Assembly (NCBI GenBank): GCA_965213675.1
Contig: OZ243916.1
Location: 1,056,001-1,120,000 of the forward strand
Source: an uncultured Candidatus Binatia bacterium
GTDB taxonomy: Bacteria; Desulfobacterota; Binatia; UBA9968; JAJDTQ01
Direction of reading: 5' to 3'
Length of the DNA stretch: 64,000 nucleotides
This document shows positions 1-64,000 of this stretch, piece after piece. The notes under the pieces are model-generated. The model was given only the letters and a program-made list of their open reading frames with translations, made no database searches and was not told the DNA's origin. Position numbers and translations under genes: made by a program. Every line of letters begins with the position of its first letter. Within the stretch, counting starts at the first letter, position 1.

Positions 1-28
1 CCGCAATCCTTCTTGTTCCCCATGACAT
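1..28 (-). CDS. 5' end of a gene running off the window edge (product unknown)
   Basis: Minus strand reads GAGAAAGGAAAC-ATG-TC-ATG (strong RBS; candidate ATGs at 28 and 23). Confidence 0.3.
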
Positions 29-191
29 GTTTCCTTTCTCGACATTGGGCGCCACGAACGACGCTTCACGGTCCAGATGGAAGGCATTGAAGGGTATTTG
101 TGAAAGGCGGGCAATGGCCCCTGAAAGACTGCCCAAGTCCGGCAAGGCCCCACGTTCGTTCGAGAGTTCGGTCTCCCCGTCGTCATTCCCG

Positions 192-355
192 CCAGTGTGG
201 CGTCTGGTTAATTCGCGAACGCGAAAATTCGCTATCGCCGTCCCTTCGGTCGGTCGATTGAGGAGAAACTCAGGTCATATTTGACGAAATCGAGCGGCCG
301 AAGGGACGGATGAGAGCGGATTTGAGCCGTGAAGTCCTGCGGCGCAGGGTCCTAG
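192..355. repeat. ~164-bp imperfect hairpin element (type-B core, chimeric ends)
   Basis: Stem ccgtcccttcggtcggtcgatt / aatcgagcggccgaagggacgg; flanked by ccag/ctag; core homologous to 49216-49378. Confidence 0.6.
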
Positions 356-516
356 TGTGGTGTCTGGTTAATACGCGACATAATCTGCGGGTCTTTTTCG
401 CCGTCGGCTGCGTTGCTCTTCCTCGCGTGGTACACGCCACTGCTCGTCATCGCGCCTTGCCGACAACAAAAAATCCTCCGCACATTATGACGCGTATTAA
501 CCAGACACCACACTGG
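352..516. mobile_element. 165-bp MITE-like hairpin element, type A copy 1
   Basis: 22-bp perfect TIR tgtggtgtctggttaatacgcg / cgcgtattaaccagacaccaca, ctag/ctgg flanks; near-identical copy at 59800-59964. Confidence 0.8.
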
Positions 517-612
517 CGCGGAATCCAGCGTCGCCCCACATTCAACGTGGGTATCGGAAGCACCCGATACCCACGTTTTGACCGGCGACGCCGCTGACTG
601 GCGACGGTTATC

Positions 613-1674
613 TTACTTGAAGCGGGCGCGCTCGTCGGGCGAACGCGGCCGGTCGCCCGTGGGGACGATTTTCTCCACCAGGATGTCGGCGCCGTTGATG
701 GCGATGCGGATCTCCCTGTCAGTGTCGAAGTTCATGTCGTCGAGGAGAATCGTGATCCACTCTTCCATCTTGTGAGGCTTGGCCGAGGTGATGTAGGAGT
801 ACTTGCGCGTGGCTTGGTCCGAGCGCAGCAGGGTGTGTGTGTTGTATCCTGGGAACTCGTCGGCCATGACGCCGATGACGGTGAGCGCTTCCCGCCGCTC
901 GAAGTACTTGAGCGTCACGGTGTACGGAGTCTGCATTCCATGGCCGCTGCCGGAAGCGCGCCGGCGGCTGCCGGTGACCGCGTCACCCGAGCCGCTGCCA
1001 GTCCCGGCGGAGACTCGACGCGGGGCTCCGCCGCCAGCAGCCGCATTGCGCAGGTGAGCCAACTTGGTGGCCATGGTGACGCCCAGATCCGCGGCCAACT
1101 CGCGCGCCCGGTCGCCCACGACCTCGTCGATGCAAAGCTCGCGTTGGGACAGGCAGTTGGCGGGAGCGGGGTAACCTCTTTCCGCGATCTCGTATTCCTT
1201 GGGAGCATCGTTGCCAACGACGTCGACGATCTCACCGTTGAGCCGTACACGGACTTCCGTGCGGGCGCCGTCGCCCTTGGGCTGCGCCGCTGCGCGGACA
1301 CGAATCAGGAACAGGGCTCGTACCTGGTGCGAAGCGGTATCACTTCTGTTCATGCTCTTGGCAAGATCGATCAGGTCCATCTTGGGCCGGCGATCACTGA
1401 CCTTCCAACCCAAGTCCACGGCCACCGCTTCCTCGTCCACCACGCGGAACCCCTCGCGGGCCATGTTTTCGCGCAGAACGCTGATGACGCGCCTGAAGAT
1501 CTCGCTGCCGCGCCGGACCGTGAACTTGTCATCGTCCCAAGCCGCCACCAACACCGGCACGTCGCTGTACTGATGGGTCTGCGCCACGGTGGGTCCACAG
1601 GCCGCAAGAACCAGGGCCAGGGCGGGCAGCACCGTACCCAAGGCAATTCGTGTCTTCCTCATGAAACTCATCAT
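613..1674 (-). CDS. Hypothetical lipoprotein
   Basis: RBS GAAGGAG before ATG 1674; signal peptide with lipobox LAAC; globular ORF with GC-typical codons. Confidence 0.75.
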   Translation of the reverse strand: MMSFMRKTRIALGTVLPALALVLAACGPTVAQTHQYSDVPVLVAAWDDDKFTVRRGSEIFRRVISVLRENMAREGFRVVDEEAVAVDLGWKVSDRRPKMDLIDLAKSMNRSDTASHQVRALFLIRVRAAAQPKGDGARTEVRVRLNGEIVDVVGNDAPKEYEIAERGYPAPANCLSQRELCIDEVVGDRARELAADLGVTMATKLAHLRNAAAGGGAPRRVSAGTGSGSGDAVTGSRRRASGSGHGMQTPYTVTLKYFERREALTVIGVMADEFPGYNTHTLLRSDQATRKYSYITSAKPHKMEEWITILLDDMNFDTDREIRIAINGADILVEKIVPTGDRPRSPDERARFK

Positions 1675-2057
1675 GTCTGCCTCCTTCTGCCGTCTTTGGA
1701 TTCGGTCATGGAACACCCATGCCACCGTGGCCATGGAAGGGCCAGACTCTGTTTCGCTCAATTGCGCGCTCCGACACGTTCCAGGATGGCGCCCAATACT
1801 TCGCTCTGTTGCCTGACCGACTCCTTTTGTTGTCGACTAGATACGCTGTCTCCTGAAGAGAATCAACATCCATCAAAGGGGCCCGTGGACCTTCGAAGAG
1901 TCCGCCGCAAGCGGGAATCCAGGCGGGAAGAAGCGGATGGGTGGGATCGCGGTTTGAAAAACATGAGCATCCGTGGACAATGCTGTCTAACTCTTCCATG
2001 GAAACATACAGGAGGGAGACGCGCATCTTCCAGCCACTTTCGTCGAATTTCCATTGA

Positions 2058-3623
2058 GTGACGGACATGTCGAGTCGGATTCTGCACGGAGCGGACGAGG
2101 TCCTTCGCGGGACATTCTGGGACTTGGCCCAGATCGGCGACCCGGAGGGACCCAAGTACCCCGAGCCGGTGCTTCGGCGGTTGGCGGCGAAGATCCTGGA
2201 GGGGCGTGCCCACGAGCCTCTGGTGTTCCGCCTTTGCCATCTGGCGCGGGCGGCCGCGTTCGCGGCGGCGGAGGGGCCGTCCGGGTGGCTGGAGTTCTTC
2301 TGCGCGCCGGGAGCAGGGCGGTCCGGCTGGGCCGCGGGTTGGCTGCGGGCACGCCTGCCGGAGGAGTTGGAAGAGCGCGGGGAAGGTGCGCCGGTCACCG
2401 CCACGGCCCAACAACTGGCACTCCGATACCGGGAAAGGGCGGAGCCGGTCACGATCTCGTTTGGCGCTGCGCCGCTTCTCGCGGCCTTCATGGAATTCCT
2501 TCTGAACGCGCTCCCTTACCCGACGCTGAGCGACGCCATGGCCGTACTGTCGCGCCCGGAACTCGGTTGGCGGGAGCTTCAGGACACGGCCAATGCCCTG
2601 TCTCGCGCCGTCTACGCGTGGCTGCGCGAGCATACCCGGCCGGTGCAGGACAGCCGTCACTTCGACGCCATGACGCGGTTTATGTCCGGTCGCAGCGGAC
2701 GCGGCGACTTCAGTGCCGAGGATATCGACGACGACGCGGTGCTGGACTTCTGGCGCGCGGCTTCGCTGGAAGCCGGCTCCGAGTTCCGCACCTTCCGCAA
2801 GACCTTTCGGACGTTCCTCCGTCTGGCTGAGGCCCTGCGCGAGGAGGCATTGCGCGACGGGCTGGAAAACCCGCAGACTCTGACCGCCGTCGCGGGACGG
2901 GCGGGTCGTGAACCCGTGGACCCGTCTTCGCCGGGGCTCGACCTGATGCACGCGTCGGGGCCGGCCACGGCTCTCTGGGAGGGTTCGGAAGAGGACAACG
3001 ACGCCTCCCCGCTGGAGGCGCTCGCGGGGTCGGAGATCAAGCTGCTCCTGGCGAGCGAGATCAAACGGCTGGCGCTCGTGGACGCCCACCCGGTATTCCT
3101 CCCGCGGCTCGCCCGCTCGCTCCTGCGCGACCACTGCTTCGGGCAGGCCCAGGGACGCATTTCCCAGGCGCTCCGCGCCAACCCGAACGCCGCCCGTGCA
3201 CTTGCCGCCGAACCGCCTGAGACCGGCTATGACCGGGAGGCGGCCGCGCTGCTGGCGCTGTCCATCCATCTCGACGATCTCCTGGTGGCCGCCGCGGCGG
3301 CCTTGGCGGGCGCAGGGGACCGCGGCGGCGCCGTGCGGCGGCTCGACTTCGAGACCCTGGGCCGGGGACGCCGTGCGCTCAAGGGATTGCGGCGCAGGGG
3401 TTTCGACCGGGTCCGGTCCGGCGAGCCCGAGGCCCTGGCCGACCTGCGGCGGGCGGCTCCCGCCATGGCGGCGCTGCGTGAACGGCTGGCGCCGCTGTGT
3501 GCGCAGCTTCGGGAGGGCGCCCCTTGGGCGCCGTGCCAGCAGGAGGACGAAACCGTGTTCGCGCGACAGTTTGCCCGCATCTACGGCGACGCGGGCGCGG
3601 GAGAAGGAGGGACGGCCGCATGA
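2058..3623 (+). CDS. Hypothetical cytoplasmic helical protein (~520 aa), gene 1 of operon
   Basis: Long ORF; stop overlaps next start (ATGA 3620-3623); start may be ATG 2067. Confidence 0.75.
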   Translation: MTDMSSRILHGADEVLRGTFWDLAQIGDPEGPKYPEPVLRRLAAKILEGRAHEPLVFRLCHLARAAAFAAAEGPSGWLEFFCAPGAGRSGWAAGWLRARLPEELEERGEGAPVTATAQQLALRYRERAEPVTISFGAAPLLAAFMEFLLNALPYPTLSDAMAVLSRPELGWRELQDTANALSRAVYAWLREHTRPVQDSRHFDAMTRFMSGRSGRGDFSAEDIDDDAVLDFWRAASLEAGSEFRTFRKTFRTFLRLAEALREEALRDGLENPQTLTAVAGRAGREPVDPSSPGLDLMHASGPATALWEGSEEDNDASPLEALAGSEIKLLLASEIKRLALVDAHPVFLPRLARSLLRDHCFGQAQGRISQALRANPNAARALAAEPPETGYDREAAALLALSIHLDDLLVAAAAALAGAGDRGGAVRRLDFETLGRGRRALKGLRRRGFDRVRSGEPEALADLRRAAPAMAALRERLAPLCAQLREGAPWAPCQQEDETVFARQFARIYGDAGAGEGGTAA

Positions 3624-4177
3624 GCCGGAGTTGGAACACCCTGTCGGATCCGGAACGCGACCGCGTGCGCCGCGCTTTCGTCCTGAGCGTGGGCGCGGAC
3701 GCGCTGGCGGCATCGGAAGAGCCGCCGGACGTGGTCCGTCCGCCTCGTTTCGATCAACTCTACGCCGCGGCCCGTGACCCGCTGGCGGCGCTGACCCCGG
3801 CGCTGGGCGCGGCGCTGGCAACGCACGAGCGCGCCCGCGCCACGTTCGAAGCGCTGCTTCGGGAAGCCGCGGCCTGCTGGTTCCCGGTTGCGGCCGCGGC
3901 GGCCGCCCCGGGCGGCCTCGATTCCCGCGAAGAGGGAGGTTTTCGCATCTGGCTCCGTCCCTCCAGTGCCGGCCACGGCCAAGTCTACGTGCTCCTGCGC
4001 GCGGCCGAGGGGCGCGACGTCCAGCCTCGGGCCATCGTGGCGGCGTCCCCCGCGGCGGCGCCCGTGTGTACCCCCCTTCCGGAGGACATCGACGGCGTCT
4101 ATCAACTCATCCAGCGCGAGGATTCGCCCTTGGTGCGCGCCATCCGCGATCCCGCCTCAAAGCTCGCTCTCCGCTGA
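3620..4177 (+). CDS. Hypothetical protein (~185 aa), two halves joined by an Ala-rich linker
   Basis: RBS GGAGG, ATGA coupling to upstream gene; MSRSWNTLS...FPVAAAAAA... Confidence 0.7.
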   Translation: MSRSWNTLSDPERDRVRRAFVLSVGADALAASEEPPDVVRPPRFDQLYAAARDPLAALTPALGAALATHERARATFEALLREAAACWFPVAAAAAAPGGLDSREEGGFRIWLRPSSAGHGQVYVLLRAAEGRDVQPRAIVAASPAAAPVCTPLPEDIDGVYQLIQREDSPLVRAIRDPASKLALR

Positions 4178-4189
4178 CGGGTCCACGTC

Positions 4190-5572
4190 GTGCGCGCCCG
4201 GGTCTACATCGCCACCACCGAGGGACCGGTCCTGGTGCAGCGGCTGGCTCCCGAGGAGGGGTTGGCCGAGGCCGAGTTGTCCGCGGTGTGTCTGGACGGC
4301 ACCCCCACCCGGTTGCCCATCACCGGCGCCTACACTTGGTTCGTACGCGATCACGTGCGCTCTTTTTCCGGCGGCGCGGCCTACCGGCTGGACCTGGACG
4401 CGCGCATCGACGGGGGAAGCAGTTGGATGCTCGGGGCGTGGGTCGCGCACCTGCTGCTGTCCGAGGGACGTCTGGCCGTGGGAGACGACAGCGCGGATGC
4501 CGCCGTGTTCGCCACCGGCGAGGTGGCGGTGGCCACCGACGCCGAGCGCCGCACCGAGGTGCGGTCCGTGGGCCACGTCACGGACAAGGTGGCGCGTCTG
4601 GCCCAGCGCGCCGCGGAGGAGGCCGCCGCCGGACGCCGGGTTGTGCTGCTGGTGCCACGGGAAAACGCGGTCGAGGCCGGAGCGGCCGTGGAACGGTTGC
4701 CGGCAACGGTCCGGGAGCGGCTGACGCTGCGCGTGGCGTCCGATACCGCGGAGGTGCGGGAGGTGTTGACCCCGCCGGACGGCGCTGCGCCGGCCACTCC
4801 TGCTGCGGCCGCGTCCGCCACGGCTTCGTCCGCCACGGAGCCGCCGACTGCGACATCGCCTGCTCGCGTCGATGACCGGCGCCGGGGAGGCAAACTGGCC
4901 GTGGCGCTGTTGGCTTGCGTCCTGCTGGGAACGGGGGCCGCCGGCTTTTGGAGTTGGCGCAACGTGGAGCGGGAGTGGGAAGACCTTCGCCTCGCCGGCC
5001 GTTACGTCGAACTGGCGCGTTCGCTGGACGGGTTTCCGCTTCGAGCCGCAGCCGACCACGTGCGCACCCGGTGGCTGGACCCGGGGGCGGCCGCGGGTTT
5101 CACGTTGCAGGTGGCGGCGCGCCGCCCCGCCGACGGCGGGTCATGCTCCGGCATGCGCTTCCGCGGGAGCGTCCTGGCGACCACGCCGGTCAACGCCTCC
5201 GGCCCGCTCTACCGCCTTACGCAACCGCGCTCGTTGTGCGGGTTGGAGATCCAGACGTCGCCGCCCGAGACTGGCACTGCCGGGTACGCCTGGATATCCT
5301 TGCGCATGGTACCCGAGGGTCCGGTCCCCGTGGCGCTGTTGCCTGCGCACCGCGTGGTCTCGAGCACGCTCGCGGACTCCCCGGTCGCGCTGTCGCTGGA
5401 CCTGCCGCTCTATGTCCAGGATCATTGGGCCTGGGCAGTCACCTCGGTGTGGGCGCCCGCGCCGTCGGAGGATGTGGCGCCGCTTCTGGAAACCGGAGAC
5501 GACGCGGCCCTTGACGCGCTGACGAAGCTGGGGCTCAGGGTGACCCGGGCCCGGGTCGAGTGGGCCCGATAA
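4190..5572 (+). CDS. Membrane-anchored protein with N-terminal Lon/S16-like protease domain and C-terminal extracytoplasmic domain
   Basis: Ordered motifs IDGGSSWML, FATGEV, VRSVGHVTDK, VLLVPREN; Ala/Pro linker; TM helix LAVALLACVLLGTGAAGFW. Confidence 0.7.
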   Translation: MRARVYIATTEGPVLVQRLAPEEGLAEAELSAVCLDGTPTRLPITGAYTWFVRDHVRSFSGGAAYRLDLDARIDGGSSWMLGAWVAHLLLSEGRLAVGDDSADAAVFATGEVAVATDAERRTEVRSVGHVTDKVARLAQRAAEEAAAGRRVVLLVPRENAVEAGAAVERLPATVRERLTLRVASDTAEVREVLTPPDGAAPATPAAAASATASSATEPPTATSPARVDDRRRGGKLAVALLACVLLGTGAAGFWSWRNVEREWEDLRLAGRYVELARSLDGFPLRAAADHVRTRWLDPGAAAGFTLQVAARRPADGGSCSGMRFRGSVLATTPVNASGPLYRLTQPRSLCGLEIQTSPPETGTAGYAWISLRMVPEGPVPVALLPAHRVVSSTLADSPVALSLDLPLYVQDHWAWAVTSVWAPAPSEDVAPLLETGDDAALDALTKLGLRVTRARVEWAR

Positions 5573-5654
5573 TTGGGACAAGAAGATTGCAAGTCATGGT
5601 GAACGAGGTCATGGCGAGAGCAGGGACAAGGCTGCTGCTGGCCGCCGTGGCAGC

Positions 5655-7493
5655 TTATCTGGACCGTGACGCCCGCCGGCTGCCGGTGGAAACGAGATCC
5701 CGCGCCACCCGGAAACCGGTGTCGAAGTTGCGGCTTTCCGCCGCATCGCTTCCGCGCGCCGCCGACCGAAGCACACCCGGATGGCTGTACCAGGAGCCGC
5801 CGCGCAACATGCGCCGGTCGCAGTCGCCCCTTCGGAGCCAGGCCGCGCCGTCGTCCGGCCCACCCGCATAGTCCTTGTGAAGACAATCCTCCACCCACTC
5901 CCAAGCGTTCCCGAGCATGTCCGACAACAGAAACCCGTTCTCCCCGTGGGTTCCCACCTCCGCGGTGCGGACTCCTTGGTCGCGACACTCGGACGTGGCG
6001 ACAGCGCGATAATTCGCCCGGAATCCCGCGTCCGCACCGTTGGCGTTCTGGCACTGCCCCGTCACCTCGTCACCCCAGTACCGCGCCGAGGTCGTGCCGG
6101 CCCGGGCCGCGTACTCCCACTCCGCCTCCGACAACAACCGGTAACCCCGGCCCGTCTTCTCCGACAGCCACGCCGCGTATGCCTTGGCGTCATCCCAACT
6201 GACGCACACCACGGGATGGCGTTGCCCTTGATCGAAGCCCGGCTCCCGCCACGAACGCGCACCATCCTGCCGCCATTGGTCCAGACTGCCGTCTCCGAAC
6301 CAGCACCCGCCCGCCGTCTCGCGTCCGCTCTCCTCCACGAAGGCGGCATACTCTTCCCGGGTCACCTCGTACTTTCCCACGGCCAACGGCGACTCAATCC
6401 GAACCTGGCGTTGCGGCCCTTCATCCTTACCTCGCGTCCTCTCATCCGGCGGCGAACCCATCGTGTACGCACCGGGGCCGATCACAATCATTTCCGGGCA
6501 CGCATCGCAGTCGCGGAAGACCTGGCCGGGCCCGAGCGGCGCGCCCGGACCGAGCCCGGCCTCAACACCCGCCATTGACTTGGCGGAAAGAAATTCCCGG
6601 ACCGCGTTGACCGGCCTGCCATGGGAACGGGAATGGACCATGACCCGCAACTCGACCTTGTCCGTCAGGAAGACCAGCTCGCCCTTCAGATCGTAGACGG
6701 GATCCCGGAGATCGCCGCCCCCCACCGACGCCCCTCGGGGAGGCGCCGCGAGCAATTCCACGACGCGGTTCCTTAGCCCCCCTGCCACATGTTCCGCGAG
6801 CGGAGACTTCCCGCGCACACGCTGATCGTCGATGGACACGTCGCCGAGCCCTCCCCGCAGGCTTCGGGCGACATCGCCCGCCACGGCGCTCAGGGCCTGT
6901 TCCAACGACAACGGCGCGTACAGCCATTTCTCTTGAAAGAACACCGACGCACTGCCCAGCCGGCTCAGGTCCGTCGCAATGGCCGCGCAATAGAGCGTGA
7001 GTCCACTCTCCACGGCGGTGCTCGTGCACGAAAGAATGATGGGCGTCTGATGGCTGCGGAGCGCCGCCTGATAGGCCTCGAACCAGTCGGCCGCGCCCGT
7101 GTTCTCCAACGCGCGCGCGACGGCTGCGTGTTTCCTGGGGTCCGTGACAGTGAACAGTCCGATCTCCCCTGTTTCCCTCAGCGCATTGATCATCCAGCCA
7201 TAAACCAACCGGCGCTGGCGACCTCCCAACGTCACGGCGCGCGGGTCCAGGGGTTGGAACGTGATCCGCTTGTCGTCTTGCGGAGCCTTCCGTATCGCGT
7301 CCGGGAACGACCTGAGCAGGTTGCCAGCCCAATCCTTGGCCGCCTCCCTGGCGTGAGCCGAACCGTCCCGTGGCCCGGCCCCTTGGCCCCAGACCGTAGA
7401 CACACCTGCCGCGGCAAGCGTCAGCGATACGAACCAAGCCCAAACCCCCGTCGCCAGACGATGCCGCCAGCGATGCTGCGTCTTCGTTGTCAT
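5655..7493 (-). CDS. Secreted FGE-sulfatase (SUMF1/C-type lectin fold) domain protein
   Basis: Signal peptide; FRDCDACPEM, YEVT, HPVVCVSWDDA, RLLSEAEWEYAARAG, DMLGNAWEW, RGGSW, GFRVAR. Confidence 0.9.
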   Translation of the reverse strand: MTTKTQHRWRHRLATGVWAWFVSLTLAAAGVSTVWGQGAGPRDGSAHAREAAKDWAGNLLRSFPDAIRKAPQDDKRITFQPLDPRAVTLGGRQRRLVYGWMINALRETGEIGLFTVTDPRKHAAVARALENTGAADWFEAYQAALRSHQTPIILSCTSTAVESGLTLYCAAIATDLSRLGSASVFFQEKWLYAPLSLEQALSAVAGDVARSLRGGLGDVSIDDQRVRGKSPLAEHVAGGLRNRVVELLAAPPRGASVGGGDLRDPVYDLKGELVFLTDKVELRVMVHSRSHGRPVNAVREFLSAKSMAGVEAGLGPGAPLGPGQVFRDCDACPEMIVIGPGAYTMGSPPDERTRGKDEGPQRQVRIESPLAVGKYEVTREEYAAFVEESGRETAGGCWFGDGSLDQWRQDGARSWREPGFDQGQRHPVVCVSWDDAKAYAAWLSEKTGRGYRLLSEAEWEYAARAGTTSARYWGDEVTGQCQNANGADAGFRANYRAVATSECRDQGVRTAEVGTHGENGFLLSDMLGNAWEWVEDCLHKDYAGGPDDGAAWLRRGDCDRRMLRGGSWYSHPGVLRSAARGSDAAESRNFDTGFRVARDLVSTGSRRASRSR

Positions 7494-7696
7494 CGTCTTC
7501 CTCCGGCTCAAAGATTCCCGGGGAAGGCGTACTGGCGTCGGGAAGCTGTCCCGTCTCTCCCCCTTGACCGGATCTCTTTCCCCGCACTATATCAAATCCG
7601 TTTTGTTGTGACCGAGGTGGAAGACCTGCGGACACCTTCACTGTCTATCGAGGTCACTGATGACCGGGAAGCGAAGGCCCGGGGCAACGCGCTGGG

Positions 7697-8308
7697 CTAT
7701 AGAAATTTGACGAGGGCTACGATCAGGCCGCCTTGGGCGATCAGGGCGCCGAACAGCCATTTCACCAGTTCAGCCTTCACCGTCTCGATGGCTGCGCTGG
7801 TTTCGTGGCGCAGGGCTTCAACGCTGGCCTTTGTTTCTTGCCGTAGGGCATCGATGCTGGCCTCAACCTTGGCGATGTCCGCCTTGGTTTCTTGCCGCAG
7901 GGATTCGATGCTGGCCTCAACCTTGGCGATGTCTGTCTTGGTTTCTTGCCGCAGGGCATCGATGCTGGCCTCAACCTTGGCGATGTCCGCCTTGGTCTCT
8001 TGTCGCAGGGATTCGATGCTGGCCTTGGTCTCTTGTCGCAGGGATTCGATGCTGGCCTTGGTCTCTTGTCGCAGGGATTCGATGCCGGCCTTGGTCTCCT
8101 GTCGCAGGGATTCGATGCCGGCCCTGGTCTCCTGTCGCAGGGATTCGACCTCTGTCTTTACCGCGGCGACATCGGCTTTTGTGGCGAGGTTGGCGTTGAG
8201 GAGGGCGACATGCTCTTCGGCGAGTGTCTCGGCCTGCTTCTCGGTGAAGCCGCTCTCGGTCAGACGCTTGACGAAGCGATGCGTGTCGAAGGCGATAGCC
8301 TCAGCCAT
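7697..8308 (-). CDS. DUF1640/CCDC90-like coiled-coil protein with C-terminal TM helix
   Basis: FDTHRFVKRL..GFTEKQAE, LATKAD, repeats, ELVKWLFG + hydrophobic tail. Confidence 0.85.
   Translation of the reverse strand: MAEAIAFDTHRFVKRLTESGFTEKQAETLAEEHVALLNANLATKADVAAVKTEVESLRQETRAGIESLRQETKAGIESLRQETKASIESLRQETKASIESLRQETKADIAKVEASIDALRQETKTDIAKVEASIESLRQETKADIAKVEASIDALRQETKASVEALRHETSAAIETVKAELVKWLFGALIAQGGLIVALVKFL
7800..8150 (-). repeat. Intragenic tandem repeats (33-bp and 54-bp units)
   Basis: IESLRQETKA(S/G) x5 and DIAKVEASI(D/E)(A/S)LRQETK(A/T) x3 at DNA and protein level. Confidence 0.9.
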
Positions 8309-8416
8309 GAAGCGAACATAACAACCTTACCCGTGCGGGACAAGTACAAACGAGGCTTCCAACCTGGTTCCCGGCACCAGTGAAAAGACAATCGCCGCCA
8401 TGCGCCGGCAACCCAG

Positions 8417-8674
8417 GGAAGGTCTGAACAATGGCGGTTGTGGCCGGCAAGCGGAACGGCCGACCTGTTAGTGGCGTATACGGCTCTATCCGCTTCTCCA
8501 GACGCTTCCACGGTATCAGCCCCTCCATCTTCTCCAAAAACTCCTCCTGCCGCGTCCGCCGCTTCTTCCGATCATGTTCCATCTCCGCGAAGCTCGCCTG
8601 TCTCATCGTTTCCCCTCCATGCACTGCCGTTTTCGCCATTATGACGTGCGAAAGGTCTCTTGTTCAGATCTTCA
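8417..8674 (-). mobile_element. Internally deleted IS5-family element (transposase N-terminal remnant)
   Basis: TIRs ggaaggtctgaacaa (8417-8431) / ttgttcagatcttca (8660-8674), ccag/ctag flanks; remnant MRQASFAEMEHDRKKRRTRQEEFLEKMEGLIPW...IEPY. Confidence 0.8.
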
Positions 8675-8805
8675 CTAGCGCACCTTGAGGTGAATTCGTT
8701 ATGAATTGCGGGAACGAAGGAGGCCACGGAATGACGGAGCGCATGCGACGCGGCGCTGACAAGACCCGTCGCGGAAATGTTCGGGCGCTCTGAACGGATG
8801 CATTC

Positions 8806-10035
8806 ATGACCAGGAGCGGGATCAAGGTAGACGTGACGGAGCTTGTGGATCTGACCGGCGAGTTGATCAGGATCCCGAGTTTCTGTCCGGACGAGACCCC
8901 GGTGGCGCTGTTCCTGCGGGACTACCTCTCGGATCGCGGTTACCAGGTAGAGCTTCAGGAAGTGGAGCCCGGCCGCCACCAGACCATCGCCACGCTGAAG
9001 GGCTCGGGCCGCGGCCCGAGCCTGATGTTCAACGGCCACATCGACATCAACTCCCTCACCCGTGGGGGCAAGCGGGACCCCTGGACGCCGTCGGTGGAGG
9101 GAGACCGGCTCTACGGCCACGGAGTCCAGAACATGAAAGGCGGCGTCGCCTCCATGATCGCCGCCGCCGAGGCCATCCGCCGCGCCGGTTTGACGTTGCG
9201 CGGCGACTTGGTGCTGGCCTGCGTGGCGGGCGAGACCCAGGGCGGCGAGGGCACCCACTTCCTGATGGAGAGCGGCTTCCGCACCGACGCCGCGGTGCTG
9301 ACTGAGCCCTTTGGCATCGGCAACCTCGTCACCGTGCACGGCGGCATCGTCCACTTCGCCATCCACACCTACGGCGTCACTGGACATGTGAGCCGGATCG
9401 AGGAGACCGTCAACGCCGTGGAGCAGATGACCCGCGTCATTGACGCATTGCGGCACGTCACATTCACCTGCACGCCGAGGGCCGACCTCCCTGCCCTGCC
9501 CCGACTGAACGTCGGCAGCATCATCGGCGGCCGCGGCGAGGGCTACGTGCTGACCGAGCCGCCCTACGTGCCCGACCTCTGCACCATCATCGTGGACGTG
9601 CACTTCGTGCCGGGGCAGAGCGTGGACTCGGTCATCGCTGACGTGAGGCGCGCCCTCGACCCCCTGAAGGACGGCGACCCGGGTGTCGAATACGCCATCG
9701 AGATCCCGCCGCCCGCCTTCTTCAAGGGCTGCCGGCGGCTAGTGATGGACCCCCTGGACGTGCCCCCGGACGCCGCCATCGTCCAGGCCGTGGCCCGGAA
9801 CCACCAAAGGGTCACCGGCTCCCCGCCAAGGCTCATCGGCGCCCACCTGCCCATGTCCTACTCCGCCGGCGACAGTTGCTGGTTGTGGAAATACGGCATT
9901 CCCTGCCTCCACTACGGCCCCGGCGGCGGCTTCCTGGACCCCGGCCCGGACGGCAGCTACATTTTCATCAGCGAGATGGTTACGTGCGCCGAGGTGCTGG
10001 CGCACACGGCCATGGAAGTGTGTGGAGCGGAATGA
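8806..10035 (+). CDS. M20/ArgE-DapE family deacylase/peptidase
   Basis: LMFNGHID, LYGHGVQNMKGG, GET, TEP, YGPG motifs. Confidence 0.85.
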   Translation: MTRSGIKVDVTELVDLTGELIRIPSFCPDETPVALFLRDYLSDRGYQVELQEVEPGRHQTIATLKGSGRGPSLMFNGHIDINSLTRGGKRDPWTPSVEGDRLYGHGVQNMKGGVASMIAAAEAIRRAGLTLRGDLVLACVAGETQGGEGTHFLMESGFRTDAAVLTEPFGIGNLVTVHGGIVHFAIHTYGVTGHVSRIEETVNAVEQMTRVIDALRHVTFTCTPRADLPALPRLNVGSIIGGRGEGYVLTEPPYVPDLCTIIVDVHFVPGQSVDSVIADVRRALDPLKDGDPGVEYAIEIPPPAFFKGCRRLVMDPLDVPPDAAIVQAVARNHQRVTGSPPRLIGAHLPMSYSAGDSCWLWKYGIPCLHYGPGGGFLDPGPDGSYIFISEMVTCAEVLAHTAMEVCGAE

Positions 10036-10243
10036 GCACCATGGAACTTCTCCCCCCTTCGCTGTTCAACTCCGCCCGCGGGCCCGTGACACCGACGCCG
10101 CACTCACTCATTCCGTGCGTCACCCCGGATCAGCTCCGGGGCCGGTTCCGGGATCCAGAAGCAGCAAGGAACCGGCCGTGCGGCCGGCATCGTCGTGTCG
10201 CATGGCCGCTGGGTCAGGGCCGGGATGGTCGGGAGGCGGTGCG

Positions 10244-11152
10244 GTGAGCAACAAGGACTACGATGTCACCGGCGCGGTAGACCTGCATGTTCACTGCGGG
10301 CCGGAGGGAATCCCGCGCCGGTTCGACGCGCTATCGCTGGCGCGGCACGTGGAGCGATCGGGGCTCGGCGGCGCGGTGCTCAAATCGCACATGGCCGCCA
10401 CCGGTAGCTGGGCACGGATGGCCCACGATGCCACCGGCGTCCGGCTGCACGGATCGGTGGTGCTCAACCACTATGTCGGCGGCATCAATCCCGCGGCGGT
10501 GCGCGGCGCCCTGGGACCGTCGGTGGGCGGCGAGCCCTGTCTCAAAGTCGTGTGGCTGCCGACGGTCCACGCGGCAGCGCATCTCAGCGCCCGGCAACAC
10601 GAGGGCGAACAGTACGACATCCCGCCCGAGTGGTGCGGCGGAGCGGTTTCCGCACTGGCCCGGCCCCTTGACGAAGTCGAACCCATCAACGTGCTTGCCG
10701 CCCACTTGCGGCCGCGCCTGGACGAGATCCTGCGCATGGCCGCCGACCATGATCTGGTGCTGGCCACCGGGCACGCGGGGCGGGACGAAGTGTTCTACGT
10801 CATGGAAAGGGCCAACGCGCTCCGAGTGCGAAAGGTCATCGTCACCCACCCCTGCTACGATCCCCCGGCCATCGACGTTGCGGAGCTCGCCCAGCTGGCC
10901 GCGGCCGGGGCCTACATTGAGCTGAGCTTCATCCTGGTGGACATGGGCCTGGTGTCGTACGAGCACACCGCAGCGATCCTGAGGCGGGTGGGCGCGGAGC
11001 AGACCATCCTGTCCACGGACGTGGGGCAGGTGGATCGGGTCGCTCCCGCCGAAGGACTGGCTGAACTCGGAGCGGGTCTGCTCGCGGAGGGAGTACCGCG
11101 TGAGGACATCGACACCGCGATGAAGCGTAATCCCCGGTTCCTGGTAGGGTAG
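10244..11152 (+). CDS. Amidohydrolase-fold protein (DUF6282-like)
   Basis: DLHVH, VLKSH, VWLPT, ATGH, VTHP, LSTDVGQ; GTG start after GGAGG. Confidence 0.75.
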   Translation: MSNKDYDVTGAVDLHVHCGPEGIPRRFDALSLARHVERSGLGGAVLKSHMAATGSWARMAHDATGVRLHGSVVLNHYVGGINPAAVRGALGPSVGGEPCLKVVWLPTVHAAAHLSARQHEGEQYDIPPEWCGGAVSALARPLDEVEPINVLAAHLRPRLDEILRMAADHDLVLATGHAGRDEVFYVMERANALRVRKVIVTHPCYDPPAIDVAELAQLAAAGAYIELSFILVDMGLVSYEHTAAILRRVGAEQTILSTDVGQVDRVAPAEGLAELGAGLLAEGVPREDIDTAMKRNPRFLVG

Positions 11153-11218
11153 TGAACCCGTTCGTCCGGAGCCATCAACCCGAAAAACCATGTCCGTTCG
11201 AACGTCCGGTGTCCCGTC

Positions 11219-11530
11219 CGTCATTCCCTGCCCCCCTCATCGTCATTCCCAAGTCCCTATTGATCGTCTTTCCCAAGACCCTACTCTTCGTAATTCCCGC
11301 GAAAGCTTGCCCCCGACCCCGATCGGGGGCGGGAATCCAGGGGCGGTGGTGGGGCGCCCAAACCGCTGACCCCGGCCACCCCTGGATTCCCGCTTTCGCG
11401 GGAATGACGAAGAGGGGAGACTTGGGGTTGAGGATGAGGGGTGCCGGGGTTGACGAAGAGGGGGCAGCCAGGAATGACGAAGAGCGGGACCTGGGGTTGA
11501 CGATGAGGGGTCCGGGAACGACGAAGAGGT
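11219..11530. repeat. REP cluster (GTCATTCCCGCGAAAGCGGGAATCCAG family) with decayed tandem half-repeats
   Basis: Inverted REP pair 11289-11409 flanked by ~22-24-bp units (cgtcattccc left, ggaatgacgaagagg right). Confidence 0.8.
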
Positions 11531-11551
11531 TGTAGAAGGATTGCGGTTTGC

Positions 11552-12724
11552 CTACCAGGCCATCTCCAGGCACTCCAGCACCTGCGATGCGGAGTGGATC
11601 TTCTTGGGGTTGTTGTGGGTGCTGATGTCGTCCAGCGCCGCCTCGGCCAGGGAAGGCAGCGCGTCGCGGGGGATCTCCAGGTCCCGCAGCCGCAACGGCA
11701 GCCCCATCTCCACGTTCATGCCGTAGACCACCTCGGGCGCCTCGGCGGCGGCCTTGCGGTCGTCAGCCTCGTCGACCCCCATGACCCGGGCCATGCGGGC
11801 CATGGCTTCGGTGGTGCCGTCGAGGTTCCAGCGCATGGCGTAGGGCAGCATCAGGGCGTGGATGTTGGCGTGGGGCACCGTGAAGCGGCCGCCGATGACA
11901 TGCACGATGCCGTGGTGAATGCCGGTCCAGGCGCTGTAGACGCCCATGCTGGAGAGGGTGGCGGCCACCTGCATCTCGCCGATGGCCTCGAGGTCGTTCA
12001 TGTCGTTCACAAGCCGTGGCAGCCAAGTGGTGATGGGGCCGATGGCGGCCAGACAATAGGCCTGGCTCAGGATCTGGGTCTGCGTCGAGTAGACGGCTTC
12101 CACGCAGTGGGCCAGCGCATTCATGCCGGATGCGGCCAGGAGTTTCGGCGGAGCGGTCTGGGCGGCCTCCGGATCCAGCATCACCGTCCGCGGCGACATC
12201 TTGGGATCGGCGAGAATGAGCTTGTGGCCGCCTTCCGCCAGCCCCGCGGAATAGCTGTATTCGCCGCCGGAGAACGTCGTCGGGATGGCGATGTGCGGCA
12301 GCTTGGGCGCCGGCATGGGCGGCACTTCCTTCTTGTCGGGCGGGATGAAGTGGGTCGCCAGATCCTTCAGCGGACGGCCCTCGGCCAGGAGCGCGGCCAT
12401 ACCCTTGGCGGTGTCGATGGAGCTGCCGCCGCCCACGCTCACGAACGCGTCCGCGCCGGCATCCGCGGCCCGCTGCGCCGCCACGCCAATGGAATCCGTG
12501 GGCGAATGCGGCTGCACCGTGTCGAAGACTCCCACGCACAGATCGCCCAAGGCGTCGCGCACCGCATCCAGCAGGTAGGTCTTGGCGATGGACGGCGAGG
12601 TGACGACAAACACCCGGCTCGCCTCCAGGCGTCGGACCTCCTCCGCCAACCGATTTACCACCCCGCGGCCGAAAACAATGCGCTCCACGCGCGGATTACT
12701 GTACTCGAACGCTGAAACCGCCAT
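11552..12724 (-). CDS. Iron-containing alcohol dehydrogenase / maleylacetate reductase-like
   Basis: GGGSSIDTAK, IPTTFSGGE, NALAHCVEA, HHGIVH, PHANIH. Confidence 0.88.
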   Translation of the reverse strand: MAVSAFEYSNPRVERIVFGRGVVNRLAEEVRRLEASRVFVVTSPSIAKTYLLDAVRDALGDLCVGVFDTVQPHSPTDSIGVAAQRAADAGADAFVSVGGGSSIDTAKGMAALLAEGRPLKDLATHFIPPDKKEVPPMPAPKLPHIAIPTTFSGGEYSYSAGLAEGGHKLILADPKMSPRTVMLDPEAAQTAPPKLLAASGMNALAHCVEAVYSTQTQILSQAYCLAAIGPITTWLPRLVNDMNDLEAIGEMQVAATLSSMGVYSAWTGIHHGIVHVIGGRFTVPHANIHALMLPYAMRWNLDGTTEAMARMARVMGVDEADDRKAAAEAPEVVYGMNVEMGLPLRLRDLEIPRDALPSLAEAALDDISTHNNPKKIHSASQVLECLEMAW

Positions 12725-12829
12725 CCCTCACCTCCTGGATAATCGGTACGATTTGAGACACCCGGGCGGGTTTGTCAACGGCTCTTCTCACTTCAATGGA
12801 ACAGCGAAGTCCTCGCGGAAGCCCCGGCT

Positions 12830-13297
12830 TCATGCATCCGCGACCTCGAACGCCGTCAGGTTGCGCGTCTCACGACCGAACTCCACGGCGATGAGATGGA
12901 CCGGCTTCCCCGTGCTCCGGTAGCGGTCCGCGTAACCCCTCGAACGCAACCATCGCCGAACCCGGCGGCGACAACTCCACCACCTTGAACTCGAACAGCC
13001 GGCCGCTGTTGTCCAACTGCCGTGTGTCGTCCGGAACCCAGTAGCGCAACACTCGTTGAGGCTCTAGCGGACCTCCCGGTTGGGATAACCGAGTCAATAC
13101 ACGACCTTGCCCGCCAGCTTCTCCACCGATTCGACGGTCAGACGGCCGGTCTGGAACAGCAGGGCCTCGGTGCCGATGTGATCGACATCAAAGGCCGAGA
13201 GGAGTGCCCCGTGCCCGTCATCCGCTCCAGGGGCCAACGACCCGACCCGGCGCCGAAACAGCGTCTCCACCGGAAACCGGGGCGTGCCCGTCGCCAT
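12830..13297 (-). pseudogene. Remnant of AAA-ATPase-like / PD-(D/E)XK nuclease gene
   Basis: Fragments in different frames: TGTP..LLSAFDVDHIGTEALLFQTG, LFEFKVVE, YADRYR..PVHLIAVEF. Confidence 0.75.
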
Positions 13298-13303
13298 AAA
13301 GAT

Positions 13304-15454
13304 TCACGGGGCGAGCGTTCTGGCGATACGGAACCCGAAGTCGTCGTACCGGTTCGAGGTGGGGTTCCTGAAGCGGTTGGCGGACCGGAGGAACCTCGGA
13401 ATGTCGCCCCAGGAACCGCCGCGCAACACGCGCTGGCTGCAATCCCCACCACTCACCCAAGCACTCCCGTCAGTCGGCGCTCCTTCGTAGCTGCCGTGCC
13501 AACAGTCCTCCACCCACTCATATACATTCCCATGTACATCGTGCAATCCAAATCCGTTCGCCAGAAAACTCCCCACTGGTATCGTCCGCTTACGATAGCG
13601 CCCCTTCGAACCCAACCCGTACGTGTAGTTCCCGTCGTAGTTCGCCTGGTCCGTCCCAATCGTCGATCCCATATGAAACGGCCCTGCCGTCCCCGCTCGC
13701 GCCACATACTCCCACTCCGCCTCACTCAGTAGACGATACCCCTTCCCTGTCCGCCCCGATAACCACTCCACGTACCCCTTCGCATCCTCCCAACTCACCC
13801 TTATCACTGGACGCCGCCCTCGTCCCCATCCCCCATCATCCGGCCGATACCCCCGACACCCTCCCCCTGCTACACACGCATCCCACTCCCCAAAAGTTAC
13901 CTCATACTTCCCCACCGCAAACGCCTCCCCTATCCGCACCCGGTGACGCGGCCCCTCCTCCCTGAACCTGCCTTTTTCTCCATCCGGCGATCCCATCGTG
14001 TACTCCCCAGACGGTACCACCACCATCTCCGGACACTCCCCGCAGTCCCGAAACTCCCGCCCAGGTCGCTCCGCCTCCTGCGCTCGACGCGCCGCCTCTT
14101 CACGCGCCTTCGCCTCCTGCGCCAACCGTTCCCGCCGCTGCCGCTCCAACTCTGCCCGCTGCCGTGCCGCCGCTTCCGCCATCTCCCTTGCCCTGCGCGC
14201 CTGCTCCTGCTTCTCTCGCGCGGTCTCTTCGCCCAATACCTTCAACGCCGCACCCTGCTCGGCCGTCAATCGCCCCGTCTCCCGCAACCCCTTCGAGGCC
14301 TGCCACCGCCGAATCGCCTCCTCCGTCCGCTTGCCGAAAATCCCATCCGGTTTCCCCAGATCGAAATTCAACGACGACAACCCCTCCTGGATCAGGCGCT
14401 TCGTCGCGAGATCCCAATCCGGCTCTGCCGCCGGCGCCGGGACCCTCTGAAACTCCGGTCGGGGAGGTTGAGCGCCGGGACCCGACAACCGCGGTCGCTC
14501 CGGAAAAACGCCGTCCGCACGGGCCAACGCCAGCACTTGGTCGCCACTTCCTTGCAGCGTGGCGTTCTGGATACGCTTTTCGTTCAGCCACAAGGAGTTG
14601 GTCATGTACAATTCGAGATAGGAGATCGCCTCCTTCGCCGTCACCCTGCGGTCGCTGTTAGCGTCTGCCTTCCCGTACAGTGCGTCCAGCAGGTGGTGCG
14701 TGAACCGCCCATGCTGCGCTTCCCTGTCCCAAGTGGCGATCTGCGTGCTCCTCGCCGCGGTCAGTACTACCAACCCTGCTCCCGTTTCGGGCAGCCGCGC
14801 CTCGGACGAGACCGCCGAACCCGTCACGATCACGCCCCCATCGCTGTTGCCCGAGAAGCAGGTGTCCAGGAACACCCGCACCGACCTGACGCCCCGCAGC
14901 TTTCCCAGATTCCGGTAAAGCACCTCGAGGCTGTACCCTTCCACCCGGGCCGCGGAGACCGGCACGTCCACGGGCAAGAGATAGGGCTTCCCCTTGTGCG
15001 CGCCAGGCACGCCATACCCTTGGTCCCCGGCAGGGACGCCGTGCCCCGAATAGTACACCAACACATCCTTGTCCGAGTCCTGGTCCATGCCTCGAAGGAG
15101 CGCCAGTCGCGCCTTAAGGTCGTTCATCTCCGTGTCCGGCCCGCCCAGCACCTCCAGCATCTGCCGCCGGGTGGCGTTGGGTATGTGAATCACGTCCTCC
15201 CTGGCGTAACCGAGGACGTCCACGACGTAGCGCTTGAACGCTTCCGCGTCCCGGAGCGCGTAGTCCACGGGCGGAATGTTTCTGGACTGGTAATCCTTGT
15301 TGCCGATGATCACGGCGATGCCAGGCCGCTCGGCTTGCGCTTCCGCGCTCCAGACCGCCACGCACACCACCGCCACGACGGCCGGCAACAACCCCTCGCA
15401 AACCGACCTTGTCCAGCTTGTCCACGGTGTCGCCACGAGTTCTTTCGCCATCAC
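13304..15454 (-). CDS. Secreted caspase (C14) + peptidoglycan-binding + coiled-coil + FGE/C-type lectin protein
   Basis: Signal peptide; YYSGHG and FLDTCFSG dyad; DGIFGKRTEEAIRRWQ; complete FGE motif set. Confidence 0.92.
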   Translation of the reverse strand: MMAKELVATPWTSWTRSVCEGLLPAVVAVVCVAVWSAEAQAERPGIAVIIGNKDYQSRNIPPVDYALRDAEAFKRYVVDVLGYAREDVIHIPNATRRQMLEVLGGPDTEMNDLKARLALLRGMDQDSDKDVLVYYSGHGVPAGDQGYGVPGAHKGKPYLLPVDVPVSAARVEGYSLEVLYRNLGKLRGVRSVRVFLDTCFSGNSDGGVIVTGSAVSSEARLPETGAGLVVLTAARSTQIATWDREAQHGRFTHHLLDALYGKADANSDRRVTAKEAISYLELYMTNSLWLNEKRIQNATLQGSGDQVLALARADGVFPERPRLSGPGAQPPRPEFQRVPAPAAEPDWDLATKRLIQEGLSSLNFDLGKPDGIFGKRTEEAIRRWQASKGLRETGRLTAEQGAALKVLGEETAREKQEQARRAREMAEAAARQRAELERQRRERLAQEAKAREEAARRAQEAERPGREFRDCGECPEMVVVPSGEYTMGSPDGEKGRFREEGPRHRVRIGEAFAVGKYEVTFGEWDACVAGGGCRGYRPDDGGWGRGRRPVIRVSWEDAKGYVEWLSGRTGKGYRLLSEAEWEYVARAGTAGPFHMGSTIGTDQANYDGNYTYGLGSKGRYRKRTIPVGSFLANGFGLHDVHGNVYEWVEDCWHGSYEGAPTDGSAWVSGGDCSQRVLRGGSWGDIPRFLRSANRFRNPTSNRYDDFGFRIARTLAP

Positions 15455-15597
15455 GTGCAGTCTCCTTCGTTCAATCGCCGGACATCAGCTCGCCGTGAAA
15501 AAACAACACAGCGATGGACAGTTTTCAACAGGTGGCCGGCAGGTCCATTCAAAGTCGGCAAACCCTTCACGGTCCGTCCTGTCAGTCGCCCCTTTCA

Positions 15598-15657
15598 CCG
15601 TTCGTCCTGAGCCCTTCGGGAGGCTCAGGATAGACTTCGCGGAGCGAAGTCCCAGGA
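15598..15657. repeat. REP-like palindrome (CCGTTCGTCCTGAG family)
   Basis: tcctgagcccttcgggaggctcagga hairpin; related inverted copy at ~48393-48425. Confidence 0.55.
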
Positions 15658-15782
15658 CGCCATCATCACCCGGCGGAACCCACTTTCACCCCCTCGTGTG
15701 CGACGCCAAACCGACATGGAAGATTGCCACGAAAGCCGGATCCATGGGCGGGTTTCGTCGGCCTGGGCGCCCCACCGCCGCC

Positions 15783-15811
15783 CCTGGATTCCCGCTTTCG
15801 CGGGAATGACG
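15783..15811. repeat. REP palindrome
   Basis: cctggattcccgctttcgcgggaatgacg. Confidence 0.75.
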
Positions 15812-16093
15812 GAAGAGGGACACGGGCATGGGGAATGGTTGCACGGCCAGCAGGGTGATTTCCCAAACATGGCGATCAGGAAGAAGGGTTGCGGGGGTTG
15901 GGAAGGGTTGCGGGGGTGACGGAGAGGGGGGGCTGGACTTTCAAAGTACCCGGAGGTCGTCGGTCACGGCCATCGCCACGGCGTGGGCCGCGCGGTTTGA
16001 CACATCCCCAGCTCGCGGGCATGCTTCGGCCGTGCACTCCACCGCACGTCACGGACTGCACACCCTCACACACCCACTCCCGGGAGACGAAAC

Positions 16094-17545
16094 ATGAGCG
16101 ACGTTCGTTTTGTGGACACCACCGTGCGCGACGGCAATCAGAGCCTGTGGGCGCTGAACATGCGCACGGACGCCATGCTCGCGGTGGCGGAGCACATTGA
16201 CGAGGCCGGGTTCGAGTCGGCCGAGTTCTTCGTCACGGTGATGTTCAAGAAGCTCGTGCGCGAGCAGAAGGAAGACGCCTGGGACTGGTTCCGGCTGGGC
16301 ACCAAGCGCTTCCGCAAGACGCCGCTCAGGCTTCACGGCGGGCTCAAGCTCATCGAGAAGATCCCGGTGTGCGTGTTCGAGCTGATGATCCGGCGCATCA
16401 TGGACTACGGCATCACGCTCACGCGCACGTCCAACTCGTGGAACAACTACGAGGAGTTCGAGGTGGAGAAGGCCGGGCTCAAGAAACTCGGCATGGACAC
16501 GGTGGTGAACCTGATCTACTCGGTGTCGCCGCGCCACACCGATGAATACTACGCGCAAAAGGCGCGGGAGGCGGCGGCCCTGAACCCGGTGCGCATTTGC
16601 TTCAAGGACGTGGGCGGACTCCTCACCCTGGAGCGGGCGCGCACGCTCATTCCCATCGTGCTGGAGAACATCGGCGACACGCCGGTGGAGTTCCACGCCC
16701 ACTGCAACAACGGGTTGGCGCCGCTCTGCTATCTGGAAGCCGTGGACATGGGCCTGACCACGCTCCACACCGGCATCCCGCCGCTGGCCAACGGCTCGGC
16801 CCAACCCTCCATCTTCAACGTGGCGCGGAACCTGCGCGCCATGGGGCACAACCCGATCATCGACGAGGAGGCGCTCCGGCCGGTGAGCGAGAAGCTCCAC
16901 TACATCGCCCGGCGCGACAATCTGCCGGTGGGCCGGGTGGTGGAATACGACGAGTCCCAATACACCCACCAGGTCCCCGGCGGCATGATCTCCAATTTTC
17001 GCCACCAGCTCGCCCTCATCGACAAGCGCGACAAGCTCGACGCGATCCTGGAGGAATGCGTGCAGGTGCGCAAGGAGTGGGGCTACCCCATCATGGTGAC
17101 GCCGCTGTCCCAGTTCGTGGGCACCCAGGCGGCCATCAACGTCATCGTTGGCGAGCGCTACAAGGAAGTCACCGACCAGGCCATTCAGTACGCCCTCGGG
17201 TACTGGGGCAAGGAAGGGGCCGAGTACATGGACCCGGAGGTCAAGGACAAGATCCTGGGCCGGCCGCGCGCCAGGGAATGGGAACACTGGGAGTTGCCGG
17301 CGCCGTCCATCCAGGAAGTGCGCCGGCAGATCGGCGCCACGCATCTGTCCGACGAGGAGTTCCTGCTGTGGGTGTTTGCCGGCGAGGAGGCGGTCAAGGC
17401 CCTGCCCGACGGCGGCCGCCCCAAGGAATACCTGAGCGCCCGCACGCCGCTGGTGCGTCTGGTGGGCGAGTTGACCCGCCAGGAAAAGGCGAACCACATT
17501 CACATTCGGAAGCCGGACTTCTCGCTGACGCTGGGGCGCGCGTGA
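16094..17545 (+). CDS. Pyruvate carboxylase subunit B / oxaloacetate decarboxylase alpha-like carboxyltransferase (no biotinyl domain)
   Basis: DTTVRDGNQSL, FKDVGG, HAHCNNG, HQVPGGMISN, GYPIMVTPLSQ. Confidence 0.88.
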   Translation: MSDVRFVDTTVRDGNQSLWALNMRTDAMLAVAEHIDEAGFESAEFFVTVMFKKLVREQKEDAWDWFRLGTKRFRKTPLRLHGGLKLIEKIPVCVFELMIRRIMDYGITLTRTSNSWNNYEEFEVEKAGLKKLGMDTVVNLIYSVSPRHTDEYYAQKAREAAALNPVRICFKDVGGLLTLERARTLIPIVLENIGDTPVEFHAHCNNGLAPLCYLEAVDMGLTTLHTGIPPLANGSAQPSIFNVARNLRAMGHNPIIDEEALRPVSEKLHYIARRDNLPVGRVVEYDESQYTHQVPGGMISNFRHQLALIDKRDKLDAILEECVQVRKEWGYPIMVTPLSQFVGTQAAINVIVGERYKEVTDQAIQYALGYWGKEGAEYMDPEVKDKILGRPRAREWEHWELPAPSIQEVRRQIGATHLSDEEFLLWVFAGEEAVKALPDGGRPKEYLSARTPLVRLVGELTRQEKANHIHIRKPDFSLTLGRA

Positions 17546-17590
17546 GGCGACTGAGGAAAGGGACGCGATGGAATTCTGGATCGTGTCGAA

Positions 17591-17767
17591 TCAGTTGACG
17601 AAAGCCTTCACCACCAAGCCAACGACGCCCGCGAGGACCAATGCCACCATCACTTCCGAACGAATCAGTCGTGATTCGAAGCTCGCGATTTCTTCCGCTG
17701 CGTCACGAGCCTTGTCGTCCGGAGCTCCGGCAGCCTTGAGCGCGTCATAGGTCTTGGACAGCATCAT
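17591..17767 (-). CDS. Small DUF1640-like membrane-anchored protein
   Basis: YDALKAAGAPDDKARDAAE + C-terminal TM helix. Confidence 0.6.
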   Translation of the reverse strand: MMLSKTYDALKAAGAPDDKARDAAEEIASFESRLIRSEVMVALVLAGVVGLVVKAFVN

Positions 17768-17977
17768 GGCCCTATTTGGATTATAGCCATTCCCGGCGCC
17801 CATGCAAAAGCCTGCGGGCAACCGGGGAAACGAGCAATTCCCCGTTTGGCCTTGATGGTTTCGGCAAGGAGCGTGGCGAGTTTGTAGATTGACACGCTTC
17901 CCCCGATCCGATAATCCCCGGAAGACGGTCATCCGTCATCCGGGACCGCTCCATTCCATTCCCAGGGAGGGTACACC

Positions 17978-19090
17978 GTGACCTCAGCCAATCCCCGCCG
18001 CATCATCGACGGCGACGGCCACGTGGTCGAAGATCTCGCGGCCATCGTCGGCCACATGCCGCCGGCCTACATCGGCAAGACCTTTTCGTCCGCGCGCGCC
18101 CGGAGCCCTTTTCCGCCCATCGACCACCTGCACTCGGCCAACCGGCACTACGTTCCGGAAGGGGCCTTCGCCGATGTCGGGCCGGAGGGCTGGGAGGTGT
18201 TCCTGGAGGACGTGCGCATCGACGCCACCGTTCTCTACACCAGCGCCGGGCTGGCCTTCGGCAAGATCGTGAGCCGGGACTGGGCCATCGAGCTGGCGCG
18301 CGCCTACAACAACTGGATCCACGAGACCTACGTGGCCCGAAGCCCGCGCTTTCAGGCCATGGGCCTATTGCCGCTCCAGGAACCCAGGGCGGCGGTCGAG
18401 GAACTGCGCCGCATGGTGGAGGAGCTGGGCCTGTGCGGCGCCATGCTGCCGTCCACCGGCGCCAACATGCCGCACCTCGGCTCGGAGCGCTATTGGCCCC
18501 TCTACCAGGAGGCCGAGCGGCTGGGCTGCGCCATCGGCATCCACGGCGGCGCCCACGAAGGCATGCTCATGGACGACATGACGCCGTACGCGCCGGTGAA
18601 TGCCCTGGGCCACCCCATGGGACAGATGATCGGCTTCGCCGGCATCGTCTTCAACGGCATTCTCGACAAGTTCCCGGGGCTGCGCATCGGTTTCCTGGAG
18701 GCAGGCTGTGCCTGGCTGCTCACCTGCCTGGAACGCTTTACCAGCTCCTGGGCGAGCCACGTGCAATACGACCCCCGCGGGCGCTTCCTCAAACTCGACG
18801 ACGGCATGAACATCACGGACTACGTGTGCCGGCACATCGACGAGGACCGCATCTTCGTGGGCGTGGAGGGCGACGAACTGTCCATCGCCGAGGCCGTGCG
18901 CGTGGTGGGCAACAAGCCGTTCCTGTTCTCCTCGGACTATCCCCACGAAGTGGACGCGGCCACCTGCAAGCACGAGCTGCAGGAGCTGGAGGAGAACGCG
19001 GAACTGAGCGACGACGACAAGGACGCCATCCTTTTCCGCAATGCCCAGCGCTTCTACCGGCTGGGCGAAGGAACCGCGCAGAGGGCGTAG
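17978..19090 (+). CDS. Amidohydrolase family 2 protein
   Basis: IDGDGH, RAYNNW, IHGG, FLEAG, SSDYPH. Confidence 0.9.
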   Translation: MTSANPRRIIDGDGHVVEDLAAIVGHMPPAYIGKTFSSARARSPFPPIDHLHSANRHYVPEGAFADVGPEGWEVFLEDVRIDATVLYTSAGLAFGKIVSRDWAIELARAYNNWIHETYVARSPRFQAMGLLPLQEPRAAVEELRRMVEELGLCGAMLPSTGANMPHLGSERYWPLYQEAERLGCAIGIHGGAHEGMLMDDMTPYAPVNALGHPMGQMIGFAGIVFNGILDKFPGLRIGFLEAGCAWLLTCLERFTSSWASHVQYDPRGRFLKLDDGMNITDYVCRHIDEDRIFVGVEGDELSIAEAVRVVGNKPFLFSSDYPHEVDAATCKHELQELEENAELSDDDKDAILFRNAQRFYRLGEGTAQRA

Positions 19091-19112
19091 GAGCGAGAAC
19101 GGGAGACCTGCT

Positions 19113-20201
19113 GTGAGCACGTTACAAGATCAGACAGTCGTGGACGGCGACGGCCACGTGGTGGAAGACCACGAGGCCATCTGGCAGCGCATGCCCGAGG
19201 ACTACCGGGGCGGCAACTGGTCCGTGCGCAGTCCCTTTGCGCCCAACGACCACCTGCATTCCACCAACCGCCATTTCGTCCCCGAAGGCGCCTTCGCCAA
19301 GGTGGGACCCGACGGCTGGGTGGAGTTCCTGGAGGACGTGGGCGTGGAACGCACGGTGCTCTACCCTTCCAACGGCCTCGCCTTCGGCCGGATCGTGAGC
19401 CGGGACTGGGCCATCGAGCTGGCGCGCGCCTACAACGACTGGATCCACGACGAGTACACCACCCGAAACCCGTGTTTTCAGGCCGTGGGGCTGATCCCGC
19501 TGCACGAGCCGGACGAAGCGGTGACGGAGCTTCGGCGCATCGTCGAGGAACTCCACTTCGCCGGCGCCGTGCTGCCGGGCACCGGCGCCAGCCAGCTTCA
19601 GAACCACTTGGGGGACGAACGTTACTGGCCCATCTACGAAGAGGCCGACCGGCTCGGCTGCGCCATCGCCATCCACGGCGGCGTGCACGACAACATGGGC
19701 CTCGACGACATGAGTCCCTACGCTCCCGTGAACGCCCTGGGGCACCCCTTCGGTCAGATGGTCAACTTCGCCGGCATCGTCTTCAACGGGGTGCTGGATC
19801 GCTACCCCAACGCCCGCTTCGGCTTCCTGGAAGCCGGCGCGGCATGGTTCGTCAACTGCCTGGAGCGGTTCGAGCGCTCCTGGAGCAGCCACGTGCAATA
19901 CGATCCCAACGGCCGCTTCCTCAAGCTCGGAGACAACGAATCGGTCACCGACTACGTGCTCAAGCACGTGGACGCGGGCCGCATCTTCGTGGGCGTGGAG
20001 GGGGACGAGCTGACCCTGCCCTTCGCCGTGCGCATCGCCGGCAACAAGCCGTTCCTCTACTCTTCGGACTTCCCCCACGAAGTGAACCACGCCACCGCCA
20101 AGGAGGAAATCCGCGAACTGCGGGAAAATCCGCGGCTCACGGAGGACGACAAGTCGGCGATTCTCCACCGCAACGCCCGGCGCTTCTACCAGCTCGGTTA
20201 G
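19113..20201 (+). CDS. Amidohydrolase family 2 protein (tandem paralog)
   Basis: VDGDGH, RAYNDW, FLEAG, SSDFPH; colinear with upstream gene. Confidence 0.9.
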   Translation: MSTLQDQTVVDGDGHVVEDHEAIWQRMPEDYRGGNWSVRSPFAPNDHLHSTNRHFVPEGAFAKVGPDGWVEFLEDVGVERTVLYPSNGLAFGRIVSRDWAIELARAYNDWIHDEYTTRNPCFQAVGLIPLHEPDEAVTELRRIVEELHFAGAVLPGTGASQLQNHLGDERYWPIYEEADRLGCAIAIHGGVHDNMGLDDMSPYAPVNALGHPFGQMVNFAGIVFNGVLDRYPNARFGFLEAGAAWFVNCLERFERSWSSHVQYDPNGRFLKLGDNESVTDYVLKHVDAGRIFVGVEGDELTLPFAVRIAGNKPFLYSSDFPHEVNHATAKEEIRELRENPRLTEDDKSAILHRNARRFYQLG

Positions 20202-20340
20202 GGTCCCGTTCCATGGTCCAGGCGTGCATGCCCTTCGCGCAACCGACCCTTGATGGAAGGCTAGGAAGGCGAGGCCGTGGTGCGGATCGTGATCGCCTTG
20301 CCTTCGCGCAACCACATTCCCGAGTCCTGCACGGCGACTT

Positions 20341-21618
20341 GTGGTGACGCGCCGCCCGCCCCTCTCCGTCCCCTTTTTCTACGGCTGGGTGGTCGTGGCG
20401 CTGACCTTCTGCGTCAACCTCACGGCCGCCGGAACACGCTCCGCGGCCACCCTGCTCATCAAACCGCTGGAAGCGGAATTCGGCTGGAGCCGCGCCCTGG
20501 TGTCCGTCCCCGGCGCCCTGAACCTCCTCCTGTTCGGCATGGGTGCGCCGTTGGCGGGGTGGCTGGTGGACCGCTACGGCGCCCGCCGGGTGGTGTATTA
20601 TTCCCTGGGCATGGTGACGGTGGGTCTGGCGGCGACGGCGTTCATCCAGCAATGGTGGCAGCTCCTGTTCTTCTGGGGCCTCGTGGTGGGCATCGGCACC
20701 AGCGCCACCCCGGTGCTGGCCGCGTCGGTGGCCAACCACTGGTTCGTGAGGCACCGCGGCGTCACCATCGGCATTCTCACCAATGGCAACGCCGCCGGAC
20801 AGATGCTCTTTCTGCCGGTGCTCACCCTCGTCATCGGCGCCTCCGGCTGGCGCGGCAGCATGCTGTTCATGGCCGCCGTCGCCTTCGGCCTGATGTTGCT
20901 GGTGTCCCTGTGGATGCGCGACGAGCCTGCGGATGTGGGCCTGGAACCGTTGGGACAACAGGACACCGGCAGCGTCGCCGCGGCCGCCCGGCGCGACGTG
21001 CCGGCGTCGGCCACCCCTGTGCGCGACGCCTTCCGCAGCTCCACCTTCTGGCTTTTGAGCGCCGGCTTCTTCGTCTGCGGGGTCACCGCCAACGGGCTCA
21101 TCGGCCTGCACCTGATACCCCATGTGGTGGAAGATCTCGGCATCGCGCCGGTAATCGCCAGCCTTGTGGTCGGGGTCATGGGGGGCATCAGCTTCATCGG
21201 CACCATTGGCGCCGGCTGGCTTGTGGACCGGGTGGACGCGCGCAAGGTACTGGCCTTGGCGTACTTTCTGCGCGGCTGCGCGCTGTTCCTGCTGCCCTTC
21301 GTCGACAGCCTGCCGGGATTGATCTTGTTCGCCACGGTGTACGGCATCGACTGGTACGCCACCGGTCCCGCCACCACCGCCATCGCCGCGGACACCTTCG
21401 GCCGGTACGCGGTGGCGCGGATCTTCGGCTGGATCTTCCTGGCCCACCAACTCGGCGCCAGCACCGCGGGCAACCTCGCCGGCGTGGTCTACGACGCCTT
21501 CGGCGAGTACCAATACGCGTTTCTCGCCGGCGCCACCATGGCGCTCATCGCGGCGGCGCTGGTGATGCAGATCACGCCCAAGACCGCGCCTTTGACCCCG
21601 GCCGCGGGCACGGCGTGA
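20341..21618 (+). CDS. MFS transporter
   Basis: ~12 TM helices; GWLVDRYGARR motif A in both halves. Confidence 0.9.
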   Translation: MVTRRPPLSVPFFYGWVVVALTFCVNLTAAGTRSAATLLIKPLEAEFGWSRALVSVPGALNLLLFGMGAPLAGWLVDRYGARRVVYYSLGMVTVGLAATAFIQQWWQLLFFWGLVVGIGTSATPVLAASVANHWFVRHRGVTIGILTNGNAAGQMLFLPVLTLVIGASGWRGSMLFMAAVAFGLMLLVSLWMRDEPADVGLEPLGQQDTGSVAAAARRDVPASATPVRDAFRSSTFWLLSAGFFVCGVTANGLIGLHLIPHVVEDLGIAPVIASLVVGVMGGISFIGTIGAGWLVDRVDARKVLALAYFLRGCALFLLPFVDSLPGLILFATVYGIDWYATGPATTAIAADTFGRYAVARIFGWIFLAHQLGASTAGNLAGVVYDAFGEYQYAFLAGATMALIAAALVMQITPKTAPLTPAAGTA

Positions 21619-21714
21619 CGGCCCACTGAAGAGCGGCAACGCCGCGCCCCAGCCCTTTTGACGGCTCGGACCGGCGCCACGGAAATCGATCGACGAGAAT
21701 CATACGGAGGCCCC

Positions 21715-22725
21715 ATGCAACTACCGCCCATCGCCGCCACCACCATCGGCAGCTTCCCGCGACCGCGGTGGCTGGCCACCGCCGTCCGCAGCACGGTGAC
21801 GTTCAACCTCGATGGCGAGCTGCTCCAGGAAGGACTGGATGACGCCACCACCGTGGCCATCCGCGATCAGGAGCGCGCCGGCCTTGACCTCGTCACCGAC
21901 GGCGAGCAGCGCCGGCCGCACTTCATCGACCACATCCTGAACTCCATGCACGGCGTGGACACGGTGAACCGTGTGGCCAAGGGCGTGTACCGGCGGCGCG
22001 AGGAGGTGCACCAGGTGCCGCGGGTGCATGGCCCCATCAGCCGGCGGGTTCCCGCCGTCGTGGAGGACCTGCGCTTCGCCAAGGCGCGCACGGACCGACC
22101 CGTGAAGATGGCGGTGCCCGGCCCCATGACCGTTATCGACAGCACACTGGACGAACACTACGGCGACGAGGCCGCCATGGCCATGGATGTGGCCGCGGTG
22201 CTGAACGCCGAGTTGCGCGACCTCCAGGCGGCGGGCGCGGACGTGTTACAGATCGACGAGCCCGCCATGACCCGTTACCACGAGAAGGTGGCCGACTACG
22301 GCGCCCGCGCCCTCGACCGCTGCGTCGAGGGCATCACCATCCCCACCGTCGTGCACCTGTGCTACGGCTATCCCGGCGGCAAGAGCCTGCAGCACGAGTA
22401 CGAGTACCCGGAACTGTTCCCCTTGCTGCTGGAAACCGGCATCGGCGGCTTCGCCGTGGAATTCGCCCGCAGCCACTACGACCCGGCCATCCTCGAACCG
22501 TGCAAGGAGCGCCTCGTCATGTTCGGCGCCGTCGACCCCAGCGACGTCCCGGCGCCCCCGGTGGACACCGTGGTGACGCGAATACGCGAGGTGCTCCGCT
22601 ACCTCGACCCCGACAAGCTCCTGCTGGCGCCCGACTGCGGCCTCATGACGGTCAGCCGCGAGTTGGCCTTCGCCAAGGCCAGCCTGCTTGCGGACGCCGC
22701 CGCGGAGCTGCGCCGGACGCTGTGA
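21715..22725 (+). CDS. Cobalamin-independent methionine synthase II family protein
   Basis: IGSFPRP, TDGEQRR, QIDEP, HLCYG, PDCGL. Confidence 0.88.
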   Translation: MQLPPIAATTIGSFPRPRWLATAVRSTVTFNLDGELLQEGLDDATTVAIRDQERAGLDLVTDGEQRRPHFIDHILNSMHGVDTVNRVAKGVYRRREEVHQVPRVHGPISRRVPAVVEDLRFAKARTDRPVKMAVPGPMTVIDSTLDEHYGDEAAMAMDVAAVLNAELRDLQAAGADVLQIDEPAMTRYHEKVADYGARALDRCVEGITIPTVVHLCYGYPGGKSLQHEYEYPELFPLLLETGIGGFAVEFARSHYDPAILEPCKERLVMFGAVDPSDVPAPPVDTVVTRIREVLRYLDPDKLLLAPDCGLMTVSRELAFAKASLLADAAAELRRTL

Positions 22726-22766
22726 CGGCACGACGGGCGCCCACCGCATCCCTACGGACGTCAACG

Positions 22767-23273
22767 ATGTACCGCGCCGTGAAACTCCCCGACCCCATTG
22801 CCGGCCGTCTCTACGTCGGCAGCATGCCCGGACGCTACGAAGCGTTCCAGGACGCATGGCGCGCCATCATCGACCACGGCATCACGCGCGTCATCTGTCT
22901 CGTGCCCCCGGAGGAACTGCGCGACAAGTCGCCGCGCTACGCCCACGCCCTTGACGAGACCGGAACGCCGTGGGTGCACGAGAGCTTCCCCGTCGAGGAT
23001 TTCGAGGCTCCCGTGGACCGTGACGCGTTCTGGCAAATGGCCCGCAAGGCCGCCAAGCTCCTCGGCGAAGGCGAAACTCTACTGGTGCACTGCGCCGCCG
23101 GCATCGGCCGCACCGGCATGTTCGGTGTATGCGTGCTGCTGGCCCTGGGCGTGACCCCGGCCGCGGCGCGCGCGGCACTGCGCAAGGTCGGCTCCGCCCC
23201 GGAGAACGCCGCCCAGGACGCCGTGATCCAATGGGCCGCGGAACTCCTTCACCGGTCGAAGATGGCGGGCTGA
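22767..23273 (+). CDS. Dual-specificity / protein-tyrosine phosphatase
   Basis: VHCAAGIGRTG (CX5R). Confidence 0.88.
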   Translation: MYRAVKLPDPIAGRLYVGSMPGRYEAFQDAWRAIIDHGITRVICLVPPEELRDKSPRYAHALDETGTPWVHESFPVEDFEAPVDRDAFWQMARKAAKLLGEGETLLVHCAAGIGRTGMFGVCVLLALGVTPAAARAALRKVGSAPENAAQDAVIQWAAELLHRSKMAG

Positions 23274-23338
23274 AAGCGCGTGGAAGGGAAATCAGCGGCC
23301 AGTTGACAGATTCCGAGGCCCGGGCCATCATTCAGGGT

Positions 23339-23452
23339 ATGGATACGCGGCAAGCCGCCAGGATACTGCAAGGAGCCGGCTTCAACGAGGCCCAGGCGGC
23401 GGCCGTCGTCCACACCATCCGATATCGAGCTCCGCGGAGGACATGCCAATGA
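23339..23452 (+). pseudogene. DUF1640-like N-terminal fragment
   Basis: MDTRQAARILQGAGFNEAQAAAVV. Confidence 0.45.
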
Positions 23453-23967
23453 GCCGCATCACCCCCCCTCTCAATTTCGCCCGCTGGATCGATGAGCACC
23501 GTCATCTACTCAAGCCGCCGGTGGGCAACCAGGTGGTATATACGGACACCGAGTTCACGGTGATGGTCGTGGGCGGTCCCAACACGCGCAAGGACTACCA
23601 TGTGGACGAGGGCGAGGAGTTCTTCTACCAACTCGAAGGCGACATGACGCTCCGGATCATGGAGGACGGCGCGCCGCGGGACATCCCCATCCGCGCGGGC
23701 GAGATCTTTCTGCTGCCTCCCAAGGTGCCGCATTCGCCGCAACGGCAGGCCGACACCGTGGGCCTCGTCATCGAGCGCCAGCGCCGCGACGGCGAGTTGG
23801 ACCTGTTCCAATGGTACTGCGACGACTGCCACGCCAAGATCTACGAGGAATCGGTGCAACTCACGGACATCGTCGCCCAGCTCCCGCCCATCTTCGAGCG
23901 CTTCTGGAAGAACGAGGCCAACCGCAAGTGCGACGGCTGCGGCTCGGTCATGGGGCCGCTCAACTGA
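23443..23967 (+). CDS. nbaC: 3-hydroxyanthranilate 3,4-dioxygenase
   Basis: LKPPVGN, VGGPNTRKDYH, EEFFYQ, PHSPQR, two CxxC. Confidence 0.93.
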   Translation: MPMSRITPPLNFARWIDEHRHLLKPPVGNQVVYTDTEFTVMVVGGPNTRKDYHVDEGEEFFYQLEGDMTLRIMEDGAPRDIPIRAGEIFLLPPKVPHSPQRQADTVGLVIERQRRDGELDLFQWYCDDCHAKIYEESVQLTDIVAQLPPIFERFWKNEANRKCDGCGSVMGPLN

Positions 23968-24539
23968 GCCGCGATCCGCGCGCCCCTGCTTCCAAGCTGT
24001 ATCGCGGTCTGGCCAACGCCCTGACCCTGGGACGTTTCGCCGTCCCGGTCCCTTTCATTCACCTGATGGTCGAAACCGCCAAGGGAGCCCCCGGCTCCCC
24101 TGGTGCGCTCCTGTGCGGCCTGTACGTGATCACCGCGTCCTCCGACCTTCTCGACGGCTTCCTCGCCCGCCGCTCCGGCGCCCCGAGCGCGCGCTGGGGT
24201 CGTCTGGACGCCTTGGCGGACGTGTTCTTCAACACCACGGCGCTCCTGGCAGCCGCCTGGCTGGGGCTCATCGGCTACTGGGTGCCGCTCGGTGTTGCCG
24301 CCCTCGCGGCCCAGTTCCTGTACCGCAACAGGAAACCGCGGGCCAACACCGGAGTTCAGCTTCTGGAGGACCTCCCGGGGAAGGCCGCGGGCGTCATCTA
24401 CTACCTGCTGGTAGGCGCCGTCACATTGGGCCTGTGGCTGGATCGGGACCCGGCGCTGTGGCTCGATCAGGCGGGAAACGCGGTGTTCGTGTACACGGCG
24501 CTCGTCTTTGCCCGGAATCTTCGACGGACCACGCCATGA
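23964..24539 (+). CDS. CDP-alcohol phosphatidyltransferase family protein
   Basis: NALTLGR, DLLDGFLARR..WGRLDALAD; start uncertain. Confidence 0.82.
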   Translation: MSRDPRAPASKLYRGLANALTLGRFAVPVPFIHLMVETAKGAPGSPGALLCGLYVITASSDLLDGFLARRSGAPSARWGRLDALADVFFNTTALLAAAWLGLIGYWVPLGVAALAAQFLYRNRKPRANTGVQLLEDLPGKAAGVIYYLLVGAVTLGLWLDRDPALWLDQAGNAVFVYTALVFARNLRRTTP

Positions 24540-24578
24540 AACATTTCGCGTCACTCCGGTGTCCCCACCCACGCCCCG

Positions 24579-24685
24579 CCTGGATTCCCGCCCCCGATCG
24601 GGGTCGAGGGCAAGCTTTCGCGGGAATGACGTTTCGTAGGCCGTGTATCGAATCGCTCTCCACGAACTGTTTTGCAACATTGGGG
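24579..24685 (+). repeat. Composite REP + conserved 55-bp tail, copy 1
   Basis: Tail repeated at 53761-53811 (inverted) and 62875-62930. Confidence 0.75.
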
Positions 24686-24777
24686 TATACGCTGACGAAC
24701 TTGGCGGCTCGTGCCCGACGGCCCGATCATGCCGGTGGATAGCCCCGGGGCGCGCCGCCGAAGTCCACTGGTCCCAT

Positions 24778-26031
24778 TCAACGGTCGCCGGCGTACAGTT
24801 TGAGCGGCATGAGGCAGGCCGCCGCCGCGAAGACGAAGACCCCGGCGAGCACGAAGGCGGAGCCCAAGCCGTAGAGGTCGGCCAGGTAACCCGCGATGAT
24901 GGGCGTGGGCAGGACCGCGACTTGGGCGATCACCGTGGTCAGCCCTTGGGAGGACGCCTGTACGTTGGCGCCGGAGACATCCGCGATTACCGCGGTGATC
25001 ACGTTCATCAGGGTGTAGAAGAAGGTGCCGATGGCAGTGATGACGAGGGTCAGGGCCAGCACCGGCGGCGCCACCGCCAGCAGCACGTAGAGAACCCCGA
25101 GGATGAGCATCGACGGCACCAGCACGAACTTCCGGCCGTAGCGATCGGAGAGATAGCCCAGCGGAGTCTGGGAAAAGATGCCGACGACGTGAAGCAGCAT
25201 CCAGTAGACCCCGAGCAGGCTTGCGGAGAGTTGCAGCTCTTCCACCAGATATATGGGCAGAAACGTCAGCACCACCACACGGCCCATGGTCAGAAGGCCT
25301 CGCGAGGCGGAAATGGCCACGAAGGTCCCGTCCTTCAACAACGCCATCATGTCCGCGAAACGTCCGAGACGTGACCGGGGGACCTCATCCTGACGGAACA
25401 TCCCCAGAAGGCCGCGCAGGACCAGGAGACCGAACAGGACTCCCGGCACGACCTGCCACCAGAGGATATCTTCCCACGGCAGGGCCGCCAGCAGCACGCC
25501 TTGGGCGAGCGGCGACAGGCTGTCGCTGACGGTGGCGCCGGTACCGTGAACCGAGATGGCGGTGCCCCGGCGCTCCGGGAACTTGGATGTGAGCGTGGCC
25601 GCCGCCGTGGGGTGCCACAGGGCCGTGCCGAATCCGATGAGCACACTGGCGGCGAAGGCGGCGCCAAAACCGCCGCGGCTGCCGAAAAGCAGATAGGCCA
25701 ACCCCATCATCACCAGGGACGAGGCCAGGATCAGGTCCCGATACCGATGAAGCGCGTCGGCCAGAATTCCGGCGGGAAGGTTCAGGGTACCCTGTCCGAA
25801 CTGGCGCGCGGTCCCCAGCGCCCCCGCCTGCACCGCATTGAGGCCGAGTCCCGTCTTGATGAACGGCAGCGCCACCGGATACAACTGTTGAAACCAGTGA
25901 ATCGCGATGTGCCCCCCGGTGACGACGGTCAGCAGACGCAGCCGTTCGGGCCCCAGGTCGCGAGCGGCGTCCACAAGCCGCCGGGCGCGGGAGCGGGCGA
26001 CCGGGTCCGACGTTGGAGAATCTATCGACAT
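24778..26031 (-). CDS. MFS transporter (Fsr-like)
   Basis: ~12 TM helices, GYLSDRYGRK, LWHP motif. Confidence 0.88.
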   Translation of the reverse strand: MSIDSPTSDPVARSRARRLVDAARDLGPERLRLLTVVTGGHIAIHWFQQLYPVALPFIKTGLGLNAVQAGALGTARQFGQGTLNLPAGILADALHRYRDLILASSLVMMGLAYLLFGSRGGFGAAFAASVLIGFGTALWHPTAAATLTSKFPERRGTAISVHGTGATVSDSLSPLAQGVLLAALPWEDILWWQVVPGVLFGLLVLRGLLGMFRQDEVPRSRLGRFADMMALLKDGTFVAISASRGLLTMGRVVVLTFLPIYLVEELQLSASLLGVYWMLLHVVGIFSQTPLGYLSDRYGRKFVLVPSMLILGVLYVLLAVAPPVLALTLVITAIGTFFYTLMNVITAVIADVSGANVQASSQGLTTVIAQVAVLPTPIIAGYLADLYGLGSAFVLAGVFVFAAAACLMPLKLYAGDR

Positions 26032-26044
26032 GGCGCCACTTGGC

Positions 26045-26455
26045 TCACGGCTTCCACGGATTCACCAACTCGACGCCCGTGGCAACGAAATCGGCCTCGT
26101 TGCGTGTGACGACGGTCAGGCTGTAGCTCAGCGCCGTAGCAGCGATCAGCCCGTCCATCACGGGCAGCCTTTGACAGCGGGCCGTCAAGCGGCCCCAATG
26201 GTCCGCAACATGCGCGTCAAGCGGCAGAACACGCTCTCCCAGCCACATCGGCAGCTCCGTTTCCAACCAAGTAGTCAGCCGTAACCGCCGCTGACCTCGT
26301 CCCAGCATCATGATTCCCTTGCGGATCTCGCCCAGGGTCAAGACGCTGACGAAGATGGACGTCTTCGGCGTGTTCTCGAACCACCCGCGAACCTGCGACG
26401 ACGGCCGCGGTTTCACCAATTCCGACAAGGCGCAGGTATCGATCAGGAAACTCAC
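26045..26455 (-). CDS. vapC: VapC PIN-domain toxin
   Basis: FLIDTCALSE, GEI, DGLIAATA, VTRN..DF. Confidence 0.9.
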   Translation of the reverse strand: MSFLIDTCALSELVKPRPSSQVRGWFENTPKTSIFVSVLTLGEIRKGIMMLGRGQRRLRLTTWLETELPMWLGERVLPLDAHVADHWGRLTARCQRLPVMDGLIAATALSYSLTVVTRNEADFVATGVELVNPWKP

Positions 26456-26703
26456 AGATCGATCTTGCGCGGCAGTGACTTGTCCCGCTCGATGTCGAGG
26501 TCCAATCCCACTCGTGAGGATACCCGCAGAAACTCGCGCGTCGAGAGTTCCGGACGTTTCAGGCGGTCATAGTCGTCCGCCGACAACAGCACGGCGGCGC
26601 GACGGCCCCGCACGGTAATGGTCTGCGGGCCCGAATCCTCGGCATCCCGTACCATTTCGCTGAAGCGCGCCTTGGCTTCCTGTACTTGCCAGTCCTGACT
26701 CAT
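26452..26703 (-). CDS. Phd/YefM family antitoxin
   Basis: WQVQEAKARFSE..GPQTITVRG; overlaps toxin start. Confidence 0.88.
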   Translation of the reverse strand: MSQDWQVQEAKARFSEMVRDAEDSGPQTITVRGRRAAVLLSADDYDRLKRPELSTREFLRVSSRVGLDLDIERDKSLPRKIDL

Positions 26704-26772
26704 GGTTTCCTCCTGACCATGCATGGATCGATTCTGACCATCCTGACCATTTACTACAGGGCATACCGAACT

Positions 26773-27771
26773 TCAACTTCCTGCGCCTGCAGGCCTCCGT
26801 GAGAACAGATCCGCGTACACCCGCGGCAGGAAGATCAAGCCGAAGGAGCCGTTGGCGAGCATGAAGGTGAGGTGGGCGGCGAGGCTGTAGGCGAGCAGGT
26901 CCGCCTCGGCGGCGTAACCGCCGAAGAAGAATATCCAGGCCGCCTGGGAGGTGCCCAGGTGGGCCACGGTGACGGGCAGCGCCGCCACCAGGTAGACGAT
27001 GGGCAGAAAGGCCAGCAGCGGCAGCATGGGGACATCGATGCCGAAGAACGTGAGCGCCCGGGCGTGCACCAGGAGCGAGAGGAAGAACACCGAGCCCTTG
27101 AGGGCAAGGATCGCCAGGGCCTGGAACCAGCGCGCCTTGCGGAATGTGGACAGGAGCACGTTGCCGCCGAAACGCCGCCCCAGCGCCCCCAACCGTCCCT
27201 GGGCGACGCCCATCACCGTGAGCCAGGCCAATGTCAGCAACACCGGCAGGAGGAAGAAGACCGCTGGCGTGCCGCCGGGGAAGGCGATCGAGCCCACGGT
27301 GGCGAAGAAGATGAGGTTGGTGGCCTCCAGCAGGATGAGCAGCATCACGCTGCTGATGACCTCCCCCAGTGGCGTACGGAAGCGACGGTTCAGGTACAGC
27401 GCCAGCGCCGCCTGGGCAAGTTGCGTGTTGATGATGGCCACCACGTAGGTGGAGGCGCGCACCGGCAGCAGCTCCCGGTAGCGGATGGGTCCGTGAAACC
27501 AGCGGATCAGGATGGTGAGCGCCGTCGAGTCCACCAGGAAAAAACAAAGGGAAAACAACCCCATGACGCCTAAGAACGGCAGCAGGCGAGCCCCGGAAAC
27601 CGCCTGCCAAAAAGCGTCGAAGGGAATGCGCCAGAAGATGACGCCGAAGATGACGAGGGTCAAGGTCACCGGGACGAGACGCGCCCAAGGGCTCTGTCCC
27701 TTCGGCGGAGCCGTGCGCTGTCCGCTGGGCGGCGCGGTTGTGTCGTGAGTCGCCGGATCGTTCACATGCAT
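26773..27771 (-). CDS. Lysylphosphatidylglycerol synthase TM / flippase-like membrane protein
   Basis: Multi-TM; LPVTVAHLG..QAAW motif. Confidence 0.7.
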   Translation of the reverse strand: MHVNDPATHDTTAPPSGQRTAPPKGQSPWARLVPVTLTLVIFGVIFWRIPFDAFWQAVSGARLLPFLGVMGLFSLCFFLVDSTALTILIRWFHGPIRYRELLPVRASTYVVAIINTQLAQAALALYLNRRFRTPLGEVISSVMLLILLEATNLIFFATVGSIAFPGGTPAVFFLLPVLLTLAWLTVMGVAQGRLGALGRRFGGNVLLSTFRKARWFQALAILALKGSVFFLSLLVHARALTFFGIDVPMLPLLAFLPIVYLVAALPVTVAHLGTSQAAWIFFFGGYAAEADLLAYSLAAHLTFMLANGSFGLIFLPRVYADLFSRRPAGAGS

Positions 27772-27795
27772 GGTCCGTGGCGGGTTGTCCGTCCA

Positions 27796-28767
27796 TCATC
27801 CCGGCTTGTCGCGGCTTGCCTGCCGGTCACCGGGCGTCGACAATTCATCCAGCAGATCCTCCACCGGGGTCAACGGAAACGGCAGCAGGGCGCGAGTCTC
27901 CGTGGCATCCCCCAGGTGTTCATTGAACAGCGTATCGAACAGCGTCCGGTTCCAGCCCCACCCCAGACGTCCGCTCATGACGGCCGCGGCCTCCGCCAGC
28001 CAACCCGGCACACCCAGCACCCGCGGACGCCGGCCCATGCGCGACGCGGCCCGCCGCAGCAGTTCCACGTAGGTCAACGTGTCCGGCCCCACCAGATCCA
28101 GCACATGCGCCGGCGCGGTCTCCACCGCAAGCGCCCACTGCATCGCGCGGGTCACGTCCGCCAGCGCCACCGGCTGGATGCGCACCCGCCCGCCGCGCAC
28201 CAGCGGCGCCACGCGCCGGCCAGCCAGGTGAAACAGAGTACGCGCCGACGGCGTCCCCCGTCCCAACACCATGGGGACGCGGAAAACCACCGCATCGAAT
28301 CCCGCCCGCCGTATGGCGGACTCCGCCAATGCCTTGGAACGCAGGTACTCGTTGGCCGAGTTCAGCGCCGCGCCGGGGGCGCTCAAGTAGACAAACCTGC
28401 GGGCGCCGGCAGCCTGGGCGGCCGACACCACTTTTCGTGTCGTCCAGGTATTGGCGTCGTGAAGGCGCTCTCCGCGCCGGGGTTGGAGCGCCCCGGCGAG
28501 GTGCACGATGGCGTCGGCCCCTTGAACCGCGGCCGCCAGCGCTTCTGGCTGTTCGTAGTCGACCTGTCGGACTTCAACGGGGAAACCGTCGAGAACAGCC
28601 GCCTGAGCGGGTCCTCTCACCATGGCGCGCACCCGCTCAACGGCCGGAGGCGTACGCTCGGCCAGACGGCGAATCAACGCCACCCCCACCACTCCGTTGG
28701 CCCCTGTGACTGCGATATCGATGGCAAGACTCCCCGCTCCACCCGTCTCTGGATTTTCGCGCCACAT
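27796..28767 (-). CDS. NAD-dependent epimerase/dehydratase (NDUFA9-like SDR)
   Basis: VTGANGVVG, VHLAG, YLRSK; true start probably near 28722. Confidence 0.85.
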   Translation of the reverse strand: MWRENPETGGAGSLAIDIAVTGANGVVGVALIRRLAERTPPAVERVRAMVRGPAQAAVLDGFPVEVRQVDYEQPEALAAAVQGADAIVHLAGALQPRRGERLHDANTWTTRKVVSAAQAAGARRFVYLSAPGAALNSANEYLRSKALAESAIRRAGFDAVVFRVPMVLGRGTPSARTLFHLAGRRVAPLVRGGRVRIQPVALADVTRAMQWALAVETAPAHVLDLVGPDTLTYVELLRRAASRMGRRPRVLGVPGWLAEAAAVMSGRLGWGWNRTLFDTLFNEHLGDATETRALLPFPLTPVEDLLDELSTPGDRQASRDKPG

Positions 28768-28897
28768 ACGGCGCCAAGCTCTCGCGGGAATGACGATTCA
28801 AGAGGTCTCCGCCGCATGCGTCTTGACACGGGCTGTCTCGCGGGAACGACGGCAAGCGGCGTCAGGGCTACGCAAGTGTGGACACGGCAGGACTCAC

Positions 28898-30142
28898 TCA
28901 GCTCAGCATCCGGTGCGTGGGCGCCAGCAGCTTCTCCACCGGCAGGCCGTGGGTGCAGGCGCCGGCACATGCCTGGGTCGGGCAAGTGAGGCAGGCAGCG
29001 GCGCCCTGGCCGAGGAGAGCGTATTCGCTGCGCGCAAGCTTCTCGTCCTGGTAGTCGCGGGCGTACATGCGCGTACGCAGGACGTCGGCGATGGGAACGC
29101 CGTAGGGACAGGCACCCTCGCAGTCGTTGCACGCGTGGCGGCAGTACGAAGCGCCGTTCATGCGCGCGTAGCCCTGGAGCAGATCGAGGTCGCCGCGGGC
29201 GGCGCTGGTCCAGCCGGAAGCGCCCAGGTACTCCTTGATGACGCCCACATCGGTCATGGAGATGATCAGCGCATGCACGTCCGGATTGGACAGCACCCAA
29301 CGAAAGGCCGCCTGGGCATAGGTGGCGCCGTCCTTCTCGAACGGCCGCATGTCGTTCAAGCGAGCGCCCATGAGGGTCTTCATGGCGATGACGCCCACGT
29401 TCCTGGCCCTGGCCTTCTTGAGCACGCGCGGGAGATCCGGCTGACGCGCGATGAAATCGAAGCCGCGCGTGAAGCGTTCGTAGAACTTGGGATCCTGGCC
29501 GAAGTTGTAGGACAGAAGGAGGACATCCATCATGTCCTGGTCCAGCGCGTAGTCCAGACACTGGATAAGCCGGCCGGCGTGGCCGGACATGCCGGAAAAG
29601 CGAATCTTCCCCTGCTTGCGCGCCTGTTCCACGAAGGCGTGCCACTCGGGGTTTTCGAGCCGGCCGATGTCGTTGACCGCATGGGTGAAGTAGACGTCCA
29701 CGTAGTCGGTCTGAAGGCGCCGCAGGCTACCTTCGAGTGAGCGCAGCATCGACGCCCGGTCCTCGCCGCTGCTGGTATGGGTCTTGGAGGCGATGAAGAC
29801 CTTGTCGCGCTTGCCCCGCAAGGCGTTGCCGATGGTGATCTCGGAATCGCCGCCGCGGTAGCTGTCGGCCGTGTCGAAGTAATTGATGCCCCGGTCCAGG
29901 GCGTCCAACACCAGATGTTCCTCACCCGCATCCAGGCGGCTCGAACCGAATGAGATGTCGGAGACCTCAAGACCGGTGCGGCCCAGGGTGACGTAGCGCT
30001 TCACCTCGGCCCGGGTCTGGGCGCGCGCCTTGCCTGCGCCGGCTGCGGTAAAGGGCAGAAGCCCGGCGGCCACCCCCGCCATCGCGCCCCGGCGCAGAAG
30101 CTCGCGCCGCCCCAGCTTGTCACCATCGTCGGACTTCTTCAT
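28898..30142 (-). CDS. Tat-exported aldo/keto reductase with C-terminal Fe-S domain
   Basis: GRRELL Tat motif; LGRTGL, GINYFDTA, C-terminal CxxxCxxCxxxCP cysteines. Confidence 0.87.
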   Translation of the reverse strand: MKKSDDGDKLGRRELLRRGAMAGVAAGLLPFTAAGAGKARAQTRAEVKRYVTLGRTGLEVSDISFGSSRLDAGEEHLVLDALDRGINYFDTADSYRGGDSEITIGNALRGKRDKVFIASKTHTSSGEDRASMLRSLEGSLRRLQTDYVDVYFTHAVNDIGRLENPEWHAFVEQARKQGKIRFSGMSGHAGRLIQCLDYALDQDMMDVLLLSYNFGQDPKFYERFTRGFDFIARQPDLPRVLKKARARNVGVIAMKTLMGARLNDMRPFEKDGATYAQAAFRWVLSNPDVHALIISMTDVGVIKEYLGASGWTSAARGDLDLLQGYARMNGASYCRHACNDCEGACPYGVPIADVLRTRMYARDYQDEKLARSEYALLGQGAAACLTCPTQACAGACTHGLPVEKLLAPTHRMLS

Positions 30143-30388
30143 GGCGGCTCCTTCGTTCCTGAACGTGCCCGCGAAACGGGACTGGCGCGACCGCCGGTCG
30201 CCCCAGCAGATCATTGCGCTTGCCAGACACAAGGTTCCCCGCGCAACCCATGGCAGAAATATACGTGACACGCCACGGACTGCAACACAGGACCACCCCA
30301 CGCTGACCGGGCATCCGTGTGGAGCGCCCGATGGGTTACCGGCTGACCGTGACCTGTGGGCTGACCCGCGCGGGACGACTTCCCGGCG

Positions 30389-31128
30389 TCACTCGCCGGC
30401 GACCCCCACGAGCGAAGTCAGCAGCGGCTCGTCGGCCGCCAGGTCCGCGCTGGCGCCGTCGTAGACGATGCGGCCGCGGTTCATCACCACGGTGCGCTCC
30501 GAGAACTCCAGGGCGATGCCGGTGTGCTGCTCCACCAGGATGATGGCAAGCCCTTCCTGGGCGCGGAGTGTGTGCATGGCCGACACCAGTTGCTCGATAA
30601 TGACCGGCGCCAGGCCCTCGGTGGGCTCGTCCATGAGCAGCACCGTGGGGTTTCCCGCCAGCGCCCGGGCAATGGCCAGCATCTGCTGCTCGCCGCCGGA
30701 GAGCTGGCCGCCCTTGTGGGTCGTGCGCGAGCCCAGTTGCGGGAACAGCTCGTAGACCTGCTCGAAGGTCCAGCCGCCTGCCCGGCGCGCCACCGCCAGA
30801 TTCTCGTACACGCTCAGCGACGGGAACACTTCCCGTTCCTGGGGCACCAGGCCCAGGCCGGCGCGGGCGCGGTCGTAGGTGCGGGCGTCGGAGATGTCGC
30901 GGCCCGCCAACTCGATGCGGCCGGCGTGGAGCGTGGTGTAGCCCATGGCGGTACCCAGAAGCGTGGTCTTCCCCACCCCGTTGCGGCCAATGATGCTCAG
31001 CCGTTCGCCCCGGTCCAGAGTCAGGTCGATGTCTTCCAGCACGACGGTATGGCCATAGCCGGCCTGGACGCCGGTGAGGGCAAGGGCCTTGATCGGGCGC
31101 GCCTCCGGCGCCGTGTCAGCGGCGCGGC

Positions 31129-31132
<4 letters not shown>
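30389..31132 (-). CDS. livF: Branched-chain amino acid-type ABC transporter ATPase (LivF-like)
   Basis: [21 protein letters not shown]. Confidence 0.88.
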
Positions 31133-31905
<773 letters not shown>

Positions 31906-31975
31906 GTTCACCGCGTCCTTCGACTTTGCCGGGCGCCGTGCGCGACCCCGCGATGTTCTGGGACTCGCGCCTCCG

Positions 31976-32998
31976 TCATTCGCCACCAGCCCGCCTGGAT
32001 TCCCGCCCCCGATCGAAGGCGGCGGGGGGGTCTCCGGGACCGCGAAACCGCGCTGCCCAAGCGCGGCCGCGCTGCGCCAGCCCCAACATGCCCTCGGGGA
32101 CATAGAGGATGGTGGCCACCAGCAGCGCGCCTATGCCGAAGAGCCAGTACTCGGGACTGAGCTTGGCGAGCTGGTCCTGGAGGATCATGTAGAGCGGCGC
32201 GCCGATGAACGCGCCGTAGAGCCGTCCGGCGCCGCCCAGGATCAGCATGATCATGACGTCGCCCGAACGTTCGAAGCTGAGCACGTCCAGGGCCACGAAC
32301 TCGGTGGTCTGGGCCAGCAGGGCGCCGGCGACGCCGGCCATGACCGCGGCGATGGTGTAGGCGCGCAGCATCTGCCGGTATACCGGACAGCCGATGGCGT
32401 GCATGCGCCGTTCGTTCTCGCGGATGCCCCGCAGCGACTGGCCGAAGGACGAGTTCACGATGGCGCGGGCCGCGAGAAACATGACGAACAGCACCGCCAG
32501 CGCGTACACGTAGGCGGTCCGGCCGTAGAGGTCGAACTCGAAGACGCCGAAGATCGGCTGCATCACCACGCCCTGAAGGCCGTCGTCGCCGCCGGTCCAG
32601 TGCTCCTGTTCGTTGGCCAGTTCCTGCAACAGGATCGTGACCGCCAGGGTCAGCATCAGCAGTGTCAGTCCGCGGGTATAGAGTATGACCGCGCCGCACA
32701 CGAAGCCCACGACCCCGGCCACCAGGCCCGCGATCACCAGCCCGCTCAAGGGCTCGCTCCAGCCCACGTGCGCCGACAGGATGCCGGCGGCGTAGGCGCC
32801 GGTGCCGAACAGCGCCGCGTGCCCCAGGGAAACGATGCCCGCGTAGCCCAGGATCAGGTCCAGCGACAGCGCGAAGAGCACCATGATGAGGATCTGGGAA
32901 CCCAGTTGCAGGTAGTCGGGGAACAGGAAGAATGCCAGGCCCGCGGCCAGCCAGGGAAGCAGTTCCGCGGGCGCGACGGCGGCGCCGTGAGCCCTCAT
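31976..32998 (-). CDS. livM: ABC transporter permease (LivM-like)
   Basis: GYAGIVSLGH, TGGDDG, GIRENE. Confidence 0.86.
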   Translation of the reverse strand: MRAHGAAVAPAELLPWLAAGLAFFLFPDYLQLGSQILIMVLFALSLDLILGYAGIVSLGHAALFGTGAYAAGILSAHVGWSEPLSGLVIAGLVAGVVGFVCGAVILYTRGLTLLMLTLAVTILLQELANEQEHWTGGDDGLQGVVMQPIFGVFEFDLYGRTAYVYALAVLFVMFLAARAIVNSSFGQSLRGIRENERRMHAIGCPVYRQMLRAYTIAAVMAGVAGALLAQTTEFVALDVLSFERSGDVMIMLILGGAGRLYGAFIGAPLYMILQDQLAKLSPEYWLFGIGALLVATILYVPEGMLGLAQRGRAWAARFRGPGDPPAAFDRGRESRRAGGE

Positions 32999-33855
32999 CG
33001 CGCGTAGAGCCCCTGCGGACGCCACAGAAGCAGGATGATGGTGACCGCGAAGATGAAAAAGGCGCCGAAGGCGGGCAGGTAATACTTGCCCGCGGTGTCC
33101 ACGATTCCCAGGATCAGGGACGCGGCAAAGGCTCCCCGCAGGCTGCCGAGGCCGCCCACGGCCACGACGATCAGGAAGTACACGAGGTATTCCAGCGCAT
33201 AGGTCGGGGTCAGTCCCAGAATCTCCGTGCCCAGTGCGCCCCCCAGCGCCGCCAGCGCGCTGCCCAGCGCGAAGGTCAGCGTGAACAGCAGCCGGATGTT
33301 GATGCCCACGGTCTCGGCCATGCGCTGGTTGTCGACGGCAGCGCGTATCCTGGCGCCCAGCAGCGTGCGTTCGAAACCGTACCAGAGGGCGATGACCACC
33401 GCGACGCTTACCAGGATGATGAACGTGCGATAGGTGGGGAAGTGCCGGAATCCCAGGTCTACCTGGCCCTTGAGATACGCCGGGACGTCCAGTTGCACGT
33501 TGAGCGGCCCCCAGACAAACGTGCAGACAGCAATGCCCATGAACACCAGGCCGATGGTCAGGAGCACCTGCTGGAGTTCGTCCGCGCCGTACAGGCGGCG
33601 GTAGAGCGTGCGCTCCAGGGCGATGCTGATGAGCGCGACAGCAACGCAAGCCAGTGGCGCGCCCAGCAGGAACGGCACGCCCCACTCCCGTATCAGCGAC
33701 ACCGCAATGTATCCGCCCAGCATGGCGAACAGGCCGTGGGCCAGGTTCACGAACCCCATGAGGCCCATGGTGACGGAGAGACCCACCGAGATGATGAACA
33801 GCACCATTGCGAACGCCAGACCGTCGAACGCAATACTGATGAAGGAATTGATCAC
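32995..33855 (-). CDS. livH: ABC transporter permease (LivH-like)
   Basis: GFVNLAHG, IRAAVDN, GGLGS. Confidence 0.88.
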   Translation of the reverse strand: MINSFISIAFDGLAFAMVLFIISVGLSVTMGLMGFVNLAHGLFAMLGGYIAVSLIREWGVPFLLGAPLACVAVALISIALERTLYRRLYGADELQQVLLTIGLVFMGIAVCTFVWGPLNVQLDVPAYLKGQVDLGFRHFPTYRTFIILVSVAVVIALWYGFERTLLGARIRAAVDNQRMAETVGINIRLLFTLTFALGSALAALGGALGTEILGLTPTYALEYLVYFLIVVAVGGLGSLRGAFAASLILGIVDTAGKYYLPAFGAFFIFAVTIILLLWRPQGLYAR

Positions 33856-33987
33856 GGGTTACGACGTGCGCATGCTCCCGTCAGAGGACGGCTTGACGGT
33901 GGGGCCGCCGGTGCTTCACACCGGCAGGCGGTGCGCCGCCCCGCGTTTCGGCCGGGACGGGGCGGCGCCCGCGGGAGCCCGCCGTCG

Positions 33988-35175
33988 CTATTTCTTCTTC
34001 TGCAACTGCTTCCAGGGATCCTTCACCATCTCGAGCGTTTCGGTCTCGATGTTGGCCAGGGAGTCCCCGCGCTTCTCCACCTTGCGCAGATACTGGTTCT
34101 GCACGATGTCGCGCGTCTCGGGATCGATCATGATGGGACCCCGGGGGCTCGCGAACTTCCAGCCCTTCCACACCTCCAGGGCCTTGTCGGCGTCGATCTT
34201 GCCGTCCAGCCGCCGCACCGCCTCGTGGATGGCGGCCATGCCGTCCCAACCTTGAACGGCGAAGAAGTCCGGCGTGCTGTCGGCGCCGTAGGCCTCCTTC
34301 CACGCCTTCACGAAGGCCTTGTTCTCGGCCCGGTCCCCCGACGCGGAGTAGTGGTGCATGGTGATGACGCCCAGGGGAACCTCGCCCATGTTGGGCAGCT
34401 CCGAATCCTGGGTGATGTCGCCCGGACCGATGAGCTCGATGCCCGCGGCGCGCATGCCCAGGTCATCGTACGTCTTCATGACGCCGGTGGCCCACTTGCC
34501 CGCCGGGATGAAGACGTACAGCGCGTCGGGCTTGGAATCCTTCACCGATTGCAGGAAGGGCGTGAAGTCCGGGATCTTGGGAAACGGGAACGGGATGTCC
34601 GCCACCACCTTGCCGCCCGCGGCGGTGAAAGCCTGGGTAAACGCGGTCTTGCTGTCCTTGCCCGGCGAGTAATTGGCGTAGGCCACGGCCGCGGTGCGGA
34701 TGTTCATCTTCTCGTAGGCGTGCGTGCCCAGCGGGTAGGCCGCCTGCCACATGGTGAACGACACCCGCGCGGTGTAGGGGGAGCGCGTGGTGATGGCCGA
34801 GGTCCCCGCGTTCATGATGAGGAACGGCACCTTCGCCTTGCGTGTCACGTCCGAGATGGCGAAGGCGTTGTTGGAATAGACCACCCCGGCGAGAATATCG
34901 ATCTTGTCGCGGGTGATGAGTTCGGTGGCCAGGCGCTTGGCCACGTCGGCCTTGGGGCCGGTGCTGTCCCGCTTGATGATCTCGATCTTGTGTCCTCCCG
35001 TCCCGTTGGCGTGAAGCTTCTGGTAAAGCTCGAAACCACGGTCCACCTGCTGCCCCAGTTGGGCGTTGGGACCCGAGTAGGGAAGAATGACGCCCACCTT
35101 GACGGTCTCCGCCCATGCGGTTCCGCCTACCGCCAATGCCAGAAAACACGCGGCCACAAGCCTGAGAACTTTCAT
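33988..35175 (-). CDS. ABC transporter substrate-binding protein (Liv/aromatic-acid type)
   Basis: Signal peptide, VKVGVILPYSG, SPRGPIMIDP.TRD. Confidence 0.88.
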   Translation of the reverse strand: MKVLRLVAACFLALAVGGTAWAETVKVGVILPYSGPNAQLGQQVDRGFELYQKLHANGTGGHKIEIIKRDSTGPKADVAKRLATELITRDKIDILAGVVYSNNAFAISDVTRKAKVPFLIMNAGTSAITTRSPYTARVSFTMWQAAYPLGTHAYEKMNIRTAAVAYANYSPGKDSKTAFTQAFTAAGGKVVADIPFPFPKIPDFTPFLQSVKDSKPDALYVFIPAGKWATGVMKTYDDLGMRAAGIELIGPGDITQDSELPNMGEVPLGVITMHHYSASGDRAENKAFVKAWKEAYGADSTPDFFAVQGWDGMAAIHEAVRRLDGKIDADKALEVWKGWKFASPRGPIMIDPETRDIVQNQYLRKVEKRGDSLANIETETLEMVKDPWKQLQKKK

Positions 35176-35414
35176 GGTCCTACCTCCTTCGAGTTTCGCG
35201 TCCGTTCGCGCCCGGGGACGCAGGTCGGCGATCATAACACTCCGGTCCTTGATACGACAACATTCACGACCGCGGGGTGATCACGGGCCGCCCTGCACGG
35301 CCGTGGAATTGTCTTTCTGGCCGCAAAGGCTATATCTACAATGGCTATACGCAAGACTACAATGGCAAAGCACGAGACGCAGGACATCCACCAACGACCC
35401 TGGGAGTCTACCGC

Positions 35415-36116
35415 ATGGACAGCAAGCCCCTTTCCTCCGACGAGTTCGTCGAACAACTCAAGAAAGAAATCGCCGTCTTCCCCAAGCTGCGCATCCACCA
35501 TCCATTCGTGAAGTCCATCAGCGAAGGTACGGCCGCCATGGACCATATCCGCGCCTGGGCGGTGCAGGACTACCAGTTCCGTGTCGCCGTGCCGCGCATC
35601 GCGCTGCTGCGCTATGTGGCGTGCAGCGACCCGGAATTCGCTCCCAAGCTGTTCGAGGTGGCGGAAGAGGAAACCCGCGGCCTGCTGCCCGGGGCCTCCG
35701 GCCACCCCGACATGTTCGTGGAGTTCGCCGAGGCCATCGGACTCACGCGCACGGACCTTGAAAACCCGCGGTTGCTGCCGGCCACCGCCGCGCACCTGTA
35801 TTTCGCCGAATTGGTGATCCACACGCACCCCTGGTTCGTGGTCATGGCCGCACAGATCGGCGCCGAGGGCACGTTCGGTCCGGCCGCGGCGGCCCTGGGC
35901 AAGGGGTTCATGGAGAGCTACGGCATGCCGCCCGAGTCGGTACGCTTCTTCACCGTCCACGTGGAGGCCGACGAAGAACACGGGTCGCTGGCGGAAGAGA
36001 TCGCGCGCCGCTATCTCACATCCGCCAACCTGCAGCAGCAGACGCGGGCGATGATGTTCCGGCGCATGGAATTGTTGTACGACATCTGGACGATCCAGGA
36101 GCCTCCGACCTGCTGA
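35415..36116 (+). CDS. Heme-oxygenase-like (TenA/PqqC/CADD) diiron redox enzyme
   Basis: HHPF, EEETRG..H, E, FFTVHVEADEEH. Confidence 0.8.
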   Translation: MDSKPLSSDEFVEQLKKEIAVFPKLRIHHPFVKSISEGTAAMDHIRAWAVQDYQFRVAVPRIALLRYVACSDPEFAPKLFEVAEEETRGLLPGASGHPDMFVEFAEAIGLTRTDLENPRLLPATAAHLYFAELVIHTHPWFVVMAAQIGAEGTFGPAAAALGKGFMESYGMPPESVRFFTVHVEADEEHGSLAEEIARRYLTSANLQQQTRAMMFRRMELLYDIWTIQEPPTC

Positions 36117-36132
36117 CAAGGCGTTCTTAGAC

Positions 36133-36297
36133 CTCGTGTCGTGTCCCGTAAATTACTGCGATGATTTGCTGGTCTTTTTCACCGTCGGCTGCGTGGCTCT
36201 TCCTCGCGTGGTAACCGCCACTGATCGTCATCGCGCCTTGCCGAAAATAAAACATCCTGCGCAACTTGTCGCAGGAATTTACGGGACACGACACCAG
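36133..36297. mobile_element. 165-bp MITE-like hairpin element, type A divergent copy
   Basis: Same core as 352-516; different perfect 18-bp TIR tgtcgtgtcccgtaaatt / aatttacgggacacgaca. Confidence 0.75.
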
Positions 36298-36318
36298 GCG
36301 CTTGCGCCGGCGTGACGG

Positions 36319-38706
36319 ATGCGGATGGGCATGGAAGCCATGAAGAATCAGGGCGTCAAACGGCACATGGGACGCAGCATACCCATGCGGGAAGCGGAGC
36401 CGTTGCTACGCGGGCGGGGTACCTACGTGGGCGACTTGCGGTTTCCCGGAATGCTGCACGCGGCCGTGCTGCGGAGTCCTCACGCCCACGCGCGCATCCG
36501 CGCCATCGACCCCAGCGCGGCGCGGGCCATGCCGGGGGTGGCGCGGGTACTCACCGGCGCGGACGTGCGGGACGCCATCGCGCCCTTCCCTTCCAGCTTC
36601 GAGTTTCACCCGCCCCCCTGGCTCAACGCCATCAAGCCCGTACTCAAGGGTCCGCGCGCCCGGGTGCTGGCGCTGGACAAGGTGCGCTACGTCGGCGAGC
36701 CGCTGGCCATGGTGGTGGCCGAGGACCGCTACCGGGCCGAGGACGCGCTGGACGGCATTGCCGTGGATTACGAGGAGCTGCCGCCGGTGGTGGACCCGGA
36801 AGCGGCGCTCGCCCCGGACGCCGTGCGCATCCACGAGAACGCCAGCGACAACGTCGTGTTCCACTTCAGCATCGCCAAGGGCGACGTGGAGCGGGCCCTG
36901 GCGGACGCGCCCCACCGCATCACCGAGCGCCTGCACCACCGCCGCCACGGCGGCATTCCCATGGAGGGACGGGGCGTCGTGGCCATGGCCGAGGTCAAGC
37001 CGCGCCGTCTGACGGTATGGTCCTCCACCCAGGTGCCCCACAGCGTGCGCCGGCAGATCGCCTCCCAACTCGGTCTGGCCGAAGAGATGATCCGCGTGGT
37101 GGCCCCCCACGTGGGCGGCGGTTTCGGCCCCAAGGTGGTGGTGTACCCTGAGGAGGTGCTGGTGCCCTGGCTTGCCTTGGAGCTGGGGCGGCCCGTGCAG
37201 TGGATCGAGGACCGGCGCGAGCATTTCATCAGCACCGCCCACGCCCGCGACCAGATCCATGACGTGGAACTGGCCTTCGATGGCGACGGCCGCATCCTGG
37301 CGCTCAGGGACCGCTTCCTGCTGGACAACGGCGCCTACAATCCCATGGGCCTCACCGACGCCTACAACACCTCCGCCCATCTCCAGGGGCCGTATCGGGT
37401 CCCCAACCTCGCCGTCACCGGCACCTGCGTGGCTACCAACAAGGTGCCCAACGCGCCCTACCGCGGCGCTGGCCGGCCCGAAGCCGTATTTGTCATGGAG
37501 CGCTGCATCGACCGCATCGCCGGGGAACTGGGGCTCGATCCGGCGGAGGTGCGGTTCCGCAACTTCGTGCCGCCCGAGGAGATCCCGTACGACGCCGGCG
37601 TGCTCTATCGCGATGGCATGCCCGTGCGCTACGACAACGGCGACTTCCCCGCCACCCTGCGCAAGGCCCTGGAGGCCTGCCGCTACGACCACGTGCGCGC
37701 CATGCAGAAGGAGGCCCCGCGCGACAACCGTTGCGTGGGCGTCGGCATCGGCTGCTACACCGAGGGCACGGGGGTGGGCTCCTTTGAGGGCGCCCGGGTG
37801 GAGGTGGACTCTTCGGGCAAGCTGCGGGTATCGGTGGGCGCCAGCGGCCACGGCCAGGGACACGAAACGGTGTTCGCGCAACTCACCGCCGACCTCTGGG
37901 GCGTGGCGCCGGAGGACGTGACGGTCATCGGGGGCGACACCGGGGCCATCCGCTACGGCTGCGGCACCTTCGCCAGCCGCAGCACCGTCAACGCCGGCAC
38001 CGCCATCCACGAAGCCACCCGGCGCCTCAAGGCCAAGGTCTTCGAGTTGGCCGGCCATCTGCTCGAAGCCAACCCCGACGACCTGGCCACGCGGGACGGC
38101 CGCGTGTTCGTGGCGGAACGGCCGGACCACGGCGTCTCCCTGGCGGAATTGGCCGGCGCCGCGGTGCCCGGCTGGGCTTCAAGAATGCCCGAAGGCATGG
38201 AACCCAACCTGGAGGCCAGCCATTACTACGTGCCGGACACCGTGACCTGGGCCCACGCCGCCCACGTGGCCGTGGTGGAGGTGGACGCGGGCACCGGCGA
38301 GGTGAAGCTCCTGGACTACGCGGTGGCGCACGACTCGGGACCGGCCATCAACCCCCTGTTCGTGGAGGGCCAGGTGCGCGGCGGCGTCGCCCAGGGCATC
38401 GGCGGCGCCCTTTACGAAGAGTTCGTCTACGACGACCTGGGACAACTCCTCACGGGCACGTTTCTGGACTACCTGATGCCCACCTGCGGCGAGGTTCCCG
38501 CCATCAAGCAAGTGCACATCGAAACCCCTTCCCCCCTCAACCCCTTGGGCCTCAAGGGCATCGGCGAAGGCGGCGCCATCGCCCCGCCCGTGGCCGTGGC
38601 CAACGCCGTGGTGGACGCCCTGCGGCCCATCGCCAGGATCGAGATATCCGAGACACCGGTGACCCCCGAACGCGTGTTGGCGCTGATACGGCGGCAGCGC
38701 GGGTGA
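36319..38706 (+). CDS. Xanthine dehydrogenase family molybdopterin-binding subunit (CoxL-like)
   Basis: RSPHAHA, VGGGFG, PYRGAGR, GQGHET, FASRS, KGIGE. Confidence 0.92.
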   Translation: MRMGMEAMKNQGVKRHMGRSIPMREAEPLLRGRGTYVGDLRFPGMLHAAVLRSPHAHARIRAIDPSAARAMPGVARVLTGADVRDAIAPFPSSFEFHPPPWLNAIKPVLKGPRARVLALDKVRYVGEPLAMVVAEDRYRAEDALDGIAVDYEELPPVVDPEAALAPDAVRIHENASDNVVFHFSIAKGDVERALADAPHRITERLHHRRHGGIPMEGRGVVAMAEVKPRRLTVWSSTQVPHSVRRQIASQLGLAEEMIRVVAPHVGGGFGPKVVVYPEEVLVPWLALELGRPVQWIEDRREHFISTAHARDQIHDVELAFDGDGRILALRDRFLLDNGAYNPMGLTDAYNTSAHLQGPYRVPNLAVTGTCVATNKVPNAPYRGAGRPEAVFVMERCIDRIAGELGLDPAEVRFRNFVPPEEIPYDAGVLYRDGMPVRYDNGDFPATLRKALEACRYDHVRAMQKEAPRDNRCVGVGIGCYTEGTGVGSFEGARVEVDSSGKLRVSVGASGHGQGHETVFAQLTADLWGVAPEDVTVIGGDTGAIRYGCGTFASRSTVNAGTAIHEATRRLKAKVFELAGHLLEANPDDLATRDGRVFVAERPDHGVSLAELAGAAVPGWASRMPEGMEPNLEASHYYVPDTVTWAHAAHVAVVEVDAGTGEVKLLDYAVAHDSGPAINPLFVEGQVRGGVAQGIGGALYEEFVYDDLGQLLTGTFLDYLMPTCGEVPAIKQVHIETPSPLNPLGLKGIGEGGAIAPPVAVANAVVDALRPIARIEISETPVTPERVLALIRRQRG

Positions 38707-38821
38707 CCCGCCTGGAGTCCCGCGAAGGCATTTCCTCGACGCCGATCAGGGGCGGGAATCCAGGGGCGGCTCAGGGGCCGGCTTGCAGCAGAAAAGGCCG
38801 TATGTTAAGCCGTGCGGCACC

Positions 38822-40240
38822 ATGACCGCATCCACGAACACGAACAATTCCATGGGCGAGACCCTCGGGGAGGCCATTGCCTTTCTCGAGGCGAATTATC
38901 CGGACGAGGTGTTGCGGGTCACTCGCGAAGTGGACCCGGTCTTCGAGGTGACGGGGATTCTGGCGAAGCTGGAGCGGCAGCAGCAGTTTCCGTGCGTGAT
39001 CTTCGAGAACGTCAAGGGGTCGTCCATCCCGCTGGTGACCAACATGCACGCGAGCTTTCCCCGGCTCGCCATGGCCATCGGGTTGCCGCACGACGCCACG
39101 CCCGCGGATTTCATTCACGAATACGGCAGGCGCGAAGCGAACCCCTTGCCGCCGGTGGACGTGGAGAACGGGCCGTGCCAGGAGGTGGTGATCACGGGCG
39201 ACGACGTGGACGTGACCCGGCTGCCGATCCTGCAGTACCACGAGCTTGACGCCGGCCGTTACATCACCCTCGCCTTCGACGTCATGAAGGAGCCGGACAC
39301 CGGCATCCGCAACGCGGGCATCTACCGGCTGCAGCTCAAGGGCCGGAACCGCTTCGGCATCCAGATTTCCGAGACCGCCCACGGCCACTACATCCTCAAG
39401 AAGAACAAGTCCCGGGGCTTGCCCACACAAATGGCCGCGGTCATCGGCGGCCATCCGGCCATGAACATCGGCAACCTTAGCTTCACCTCCATCGACACCG
39501 ACGAGTTCAGCATCGCCGGCGCCATGCTCGGCAAGCCGGTGGAACTGGTGAAGTGCAAGACCATCGACGTCGAGGTGCCGGCCACCGCCGAAATCGTGCT
39601 GGAATGCGAGATCCATCCCACCGAGATGGAGGAGGAAGCCCCCTTCGGCGAGTACCCCGGCACCTACGGACCCATGCGCGTCAACCCGGTGGTCTACGTC
39701 AAGGCCATCACCATGCGAAAAAACGCGCTCTACCAGAGCTCGTTCGTGGGGCACGCCGACAACCTCCTGCTCTCCGGGGTCACGCGCAACAGCTACATCT
39801 ACCACACCTGCCGCATCGCCAGCGCCGGGGTCAAGGCGGTGTACGTGCCGCCCTGCGGGCGTTCACGCTACATCTGCTACGTCCAGATGGAACGATCCAT
39901 GATCGACGGCGACGCCAAGAACGCGGCCATGGCCGCCTTCGCCGCCGACCCGTTCCTCAAGTTCGTCATCTGCGTGGACGACGACGTGGACATCAGCAAC
40001 GACAGCGACGTGATGCACGCCATCGCCACCCGTGTGCGCGCGGACCGCGACGTGTTCATGATCACCCACTCCCGGGGCTCCCCGCTGGACCCGGCGTCCT
40101 ACGACCCCGCGGGCGGGTCGCACCTGGTCACCAAGGTGGGCGTGGACGCCACGCGAAAATCCGACTACCCGGCCGAGATCACCGTTCCGGGCACCGACGC
40201 CATCGACCTCACCCGGTACTTCGGCGACCGCTTCAAGTAG
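38822..40240 (+). CDS. UbiD family (prFMN) decarboxylase
   Basis: GIYRLQ, VPATAEIVLE, EEAPFGEY, VDDDVD. Confidence 0.9.
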   Translation: MTASTNTNNSMGETLGEAIAFLEANYPDEVLRVTREVDPVFEVTGILAKLERQQQFPCVIFENVKGSSIPLVTNMHASFPRLAMAIGLPHDATPADFIHEYGRREANPLPPVDVENGPCQEVVITGDDVDVTRLPILQYHELDAGRYITLAFDVMKEPDTGIRNAGIYRLQLKGRNRFGIQISETAHGHYILKKNKSRGLPTQMAAVIGGHPAMNIGNLSFTSIDTDEFSIAGAMLGKPVELVKCKTIDVEVPATAEIVLECEIHPTEMEEEAPFGEYPGTYGPMRVNPVVYVKAITMRKNALYQSSFVGHADNLLLSGVTRNSYIYHTCRIASAGVKAVYVPPCGRSRYICYVQMERSMIDGDAKNAAMAAFAADPFLKFVICVDDDVDISNDSDVMHAIATRVRADRDVFMITHSRGSPLDPASYDPAGGSHLVTKVGVDATRKSDYPAEITVPGTDAIDLTRYFGDRFK

Positions 40241-40314
40241 GCTGTCGCCGGAACGCAGACCGCGCGCGGAAGGGTTGCCGCACACTGCGAGGCGCGCCGG
40301 CGGCGTCCCGCAAC

Positions 40315-40413
40315 TTCGTCAAACGCTTGACGGAAAGCGGCTCCACCGAGAGGCAGGCCGAGACTCTCGCTGAAGAGCATGTCGCTCTCCTCAACGCCAA
40401 CCTCGCCATCAAG
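40315..40413 (+). pseudogene. Fragment paralogous to the 5' part of the DUF1640 gene at 7697-8308
   Basis: FVKRLTESGSTERQAETLAEEHVALLNANLA, no start codon. Confidence 0.75.
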
Positions 40414-40533
40414 GAAATCAACGCACATCGCCACTGGGCGGAATCGAAGAACTGATTGAACAAGTAAGCACATTACAGGCTCCCCGGCAGAATCGTCCAA
40501 CGTCTCCGTCACAAAGCTCCACAAGGAGGAACC

Positions 40534-41631
40534 ATGCTGTTTCTGACCAATGAGCACATCCAGGAAGTCCTCGACATGAAAACCTGCCTCGACGCCATGG
40601 AGGACGCCTACCGCGACCTTTCGAAAAACGAGGCGGCGTACCGGCCGCGCATCGACTTCTACGTGCCGCGGGAGCCCCACTTCTACCGCTGGGGCACCAT
40701 GGAGGGAGCAACCCGGTCCCTCGGCTACATGGCCATCCGCATGAAGTCGGACATGCTCGTGTGGGAGAAGAACGGCGATTTCGAGACCGAGGACAAGTAT
40801 TGCGTCGAACCCGGCACCTACTGCGGCCTCATCTTCCTCCTGAGCGTGCGCAACGGCGAGCCGCTGGCGCTGATGAACGACGGCTACCTGCAGCACATGC
40901 GCGTGGGCGCCTGCGCCGGACTCGGCGTCAAGTACCTGTCGCGCCAGAACTCGAAGGTGCTGGGCATGCTGGGCTCCGGCGGCATGGCGCGCACCTACAC
41001 CCGCGCCATCCACGAGGTGCGCGACATCGAATTGCTGCGCGTGTTCAGCCCCACCAAGGCCAACCGCGAAGCCTTCGCCGCGGAGATGCGCGAGCAGCTT
41101 GGGCTCCACGTCGAAACCTGCGACGACGCCCAAAGCGCGTGCCGCGGGGCGGACATCGTGGCGCTGGCCACGGACTCGCTGGTCCAGGTGATGAAGCCCG
41201 AATGGGTGGAGCCGGGCATGCATATCACCAACGTCCGCTCCAACGAGGCCGGGCCGGAAATCCTCGCCAAGTGCGACATCCAGGCGCGGCTGGGGGCCTC
41301 TACCCTGGTACTGGACAACCCGCCGCCGGGAACGGTCCACGGCAGCGACGGCATGTTCGCCTACATCGCCGGCACCGCGGACGACATGAAGAAGATTCCG
41401 CCCTCGCCCATCCGCGAGATCGACAACGCCAACATCGGCACCATCCCCGACCTCATGGCCGGCGCCTGGGCCGGACGCACCAGCGACGAGCAGGTGACCT
41501 TCCTCAACAACCAGGGCACCCAGGGGCTCCAGTTCGCGGCAGTGGGCGGCACCGCCTTCGAACTCGCCAAGGCCAAGGGGTTGGGCCATCCGCTGCCACG
41601 GGAGTGGTTCCTGCAGGACATCCGGGACTAG
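40534..41631 (+). CDS. Ornithine cyclodeaminase / mu-crystallin family protein
   Basis: LQHMRVGA, GSGGMA, ADIV, G.QFAAV. Confidence 0.88.
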   Translation: MLFLTNEHIQEVLDMKTCLDAMEDAYRDLSKNEAAYRPRIDFYVPREPHFYRWGTMEGATRSLGYMAIRMKSDMLVWEKNGDFETEDKYCVEPGTYCGLIFLLSVRNGEPLALMNDGYLQHMRVGACAGLGVKYLSRQNSKVLGMLGSGGMARTYTRAIHEVRDIELLRVFSPTKANREAFAAEMREQLGLHVETCDDAQSACRGADIVALATDSLVQVMKPEWVEPGMHITNVRSNEAGPEILAKCDIQARLGASTLVLDNPPPGTVHGSDGMFAYIAGTADDMKKIPPSPIREIDNANIGTIPDLMAGAWAGRTSDEQVTFLNNQGTQGLQFAAVGGTAFELAKAKGLGHPLPREWFLQDIRD

Positions 41632-41722
41632 GAGCCTGCAGCGGACAAGGGCGTCACGTTGTCGTGGATGTCCAGAGACACGGTCTCAACCGATCAGCGT
41701 CTGGTGCCGGACAGCGAACCCA

Positions 41723-42778
41723 ATGCCCGATACCACAGCCCTTTCCCCGCAACGGGCACGCATGCGCGCGGCCGTGCTGCGCTGGTACGACCGCAACAAG
41801 CGTGACCTGCCCTGGCGGAGAACCCGCGATCCCTATGCCATCTGGATCGCGGAAACGATGCTCCAGCAGACCCAAGTCGCAACCGTCGTACCTTACTACC
41901 ACCGCTTCATGGACGCGTTCCCGTCGGTGGAGGTTCTGGCAAGGGCGCCGTTGGACGCCATCCGCGGTGTCTGGAGCGGTCTGGGATACTATCGGCGAGC
42001 GGCCAATCTCCAGCAGTCCGCGCGGGCACTGTTGAGCCGGCACGGCAGCCGCCTGCCCGACGACTTCGACGCATTGCTGCGTCTGCCAGGTATCGGCAAG
42101 TATACCGCCGGGGCGGTGATGAGCATCGCCTTCGGCCGGCCCTATCCCGCCGTGGACGGCAACGTTCGCCGTGTCTACGCGCGCCTGCTCGGCCTCACCG
42201 ACACGAAGCCGCTGGAACAAGCGGCCCGGCAGATGGTTTCCCGCTCACGCCCCGGAGACTTCAATCAGGCGCTGATGGAGCTCGGCGCCACCGTCTGCGT
42301 TCCCGCCGCGCCGCTGTGCGGGCGCTGCCCGCTGGCGCATTGGTGTCAGGCTCGGGCTGCCGGCTCCTTCGAGCTACCGCGCGCCCGGCGCATTGAGACC
42401 AAGGCCGTGGAATGGCCCCTGGTGGTGGTGGAATGGGCATCGAGCATCCTGCTGCACCGCCGGCCGGACGACGGGCTCCTGGCCGGGCTATGGGAACTGC
42501 CCGCGCCCGAGACGCTACCGCCCGAGTTGGCCGAGGAAGCCTGCGCCGCGCCGCCCGTCACGGTCATCCGTCATGCCATCACCGACATGCGCATCACCGC
42601 TCCGGTCTATTGGCTGCGCCGGGAAGCACGTGTGCGGGGCAATGCATGGCGTTGGGTCGAGATCGGCGCGCTGTCCGGCTATCCCCTGTCCTCCCTCTGC
42701 ACCAAGGCCCTGGCCGCCGCGCGTCCCCGGCTGGACGCACTCCCGTCCGGCGACAGCGCCGGGGATGCGCAGGAGTGA
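41723..42778 (+). CDS. mutY: A/G-specific adenine glycosylase
   Basis: RDLPWR, MLQQTQV, GLGYYRRA, LPGIGKYTA, VDGN, Fe-S cysteines, GLWELP. Confidence 0.93.
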   Translation: MPDTTALSPQRARMRAAVLRWYDRNKRDLPWRRTRDPYAIWIAETMLQQTQVATVVPYYHRFMDAFPSVEVLARAPLDAIRGVWSGLGYYRRAANLQQSARALLSRHGSRLPDDFDALLRLPGIGKYTAGAVMSIAFGRPYPAVDGNVRRVYARLLGLTDTKPLEQAARQMVSRSRPGDFNQALMELGATVCVPAAPLCGRCPLAHWCQARAAGSFELPRARRIETKAVEWPLVVVEWASSILLHRRPDDGLLAGLWELPAPETLPPELAEEACAAPPVTVIRHAITDMRITAPVYWLRREARVRGNAWRWVEIGALSGYPLSSLCTKALAAARPRLDALPSGDSAGDAQE

Positions 42779-42860
42779 CGACTCCATGCGTTGACGGCCC
42801 GTAACCTGCCAAATATAGTCTCCGAAAACCGTCTCCGAGAACCAGTCCCACGGGAGCGCC

Positions 42861-43313
42861 ATGGGTACGGTACTAGCGATCTACATCGCCTCCGAAGGCA
42901 GCGCGCACATGCGCAAGGTGGACGAAGCCGAGGCCGTGGCCAGCATGGGTCTCAGGGGCGACCGCTACTGCGACGCAACGGGCTATTACAGCGGCTGGGA
43001 CGAGTGCCAGGTGACCCTGATCGAAGCCGAGGACTTGGAGGAAATCGCCGCTGCGTCGGGCATCCAGGTGCTCAACGGCGAACACCGGCGCAACATCGTC
43101 ACACGCGACACCCGCCTGGACGACCTTGTGGGCCATGCGTTTCGCGTCGGCGAGGCGGTACTGGCGTTCGACCGGCCGCGGCCGCCGTGTGCGTACATCC
43201 AGTCCATCACCGAACCGGGCATGACCCGAGCCCTCATGGGCAAGAGCGGCATCTGTGCGCTGGTGGTTCAGGGCGGCGTTATCCGGCCCGGCGACGACAT
43301 CGCCGTCCTGTGA
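42861..43313 (+). CDS. MOSC domain protein
   Basis: GLRGDRY, RRNIVT, PC, GGVIRPGD. Confidence 0.88.
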   Translation: MGTVLAIYIASEGSAHMRKVDEAEAVASMGLRGDRYCDATGYYSGWDECQVTLIEAEDLEEIAAASGIQVLNGEHRRNIVTRDTRLDDLVGHAFRVGEAVLAFDRPRPPCAYIQSITEPGMTRALMGKSGICALVVQGGVIRPGDDIAVL

Positions 43314-43329
43314 TGTTTGTGATGTTGCG

Positions 43330-44649
43330 GTGCCAGTGACCCCTCCCGTACCCACGCCGGCTCCGGCCGGGTCGCGGTTCACGTTCTTCTACGGCTGGAT
43401 CATCCTCCTCGGAGGCTTCCTCATACTGGTGGTGGACGGCGGCGTGCGTTTTTCCTTCGGCGTGCTGGTGAAGCCTCTGGCGGCGGAGTTCGGCTGGGAG
43501 CGGGGCGCCATCACCCTGGCCTATACGCTCAATATGCTGGTGTTCGGCTTCAGCCAGATGATGGCCGGAAAGTTGCTGGACCGCTACGGTCCGCGGCTGC
43601 TGTTTTCGGTGTCGGCGCTGGCCGCGTCCGCCGGCATATTCCTGACGTCTCGCACCAGCTCCCTGTCCGAGCTCTATCTCTACTATGGCGTGTTCACCGC
43701 CATCGGCGTATCGGGGATCACCATCGGCGTGGTGTCTTCCACGGTCTCCCGGTGGTTTCGCAGCCTGCGCGGCCTCATCGGCGGCATCGCGGTCACCGGC
43801 ACGGCGTTCGGACAGTTTGCGGTGATCCCGGCGCTGGCCTACTCACTCGAACGCTTCGGATGGCGCGGTTCGTGGGCCGGACTGGGCGTCCTGGTGTCCG
43901 TGGTGGTGATCCCGGTGGCGTCGACGCTCATGCGGAAGGAACCCGCGGACCTGGGCCTATCGCCCTACGAGATCGGCGGCGGGAACAGGCCGGTTCCCCG
44001 CGCCAGTCCGGTCCCGGACCTGCCGCCGCGTCAGGCCTTCCTTTCCCCGACGTTCCTCTTCACCGCGCTGGCCTACGGCCTGTGCGGTTTTCAGGACTTC
44101 TTCTTCGTGACCCAGTTCATCCCCTTCGCCACCGACGCCGGGCTGACCAGCCAACAGGCCTCCAACATCCAGGGCTTGGCCGGCCTGTTGGGCATGGCCG
44201 GGGTGCTGGCGTTTCCGGCGCTGACCGAGAAGCTTGGACACGGCCTGCCCCTGTCGGCCATGTTCCTCTTGCGCATCGTCTGCTTCGGGCTGTTGGCGTT
44301 CGAGTCCACGGAAGCCGCGATCATCACCGCCGCCCTGTTGATGGGGTTCACGCTGATGGCCACCGCCCCGCTGGCCGCGGCCATTACCGGCGACTACTTC
44401 GGCCTGCGCCACATCGGCCTCATCACCGGGGCGATTCTTTGGGCGCATCACACCGGCGGGGCCATGGGCGCTCTCCTGGGAGGCCTCGTCCACGACGCCA
44501 CCGGCTCCTACGACGGGGTGTTCCTGGCGTGTTTCGTCATGGCGTTCGCGGGAGCGGCGGCGTGCCTGGGAATCCGTCCACCGCCTCAGTCGTCTTCGGC
44601 AGCCAGCTCCTCCCGGCACTTACGCCACCGGCCGCGGAACTGGTGGTAG
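43330..44649 (+). CDS. MFS transporter
   Basis: FFYGW, GKLLDRYGPR, ~12 TM helices; start approximate. Confidence 0.86.
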   Translation: MPVTPPVPTPAPAGSRFTFFYGWIILLGGFLILVVDGGVRFSFGVLVKPLAAEFGWERGAITLAYTLNMLVFGFSQMMAGKLLDRYGPRLLFSVSALAASAGIFLTSRTSSLSELYLYYGVFTAIGVSGITIGVVSSTVSRWFRSLRGLIGGIAVTGTAFGQFAVIPALAYSLERFGWRGSWAGLGVLVSVVVIPVASTLMRKEPADLGLSPYEIGGGNRPVPRASPVPDLPPRQAFLSPTFLFTALAYGLCGFQDFFFVTQFIPFATDAGLTSQQASNIQGLAGLLGMAGVLAFPALTEKLGHGLPLSAMFLLRIVCFGLLAFESTEAAIITAALLMGFTLMATAPLAAAITGDYFGLRHIGLITGAILWAHHTGGAMGALLGGLVHDATGSYDGVFLACFVMAFAGAAACLGIRPPPQSSSAASSSRHLRHRPRNWW

Positions 44650-45632
44650 GTCAGACCGAGCGCTTTTGCCGCCTGGCGCTGATTGTAACGCGCCTCTGTC
44701 AGGCTCTCGCGGATCATGCGCAACTCAAGTTCTCTCACCGCCTCCTCGAGCGACCGGTCCGGCCCTTCAGGGACAGCCTGGGGATCTCGCGCCGAGCCGT
44801 CCGGGGCCAAGGAAGCTGGGGCCGGCGCCGGTCCCTCGATGCCGTCGCCCGCATCCGTGCCAAACGGCGACACGAACGGATCGATGACGAGTTCGTCGAT
44901 GGTGGGCGTATCGGATCGATACACCGCGCGCTCCACCACGTTCCTGAGCTCGCGAACGTTGCCCGGCCAGGCGTAGCTCTCCATTTGCGCCACCGCGCGA
45001 CGGCTGAATTGGGGAAGAGCTTCCCAACACAGCTCATGCGCCATGCGCGCGGCAAAGTGGTTGGCCAGCAACAGGATGTCCTCTCCGCGACGGCGCAAGG
45101 GCGGCACGAAGAGGACGTCGAACGACAGCCGATCCAGCAGGTCAAGTTTGAACCGGCCCTGGCGGGCCAGCGCGGGCAGGTCCGCGTTGGTCGCGCCGAT
45201 GATTCTCGTGTCCACTTGCACGGGTCGCGAAGACCCCACCCGTTCGAAACTGCCATACTCCACCACCCGAAGAATCTTCTCCTGAACCTCCGTGGGAGTC
45301 TGAGCGATCTCGTCCAGGAACAGGGTTCCCTCCGTGGCCGCCTCGAACCGTCCGGCGCGCCGTTGCCGCGCGCCGGTGAACGCGCCCTCCTCATGGCCGA
45401 ACAATTCCGACTCCAGCAATGTGGGCGCCAGCGCCGCGCAGTTCAGGGCAACGAGGGGTCCGCGCCAACGTTGTGACAGATAGTGCAGCTTGGCCGCGGC
45501 CAGCTCCTTGCCGGTACCGCGTTCACCGATCAACAGGATCGGACGATCAACCCTGGCGGCACGGGACAGCATCTCCTGAAAGTCCAGAAAGGCATTGGAC
45601 TGTCCCAGCGGCTCTGTATAGGCTTCCGGCAT
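44586..45632 (-). CDS. pspF: Phage shock protein operon sigma54 activator
   Basis: GERGTGKE, GAFTGA, LFLDE, WPGNVREL, C-terminal HTH; divergent from pspA. Confidence 0.93.
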   Translation of the reverse strand: MPEAYTEPLGQSNAFLDFQEMLSRAARVDRPILLIGERGTGKELAAAKLHYLSQRWRGPLVALNCAALAPTLLESELFGHEEGAFTGARQRRAGRFEAATEGTLFLDEIAQTPTEVQEKILRVVEYGSFERVGSSRPVQVDTRIIGATNADLPALARQGRFKLDLLDRLSFDVLFVPPLRRRGEDILLLANHFAARMAHELCWEALPQFSRRAVAQMESYAWPGNVRELRNVVERAVYRSDTPTIDELVIDPFVSPFGTDAGDGIEGPAPAPASLAPDGSARDPQAVPEGPDRSLEEAVRELELRMIRESLTEARYNQRQAAKALGLTYHQFRGRWRKCREELAAEDD

Positions 45633-45647
45633 GGATCTTCCTAATGA

Positions 45648-45703
45648 TGGTAAATATTACCACTAGTAGATGAAATATACTAATATAAGGTATATTTTAC
45701 CAA
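45648..45703. promoter_or_regulatory. Putative PspF upstream activator sites
   Basis: Palindrome TGGTAA-ATA-TTACCA plus two related AT-rich sites. Confidence 0.55.
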
Positions 45704-45769
45704 CAGCACAAAGGGCCGCGACAAACCACAAAGTCAATGAAAACAGTACCTTGTAAACCAACCTGCGGT

Positions 45770-45785
45770 TGGCACTCTTTGTGCT
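45770..45785 (+). promoter_or_regulatory. Sigma54 (-24/-12) promoter of pspA
   Basis: TGGCAC-TCTTT-GTGCT with correct GG/GC spacing. Confidence 0.8.
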
Positions 45786-45843
45786 TTCTCCATAGGCCAG
45801 CGGGACCCGCATGTTTCCCGCGAATACCCACGGAGGAAGTCGA

Positions 45844-46512
45844 ATGGGAATCTTTACACGCTTGAGCGACATCGTCAGCTCGAACATCAACTCGATGCTG
45901 GACAAGGCGGAGAATCCGGAAAAGCTCATCCGGCTGATGATACAGGAGATGGAGGATACGCTGGTGGAGATCAAGGTGGCTTGCGCCCAGGCGATGGCGA
46001 CGCGCAAGAAGGTCGAGCGCGAGCTCGATGAAGCGCGGCAACGCCACGACCAGTGGGCGGACAAGGCCAGGCTCGCCGTGAACAAGGGACGTGAAGACCT
46101 GGCGCGGGAGGCGCTGATGGAGAAGCGGCGCTATCGGGAACGCTCGGAGACCCTGGAGAGCGAGGCGGTGCAGTGCGGCGGCATCATTGAACAATACCAG
46201 TCGGACATGGTCCAGTTGGAAGACAAGCTGGCGAAGGCGAAGGAAAAGCAGCGCATCCTGGTACAGCGCCACATTCAGGCGCACGAGCGGAAGCGCGCGC
46301 AGACCGGGGTCCGCAAGATGGGCAGCGCGGACACGATGCTGCGTTTCGAGCAGTTCGAGAACCGTATCGAGCGCATGGAGGCCGAAGCCGATCTGGTCAA
46401 CTTCGCGCGCAAACCGGATCACGATGATGAGTTTACCCGCCTGGGACAGGACGACGAGATCGAAGCCGAACTGCGGGCGCTCAAGGATGCCGCCGGGCGA
46501 TCCGGCGCCTGA
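45844..46512 (+). CDS. pspA: Phage shock protein A
   Basis: MGIFTRLSDIV..NIN..LDKAENPEK..IQEMEDTLVE. Confidence 0.95.
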   Translation: MGIFTRLSDIVSSNINSMLDKAENPEKLIRLMIQEMEDTLVEIKVACAQAMATRKKVERELDEARQRHDQWADKARLAVNKGREDLAREALMEKRRYRERSETLESEAVQCGGIIEQYQSDMVQLEDKLAKAKEKQRILVQRHIQAHERKRAQTGVRKMGSADTMLRFEQFENRIERMEAEADLVNFARKPDHDDEFTRLGQDDEIEAELRALKDAAGRSGA

Positions 46513-46557
46513 GATGCGGCGGCGGCGTGTGCGGCTGAATCGCGTGGGTGAGCAAGT

Positions 46558-46791
46558 ATGACACCGGAGAGCATCGTGGGATTGGTGTTGGGCGTACTGG
46601 GGATCCTCCTGATCCTGGGCGCGGTCTTGATTGTCATGGTGGTATGGGCCATCAAGGCGCTCCGCGGCAACGGGGGCGGCGGCGATGAGGCGCAGTTGAT
46701 GCAAGAGCTCTACCAAGGGCTAAGCCGGCTCGAAGACCGCGTGGAATCCCTGGAGACCATTTTACTCGACAGAAAGGATGGAAACCCATGA
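46558..46791 (+). CDS. pspB: Phage shock protein B
   Basis: TM helix + RLEDRVESLETIL; between pspA and pspC. Confidence 0.85.
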   Translation: MTPESIVGLVLGVLGILLILGAVLIVMVVWAIKALRGNGGGGDEAQLMQELYQGLSRLEDRVESLETILLDRKDGNP

Positions 46792-47180
46792 TTCGAGGCA
46801 ATTCGAGGATGACCGGCATCTACCGCTCGCGTCGCGGTGTGATCCTGGGCGTGTGCCGCGGTCTCGCGGAATACCTGGACGTGCGGGTATTGTGGATCCG
46901 GGTGATCGCCGTGGTGCTGTTGATCAGCACCGGTTTCTGGCCGGTCGCCGGTCTCTACCTGCTGGCCGCCCTGATCCTGAAACCGGAGCCCGTGCTGCCC
47001 TTGCGGACGGAGGGAGAACAGGACTTCTACAACAGCTACGCACACTCGCGCACCATTGCGCTGAATCGCCTGCGCCGCACCTTCGGTCAGCTCGACCGCC
47101 GTATACGCCGCATGGAGAACATGGTCACCGACCGCGAGTACGATTGGGAGAGAAGGCTGCGCACCGGAGAAAGGGAGTAA
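46788..47180 (+). CDS. pspC: Phage shock protein C
   Basis: YRSR..ILGVCRGLAEY PspC domain. Confidence 0.9.
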   Translation: MIRGNSRMTGIYRSRRGVILGVCRGLAEYLDVRVLWIRVIAVVLLISTGFWPVAGLYLLAALILKPEPVLPLRTEGEQDFYNSYAHSRTIALNRLRRTFGQLDRRIRRMENMVTDREYDWERRLRTGERE

Positions 47181-47223
47181 AGGGAGGGTAGGCCACACTA
47201 GACAGGGTTCCCACAGATGGCGT

Positions 47224-48369
47224 TCACCCGCGGGTCACCCGGAAGCGGGCCATGAAGCGGCTGTCGAGGTAGTCCTTGAGGCGCCAGCACCAGCGGGCGT
47301 GGGCGGCCCATCCCTTGTAGTCCATCAGCGCCTTGCCGTCGCCGGTGTTGAGGAGGCGCAGGAAATCGTGCTGCGGCTCGTAGCGCGACAGCGGCTCGTT
47401 CCGCGCCAGCGCGCCGATGTTGCGCCACAGCACCGGGCCTTGGCGCACGGCATGCACACCGGCCTTGGGGACGGCCGCACCGGCGAGGGAGCCGCTGTCC
47501 CCCACGGCGAACACATGGTCCGAACCCGTGGACTGGAGGGTCCCGCGGGTCAAAAGGAAGCCCTTGGGGTCCTTCGGCAAGGCAATATGATCCAGCACGG
47601 GAGGCGGCGCGGCGCCGGCGGCCAGGATGACAAGGTCCGCGGGAATGCGGCGGCCGCCGGCCCACGCGGCCGCTTGCGCGTCCACACGCGTGATCCGGGT
47701 GTCCGTGAGCACCTCCACGCCGCGGGACGCCAGCAGAGCATCCACCAGGTGAAACGCCCTCGGCGACAGTCCGCCGGCGATGCGCTTGCCCGCGTCGACG
47801 AGGGTGATGTCGTAGCGCAACCCGCCGGACAGCCGGTTCAGGTACGCGGGCAGGCACAGGCTGATCTCGATGCCGCCCACGCCGCCGCCGATGATCAATA
47901 CCCGGATGGCCTCCCTGCCTTGCCACTTCAAATCCTGGAGCCGTTCGTAGAGCCGCATGAGGAAAGTCTGCATGGGCTTTATGGAAACCCACGCGCCGGC
48001 GCCGGCGTGGAGACCGGCACGGTTGGGCACCGAGCCGGCGCCCACGGAGAGGATGTCGAACGGCACGGGCTCGTGCTTCTCGAAGAGGACGGTGCGGGCC
48101 TCCGCGTCCACGCCCACGGCCGGCTCCGCCACCAGCTCGGCCCGGGCCGCGTGGGCCAGGCTCCGTAGTTCGATCTCCAACATGCCCGGGGGGTACTGGC
48201 CCGACAGCGTACCGGGCAACATGCCGGAATAGGTGGCCGCGGCAAAGCTCGATACGCACACCAGCCGGGCGCCCGCCATGGGCTCCCGGCGCCACATGTC
48301 GAGGACATGGGCGTTGGTGTGACCGATGCCAAGGAGGACGATCCGGGTTGCCTTGGCAGGTTGTGACAA
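47224..48369 (-). CDS. FAD-dependent pyridine nucleotide-disulfide oxidoreductase (like the N-terminal domain of SelD fusions)
   Basis: GIGHTNAH, YSGMLPG, GGGVGG, FAVGD, PKAGVHAVR, W.LKDYLD.RFM; start approximate. Confidence 0.82.
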   Translation of the reverse strand: MSQPAKATRIVLLGIGHTNAHVLDMWRREPMAGARLVCVSSFAAATYSGMLPGTLSGQYPPGMLEIELRSLAHAARAELVAEPAVGVDAEARTVLFEKHEPVPFDILSVGAGSVPNRAGLHAGAGAWVSIKPMQTFLMRLYERLQDLKWQGREAIRVLIIGGGVGGIEISLCLPAYLNRLSGGLRYDITLVDAGKRIAGGLSPRAFHLVDALLASRGVEVLTDTRITRVDAQAAAWAGGRRIPADLVILAAGAAPPPVLDHIALPKDPKGFLLTRGTLQSTGSDHVFAVGDSGSLAGAAVPKAGVHAVRQGPVLWRNIGALARNEPLSRYEPQHDFLRLLNTGDGKALMDYKGWAAHARWCWRLKDYLDSRFMARFRVTRG

Positions 48370-48451
48370 TACTCCGGCTGACACCTGCGGGCGCCCTTCG
48401 ACTTCACTTCGCTCAGGGTGAACGGAGCCAGACTGAATGCGCAACAGCCTG

Positions 48452-49063
48452 TCAGAGGATGACGCGAACCGACGGGCGCGCCGCCATGCGCTGGTGCCAG
48501 GCGTCCAGCAACGGCAGGCTCGGATGCGGCAAAACGCCCCACTGGACGTGGCGCATGACCCGCGGGAAGTGGGCGGCATCGAGGAGCGAGAAGTCGCCGG
48601 CCATATAGTCGCGGCCGTCAAGCTCGCGTTCCAGCGGTTGCAGTTCCTCCAGAAAGCGAGCCGTGGCGGCGGCCAACGCACCGGCGTCACGCTCGGCCTC
48701 CGGCTTCATCATCTCGGCGCGGATGGCCTGATGGCTCTCGTTGGTGTGAACGATGCCATAGTCGATGAGAATGCGGATACGCGCACGTGTGGCGGGGTCG
48801 GCGGGCAGCAACGGCGGGTCCGGGTATTGCTCCTCCAGGTACTCGTTGATGATGCAGGACTCGTAGAGCACCGTGCCGCCGTCCACCAGCGCCGGGACCT
48901 TGCCGTGAGGGTTCATGGCGAGGTACTCCGGCGCCTTCTGCTCGCGCTTGCGCAGGTCCACGGGAACCGTCTCGTAGGCAAGGCTCTTCTCTTCCAGGAC
49001 GATCTTCACCCGCTGGCAGTTGGGCGAGGTCGCGAAATCATACAGCTTGATGGCATCGCTCAT
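48452..49063 (-). CDS. Glutathione S-transferase family protein
   Basis: SPNC, NPHGKVP, ESCII.EYL, GDFSLLD. Confidence 0.9.
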   Translation of the reverse strand: MSDAIKLYDFATSPNCQRVKIVLEEKSLAYETVPVDLRKREQKAPEYLAMNPHGKVPALVDGGTVLYESCIINEYLEEQYPDPPLLPADPATRARIRILIDYGIVHTNESHQAIRAEMMKPEAERDAGALAAATARFLEELQPLERELDGRDYMAGDFSLLDAAHFPRVMRHVQWGVLPHPSLPLLDAWHQRMAARPSVRVIL

Positions 49064-49215
49064 GGTACGATCCTCCGGTGCCCTGTCACATGCAATCTTG
49101 AACTATTACACTTGGGAGCTCGCGCAGAACTTCTCGTTGCCGGCAACCACCACTTGTCCGCATTGATGACTCGCAGGGGCGACCGGCGGTCGCCGCCTGT
49201 CGCGGTCACCGTGCT

Positions 49216-49378
49216 GGGAGCCTGTCCGGTTTATCAAGAATCTGCTGCGAGGCAGGGAAATGGGTCCATTTCCGGTTGGATTTTCGTCCGATATTACCAA
49301 TATTCTCCTCAAATCCGCCCGAAACTGGCCTCCATTTCTCTGCCTCTCGCTACGATTCGATAATCCCGACAGGCTCCC
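49216..49378. mobile_element. 163-bp MITE-like hairpin element, type B
   Basis: TIR gggagcctgtccggtttatc / gataatcccgacaggctccc and long imperfect stem. Confidence 0.7.
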
Positions 49379-49382
49379 GGCG

Positions 49383-50861
49383 CTATGGCCGGTGGCCCCG
49401 CACCACCCGCTCCAGTTCGTCTTTCCACTTGGCGGTCACGCTGTCGCGGGTCTCCGTATCAATTTCGCTCACCGCCGGGAACTGGTCCTTCCACTCGAAG
49501 GGACGCGTGGCGTCGATAATGGCGCGGGAGTTGAGGCCCTTTTTGTCGCGCGGGATGATGGGATCCAGCGGCCCGCTCCAGGTGCGGCGGATGATGTCGA
49601 TGGATTCCTCCGGGTTGGAGCGGGTGCACATGGCCCACACCACCTCGTCCAGCCTGGTGATGTCCACATCGTCGTCCACCACCACCACGTAGCGGCCGAG
49701 ATAGGCGCCGGCGTGGCACTGGGCGGCCATCATCGCCGCCTGCTTGGCATGGCCCGGATAACGCTGCCGGATGGCGATAACGATCATGAAACGCTGGGCC
49801 GGCGGCGGCACGTACACGCCGGCGACATCCGGCACCCCGCCTCGCTCCACTCCGTTCCAGATCATGGCCGAGCGCAGCATGGAGCGGTACATGCCGTGGA
49901 TGGTGGGGCGGAACGGCGGCGCGCCCGTGAGGATCGGGTTGTCCCGGTGGTACATGGCCTTCAACTGCACCACCGGCTCGGCCCGGCGCGCGCTGGCATA
50001 GTAACCGGTCCACTCGCCGAAGGGCCCCTCGGGGCGGGTGTCGCCGGGGATGATCTCCCCTTCCACCACGATCTCGGCGGCGGCGGGCACGCGCAGTCCG
50101 GTAAGCGGCGCCTCGACAACGCTCAGTGGCTGCCCCACCAGCCCGCCCGCCCACGCATACTCGCTGACGCCGGGTGGAACCGCCTGCGACGCCGCCACGA
50201 ACATCAACGGGTGCTGGCCGAAGGCCATGGCCACCTGCACCGGCTTGCCCGCCCGGAGCGTCTTCTCCATGTGCATGCGCCCGTGCTTGCCCGGCGAGAT
50301 GTAGAGCGCCAGCTTGTCGCCCTCGTGCACCATGACGCGGTAGCAGCCCACGTTCTCATCGCCGGTCTCGGGGTCCCGCGTGACCACCAGATGCGCCGTG
50401 CCCAGGTAGCGGCCACCGTCCCCCGCGTGCCAGCGCGGCACCGGGATGTCGAGGATGTTGATGTCCGCGCCGGTGCGCCGGTTCTCCATCACCGGCCCCG
50501 TGGCCAGCACGCGCGGTTCCATCGGTTGGAGATTGGCCAGCCGCGTTCTCAAGCGGTCGATGACCTCGAGGGTGCCGAGGTCCGGCGGCAGGTTGAGAGC
50601 GAGCGCGGTGCGCTCCATGGTCTCCATCATGTTGGCGAGGACCCGGCCCTTGCCCTCGTGGCCCACGACGTTCTCGAACAGCAGCGCCGGCGGGGTGGGC
50701 GAGCGTTCGCATATGATCTCATTGAGCGCGCCCACCTCCAGGTCCCAGTGGGCGCCGGAGATACGTTCGAGCTGCCCCATCTCCTCCACCCGGGAAAGCC
50801 AGAGACGGAGGTCGTCGAACGAGTTCACTTCCGGGTTCGGTGTCGGTTGCGGTCTTGCCAT
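49383..50861 (-). CDS. UbiD family decarboxylase
   Basis: GCYRVM, PEGPFGEWTGYY, VVDDDVD, IIDATRP. Confidence 0.92.
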   Translation of the reverse strand: MARPQPTPNPEVNSFDDLRLWLSRVEEMGQLERISGAHWDLEVGALNEIICERSPTPPALLFENVVGHEGKGRVLANMMETMERTALALNLPPDLGTLEVIDRLRTRLANLQPMEPRVLATGPVMENRRTGADINILDIPVPRWHAGDGGRYLGTAHLVVTRDPETGDENVGCYRVMVHEGDKLALYISPGKHGRMHMEKTLRAGKPVQVAMAFGQHPLMFVAASQAVPPGVSEYAWAGGLVGQPLSVVEAPLTGLRVPAAAEIVVEGEIIPGDTRPEGPFGEWTGYYASARRAEPVVQLKAMYHRDNPILTGAPPFRPTIHGMYRSMLRSAMIWNGVERGGVPDVAGVYVPPPAQRFMIVIAIRQRYPGHAKQAAMMAAQCHAGAYLGRYVVVVDDDVDITRLDEVVWAMCTRSNPEESIDIIRRTWSGPLDPIIPRDKKGLNSRAIIDATRPFEWKDQFPAVSEIDTETRDSVTAKWKDELERVVRGHRP

Positions 50862-51032
50862 GGGTCACCTCTCGAAAAACGTTACACGGTTGTCCCCGGC
50901 CATGCGAGGAAACAGGCGGGCTTTAAACCCGCCGCCAGATTTGCCGCGCCGGGTCTCATGGGCGCACGACGCACCGTCCACAAGCGCGACGGGTCTCCCA
51001 AACGCTGCACTTATTCCGCAAACTTCGGGTCT

Positions 51033-52040
51033 CTATTCCGGTTCCGTCAGCTCCCACGTGTCGGGCGCGAACAGCTCCTCGGGCGAAAGGTTGCGCTCGC
51101 AGATGCCCTGGGCCTCGCAGTACTCGATGAACGTGTTGATGGCGTGGCGGTTGGCGTCGAGGCCGAAGGGACACGGATCGCCGCCGAACACCGTTCCTTC
51201 CTCGTCCAGCGCGCGCTGGCGCCACGCCACCACCATGCTCGGCATGTCCGCGTACCACTGCCGCGCGTGCCGCTTGGCCCGGCTGAACAGGTCGAACAGG
51301 GCTGGCGCCACCTCGGGGTTCCGTTCCAGCACCGTCTTCCTGACTGCCAGCACGTGCATGATGGGGAATAGGCCCGTCTTGGTGAAGTAGCGCGCCTCCA
51401 CTTCGCCATAGTCCTCGAACAGCCGCTTCAGCGCCGGGTCGGCGAGAAGCGCCGGGAGCTGCGTCTCCGTGACCCCGAGCATGTCCAGCCGTCCCTCGCG
51501 CAGCGCCCGCATGGCGCGCTCGGCGGCGCTCCCCTGCCCTTGCAGCACCTCGATGACGGCGCCGCCCGGAAGCGTCACCGTGCTCTCGGTGACGCCGTCG
51601 TCCCAGTGGTGCAGCGAAGCCGCGACCCATTGGGAATTCTTCGGCGTCACGCCGTACTCGTCCACGAGCATGCCGCGGATCCACACCGCCGCGGTCTGCA
51701 CCCAGCGCAGGCAACCCAGACGCTTGCCCACGAGGTCCCGCGGCGCGTCCACGCCCGCGTCGCGCCGCACCACGATGAAGCCATGCCGGAACATGCGTGA
51801 GGGGAACACGGGTATGCCGATGAAGTCGTTCTGATTGCGCGACGTGTAGTAGATCAACTCGGCCAGGGACATCTCGGAGACGTCGAACTCGCCCCGGTAC
51901 ATGGCCGCGAACATGCCCTGCACGCTCACCTGCTCCACCGGCTCCAGGCCGATTCCCGGAGCGGTCAGGACGCCGCGGAGGATGGCGTTGGTGCCATCGT
52001 AGTTGCGGCACGCAAGACGGAGATGAGTGGGGTCGGACAT
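51033..52040 (-). CDS. 4,5-dihydroxyphthalate decarboxylase-like (Pht5/SBP-fold) protein
   Basis: FDVSEMSL, IPVFPSRMFRH, QTAAVW.RG, FPIMH. Confidence 0.8.
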   Translation of the reverse strand: MSDPTHLRLACRNYDGTNAILRGVLTAPGIGLEPVEQVSVQGMFAAMYRGEFDVSEMSLAELIYYTSRNQNDFIGIPVFPSRMFRHGFIVVRRDAGVDAPRDLVGKRLGCLRWVQTAAVWIRGMLVDEYGVTPKNSQWVAASLHHWDDGVTESTVTLPGGAVIEVLQGQGSAAERAMRALREGRLDMLGVTETQLPALLADPALKRLFEDYGEVEARYFTKTGLFPIMHVLAVRKTVLERNPEVAPALFDLFSRAKRHARQWYADMPSMVVAWRQRALDEEGTVFGGDPCPFGLDANRHAINTFIEYCEAQGICERNLSPEELFAPDTWELTEPE

Positions 52041-52133
52041 GGCAAAGGAACTCAGCAGACTGTGTGAAGACTCAAGAGGCAACCACGTAATGGAACGTCA
52101 TGTCTTCTCCGAGCAGTGTCTTGACACAACCGC

Positions 52134-53738
52134 TCACGTGGGCTTGACCCTGCGCCGCGCCAGCTTGGCGCCGGTCTGGAGGTAGTCGCTCTTCACCGCA
52201 AGTTGCGCCTCTTCTTCCCACTCGTCGTCCCACTGGCCCAGGGAGTAGCCGTACCACGGCGCCTGGGGCTTGAGCGGCGGCAACTCCAGCCGGTTCCACA
52301 ACTCCAGGGCGTGTTCCATGAATTCGCGTTTGGGCAGCGAAATGGGCGGAAACGGCTCCTTGAGGATGGCGTTGATGAGCATGCCGGAGTCGGTGGCCGG
52401 CTGGTAGAACAGCTCCTTGGCCGTGATCAGGCCGCCTTCGTCCTCAAAGGGCGGCGCATGGCCCTTGACCCGGCCCGGCTGGATCACCACGTCCTGGTGC
52501 GGCTTGGAACGGTAGCAGATGGCCCACCATACCGCGTCCAGGTTGTGGGGGTCGATGTCGTCGTCCACCGCGATGGCGATCTTGCCGACGCCGTGCTGGT
52601 AGTTGGCGATGCTGTTCAGCGCGCGCCACACGTCGCCCTCGGCAGGCTTGCGCATCTGCACGATGACGAGCTTGCGCAGGTTGGTGAGGGGCTCGTGCAT
52701 GGCCACCTGGGTGACGCTCTTGATGCCCACCGTGTCCCGCAGGTACCGGCACAAGAGCGGCTCGTAGCCCACCTTCTTGATGACGCTCGACTCGCTCGGG
52801 GTCACCTGGCTGATGAACGAGCACAGCACGGGCTTGCGCTTCATGGTGATGGCGGTGACCTCCATGAAGGGCGACACCGTGCGCGGGTGCAGGTAGCCGT
52901 GGGACTCGCCGAAGGGACCCTCGGGCTCCACAAAGTCGGTGTTGATAAGCCCTTCGATGACGATCTCGGCGTTGGCCGGCACCTCGAGGTTCACGGTCTT
53001 GCAGCGCACCAGTTGGATGGGCTCCCCCGCAAGACCGCCGGCGATGCCCATCTCGTCCACGCCGGGCGGCACCTTCTGCACGGTGCCGTAGGAGACCACC
53101 GGCGGCGCCCCCACCACCAGCGCCGCGTGCAGCGGCTCGCCGCGTTCCCGGCACTTGTCCCAGTGCGGGAAAATGTGCTGGTGCATGCCGGCGTACATGC
53201 CCACGCGCTTCTGGCTCTTGATCTGGCCACGGTAGTTGCCCTGGTTGCGCACGCCCGTCTCCGGGTCCTTGGTGAACCAGTGGGAGCAGGTGGTGTAGGG
53301 GGCGTTGTCGAACCCCGGCGTGGAGATGGGCACCGGAAGCTGCAAGAGCCCGCCGCCCTCAATGTCGAGGTCGGCGCCCTGGAGCACCACCTCGTGCACC
53401 GGCCCGGAATCCACGATGGCGGGCTCGATGGGGTTCGCCAAGGCGTGTGCCCAGAGTTCCGGAATCTCCTCCACCGGGCGTTGCAGTCCCACCGAATAGA
53501 CCTGGGGCGACGCCGCCAGCGCAGCCACCGCCACCGGCATGTCGTAGGCGCGTCCGTGGCTGTCCACCACGTTCTCGAACAGGAACGCCTTGCGCTCCGC
53601 CTCTGGCAGGCCGCCGCGGAACTGCCAGCGCACCAGCGGGTGCATTTCCGTGTCCTTGTTGATGGGGTGCCGGACGCGCAACAGCAGTCCGGCGGCTTCG
53701 AGGTTGGACAGGTGTTCCTGCAGATCGGGATAGGACAT
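52134..53738 (-). CDS. UbiD family decarboxylase
   Basis: GNYRGQ, VPANAEIVIEG, PEGPFGESHG, VDDDID. Confidence 0.92.
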   Translation of the reverse strand: MSYPDLQEHLSNLEAAGLLLRVRHPINKDTEMHPLVRWQFRGGLPEAERKAFLFENVVDSHGRAYDMPVAVAALAASPQVYSVGLQRPVEEIPELWAHALANPIEPAIVDSGPVHEVVLQGADLDIEGGGLLQLPVPISTPGFDNAPYTTCSHWFTKDPETGVRNQGNYRGQIKSQKRVGMYAGMHQHIFPHWDKCRERGEPLHAALVVGAPPVVSYGTVQKVPPGVDEMGIAGGLAGEPIQLVRCKTVNLEVPANAEIVIEGLINTDFVEPEGPFGESHGYLHPRTVSPFMEVTAITMKRKPVLCSFISQVTPSESSVIKKVGYEPLLCRYLRDTVGIKSVTQVAMHEPLTNLRKLVIVQMRKPAEGDVWRALNSIANYQHGVGKIAIAVDDDIDPHNLDAVWWAICYRSKPHQDVVIQPGRVKGHAPPFEDEGGLITAKELFYQPATDSGMLINAILKEPFPPISLPKREFMEHALELWNRLELPPLKPQAPWYGYSLGQWDDEWEEEAQLAVKSDYLQTGAKLARRRVKPT

Positions 53739-53760
53739 ATCAGGCTCGCCTTCTTGACCT

Positions 53761-53864
53761 CAACGTTGCAAGAGCGTTCGTAGAGAGCGATTCGAAACAC
53801 GGCCTACGACGCGTCATTCCCGCGAAAGCTTGCCCTCGACCCCGATCGGGGGCGGGAATCCAGG
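53761..53864 (-). repeat. Composite REP + tail, copy 2 (inverted)
   Basis: Reverse complement of 24579-24685. Confidence 0.75.
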
Positions 53865-53876
53865 CCGGCCAGGCTC

Positions 53877-54896
53877 CTAGGCGCCGTTGCCGCCGATACG
53901 CTGCTCTTCGCGGTAGAGCGCCAGCGCTTCCAGCACTGGCCGGTCGTTCATGGAAAACAGCACGGCCTCCTCGCCGAAGGGGTTCTCGTGGCGGTGCCAC
54001 TGCCAGTTGGGGATCATGAACGAATCGCCCTTCTCCCACTCCAGGCAGCCCTCGCCCACAGCGGTGCGGCCACGCCCGCGGAACACATGGTACAGCGATG
54101 TGCTGGTGTGGCGGTGGGCGCCGGTCACCCATCCCGGCTTGAGCATCTGCGCCTCGCACGAAAGAGTCGCCAAGGTGTAGCCGCCGGTCACCGGGTTGAT
54201 GTAGCGCACCAGATGACCGTCGAAGGGATCGGCCTCGGCATCGGGGATATTGTGCAGCGATGCGTCGGTGTCCTCCCAGCGATAGCGGAACGGCAAGCCC
54301 CGGCGCGCGCACTCCGCCTGAGCCGGCGGGCGCGCGAAGCCGAAACGCATCTGCGCGTCGCCGTCGGCGCGGGTCACGCCCTGGGTTTCGTTGTCGTGGT
54401 TCTCGAAGAACAGCACGTTGAGGGCGTTGATAAGCGGACCGTCGAGGCCGTCGAGCCAGACGATGGGCTCGTCCGACACGTTGTGGTGTTCGTGCCAGGT
54501 CCAGTTGGGGGTCAGGATCAGGTCCCCCTCGCGCATGGGGAAGCGCTCGCCCTCCACCAGCGTGAAAGCGCCGCTCCCCTTCACCACGAAGCGAATGGCG
54601 GCCATGTTGTGGCGGTGCGGCCGGGCGATTTCGCCCGGGTTCACCACCGAGAAGGTGAACAGCAGTGTCCGGGAAGTGGCGCGGGTGGGATTCTCCGGGT
54701 TCACCAGCCGGATGGCCCGGCGTTCCGCCAGCTCCAGCCCCACGGACTCCCTGGCGTCCATCAGGCACGGGTAAACCTCGCGCCACTTCCACAGGCACGG
54801 CGCCTCGTCCTGATGCTCGGGCGTACGCGTGTTCCAGAAGCCCGAAAGCTGGTGCTCCGCCAGCGACGCGTTGAGGTCCTTGAGGTCCATCTTCAT
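53877..54896 (-). CDS. Gentisate 1,2-dioxygenase-like bicupin
   Basis: AERR..LVNP, PHRH..AAIRF, GDLILTP.W.WHEH, DGLD, HRHT. Confidence 0.88.
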   Translation of the reverse strand: MKMDLKDLNASLAEHQLSGFWNTRTPEHQDEAPCLWKWREVYPCLMDARESVGLELAERRAIRLVNPENPTRATSRTLLFTFSVVNPGEIARPHRHNMAAIRFVVKGSGAFTLVEGERFPMREGDLILTPNWTWHEHHNVSDEPIVWLDGLDGPLINALNVLFFENHDNETQGVTRADGDAQMRFGFARPPAQAECARRGLPFRYRWEDTDASLHNIPDAEADPFDGHLVRYINPVTGGYTLATLSCEAQMLKPGWVTGAHRHTSTSLYHVFRGRGRTAVGEGCLEWEKGDSFMIPNWQWHRHENPFGEEAVLFSMNDRPVLEALALYREEQRIGGNGA

Positions 54897-55110
54897 GGGA
54901 GTTTCCTCGAATGCAGAAGCCGAAACCGCGCGTTTCATTGCCGGTCCGCGCCGCCCCTTGGCCGGCACGGACGGTTTCACATCCACGTGCCCCGCCAGGA
55001 CACTGCCCGTGCAGGGAAGACCGGCCCGCCCTCGCCAAGGCGCCCGCGATGGACACCACGCCGATACCGGGACGACGGCAACGCGGTGCAGGGGCGTCCG
55101 GCGGTCGTCC

Positions 55111-55821
55111 CTACACGGACAGGCGCGCCATGGCCGCGGCCATGCCGCCGAAATAGGCCCGGTGGAGGTCCATGGACTCCCTGGCGGTGTTCAGCACTCC
55201 AGCCTCGCCGTCCTTGGGCACGTAGCGTTCCAGGATGTCCAGAAACATCTCCGAGTGCTTCTCGTCCGCGGCCCGATGGGCGGTGAAGTTGGGCATCTGT
55301 TCATCGGTGAGCTTCAGGTCGTTGCTCCAGCGCTCGTACAACCGGCCGCAATTGCCCCCGCCCAGGTCGCTCAGCAGGCGGTCGTCGTTGGTCCATTCGG
55401 CGATGGTGGACGCGGCCAGGGCCTCCTGCCACGGGCGCGTACGCGCGATCCAGAACCAGCCGAACACCGCCGCCCGGGTGGTGGGTAGCGGCTCGGCGTC
55501 CACCACCTCCTGTTCGCTGAGGCCCACTTCCCGTGCCTGCCGGAAGATCAGGTCCAGGTGGCCGTGATCCGAGTACTCGTCCTCCACCAGCTCCTCGTAC
55601 TCGTGGGACATGATGCGCTGCTTCACCACGAACACGGGACAGTTGGCGGCCACCTGGGGCCAGTAGTCTCGCCGGCGCCGCACGTAAATCCCCAGTTGCG
55701 AAAGGTAGAGCTGCGCCCGCTCGGTCGTGATCCGGGTGTCATAGAATTGCCCCAGCTCCGGAGAGCGAAAGTAATCCCTGACGATCTCGCCAAGCTCGTT
55801 GCGCCATTCCTTCGTATTCAT
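55111..55821 (-). CDS. Heme-oxygenase-like (PqqC/CADD) diiron redox enzyme
   Basis: HEYEEL..HGH, E, FTAH..ADEKH. Confidence 0.78.
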   Translation of the reverse strand: MNTKEWRNELGEIVRDYFRSPELGQFYDTRITTERAQLYLSQLGIYVRRRRDYWPQVAANCPVFVVKQRIMSHEYEELVEDEYSDHGHLDLIFRQAREVGLSEQEVVDAEPLPTTRAAVFGWFWIARTRPWQEALAASTIAEWTNDDRLLSDLGGGNCGRLYERWSNDLKLTDEQMPNFTAHRAADEKHSEMFLDILERYVPKDGEAGVLNTARESMDLHRAYFGGMAAAMARLSV

Positions 55822-55871
55822 GGCTGTCCTCCTTGCGTCCGGCGCGTCACAGAACGCCAGGGCACACGACG

Positions 55872-56765
55872 CTAATCCCGCGCCGCCGCCAGCGCGTTGT
55901 TGAGCCGCGTGGCCTGTTCGCTGCTCAGATCCTTGGTAGGCCAGCGCGGGAAGTCCACCACCGGCAGGTCCCGCAGCTTGAGCGACTCGCGCAGTACCGA
56001 GCGGCCCGCGGTCCGTTGCAGGTCGCCGATGACCGCGGTGAACTCGATCACCCTCCGCTGCAGTTCCACCGCCTCCCCGAGCTTGCCCGTGGTGGTGGCG
56101 TTCCACAGGTTCACCAGAAGTTCGGGAATGGCCACGGTCAACGGATGGATCGACCCGGCGAGGCCCCACAGCGCTCCCGGCATGATCAGGGTGGCGGAAC
56201 CGGAGAAGACCGAGCAGGTGGCCGGCAGCGCGCGCACGAAGGCGAGTTGCTGCTCCAACGGGATGAACGACATCTTGATGCCGCAGGCCTGGGGCACCTC
56301 CTCGCACAACCGCCGGGTCCATGGCGCGGTCATGCGATAGCCGCTGTTCACCGCATTGTTGTAGATGAACATCGGGTACTCGATGGCCTCGTATACCTTG
56401 ACGTAATGCATCAGCACTTCGTCGTCGAGGTGGTCGAAGTAGTACGGCGGCACCACGCCCACCACGTCCGCGCCCTGGTCCCGGGCGTCCCTGGCGAGGT
56501 CGATGGTGGTGGGGGTGTCCGCGGTGCCGGCGTGAATCACCACCGGAATGCGCCCGGCCACCCGGTCGATGACGAGCTTGGCGGTGCGCTTGCGTTCGTC
56601 CGGCGCAAGCGCCGGCCCCTGGCCGAAGGTGCCCAGCACGAACAGGCCGTGCACCCCCGCCTCCACGTAGAAATCCGTCAACGCCAGCACCGCGTTTTCA
56701 TCCACCGCGCCGGTGCCGGTGAACGGCGTTGGCAGCGGAATGTACATTCCCTTCAAACGTTCCAT
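55872..56765 (-). CDS. Dihydrodipicolinate synthase-family aldolase/dehydratase
   Basis: TPF, GTFG, PPYY, IYN, GIK. Confidence 0.88.
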   Translation of the reverse strand: MERLKGMYIPLPTPFTGTGAVDENAVLALTDFYVEAGVHGLFVLGTFGQGPALAPDERKRTAKLVIDRVAGRIPVVIHAGTADTPTTIDLARDARDQGADVVGVVPPYYFDHLDDEVLMHYVKVYEAIEYPMFIYNNAVNSGYRMTAPWTRRLCEEVPQACGIKMSFIPLEQQLAFVRALPATCSVFSGSATLIMPGALWGLAGSIHPLTVAIPELLVNLWNATTTGKLGEAVELQRRVIEFTAVIGDLQRTAGRSVLRESLKLRDLPVVDFPRWPTKDLSSEQATRLNNALAAARD

Positions 56766-56799
56766 GGTTCGACTCCTTGTTGAGAGGATCGCGTCACCG

Positions 56800-57843
56800 T
56801 CACTTCTTGCCCTCCACCAGAGCCAGCACCCGCGCCTTCTCGTCCGCCGGCATCCCGAGGAACTCCTGAACGTACGCTTGCAAATCCGCGCCCTTCACCG
56901 GATTGATCTCGACCCGGCGCTTCCTGGCTTCCGCCAGAAACTCAGGGTCCGCCATGGTGGCGTCGAATGCCTTGCGAAGCTCCGCCACGCGCTCCTTCGG
57001 CACCTTCGGACCCACCAGGAACGCCCGCGCGAACTGGTACGGCACCGTGGTGGTCAAATGAATCAGGCGCCGCTGCGCGTCGGTGCTGGCGAGCTGGGGC
57101 ATGGTGGGAACGTCGCCGCCGAGCTCCGGGATGGGTTTCGGACTCACTTGCATCAGCACCTTGTACTCACCCGTGCGAAGCTGCTCGCTGCTGGTGGACT
57201 TGAGGGAGGCCCAGCCGTTGAACACTCCGTCCAACTCGCCGCTCTCCATGGCCAGCCGTATGCGCGAGGTGCCCCCGTACCCGGTGACGAGGCGGACCTT
57301 TCCGCCGAGCGTGTCGCGCAGCAGTTGCGCCGCCACGTCGGTGGGCGACCCCGTACTGATGCCGCCCAGCGAAATCTCCCGGCCCCTGGGACCAAACACA
57401 TCCTCGACGCTGTTGAATCCGGACTGCCGCGTCACCACCAGCACCGAGGACTGCACATGGGTGGCGCCGATGTACTGGAAGCGCCGGGCGTCGTACTTGA
57501 CCTGCGAGATGCCGGTCAACTGCTTGATCACGGACGAGCCGCCCACATGCAGCACCTCCGTGCCGTTCTGCCGTGACGAATGATAGACGTAGTTGGCGGA
57601 CAGCAGCCCGCCGGCCCCCGGACGGTTCTCCACGATCATCTTCGGCGCGCCCGGGAGATGTCGGTGGAGGTGGCGCGCGACATAGCGCGCGTACGTGTCG
57701 TAGCCCCCGCCGGGCGAGTACGCCACGATGATGCGCACGGTCTTGCCGGCGTACGAGTCCGCGGCGGCCGCGGCGCCCCACGCACCGAGCGCGAAAACGA
57801 CGGCTGCAAGAATGGCTGTCAGCGCGAAGCGCCTGATATTCAT
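56800..57843 (-). CDS. Bug/TctC tricarboxylate transporter substrate-binding protein
   Basis: IVAYSPGGGYD, VENRPGAGG, YGG...LAMESGE, DPEFLAEA. Confidence 0.88.
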   Translation of the reverse strand: MNIRRFALTAILAAVVFALGAWGAAAAADSYAGKTVRIIVAYSPGGGYDTYARYVARHLHRHLPGAPKMIVENRPGAGGLLSANYVYHSSRQNGTEVLHVGGSSVIKQLTGISQVKYDARRFQYIGATHVQSSVLVVTRQSGFNSVEDVFGPRGREISLGGISTGSPTDVAAQLLRDTLGGKVRLVTGYGGTSRIRLAMESGELDGVFNGWASLKSTSSEQLRTGEYKVLMQVSPKPIPELGGDVPTMPQLASTDAQRRLIHLTTTVPYQFARAFLVGPKVPKERVAELRKAFDATMADPEFLAEARKRRVEINPVKGADLQAYVQEFLGMPADEKARVLALVEGKK

Positions 57844-58096
57844 CAAGTCCTCCGATCCTGAAGTTCGCCGCCCACGGGGCAACGCCCCGGCGGATGCGGC
57901 GACACGATGTGACACGGTAATGGAGGGGTAATAGGCCCAACCGCCCGTGCTGTCAACATGACGGACAGGGCCGTTTCACGCTGACTGGGATCCTTGTCGA
58001 GGGCCGGATTGTCCTTCCCTTGAACCACGACCGCGCCGCGCCGCACGGCTCTCTTGTCCGGCAACGTCCCCGCGGCGACGGTTTGATCCGGTCCGG

Positions 58097-58768
58097 TCAG
58101 CGTAGCGCCGTCACCTCGATTTCGATCAGCTTGCCCACGGCCGAATAGCCGTCCACGAACGAGCACTCCATGTTTTCCCCGGAGACCCTTGTGGCCTCGG
58201 CGACAGCCCGCTTCAGCGCCGCCGGGTCTTCATCGCGGTGGAGGAAGCAGGACACCCGCGCCACCTTCGCCCAGGATGCCCCGGCGTGCTCCAGGGATCC
58301 ACCGATGAGGCCGCAGACCTCCGTTGCCTGCTGGCGCAGGTCGCCGGTGGTGGAGGTGACGCCCGAGAGAAACACCCTGCCCTCCAGATCGAGGTAGCGC
58401 AGCGGCACGATGGGCGGGTCGTATTCCACGAGCTTCTTCCCGGCGCCGGATCGCATGGCGATGAAGTCCAGGGCCACGCTGGCGTTCGAATCGAGGTGCG
58501 CCGGCGCGATGTAGCTGGAGCTGGCCGAGCGCGCCTTGCCCTTCATGCGCCGCGCGCGCGCCCGGCTCCCCAGGTTCCGGCTCTCCCGGTCCCGCGCCCA
58601 CAGGCGTGTCCGCACGGTGTCGTCGAGGGAGTAGCCGAGCGCGCCGATTCCCTCCACGATGCGGTCGAGAATCCCCTCCACGCCCGCATCGCCCGTCGCC
58701 CCGGCGGCGCCCTCGCAGGAGACCGCGACGCATTCGCGGCCGAGCCATTCAAAGGTTTTCATGCGCAT
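58097..58768 (-). CDS. RidA/YjgF-like double-domain protein
   Basis: Two Rid-like halves, FLSGVT, LIEIEVTA. Confidence 0.7.
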   Translation of the reverse strand: MRMKTFEWLGRECVAVSCEGAAGATGDAGVEGILDRIVEGIGALGYSLDDTVRTRLWARDRESRNLGSRARARRMKGKARSASSSYIAPAHLDSNASVALDFIAMRSGAGKKLVEYDPPIVPLRYLDLEGRVFLSGVTSTTGDLRQQATEVCGLIGGSLEHAGASWAKVARVSCFLHRDEDPAALKRAVAEATRVSGENMECSFVDGYSAVGKLIEIEVTALR

Positions 58769-58836
58769 GACATCGCTCCCGAATTCTGTGGCGCCACGCC
58801 TCGCACCGATTCCACGGCCGGAGGCGGCGCAGGCTC

Positions 58837-59706
58837 CTATGACGCAGGGGCGTCGAAGAAGGCCAGCGTGCGCACCTCGACGCTTTCGCGCGCGGGCGCG
58901 TCCGGCGGCGCGGTGGGGTCGTCAAAGGATGAGTGGGCGGTAAAGCGGGCGCGCCCGTCGGTCTCCGAGTCGAACACCTTGAACACGATGGCCTCGTTCC
59001 GCGTCATGGCGGGAAAGTAGAACCAGCGGTGCTCCGGGCTGTACTTGACCTGGTAGGTCTCGCCGATGCGGCCGGGATAGCTCCGCTGCGAAGCGATCAA
59101 CTCCTCGGCGCGCAGGCTGCGGGCATCCGCGATGGCCAACGGGTTCGTGCGCACCGGGTTCCGGGTGGGCCGCCACACCTGGATGATGGCGAAACGCCCC
59201 TGGAGCAGCCGCTCGGCCTCGTCCTCCGGCAGGAGATCGCGCACCCGCTTGGGCGCCGACCATTCCGTGTAGTCGTTATGCACCGACCGATTCGGCTCCC
59301 GCACCTTCCGTTCCGCGCGGATGCCGTCGTCCTGTGCCCGCAGGGTGTGATCGAAAATGACGACCCGGGACGCACCACTCTCGCGTTTCACCAGCGCGTC
59401 GATCTCCGCGTAGTAGACGGACCGCAGTTCGTCTTCGTTGTAGAAGTCCTTGACCTCGGTGTCGTGTCCAACCAGGACGAACCCTTCCCGTTCCAGCGAC
59501 AGGTCGCGCGCCATGGCCCGCCCGTTGCGGATGGTGGCGCGATGGGGGTCGTGCTTCCCGGTGCGCAGCACCGGTGTGCTGTTGAGCACGGCCGTGTGCG
59601 TGACGGGCTTGACACCCGTGTCCGCCGCATAGTTGAGGACCGCTTCCACCGAATCCAACGGGGTCTCCGCCGTCTCCCGGGCCTCTACCGTCTCCATTCG
59701 ACTCAT
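58837..59706 (-). CDS. CmcJ/NvfI-like oxidoreductase
   Basis: EGF.L, FDHT.R, VHNDYT, VWRP, PLAIAD, FDS, HSSF, RESVEVR. Confidence 0.85.
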   Translation of the reverse strand: MSRMETVEARETAETPLDSVEAVLNYAADTGVKPVTHTAVLNSTPVLRTGKHDPHRATIRNGRAMARDLSLEREGFVLVGHDTEVKDFYNEDELRSVYYAEIDALVKRESGASRVVIFDHTLRAQDDGIRAERKVREPNRSVHNDYTEWSAPKRVRDLLPEDEAERLLQGRFAIIQVWRPTRNPVRTNPLAIADARSLRAEELIASQRSYPGRIGETYQVKYSPEHRWFYFPAMTRNEAIVFKVFDSETDGRARFTAHSSFDDPTAPPDAPARESVEVRTLAFFDAPAS

Positions 59707-59799
59707 GCGCGCACCTCCAGGGTGGTGAATTTGCTGCCAACCGCGGATGCTATCAGCACCCCGCGGCTTCGACAACGGCCCCAAGCCATGAACAAGCGC

Positions 59800-59964
59800 C
59801 TAGTGTGGTCTCTGGATAATTCGCGTCATAATCTGCGGGTCTTTTTCGCCGTCGGCTGCGTTGCTCTTCCTCGCGTGGTACACGCCACTGCTCGTCATCG
59901 CGCCTTGCCGACAACAAAAAATCCTCCGCAGATTATGACCCGAATTAACCAGACACCACACTAG
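59800..59964. mobile_element. 165-bp MITE-like hairpin element, type A copy 2
   Basis: CTAG on both sides; near-identical to 352-516. Confidence 0.8.
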
Positions 59965-60388
59965 CGTCATGCAGGGGCGACCGCCGATCGCCTTTACGTA
60001 GATCATTCCCACCTGAGCTGTCCGGTGGGGCGAGGGCGGCGTCTACGCGCCCGTTGACGGGAATCGGATGGACCCGTTCCACCTGAACCGCCCCATCACC
60101 GAACAAAGGCCAACGGGAGTCGTCCGTGCATGGACCCCATCCACAGCTCGCGGTGGAAGGACCGCAAAGACCGATGGGACTTCCTCCACGACGGTCGTAA
60201 CCCGTACGCGCGTCGACAGGCCGCGGCCCGGCCAGCCAGATCGGAATTGCCGGCGCAAGGGCCTTGGCGCGCGTTGACAGGCCGCGGCCCCTTGGCTAAC
60301 GTTCCGTTCGTGCATGGGGCGGACACGGCAGCCCCGGCAGAATGCGCAAGGCGCGGGCCGCGGCCGCCGCGATTGAAAGGATCCCGTC

Positions 60389-61546
60389 ATGGCACACGAG
60401 TACAACGTCATTTCGGCCGACGGCCACATCGACCTCAATCCCGACATTTGGCGCGACCGGGTGGCCGTGCCCATGCGCGAGCGCGCCCCCAGGCGCGTGA
60501 AAATGCCCAACGGCTCGGACGCCGTGGTGGTGGACGGTGGCGAGCCCAACACCATCGGCGTCACCCGAAGCGTGCGCGTCCACAAGGAGGACATGGCCAC
60601 GCAGGTGCCCACCTTCGAGACCTGCGCGGGCACCGGGCCGCCTTCGCAGCGCCTTGAGGAACAGGATCGGGACGGCATCGACGCGGAGGTGGTGTTCTCG
60701 CAGATCTCCTTCGTGCTGGAGCAGGCCAGGGACCGCGAACTCTATTGCGAACTGGTGCGCGCCTACAACGAATTCCTTGGGGAGGAATACATGGCGCCGG
60801 CGCCCGACCGGATCATTCCCATGGGCGTCATTCCCACCAGCGGCATCGAAGACGCCGTGCGGGAACTGGAACACTGCGCGAAGCTCGGCCTCAAGGGCGT
60901 CAAGCTCGACAAGTTCCCCAGCGGCCGCGGCTATCCCACGCCCGCGGACGACCGTTTCTGGGCCGCGTCTCTGGACCTGGGCGTCGCCCTCACCAATCAC
61001 AACACCGGCAACATGGGTTCCGGCAAGGGCGGCGAGCCCGCGTTTCCCTACGAACAACGGCCCGGCCCCGACGTGCATGTGAAAGAACCCATGAACTACT
61101 TTTTCCGCTTCACCAACGCGGCCATGGTGGGCGCCGTGCAGATGGCCTTCGCGGGCGTGTGGGACCGCTTCCCGACACTCAAGATGTACTGGGCCGAGAC
61201 CATGATCGGTTGGTTCGAGTACGGCCTGTGGCAGCTCGACGACCACTACCAGCGCTACATGCCCATGATCCACCAGTTCTGGGGACTGCACTATCTGGAC
61301 AGGAAACCCAGCGAATATCTGCGGGAAAACAACTACTGGGGCTTCCTGCACGATCCCATCGGCATCAAGCGGCGCGAGTGCATCGGATACGACAAACTCA
61401 TGTGGGCCACGGATTTCGCCCATGCCGCCAGCGAGTACCCCAACTCCATTCCGGTGATGGAAAAGGACTTCGAGGGCGTGCCCGCCCACGAGAAGCGCGC
61501 CATGCTGGTGGACAACTGCGTCAAGTATTTCGGGCTAAATGCGTGA
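60389..61546 (+). CDS. Amidohydrolase family 2 protein
   Basis: ISADGH, QDRDGI, RAYNE, WATDFAH. Confidence 0.9.
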   Translation: MAHEYNVISADGHIDLNPDIWRDRVAVPMRERAPRRVKMPNGSDAVVVDGGEPNTIGVTRSVRVHKEDMATQVPTFETCAGTGPPSQRLEEQDRDGIDAEVVFSQISFVLEQARDRELYCELVRAYNEFLGEEYMAPAPDRIIPMGVIPTSGIEDAVRELEHCAKLGLKGVKLDKFPSGRGYPTPADDRFWAASLDLGVALTNHNTGNMGSGKGGEPAFPYEQRPGPDVHVKEPMNYFFRFTNAAMVGAVQMAFAGVWDRFPTLKMYWAETMIGWFEYGLWQLDDHYQRYMPMIHQFWGLHYLDRKPSEYLRENNYWGFLHDPIGIKRRECIGYDKLMWATDFAHAASEYPNSIPVMEKDFEGVPAHEKRAMLVDNCVKYFGLNA

Positions 61547-61728
61547 ACGTCGGGCGCAACCAGTGAGATGCAGCGGGGTCCGTATCGACCGGCGCCCACG
61601 CCCGGTGGCGTCAATCTCGCGGAAGCGGGAATGACGATGGGCTGGCGCCTCGACTTCATGTCCATCGCCGTGGATTCCCGCTTCCGCGGGACTGACGGGT
61701 GTGGGGTCAGAGGCATAAAGGACCTGCC

Positions 61729-62763
61729 GTGAACGATGTCGGCACCACTCACGAGGACCTGGAGCAATACCTGGCCGCCCACCACTTGGTGGGGGCGGGC
61801 CTGCGGCGCGAGGGCATGGCGCCGCCGCGCACCAGCGTCACCGGCGCCCACTGGCGCTGGGAAGGCATCCGCAAGGGGCTCATGCGCTCCGGCGAGATCG
61901 TCACCGTGGGACCCGACGGCATGACCGGCATGCGCTCGGTCACGGGCATCGAAGCCACCCGATTTCCCATCTGGATGAACGTGCAGATCCTCATGCCCGG
62001 CGAACGCACCCAGGGACACCGCAATACCCGCAGCGAGACGCGGCTGGTGTGCGAGGCGCCCAAGGAGGCCGCGTTCGTATGCGAGCACGAGGCGTTCCCC
62101 ATGGAGCGGGGCGACGTGATCATCAGCCCGTCCTGGACCTACCACGACCACTGGAACCAGGGCGCCACTCCCGCCCTCTACGTCGACGGCTACGACAACG
62201 GCTACAACGGCGGCGTGAACCTGAACGAGCGGCTGCCGGTGGACAACCCCTACCAGGAGATCCGCAAGCCCGCGGGCTACGGCGCGCGCACCCGCGGCCT
62301 CGCCCGGCCCATGGCCGGCGGACGGCCCTTTCCGCTGCCGCCCATGCGCTATCCCTGGGCCGAGACCCGCGCCTGCCTGAGCGCCCTCCAGGAAGCCGGC
62401 GAGGAAGACCCGTGCGAGGGCGCGCACCTGATGCTCGCGAGCCCTGTGGACGGCGGCTCCACGCTCCCCACCCTCGCGTGGCACGGGCAGCTCCTGCGGC
62501 CCGGCCAGACCACCCGGAGCCACCGCCACAACAGCAACACCTTCTACCACGCCTTCGAAGGAGCCGGCGCCGTGGTCATCGAGGGCGAGCGGCTGGAGTG
62601 GAACCAGGGGGACATCTTCGCGGTGCCGGCGTGGTCGTGGCATCATCACGAGAACGGCCCGGATGGCGAAACCATCCTGTTCTCCATCGATGACTGGCCC
62701 GCGCAGACCAAACTCGGCTTCTACATGAAGGAGACCGCGCCGGCCGGTCGCCAGGACGGGTAG
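61729..62763 (+). CDS. Gentisate 1,2-dioxygenase-like bicupin (divergent)
   Basis: QILMPGE..HRN, GDVIISPSWTYHDH, HRHN, VPAWSWH. Confidence 0.82.
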   Translation: MNDVGTTHEDLEQYLAAHHLVGAGLRREGMAPPRTSVTGAHWRWEGIRKGLMRSGEIVTVGPDGMTGMRSVTGIEATRFPIWMNVQILMPGERTQGHRNTRSETRLVCEAPKEAAFVCEHEAFPMERGDVIISPSWTYHDHWNQGATPALYVDGYDNGYNGGVNLNERLPVDNPYQEIRKPAGYGARTRGLARPMAGGRPFPLPPMRYPWAETRACLSALQEAGEEDPCEGAHLMLASPVDGGSTLPTLAWHGQLLRPGQTTRSHRHNSNTFYHAFEGAGAVVIEGERLEWNQGDIFAVPAWSWHHHENGPDGETILFSIDDWPAQTKLGFYMKETAPAGRQDG

Positions 62764-62865
62764 ACGGCACCGCCCGGGCAAACGAAACCCCAAGGTTGCA
62801 GAAGCTGGAAGCAAGGAGAGGACCGGGAGGCAAGTGGGATGGGATTTGCAAGGAGCGGGTTGTTG

Positions 62866-62930
62866 GGGAATGACGCTTCGTAGGCCGTGTTTCGAATCGC
62901 TCTCCACGAACTTTCTTGCAACATTGGGGG
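62866..62930 (+). repeat. REP half + conserved tail, copy 3
   Basis: gggaatgacgcttcgtaggccgtgtttcgaatcgctctccacgaac...tgcaacattgggg. Confidence 0.7.
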
Positions 62931-62988
62931 AAACACATCCGCGACGGCGCCGAAACAGGCAACACGAAACAGGAAAGGTGGACGACCC

Positions 62989-63942
62989 ATGGCGAACCCC
63001 AAGCTCCGTCTCGGCTTCCGCGAACCGGAGGTGGACACCAACCGGCCCTTTGTCGACGGCACCGTTCGGGTGGAGGGCTTCGATCTGGAGATCAGCGACT
63101 TCCACGGCGCGGAAACCATCGATGCCTGGGACGCGAGCTTCGGCGGCCTCATGCGCACCAAGGGCAAGGGCAACCACCCCTACGTCTCGATCCCCGCCTA
63201 CCCCAACCGCAAGTTCCGCATCGCCTACATCTTCGTAAGCACCGCCTCCGGCATCGACGGCCCCAGGGACCTGGAAGGGAAACGCGTATACGTGAGCAGC
63301 ACCGCCGGCGTGTGGGCGCGCGGCGCGCTGCAGAATTACTACGGCGTGGACCTGGCCCGCGTCCGCTGGTGCATGCCCCATCCCGAGGCCGCAAGCTGGG
63401 GGGAAGGCGTCGAGGTGGAGCCCCTGCCGCACATCTCCGGGCCGGAGCCCGGGCCGCTGGACGAACTGTTGCTGTCCGGCCAGGTGGACGCAGTCATCGA
63501 GCCCAACGTGCTGCCGTCGATCAGCCGCCGTGACCCGCGCGTCCGGCGCCTGTTCCCGGACTACAAGAACGAGGAACTGAACTACTACAAGGCCACCGGG
63601 ATCTTCCCCGTCAGCCACATGGTGACCCTCAAGCAGGACTTCGTGGACCATTACCCGCACGCGCCGGTGGCGCTCCTCAAGGCGTACCGCCAAGCGCGCG
63701 ACGTAGCCATGGACCGGCTCTACGGCACCGACCCCGAAGTTCTCATCACCTCGTGGGTCGCCGCGGCCATCGACGAGCAGCGCGCCGTCATGGGCGAGAA
63801 CTACTGGTCCTACAACATCCAGGACAACGTCACCTCACTGGAGGCCATGATGACCTTCGCACACCAGTTCGGCCTGACGCAGGAGAAGCTCGACTACCAG
63901 GACTTCTTCCATCCGGAGGCAGCGGCGCTGGAGGGAGTTTAG
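62989..63942 (+). CDS. 4,5-dihydroxyphthalate decarboxylase-like (Pht5/SBP-fold) protein
   Basis: IPAYPNRKFR, TAGVWARG.L, Y..TGIFP..H. Confidence 0.78.
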   Translation: MANPKLRLGFREPEVDTNRPFVDGTVRVEGFDLEISDFHGAETIDAWDASFGGLMRTKGKGNHPYVSIPAYPNRKFRIAYIFVSTASGIDGPRDLEGKRVYVSSTAGVWARGALQNYYGVDLARVRWCMPHPEAASWGEGVEVEPLPHISGPEPGPLDELLLSGQVDAVIEPNVLPSISRRDPRVRRLFPDYKNEELNYYKATGIFPVSHMVTLKQDFVDHYPHAPVALLKAYRQARDVAMDRLYGTDPEVLITSWVAAAIDEQRAVMGENYWSYNIQDNVTSLEAMMTFAHQFGLTQEKLDYQDFFHPEAAALEGV

Positions 63943-63966
63943 TCTCCCCCGCACGCCCCCCGATTC

Positions 63967-63995
63967 GTCATTCCCGCGGAAGCGGGAATCCAGGG
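63967..63995. repeat. REP palindrome
   Basis: cgtcattcccgcggaagcgggaatccagg. Confidence 0.75.
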
Positions 63996-64000
63996 GCGGT

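Follow-up and report, generated by a model that had tools for sequence, protein, structure and literature searches.

Locus and gene organization

The window, a 64,000-nucleotide stretch of an uncultured Candidatus Binatia genome, carries three tightly coupled genes, here called g1, g2 and g3 (518/521, 185 and 460 aa), which span positions 2058-5572.

1954..1981, + strand: promoter-like site TTGAAA-16-GACAAT upstream of g1 (consensus match only; 1 found against 0.1 expected in shuffles)
2067..3623, + strand: g1, 518-aa cytoplasmic, mostly helical protein (521 aa if read from a GTG at 2058)
3620..4177, + strand: g2, 185-aa cytoplasmic protein with no family match
4190..5572, + strand: g3, 460-aa single-pass membrane protein

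The g1 stop overlaps the g2 start in the sequence ATGA, through which g2 is predicted to be translationally coupled to g1, and a gap of 12 nt separates g2 from g3. The open reading frames agree with the first-pass annotation, which had described tightly coupled genes of 521, ~185 and 460 aa. Read from the ATG at 2067, g1 has the same length (518 aa) as the database entry P0081. None of the models in Pfam, NCBIfam and PADLOC gives a name to g1, g2 or g3. Their GC3 (0.83-0.85), the number of homologues found (64 for g1, 69 for g2 and 77 for g3) and the collinear g1-g2-g3 order, which persists in all 9 loci that carry enough DNA, drawn from several phyla, argue that all three are genuine genes and not chance open reading frames. 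The pairwise identities of g1, g2 and g3 correlate closely across 36 locus pairs (r 0.94-0.97). The three genes co-occur and co-diverge, inherited as one unit.

A Lon-fold domain without an AAA+ module

By structural models and sequence, the N-terminal half of g3 is a Lon-fold domain that lacks an AAA+ module and carries a conserved Ser78/Lys133 pair.

4190..4780, + strand: g3 residues 1-197, predicted cytoplasmic Lon-fold proteolytic domain without AAA+ (Foldseek, VIA, hhalign)
4421..4423 and 4586..4588, + strand: Ser78 and Lys133, candidate dyad (conservation and hhalign)

The S16 motifs previously noted in g3 are all present and in the stated order: DGGSSW (residues 74-79), ATGEV (108-112), VGHVTDK (127-133) and LVPREN (154-159). 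Foldseek returns 119 PDB matches to g3 at E<=0.001, with the P-domains of LonA and LONP1 on top (best match LonA, probability 1.00, E 2.3e-6). In VIA-align, ranks 1-16 for g3 are all Lon-like (LonA/B/C, RadA, ComM, BrxL), with Z 12.2-14.1, rmsd 3.1-3.6 and 142-172 residues aligned within residues 1-197; further down come CalpL at Z 10.3 and the Ser/Lys proteases VP4 of birnaviruses at Z 8-9. The Lon-fold domains of RadA, ComM and BrxL are not known to be proteases. Because these domains score as highly against g3 (Z 12.3-14.0) as true Lon proteases do, the fold alone is insufficient proof of catalysis.

Ser78 and Lys133 are invariant among 62 close homologues, and each is retained in 129/130 diverse relatives (representatives clustered at 50% identity); Gly76, Trp79 and Thr109-Gly110 are also nearly invariant across the 130 divergent sequences. 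Aligned by hhalign with 27 LonA P-domains (probability 84.5%, E 6.9e-6), g3 pairs its TGEV with TGEI, Lys133 with the last Lys of GGLKEK, and vP..N with iP..N. The DGGSS of g3 pairs with DGPSA of Lon, which sets the Lon Ser opposite Ser77, one residue before the invariant Ser78. The Ser-Lys spacing is 55 residues in g3 versus 43 in the LonA of the same genome. Near-invariant residues collinear with the Lon catalytic motifs are the pattern expected of a working active site.

Family profiles do not reach this domain. Pfam Lon_C (PF05362) has no match to g3 at E<=1, matches 4 places in the whole genome with g3 not among them, and is absent from 80/80 g3 relatives tested; the A2 profile for g3 found no PDB sequence. 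The Lon_C assignment that the first-pass annotation anticipated was thus not obtained, whereas the Lon fold itself was recovered by Foldseek, VIA and hhalign. The absence of an AAA+ module held up: the Lon-like fold begins at residue 1 and g3 matches no AAA family, ruling out an ATP-dependent Lon of the LonA/LonB type. At 50% identity the g3 family splits into 856 clusters; all the source names seen read "hypothetical".

Membrane topology and ectodomain of g3

Beyond the Lon-fold domain, g3 continues into a linker, one transmembrane helix and an extracytoplasmic domain, an architecture proposed earlier on which pLDDT, hydrophobicity and the predicted model agree.

4784..4888, + strand: g3 residues 199-233, disordered Ala/Pro/Thr-rich linker (pLDDT <50) ending in the basic cluster RRRGGK
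4889..4957, + strand: g3 residues about 234-256, predicted transmembrane helix (KD19 maximum 2.05 at residue 236)
4997..5569, + strand: g3 residues 270-460, predicted extracytoplasmic domain, helical and then beta-sandwich-like

The linker has a mean identity of 29%, and its basic cluster stands just ahead of the transmembrane helix. The model places a helix at residues 236-268, and the sole hydrophobic segment lies at about 236-254. A hydrophobic segment follows the Lon domain in 118/129 relatives and occurs at the N-terminus in 0/129; with g3 itself equally free of one, the family lacks a signal peptide. The Lon domain probably lies on the cytoplasmic side and the ectodomain on the periplasmic side. 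The ectodomain varies across the family; in the window it is beta-rich, with invariant Cys319 and Cys350 and the motif RRPxDGGSCxGxRFR. Its best fold matches, Ig-like or macroglobulin-like, are weak (Z 7.0-7.5, within the aligner's stated noise range).

The partner proteins g1 and g2

The most conserved part of g2 is a short Ala-rich motif.

3875..3907, + strand: g2 residues 86-96, CWFPVAAAAAA, with invariant WFPxAAAA; candidate cleavage or docking site

The poly-Ala stretch that had been singled out as a possible cleavage linker, FPVAAAAAA, is present at residues 88-96, and 51 sequences agree without exception at W87, F88, P89, A91, A93 and A94. Mean identity is 82% in the motif, 66% in the C-terminal half and 49% in the N-terminal half. 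The Ala-rich cleavage site of CalpT offers a precedent, and the Ala run could alternatively be a buried structural element. No family in Pfam, NCBIfam or PADLOC matches g2, and its Atlas clusters are "hypothetical" (a zf-HC2 cluster reaches only 0.80, with a 15% share). The suggestion that g2 is an anti-regulator finds no backing in Pfam, where no anti-sigma family matches, or in Atlas.

In the AF2 model of g1 (pLDDT 78.9), an N-terminal domain at about residues 10-267 is joined by a disordered linker (268-312) to a C-terminal bundle of helices (313-510). Pfam, NCBIfam and PADLOC give no match, and fold searches return nothing above their stated noise level. A sigma factor was considered and rejected: no sigma-70 family matches g1 or any of 49 homologues at E<=10, and the fold matches listed include no sigma factor. 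The regulator or sigma role first suggested for g1 went unsupported.

2649..2852, + strand: g1 residues 195-262, possible integrase N-terminal SAM-like (core-binding-like) segment, a weak lead

An integrase core-binding likeness had been read from EDIDDDAVLDFW..FRTFRKTFRTF, which g1 contains. Several weak leads converge on one segment. The N-domain of an integrase from the same genome aligns by hhalign at E 0.0067 with a probability of only 5.7%, and a second integrase at E 0.57. Residues 188-383 match the Cre core-binding domain (Z 5.0) and ALOG (Z 4.9) weakly, and the Atlas feature score against Phage_int_SAM clusters is 0.80. Pfam Phage_int_SAM_1 occurs in 1/50 g1 family members (E 0.2), and the Phage_integrase catalytic domain in none of 50 at E<=10. 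An integrase SAM-like segment in g1 is thus a weak lead.

Genomic setting

The triad sits inside a roughly 15-kb island whose genes code for exported proteases tethered to peptidoglycan (caspase-PGB-FGE and OmpA-subtilase), an SLT transglycosylase and lipoproteins.

613..1761, - strand: divergent neighbour, 382-aa lipoprotein with lipobox LAAC (no Pfam match)
5655..7511, - strand: convergent neighbour, 618 aa, exported, FGE-sulfatase (C-type-lectin-like) domain at the C-terminus (E 3.5e-59)
13304..15484, - strand: caspase (C14) / PG_binding_1 / FGE-sulfatase protein, 726 aa

Every scanned island neighbour has a signal-peptide-like or lipobox N-terminus, the 618-aa protein among them with a signal-like one. 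Conserved homologues of the 382-aa lipoprotein adjoin the triad in loci L001 and L016, and the caspase/PG_binding_1/FGE-sulfatase architecture also flanks it at other loci. The exported caspase, lectin-like and lipoprotein genes noted around the triad at first are a real and conserved feature: genes for exported caspase/PG-binding/FGE-sulfatase proteins, OmpA-subtilase, SLT and lipoproteins always surround it, an arrangement that recurs in other phyla.

A proposed mechanism and its precedents

CalpL-CalpT-CalpS consists of a type III CRISPR SAVED-Lon protease, an anti-sigma factor and an ECF sigma factor. CalpL cuts CalpT in the Ala-rich motif LAA|A, exposing a C-degron (10.1101/2024.05.08.593097).

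By analogy, the three genes may act as a single regulated-proteolysis module that works across the inner membrane, a reading given a probability of about 0.45. A periplasmic event would activate the cytoplasmic Lon domain of g3: perhaps the arrival of a ligand, perhaps a cut made by exported proteases of the island, to which the triad is linked by proximity. The active Lon domain would then cut g2 at the invariant WFPxAAAA, a step modelled on the CalpL cut in CalpT. Cleavage would destabilise g2 and thereby free or activate g1, which may bind DNA via its integrase-SAM-like segment. The output would be altered gene expression, with the island itself a plausible target.

Like CalpL-CalpT-CalpS, the triad is a three-gene unit whose two soluble partners are small or medium in size, and g3, like CalpL, is predicted to join a sensor to a Lon-fold Ser/Lys domain that works independently of ATP. 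An Ala-rich motif is the known cut site in CalpT and, as WFPxAAAA, a candidate one in g2. CalpL has a SAVED sensor; g3 has no Pfam match to SAVED and instead carries a transmembrane helix and an ectodomain, so its trigger would be extracytoplasmic and not cA4. The Lon domain of g3 is N-terminal, starting at residue 1, and no cas genes occur among the scanned triad neighbours. What survives of the CalpL-like regulator/anti-regulator/protease triad proposed in the first-pass annotation is a Lon-fold g3 and a conserved three-gene unit, but g1 is no sigma factor and g2 no recognisable anti-sigma factor.

In the DegS/RseP-RseA-sigmaE system, an envelope signal leads to proteolysis of an inhibitor and release of a cytoplasmic regulator. 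The logic is the same as that proposed for the triad; however, the membrane-spanning protein is the substrate there and would be the protease (g3) here, the proteases are unrelated, and the triad lacks a sigma/anti-sigma pair. LonA/LonB P-domains (MEROPS S16 / Pfam Lon_C) share the fold and the collinear Ser and Lys motifs of g3, which differs in having no AAA+ module and no N-domain, in falling below Lon_C detection and in its G-x-S-W in place of G-P-S-A-G. The YlbL/DdcP protease of Bacillus subtilis has a transmembrane helix, a Lon peptidase domain and a PDZ domain and no AAA+ ATPase (PMC6051672). It resembles g3 as a membrane-anchored Lon peptidase domain free of AAA+, whereas its helix is N-terminal and its protease and PDZ domains lie outside the cell. 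In g3 the helix follows the Lon domain, the protease is predicted to be inside, and the outer domain has no PDZ match in Pfam; partners and gene context also differ.

A wider version of the proposed mechanism would make the whole island a periplasm-to-cytoplasm relay, in which lectin-caspases and the OmpA-subtilase sense an envelope event and act on the g3 ectodomain, g3 cuts g2 at WFPxAAAA, and g1 is released to DNA. Such a relay seems improbable. If it were true, the g3 family, at 856 clusters, would represent a widespread but unrecognised type of one-pass transmembrane receptor that gives its output by proteolysis and not phosphorylation, with a logic akin to that of extracellular protease cascades in the innate immunity of animals.

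Alternative explanations

The triad might instead be an envelope-triggered defence or programmed-death module in which g1 is a latent toxic effector, restrained by g2 and unleashed by g3 proteolysis, with the exported lectin-caspases and subtilase sensing when phages or predators attack the envelope. Its distribution is sporadic across phyla (1/401 and 1/301 genomes in two phylum samples; only 3 loci in a species-level genome collection), and it is richer in GC (0.72-0.74) than its flanks. Described conflict systems often contain caspase, FGE and subtilase domains (PMC7159879), and protease-released effectors are a known defence theme (PMC12642450). Against this, the only PADLOC (PADLOC-DB 2.0) match for the triad is g3 with PDC-S05 (E 0.016, 13.5 bits); the island neighbours have only generic caspase, subtilase and MotB-like matches, and the other island-specific proteins have no PADLOC model. 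Nor do the viral contigs searched hold any relative, the fold searches of g1 any nuclease, pore, TIR or other effector fold, or the immediate flanks of the island in the window genome any integrase or transposase. The defence role suggested early on is unlikely.

Quite improbable is a maturation or quality-control protease, in which g3 would process or degrade the island's exported proteins, either as cytoplasmic precursors or once inserted in the membrane, or would act on itself in this way, and g1 and g2 would be adaptors or chaperones and not a signalling output. The triad is always found among exported-protein genes, in 6 loci (4 distinct groups) an SLT gene comes immediately before g1 in the same orientation, and YlbL/DdcP is a degradative, membrane-anchored, AAA-less Lon protease (PMC6051672). 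The predicted cytoplasmic Lon domain, however, is at odds with neighbours that act outside, and the strict co-inheritance and strong conservation of g1 and g2 suit dedicated partners better. The invariant Ala motif, moreover, is in g2 and not in the exported proteins, which were looked at unsystematically. That g3 is no protease and its Lon fold a scaffold for binding or oligomerisation in some other membrane complex is very improbable: RadA, ComM and BrxL do match it as well as Lon proteases do and Pfam Lon_C leaves it unscored, but its near-invariant residues are collinear with the Lon catalytic motifs.

Significance

Signal-activated, site-specific AAA-less Lon proteases are so far known from CalpL. 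The g3 family is large, lies below Pfam and NCBIfam detection, and appears under no name seen other than "hypothetical protein". It sets a Lon-fold Ser/Lys domain, probably inside the cell, behind one transmembrane helix and a variable ectodomain, with two dedicated partners. Signalling by protein cutting across the membrane may be a role not yet described for this family. If regulated proteolysis by the triad is correct, it would constitute a new receptor type, in which a transmembrane signal is read out by proteolysis, and would provide a first handle on the function of widespread, unexplained caspase/FGE-sulfatase/peptidoglycan-binding gene clusters.

Organization and sequence relatives of the operon

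The three-gene operon proposed by the first-pass annotation is borne out by same-strand ORFs at 2058-5572, and every motif it quoted is found in the ORF translations in the order it gave:

2058-3623, +, g1, 521 aa from GTG or 518 aa from ATG 2067 (the length of P0081, its database copy)
3620-4177, +, g2, 185 aa
4190-5572, +, g3, 460 aa

The g1 stop and g2 start overlap as ATGA, and 12 nt separate the g2 stop from the g3 start. A single sigma-70-like site lies at 1954-1981, against a chance expectation of 0.1. GC3 of g1 and g3 is 0.83-0.85. GC content is 0.72-0.74 over window positions 2000-5500, which hold the triad, versus 0.59-0.69 in the flanking kilobases.

Pfam, NCBIfam, and PADLOC scans of the three proteins return nothing above noise, and PDB sequence searches with the single g3 sequence and with g3, g2, and g1 profiles return no match below E 0.2. 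Sub-threshold matches of g1 to TetR_C_41 and PSD3 (Pfam), of g3 to the PRK12513 sigma factor (E 0.04), and to PDC-S05 (PADLOC) were set aside as noise. A word-indexed search recovers 77 homologs of g3, 64 of g1, and 69 of g2 at E<=0.001; none of them carries a precomputed Pfam domain, and their sole name is "hypothetical protein". The viral contigs searched hold no relative. One metagenomic protein, P0078 (722 aa), spans the C-terminal part of g1, g2, and the Lon domain of g3 in a single frame; it could be a natural fusion or the product of a frameshift in the assembly.

A membrane-anchored Lon-like protein

The AF2 model of g3, built with 62 homologs as input (mean pLDDT 83.8), divides the protein as follows:

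residues 1-197, compact alpha/beta domain
residues 199-233, disordered linker
residues 236-268, long helix
residues 270-460, C-terminal domain

The N-terminal domain has a Lon-like fold. A Foldseek search of the PDB yields 119 hits at E<=0.001, with the proteolytic domains of LonA, LONP1, and E. coli Lon at the top (best E 2.3e-6; TM on target up to 0.65). VIA, an all-against-representatives structure alignment independent of Foldseek, fills ranks 1-16 for residues 1-197 with Lon-like domains (LonA, LonB, LonC, RadA, ComM, BrxL) at Z 12.2-14.1. Next come CalpL (Z 10.3) and the birnavirus Ser/Lys VP4 proteases (Z 8-9); no unrelated fold exceeds 8.0. Because this fold begins at residue 1, g3 has no AAA+ module. 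The proposed Lon/S16 identity of g3 thus holds for the fold, but the expected Pfam Lon_C match is absent from g3 and from all 80 relatives sampled, of which 74 lack any Pfam domain, five carry DUF4189, and one carries a SAM domain. The domain is therefore a Lon-fold domain that falls outside that Pfam family.

Ser78 and Lys133 are invariant in 62 g3 homologs. A wider alignment joins the window g3 to 129 sequences among P0213-P0356, drawn from the best 150 relatives after removal of 15 shorter than 330 aa and six previously found close relatives. Across these 130 sequences, Gly110 is kept in all, Ser78, Lys133, and Gly76 each in 129, Trp79 in 128, and Thr109 in 121. Profile alignment (hhalign) of the 130 N-domains with 27 LonA P-domains (from 31 loci tried, four excluded as short ORFs or for a missing motif) reaches a probability of 84.5% at E 6.9e-6; in it, TGEV falls opposite TGEI, vP..N opposite iP..N, and Lys133 opposite the final Lys of GGLKEK. 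Against a single LonA sequence the g3 profile gives a probability of 0.6%, so the wider profiles are needed; this weaker alignment sets DGGSS opposite DGPSA, where the Lon Ser faces S77, one residue before the invariant S78. Judged from sequence conservation and these pairings, Ser78 and Lys133 are the candidate catalytic dyad of g3.

Scanned in full with HMMER, a set of 1.84 billion representatives yields 856 g3-family clusters at E<=0.001, of which 654 also pass E<=1e-10. Some wider members carry DUF4189-containing tails in place of the ectodomain, and one carries a SAM domain and has no clear TM helix (tail variants, listed jointly: P0302, P0309, P0317, P0327, P0337, and P0318). Such variants indicate a Lon-like module joined to differing C-terminal domains.

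The membrane anchor is part of the family-wide architecture. The only strongly hydrophobic 19-mer of g3 starts at residue 236, just after a basic RRRGGK cluster, and the N-terminus has none; among the relatives, such a segment is present in 118 of 129, and an N-terminal one in 0 of 129. This arrangement suggests that the Lon domain faces the cytoplasm, with the C-terminal domain on the other side of the membrane. In the putative ectodomain, two cysteines and the motif RRPxDGGSCxGxRFR are invariant; as a whole, this domain has diverged more rapidly than the Lon domain (mean identity 47% versus 70%). Its structural matches are confined to Ig-like or macroglobulin-like beta-sandwiches at Z 7.0-7.5, within the stated noise of the aligner, and BLAST finds no likeness between it and other proteins of the surrounding gene island.

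An invariant alanine-rich motif in g2

The most conserved stretch of g2 is short and alanine-rich. W87, F88, P89, A91, A93, and A94 are invariant across 51 homologs, and mean identity is 82% over residues 86-96, versus 49% in the N-half and 66% in the C-half. In an Atlas comparison that used the model of the homolog P0202, the matches are other hypothetical clusters except for one zf-HC2 cluster (score 0.80, 15% share); a zf-HC2 likeness, which that model may hint at, is taken as a lead only.

A precedent for such a motif as a protease target comes from the type III CRISPR system CalpL-CalpT-CalpS, a SAVED-Lon protease with its anti-sigma and sigma factors. There, CalpL cuts CalpT in the alanine-rich motif LAA|A and exposes a C-degron, and freeing of the sigma factor from CalpT requires further processing (10.1101/2024.05.08.593097). 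Cleavage at LAA|A sets a direct precedent for a Lon protease without AAA+ acting on an Ala run; by analogy, g2 is a putative substrate.

The partner protein g1

In the AF2 model of g1 (50 homologs, pLDDT 78.9), an alpha/beta-plus-helical domain at the N-terminus is joined through a disordered linker (268-312) to a C-terminal helical bundle. Foldseek against the PDB and a search of BFVD return nothing for g1 at E<=0.001, and the top VIA score, Z 6.8, is under the stated noise level for helical proteins. The suggestion that g1 might be a sigma factor fails every test made.

The first-pass annotation also saw an integrase core-binding-like segment in g1. Four weak leads fall on the same segment: VIA similarity of residues 188-383 to the Cre core-binding domain (Z 5.0) and ALOG (Z 4.9), Atlas feature scores of 0.80 against Phage_int_SAM clusters, a Pfam Phage_int_SAM_1 match at E 0.2 in one of 50 family members, and an hhalign match of residues 195-262 to the N-domain of an integrase from the same genome (E 0.0067, probability 5.7%). 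Alignment to a second integrase reaches only E 0.57. A SAM-like DNA-binding segment in g1 is possible. Two 333-aa integrase ORFs, both open frames with identical scores, lie on two contigs of the one assembly (G000:C1:1012487-1012735 and G000:C12:26429-26677), for which a contamination of 8% is stated.

Co-inheritance and distribution

The triad is co-inherited. Protein HMMs for the three genes were applied to the window and to 10 related loci (a 1.2-kb locus, L009, was excluded). They detect g3 in all 11 sources, g2 in 10 of them, and g1 in 9, and the gene order is g1-g2-g3 throughout. Where a gene is missed (L010, L012), the contig breaks off within g2 or g3 or shortly before one of them. 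Near-duplicates (L011 and L013 with L010 and L012; L014 with L015) reduce the set to about seven independent loci. Across 36 locus pairs, the pairwise identities of g1, g2, and g3 rise and fall together (r 0.94-0.97), a correlation that reflects co-inheritance only, since kin are not independent.

The named records belong to MAGs of Candidatus Binatia, Thermodesulfobacteriota, and Nitrospinaceae and to a Defluviicoccus MAG; an alphaproteobacterium and Magnetococcales supply remote relatives. Searches of phylum samples of 401 and 301 genomes each find the gene in a single genome, the query genome itself. Three genomes that carry the gene have one copy each.

An island of exported proteins

The triad lies at the left edge of the window, so the 18 kb upstream (L020) were added to the analysis. 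The island continues there directly upstream of the window (L020 10771-18023, or G000:C1:1048771-1056023), with EamA, MutL, and MiaA genes at its left border:

L020, -, caspase/PG_binding/FGE-sulfatase protein, 727 aa
L020 12983-13663, -, 226-aa fragment ORF
L020 13675-14631, -, 318-aa exported protein, no Pfam family
L020, -, 200-aa exported protein
L020, -, OmpA-subtilase, 692 aa
L020, -, SLT protein, 266 aa
window 613-1761, -, lipoprotein, 382 aa, divergent from g1, no Pfam family
right of the triad, convergent with g3, FGE-sulfatase protein, 618 aa
window 13304-15484, second caspase/PG_binding/FGE-sulfatase protein, beyond unrelated genes

Each of the nine island neighbors begins with a signal-like or lipobox sequence, and their PADLOC matches are limited to generic caspase, subtilase, and MotB-like models. 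Members of these families also flank the triad in L001, L002, L003, L013, L014, and L016, with PEGA, MORN, and DUF4384 variants; FGE-type proteins are present in 9 of 9 loci with flanks, and an SLT gene immediately precedes g1 in six loci, representing four groups. The exported-protease setting, described earlier as one of secreted lipoprotein, caspase, and lectin genes, is thus found here and in other loci.

The 382-aa lipoprotein is a paralog of the 318-aa exported protein (46% identity over 339 aa). The 226-aa ORF matches the lipoprotein/p318 family in its middle and the end of the FGE-sulfatase domain in its last ~48 residues, and from these matches looks like a chimeric remnant. A CCDC90-like coiled-coil protein is encoded at 7697-8308 (-), with tandem repeats of 33, 54, and 108 nt at 7827-8148 (90-95% matches). 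The short ORF beside it (8301-8639, -) presumably resembles an N-terminal piece of an IS-family transposase and may mark an insertion between the island and the second caspase gene. Farther along, a DUF6282 gene and an Fe-ADH gene are separated by a gap with two arrays of degenerate 24-nt tandem repeats (11236-11529).

Proposed mode of action

The leading interpretation, with a probability of about 0.45, is that the triad is a transmembrane regulated-proteolysis module. Activation of g3 would come from the periplasm, where its ectodomain would lie; the Lon domain, inside the cell, would cut g2 at WFPxAAAA, and the output would be the release of g1. A protease-released death or defence effector is an unlikely alternative. 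A maturation or quality-control role toward the island proteins is improbable, and a non-catalytic scaffold highly improbable.

The literature searched, a partial library, yields no description of the g3 family or the triad; in a 2020 eLife paper on conflict systems, the whole word "Lon" occurs 0 times. Like g3, the Lon peptidase YlbL/DdcP is membrane-anchored and has no AAA+ module, but the topology of g3 would be inverted, and g3 has no PDZ domain. The triad has none of the SAVED domain, sigma factor, and CRISPR context that define CalpL-CalpT-CalpS, yet as a regulated-proteolysis module it would be nearest to that system in its way of working.
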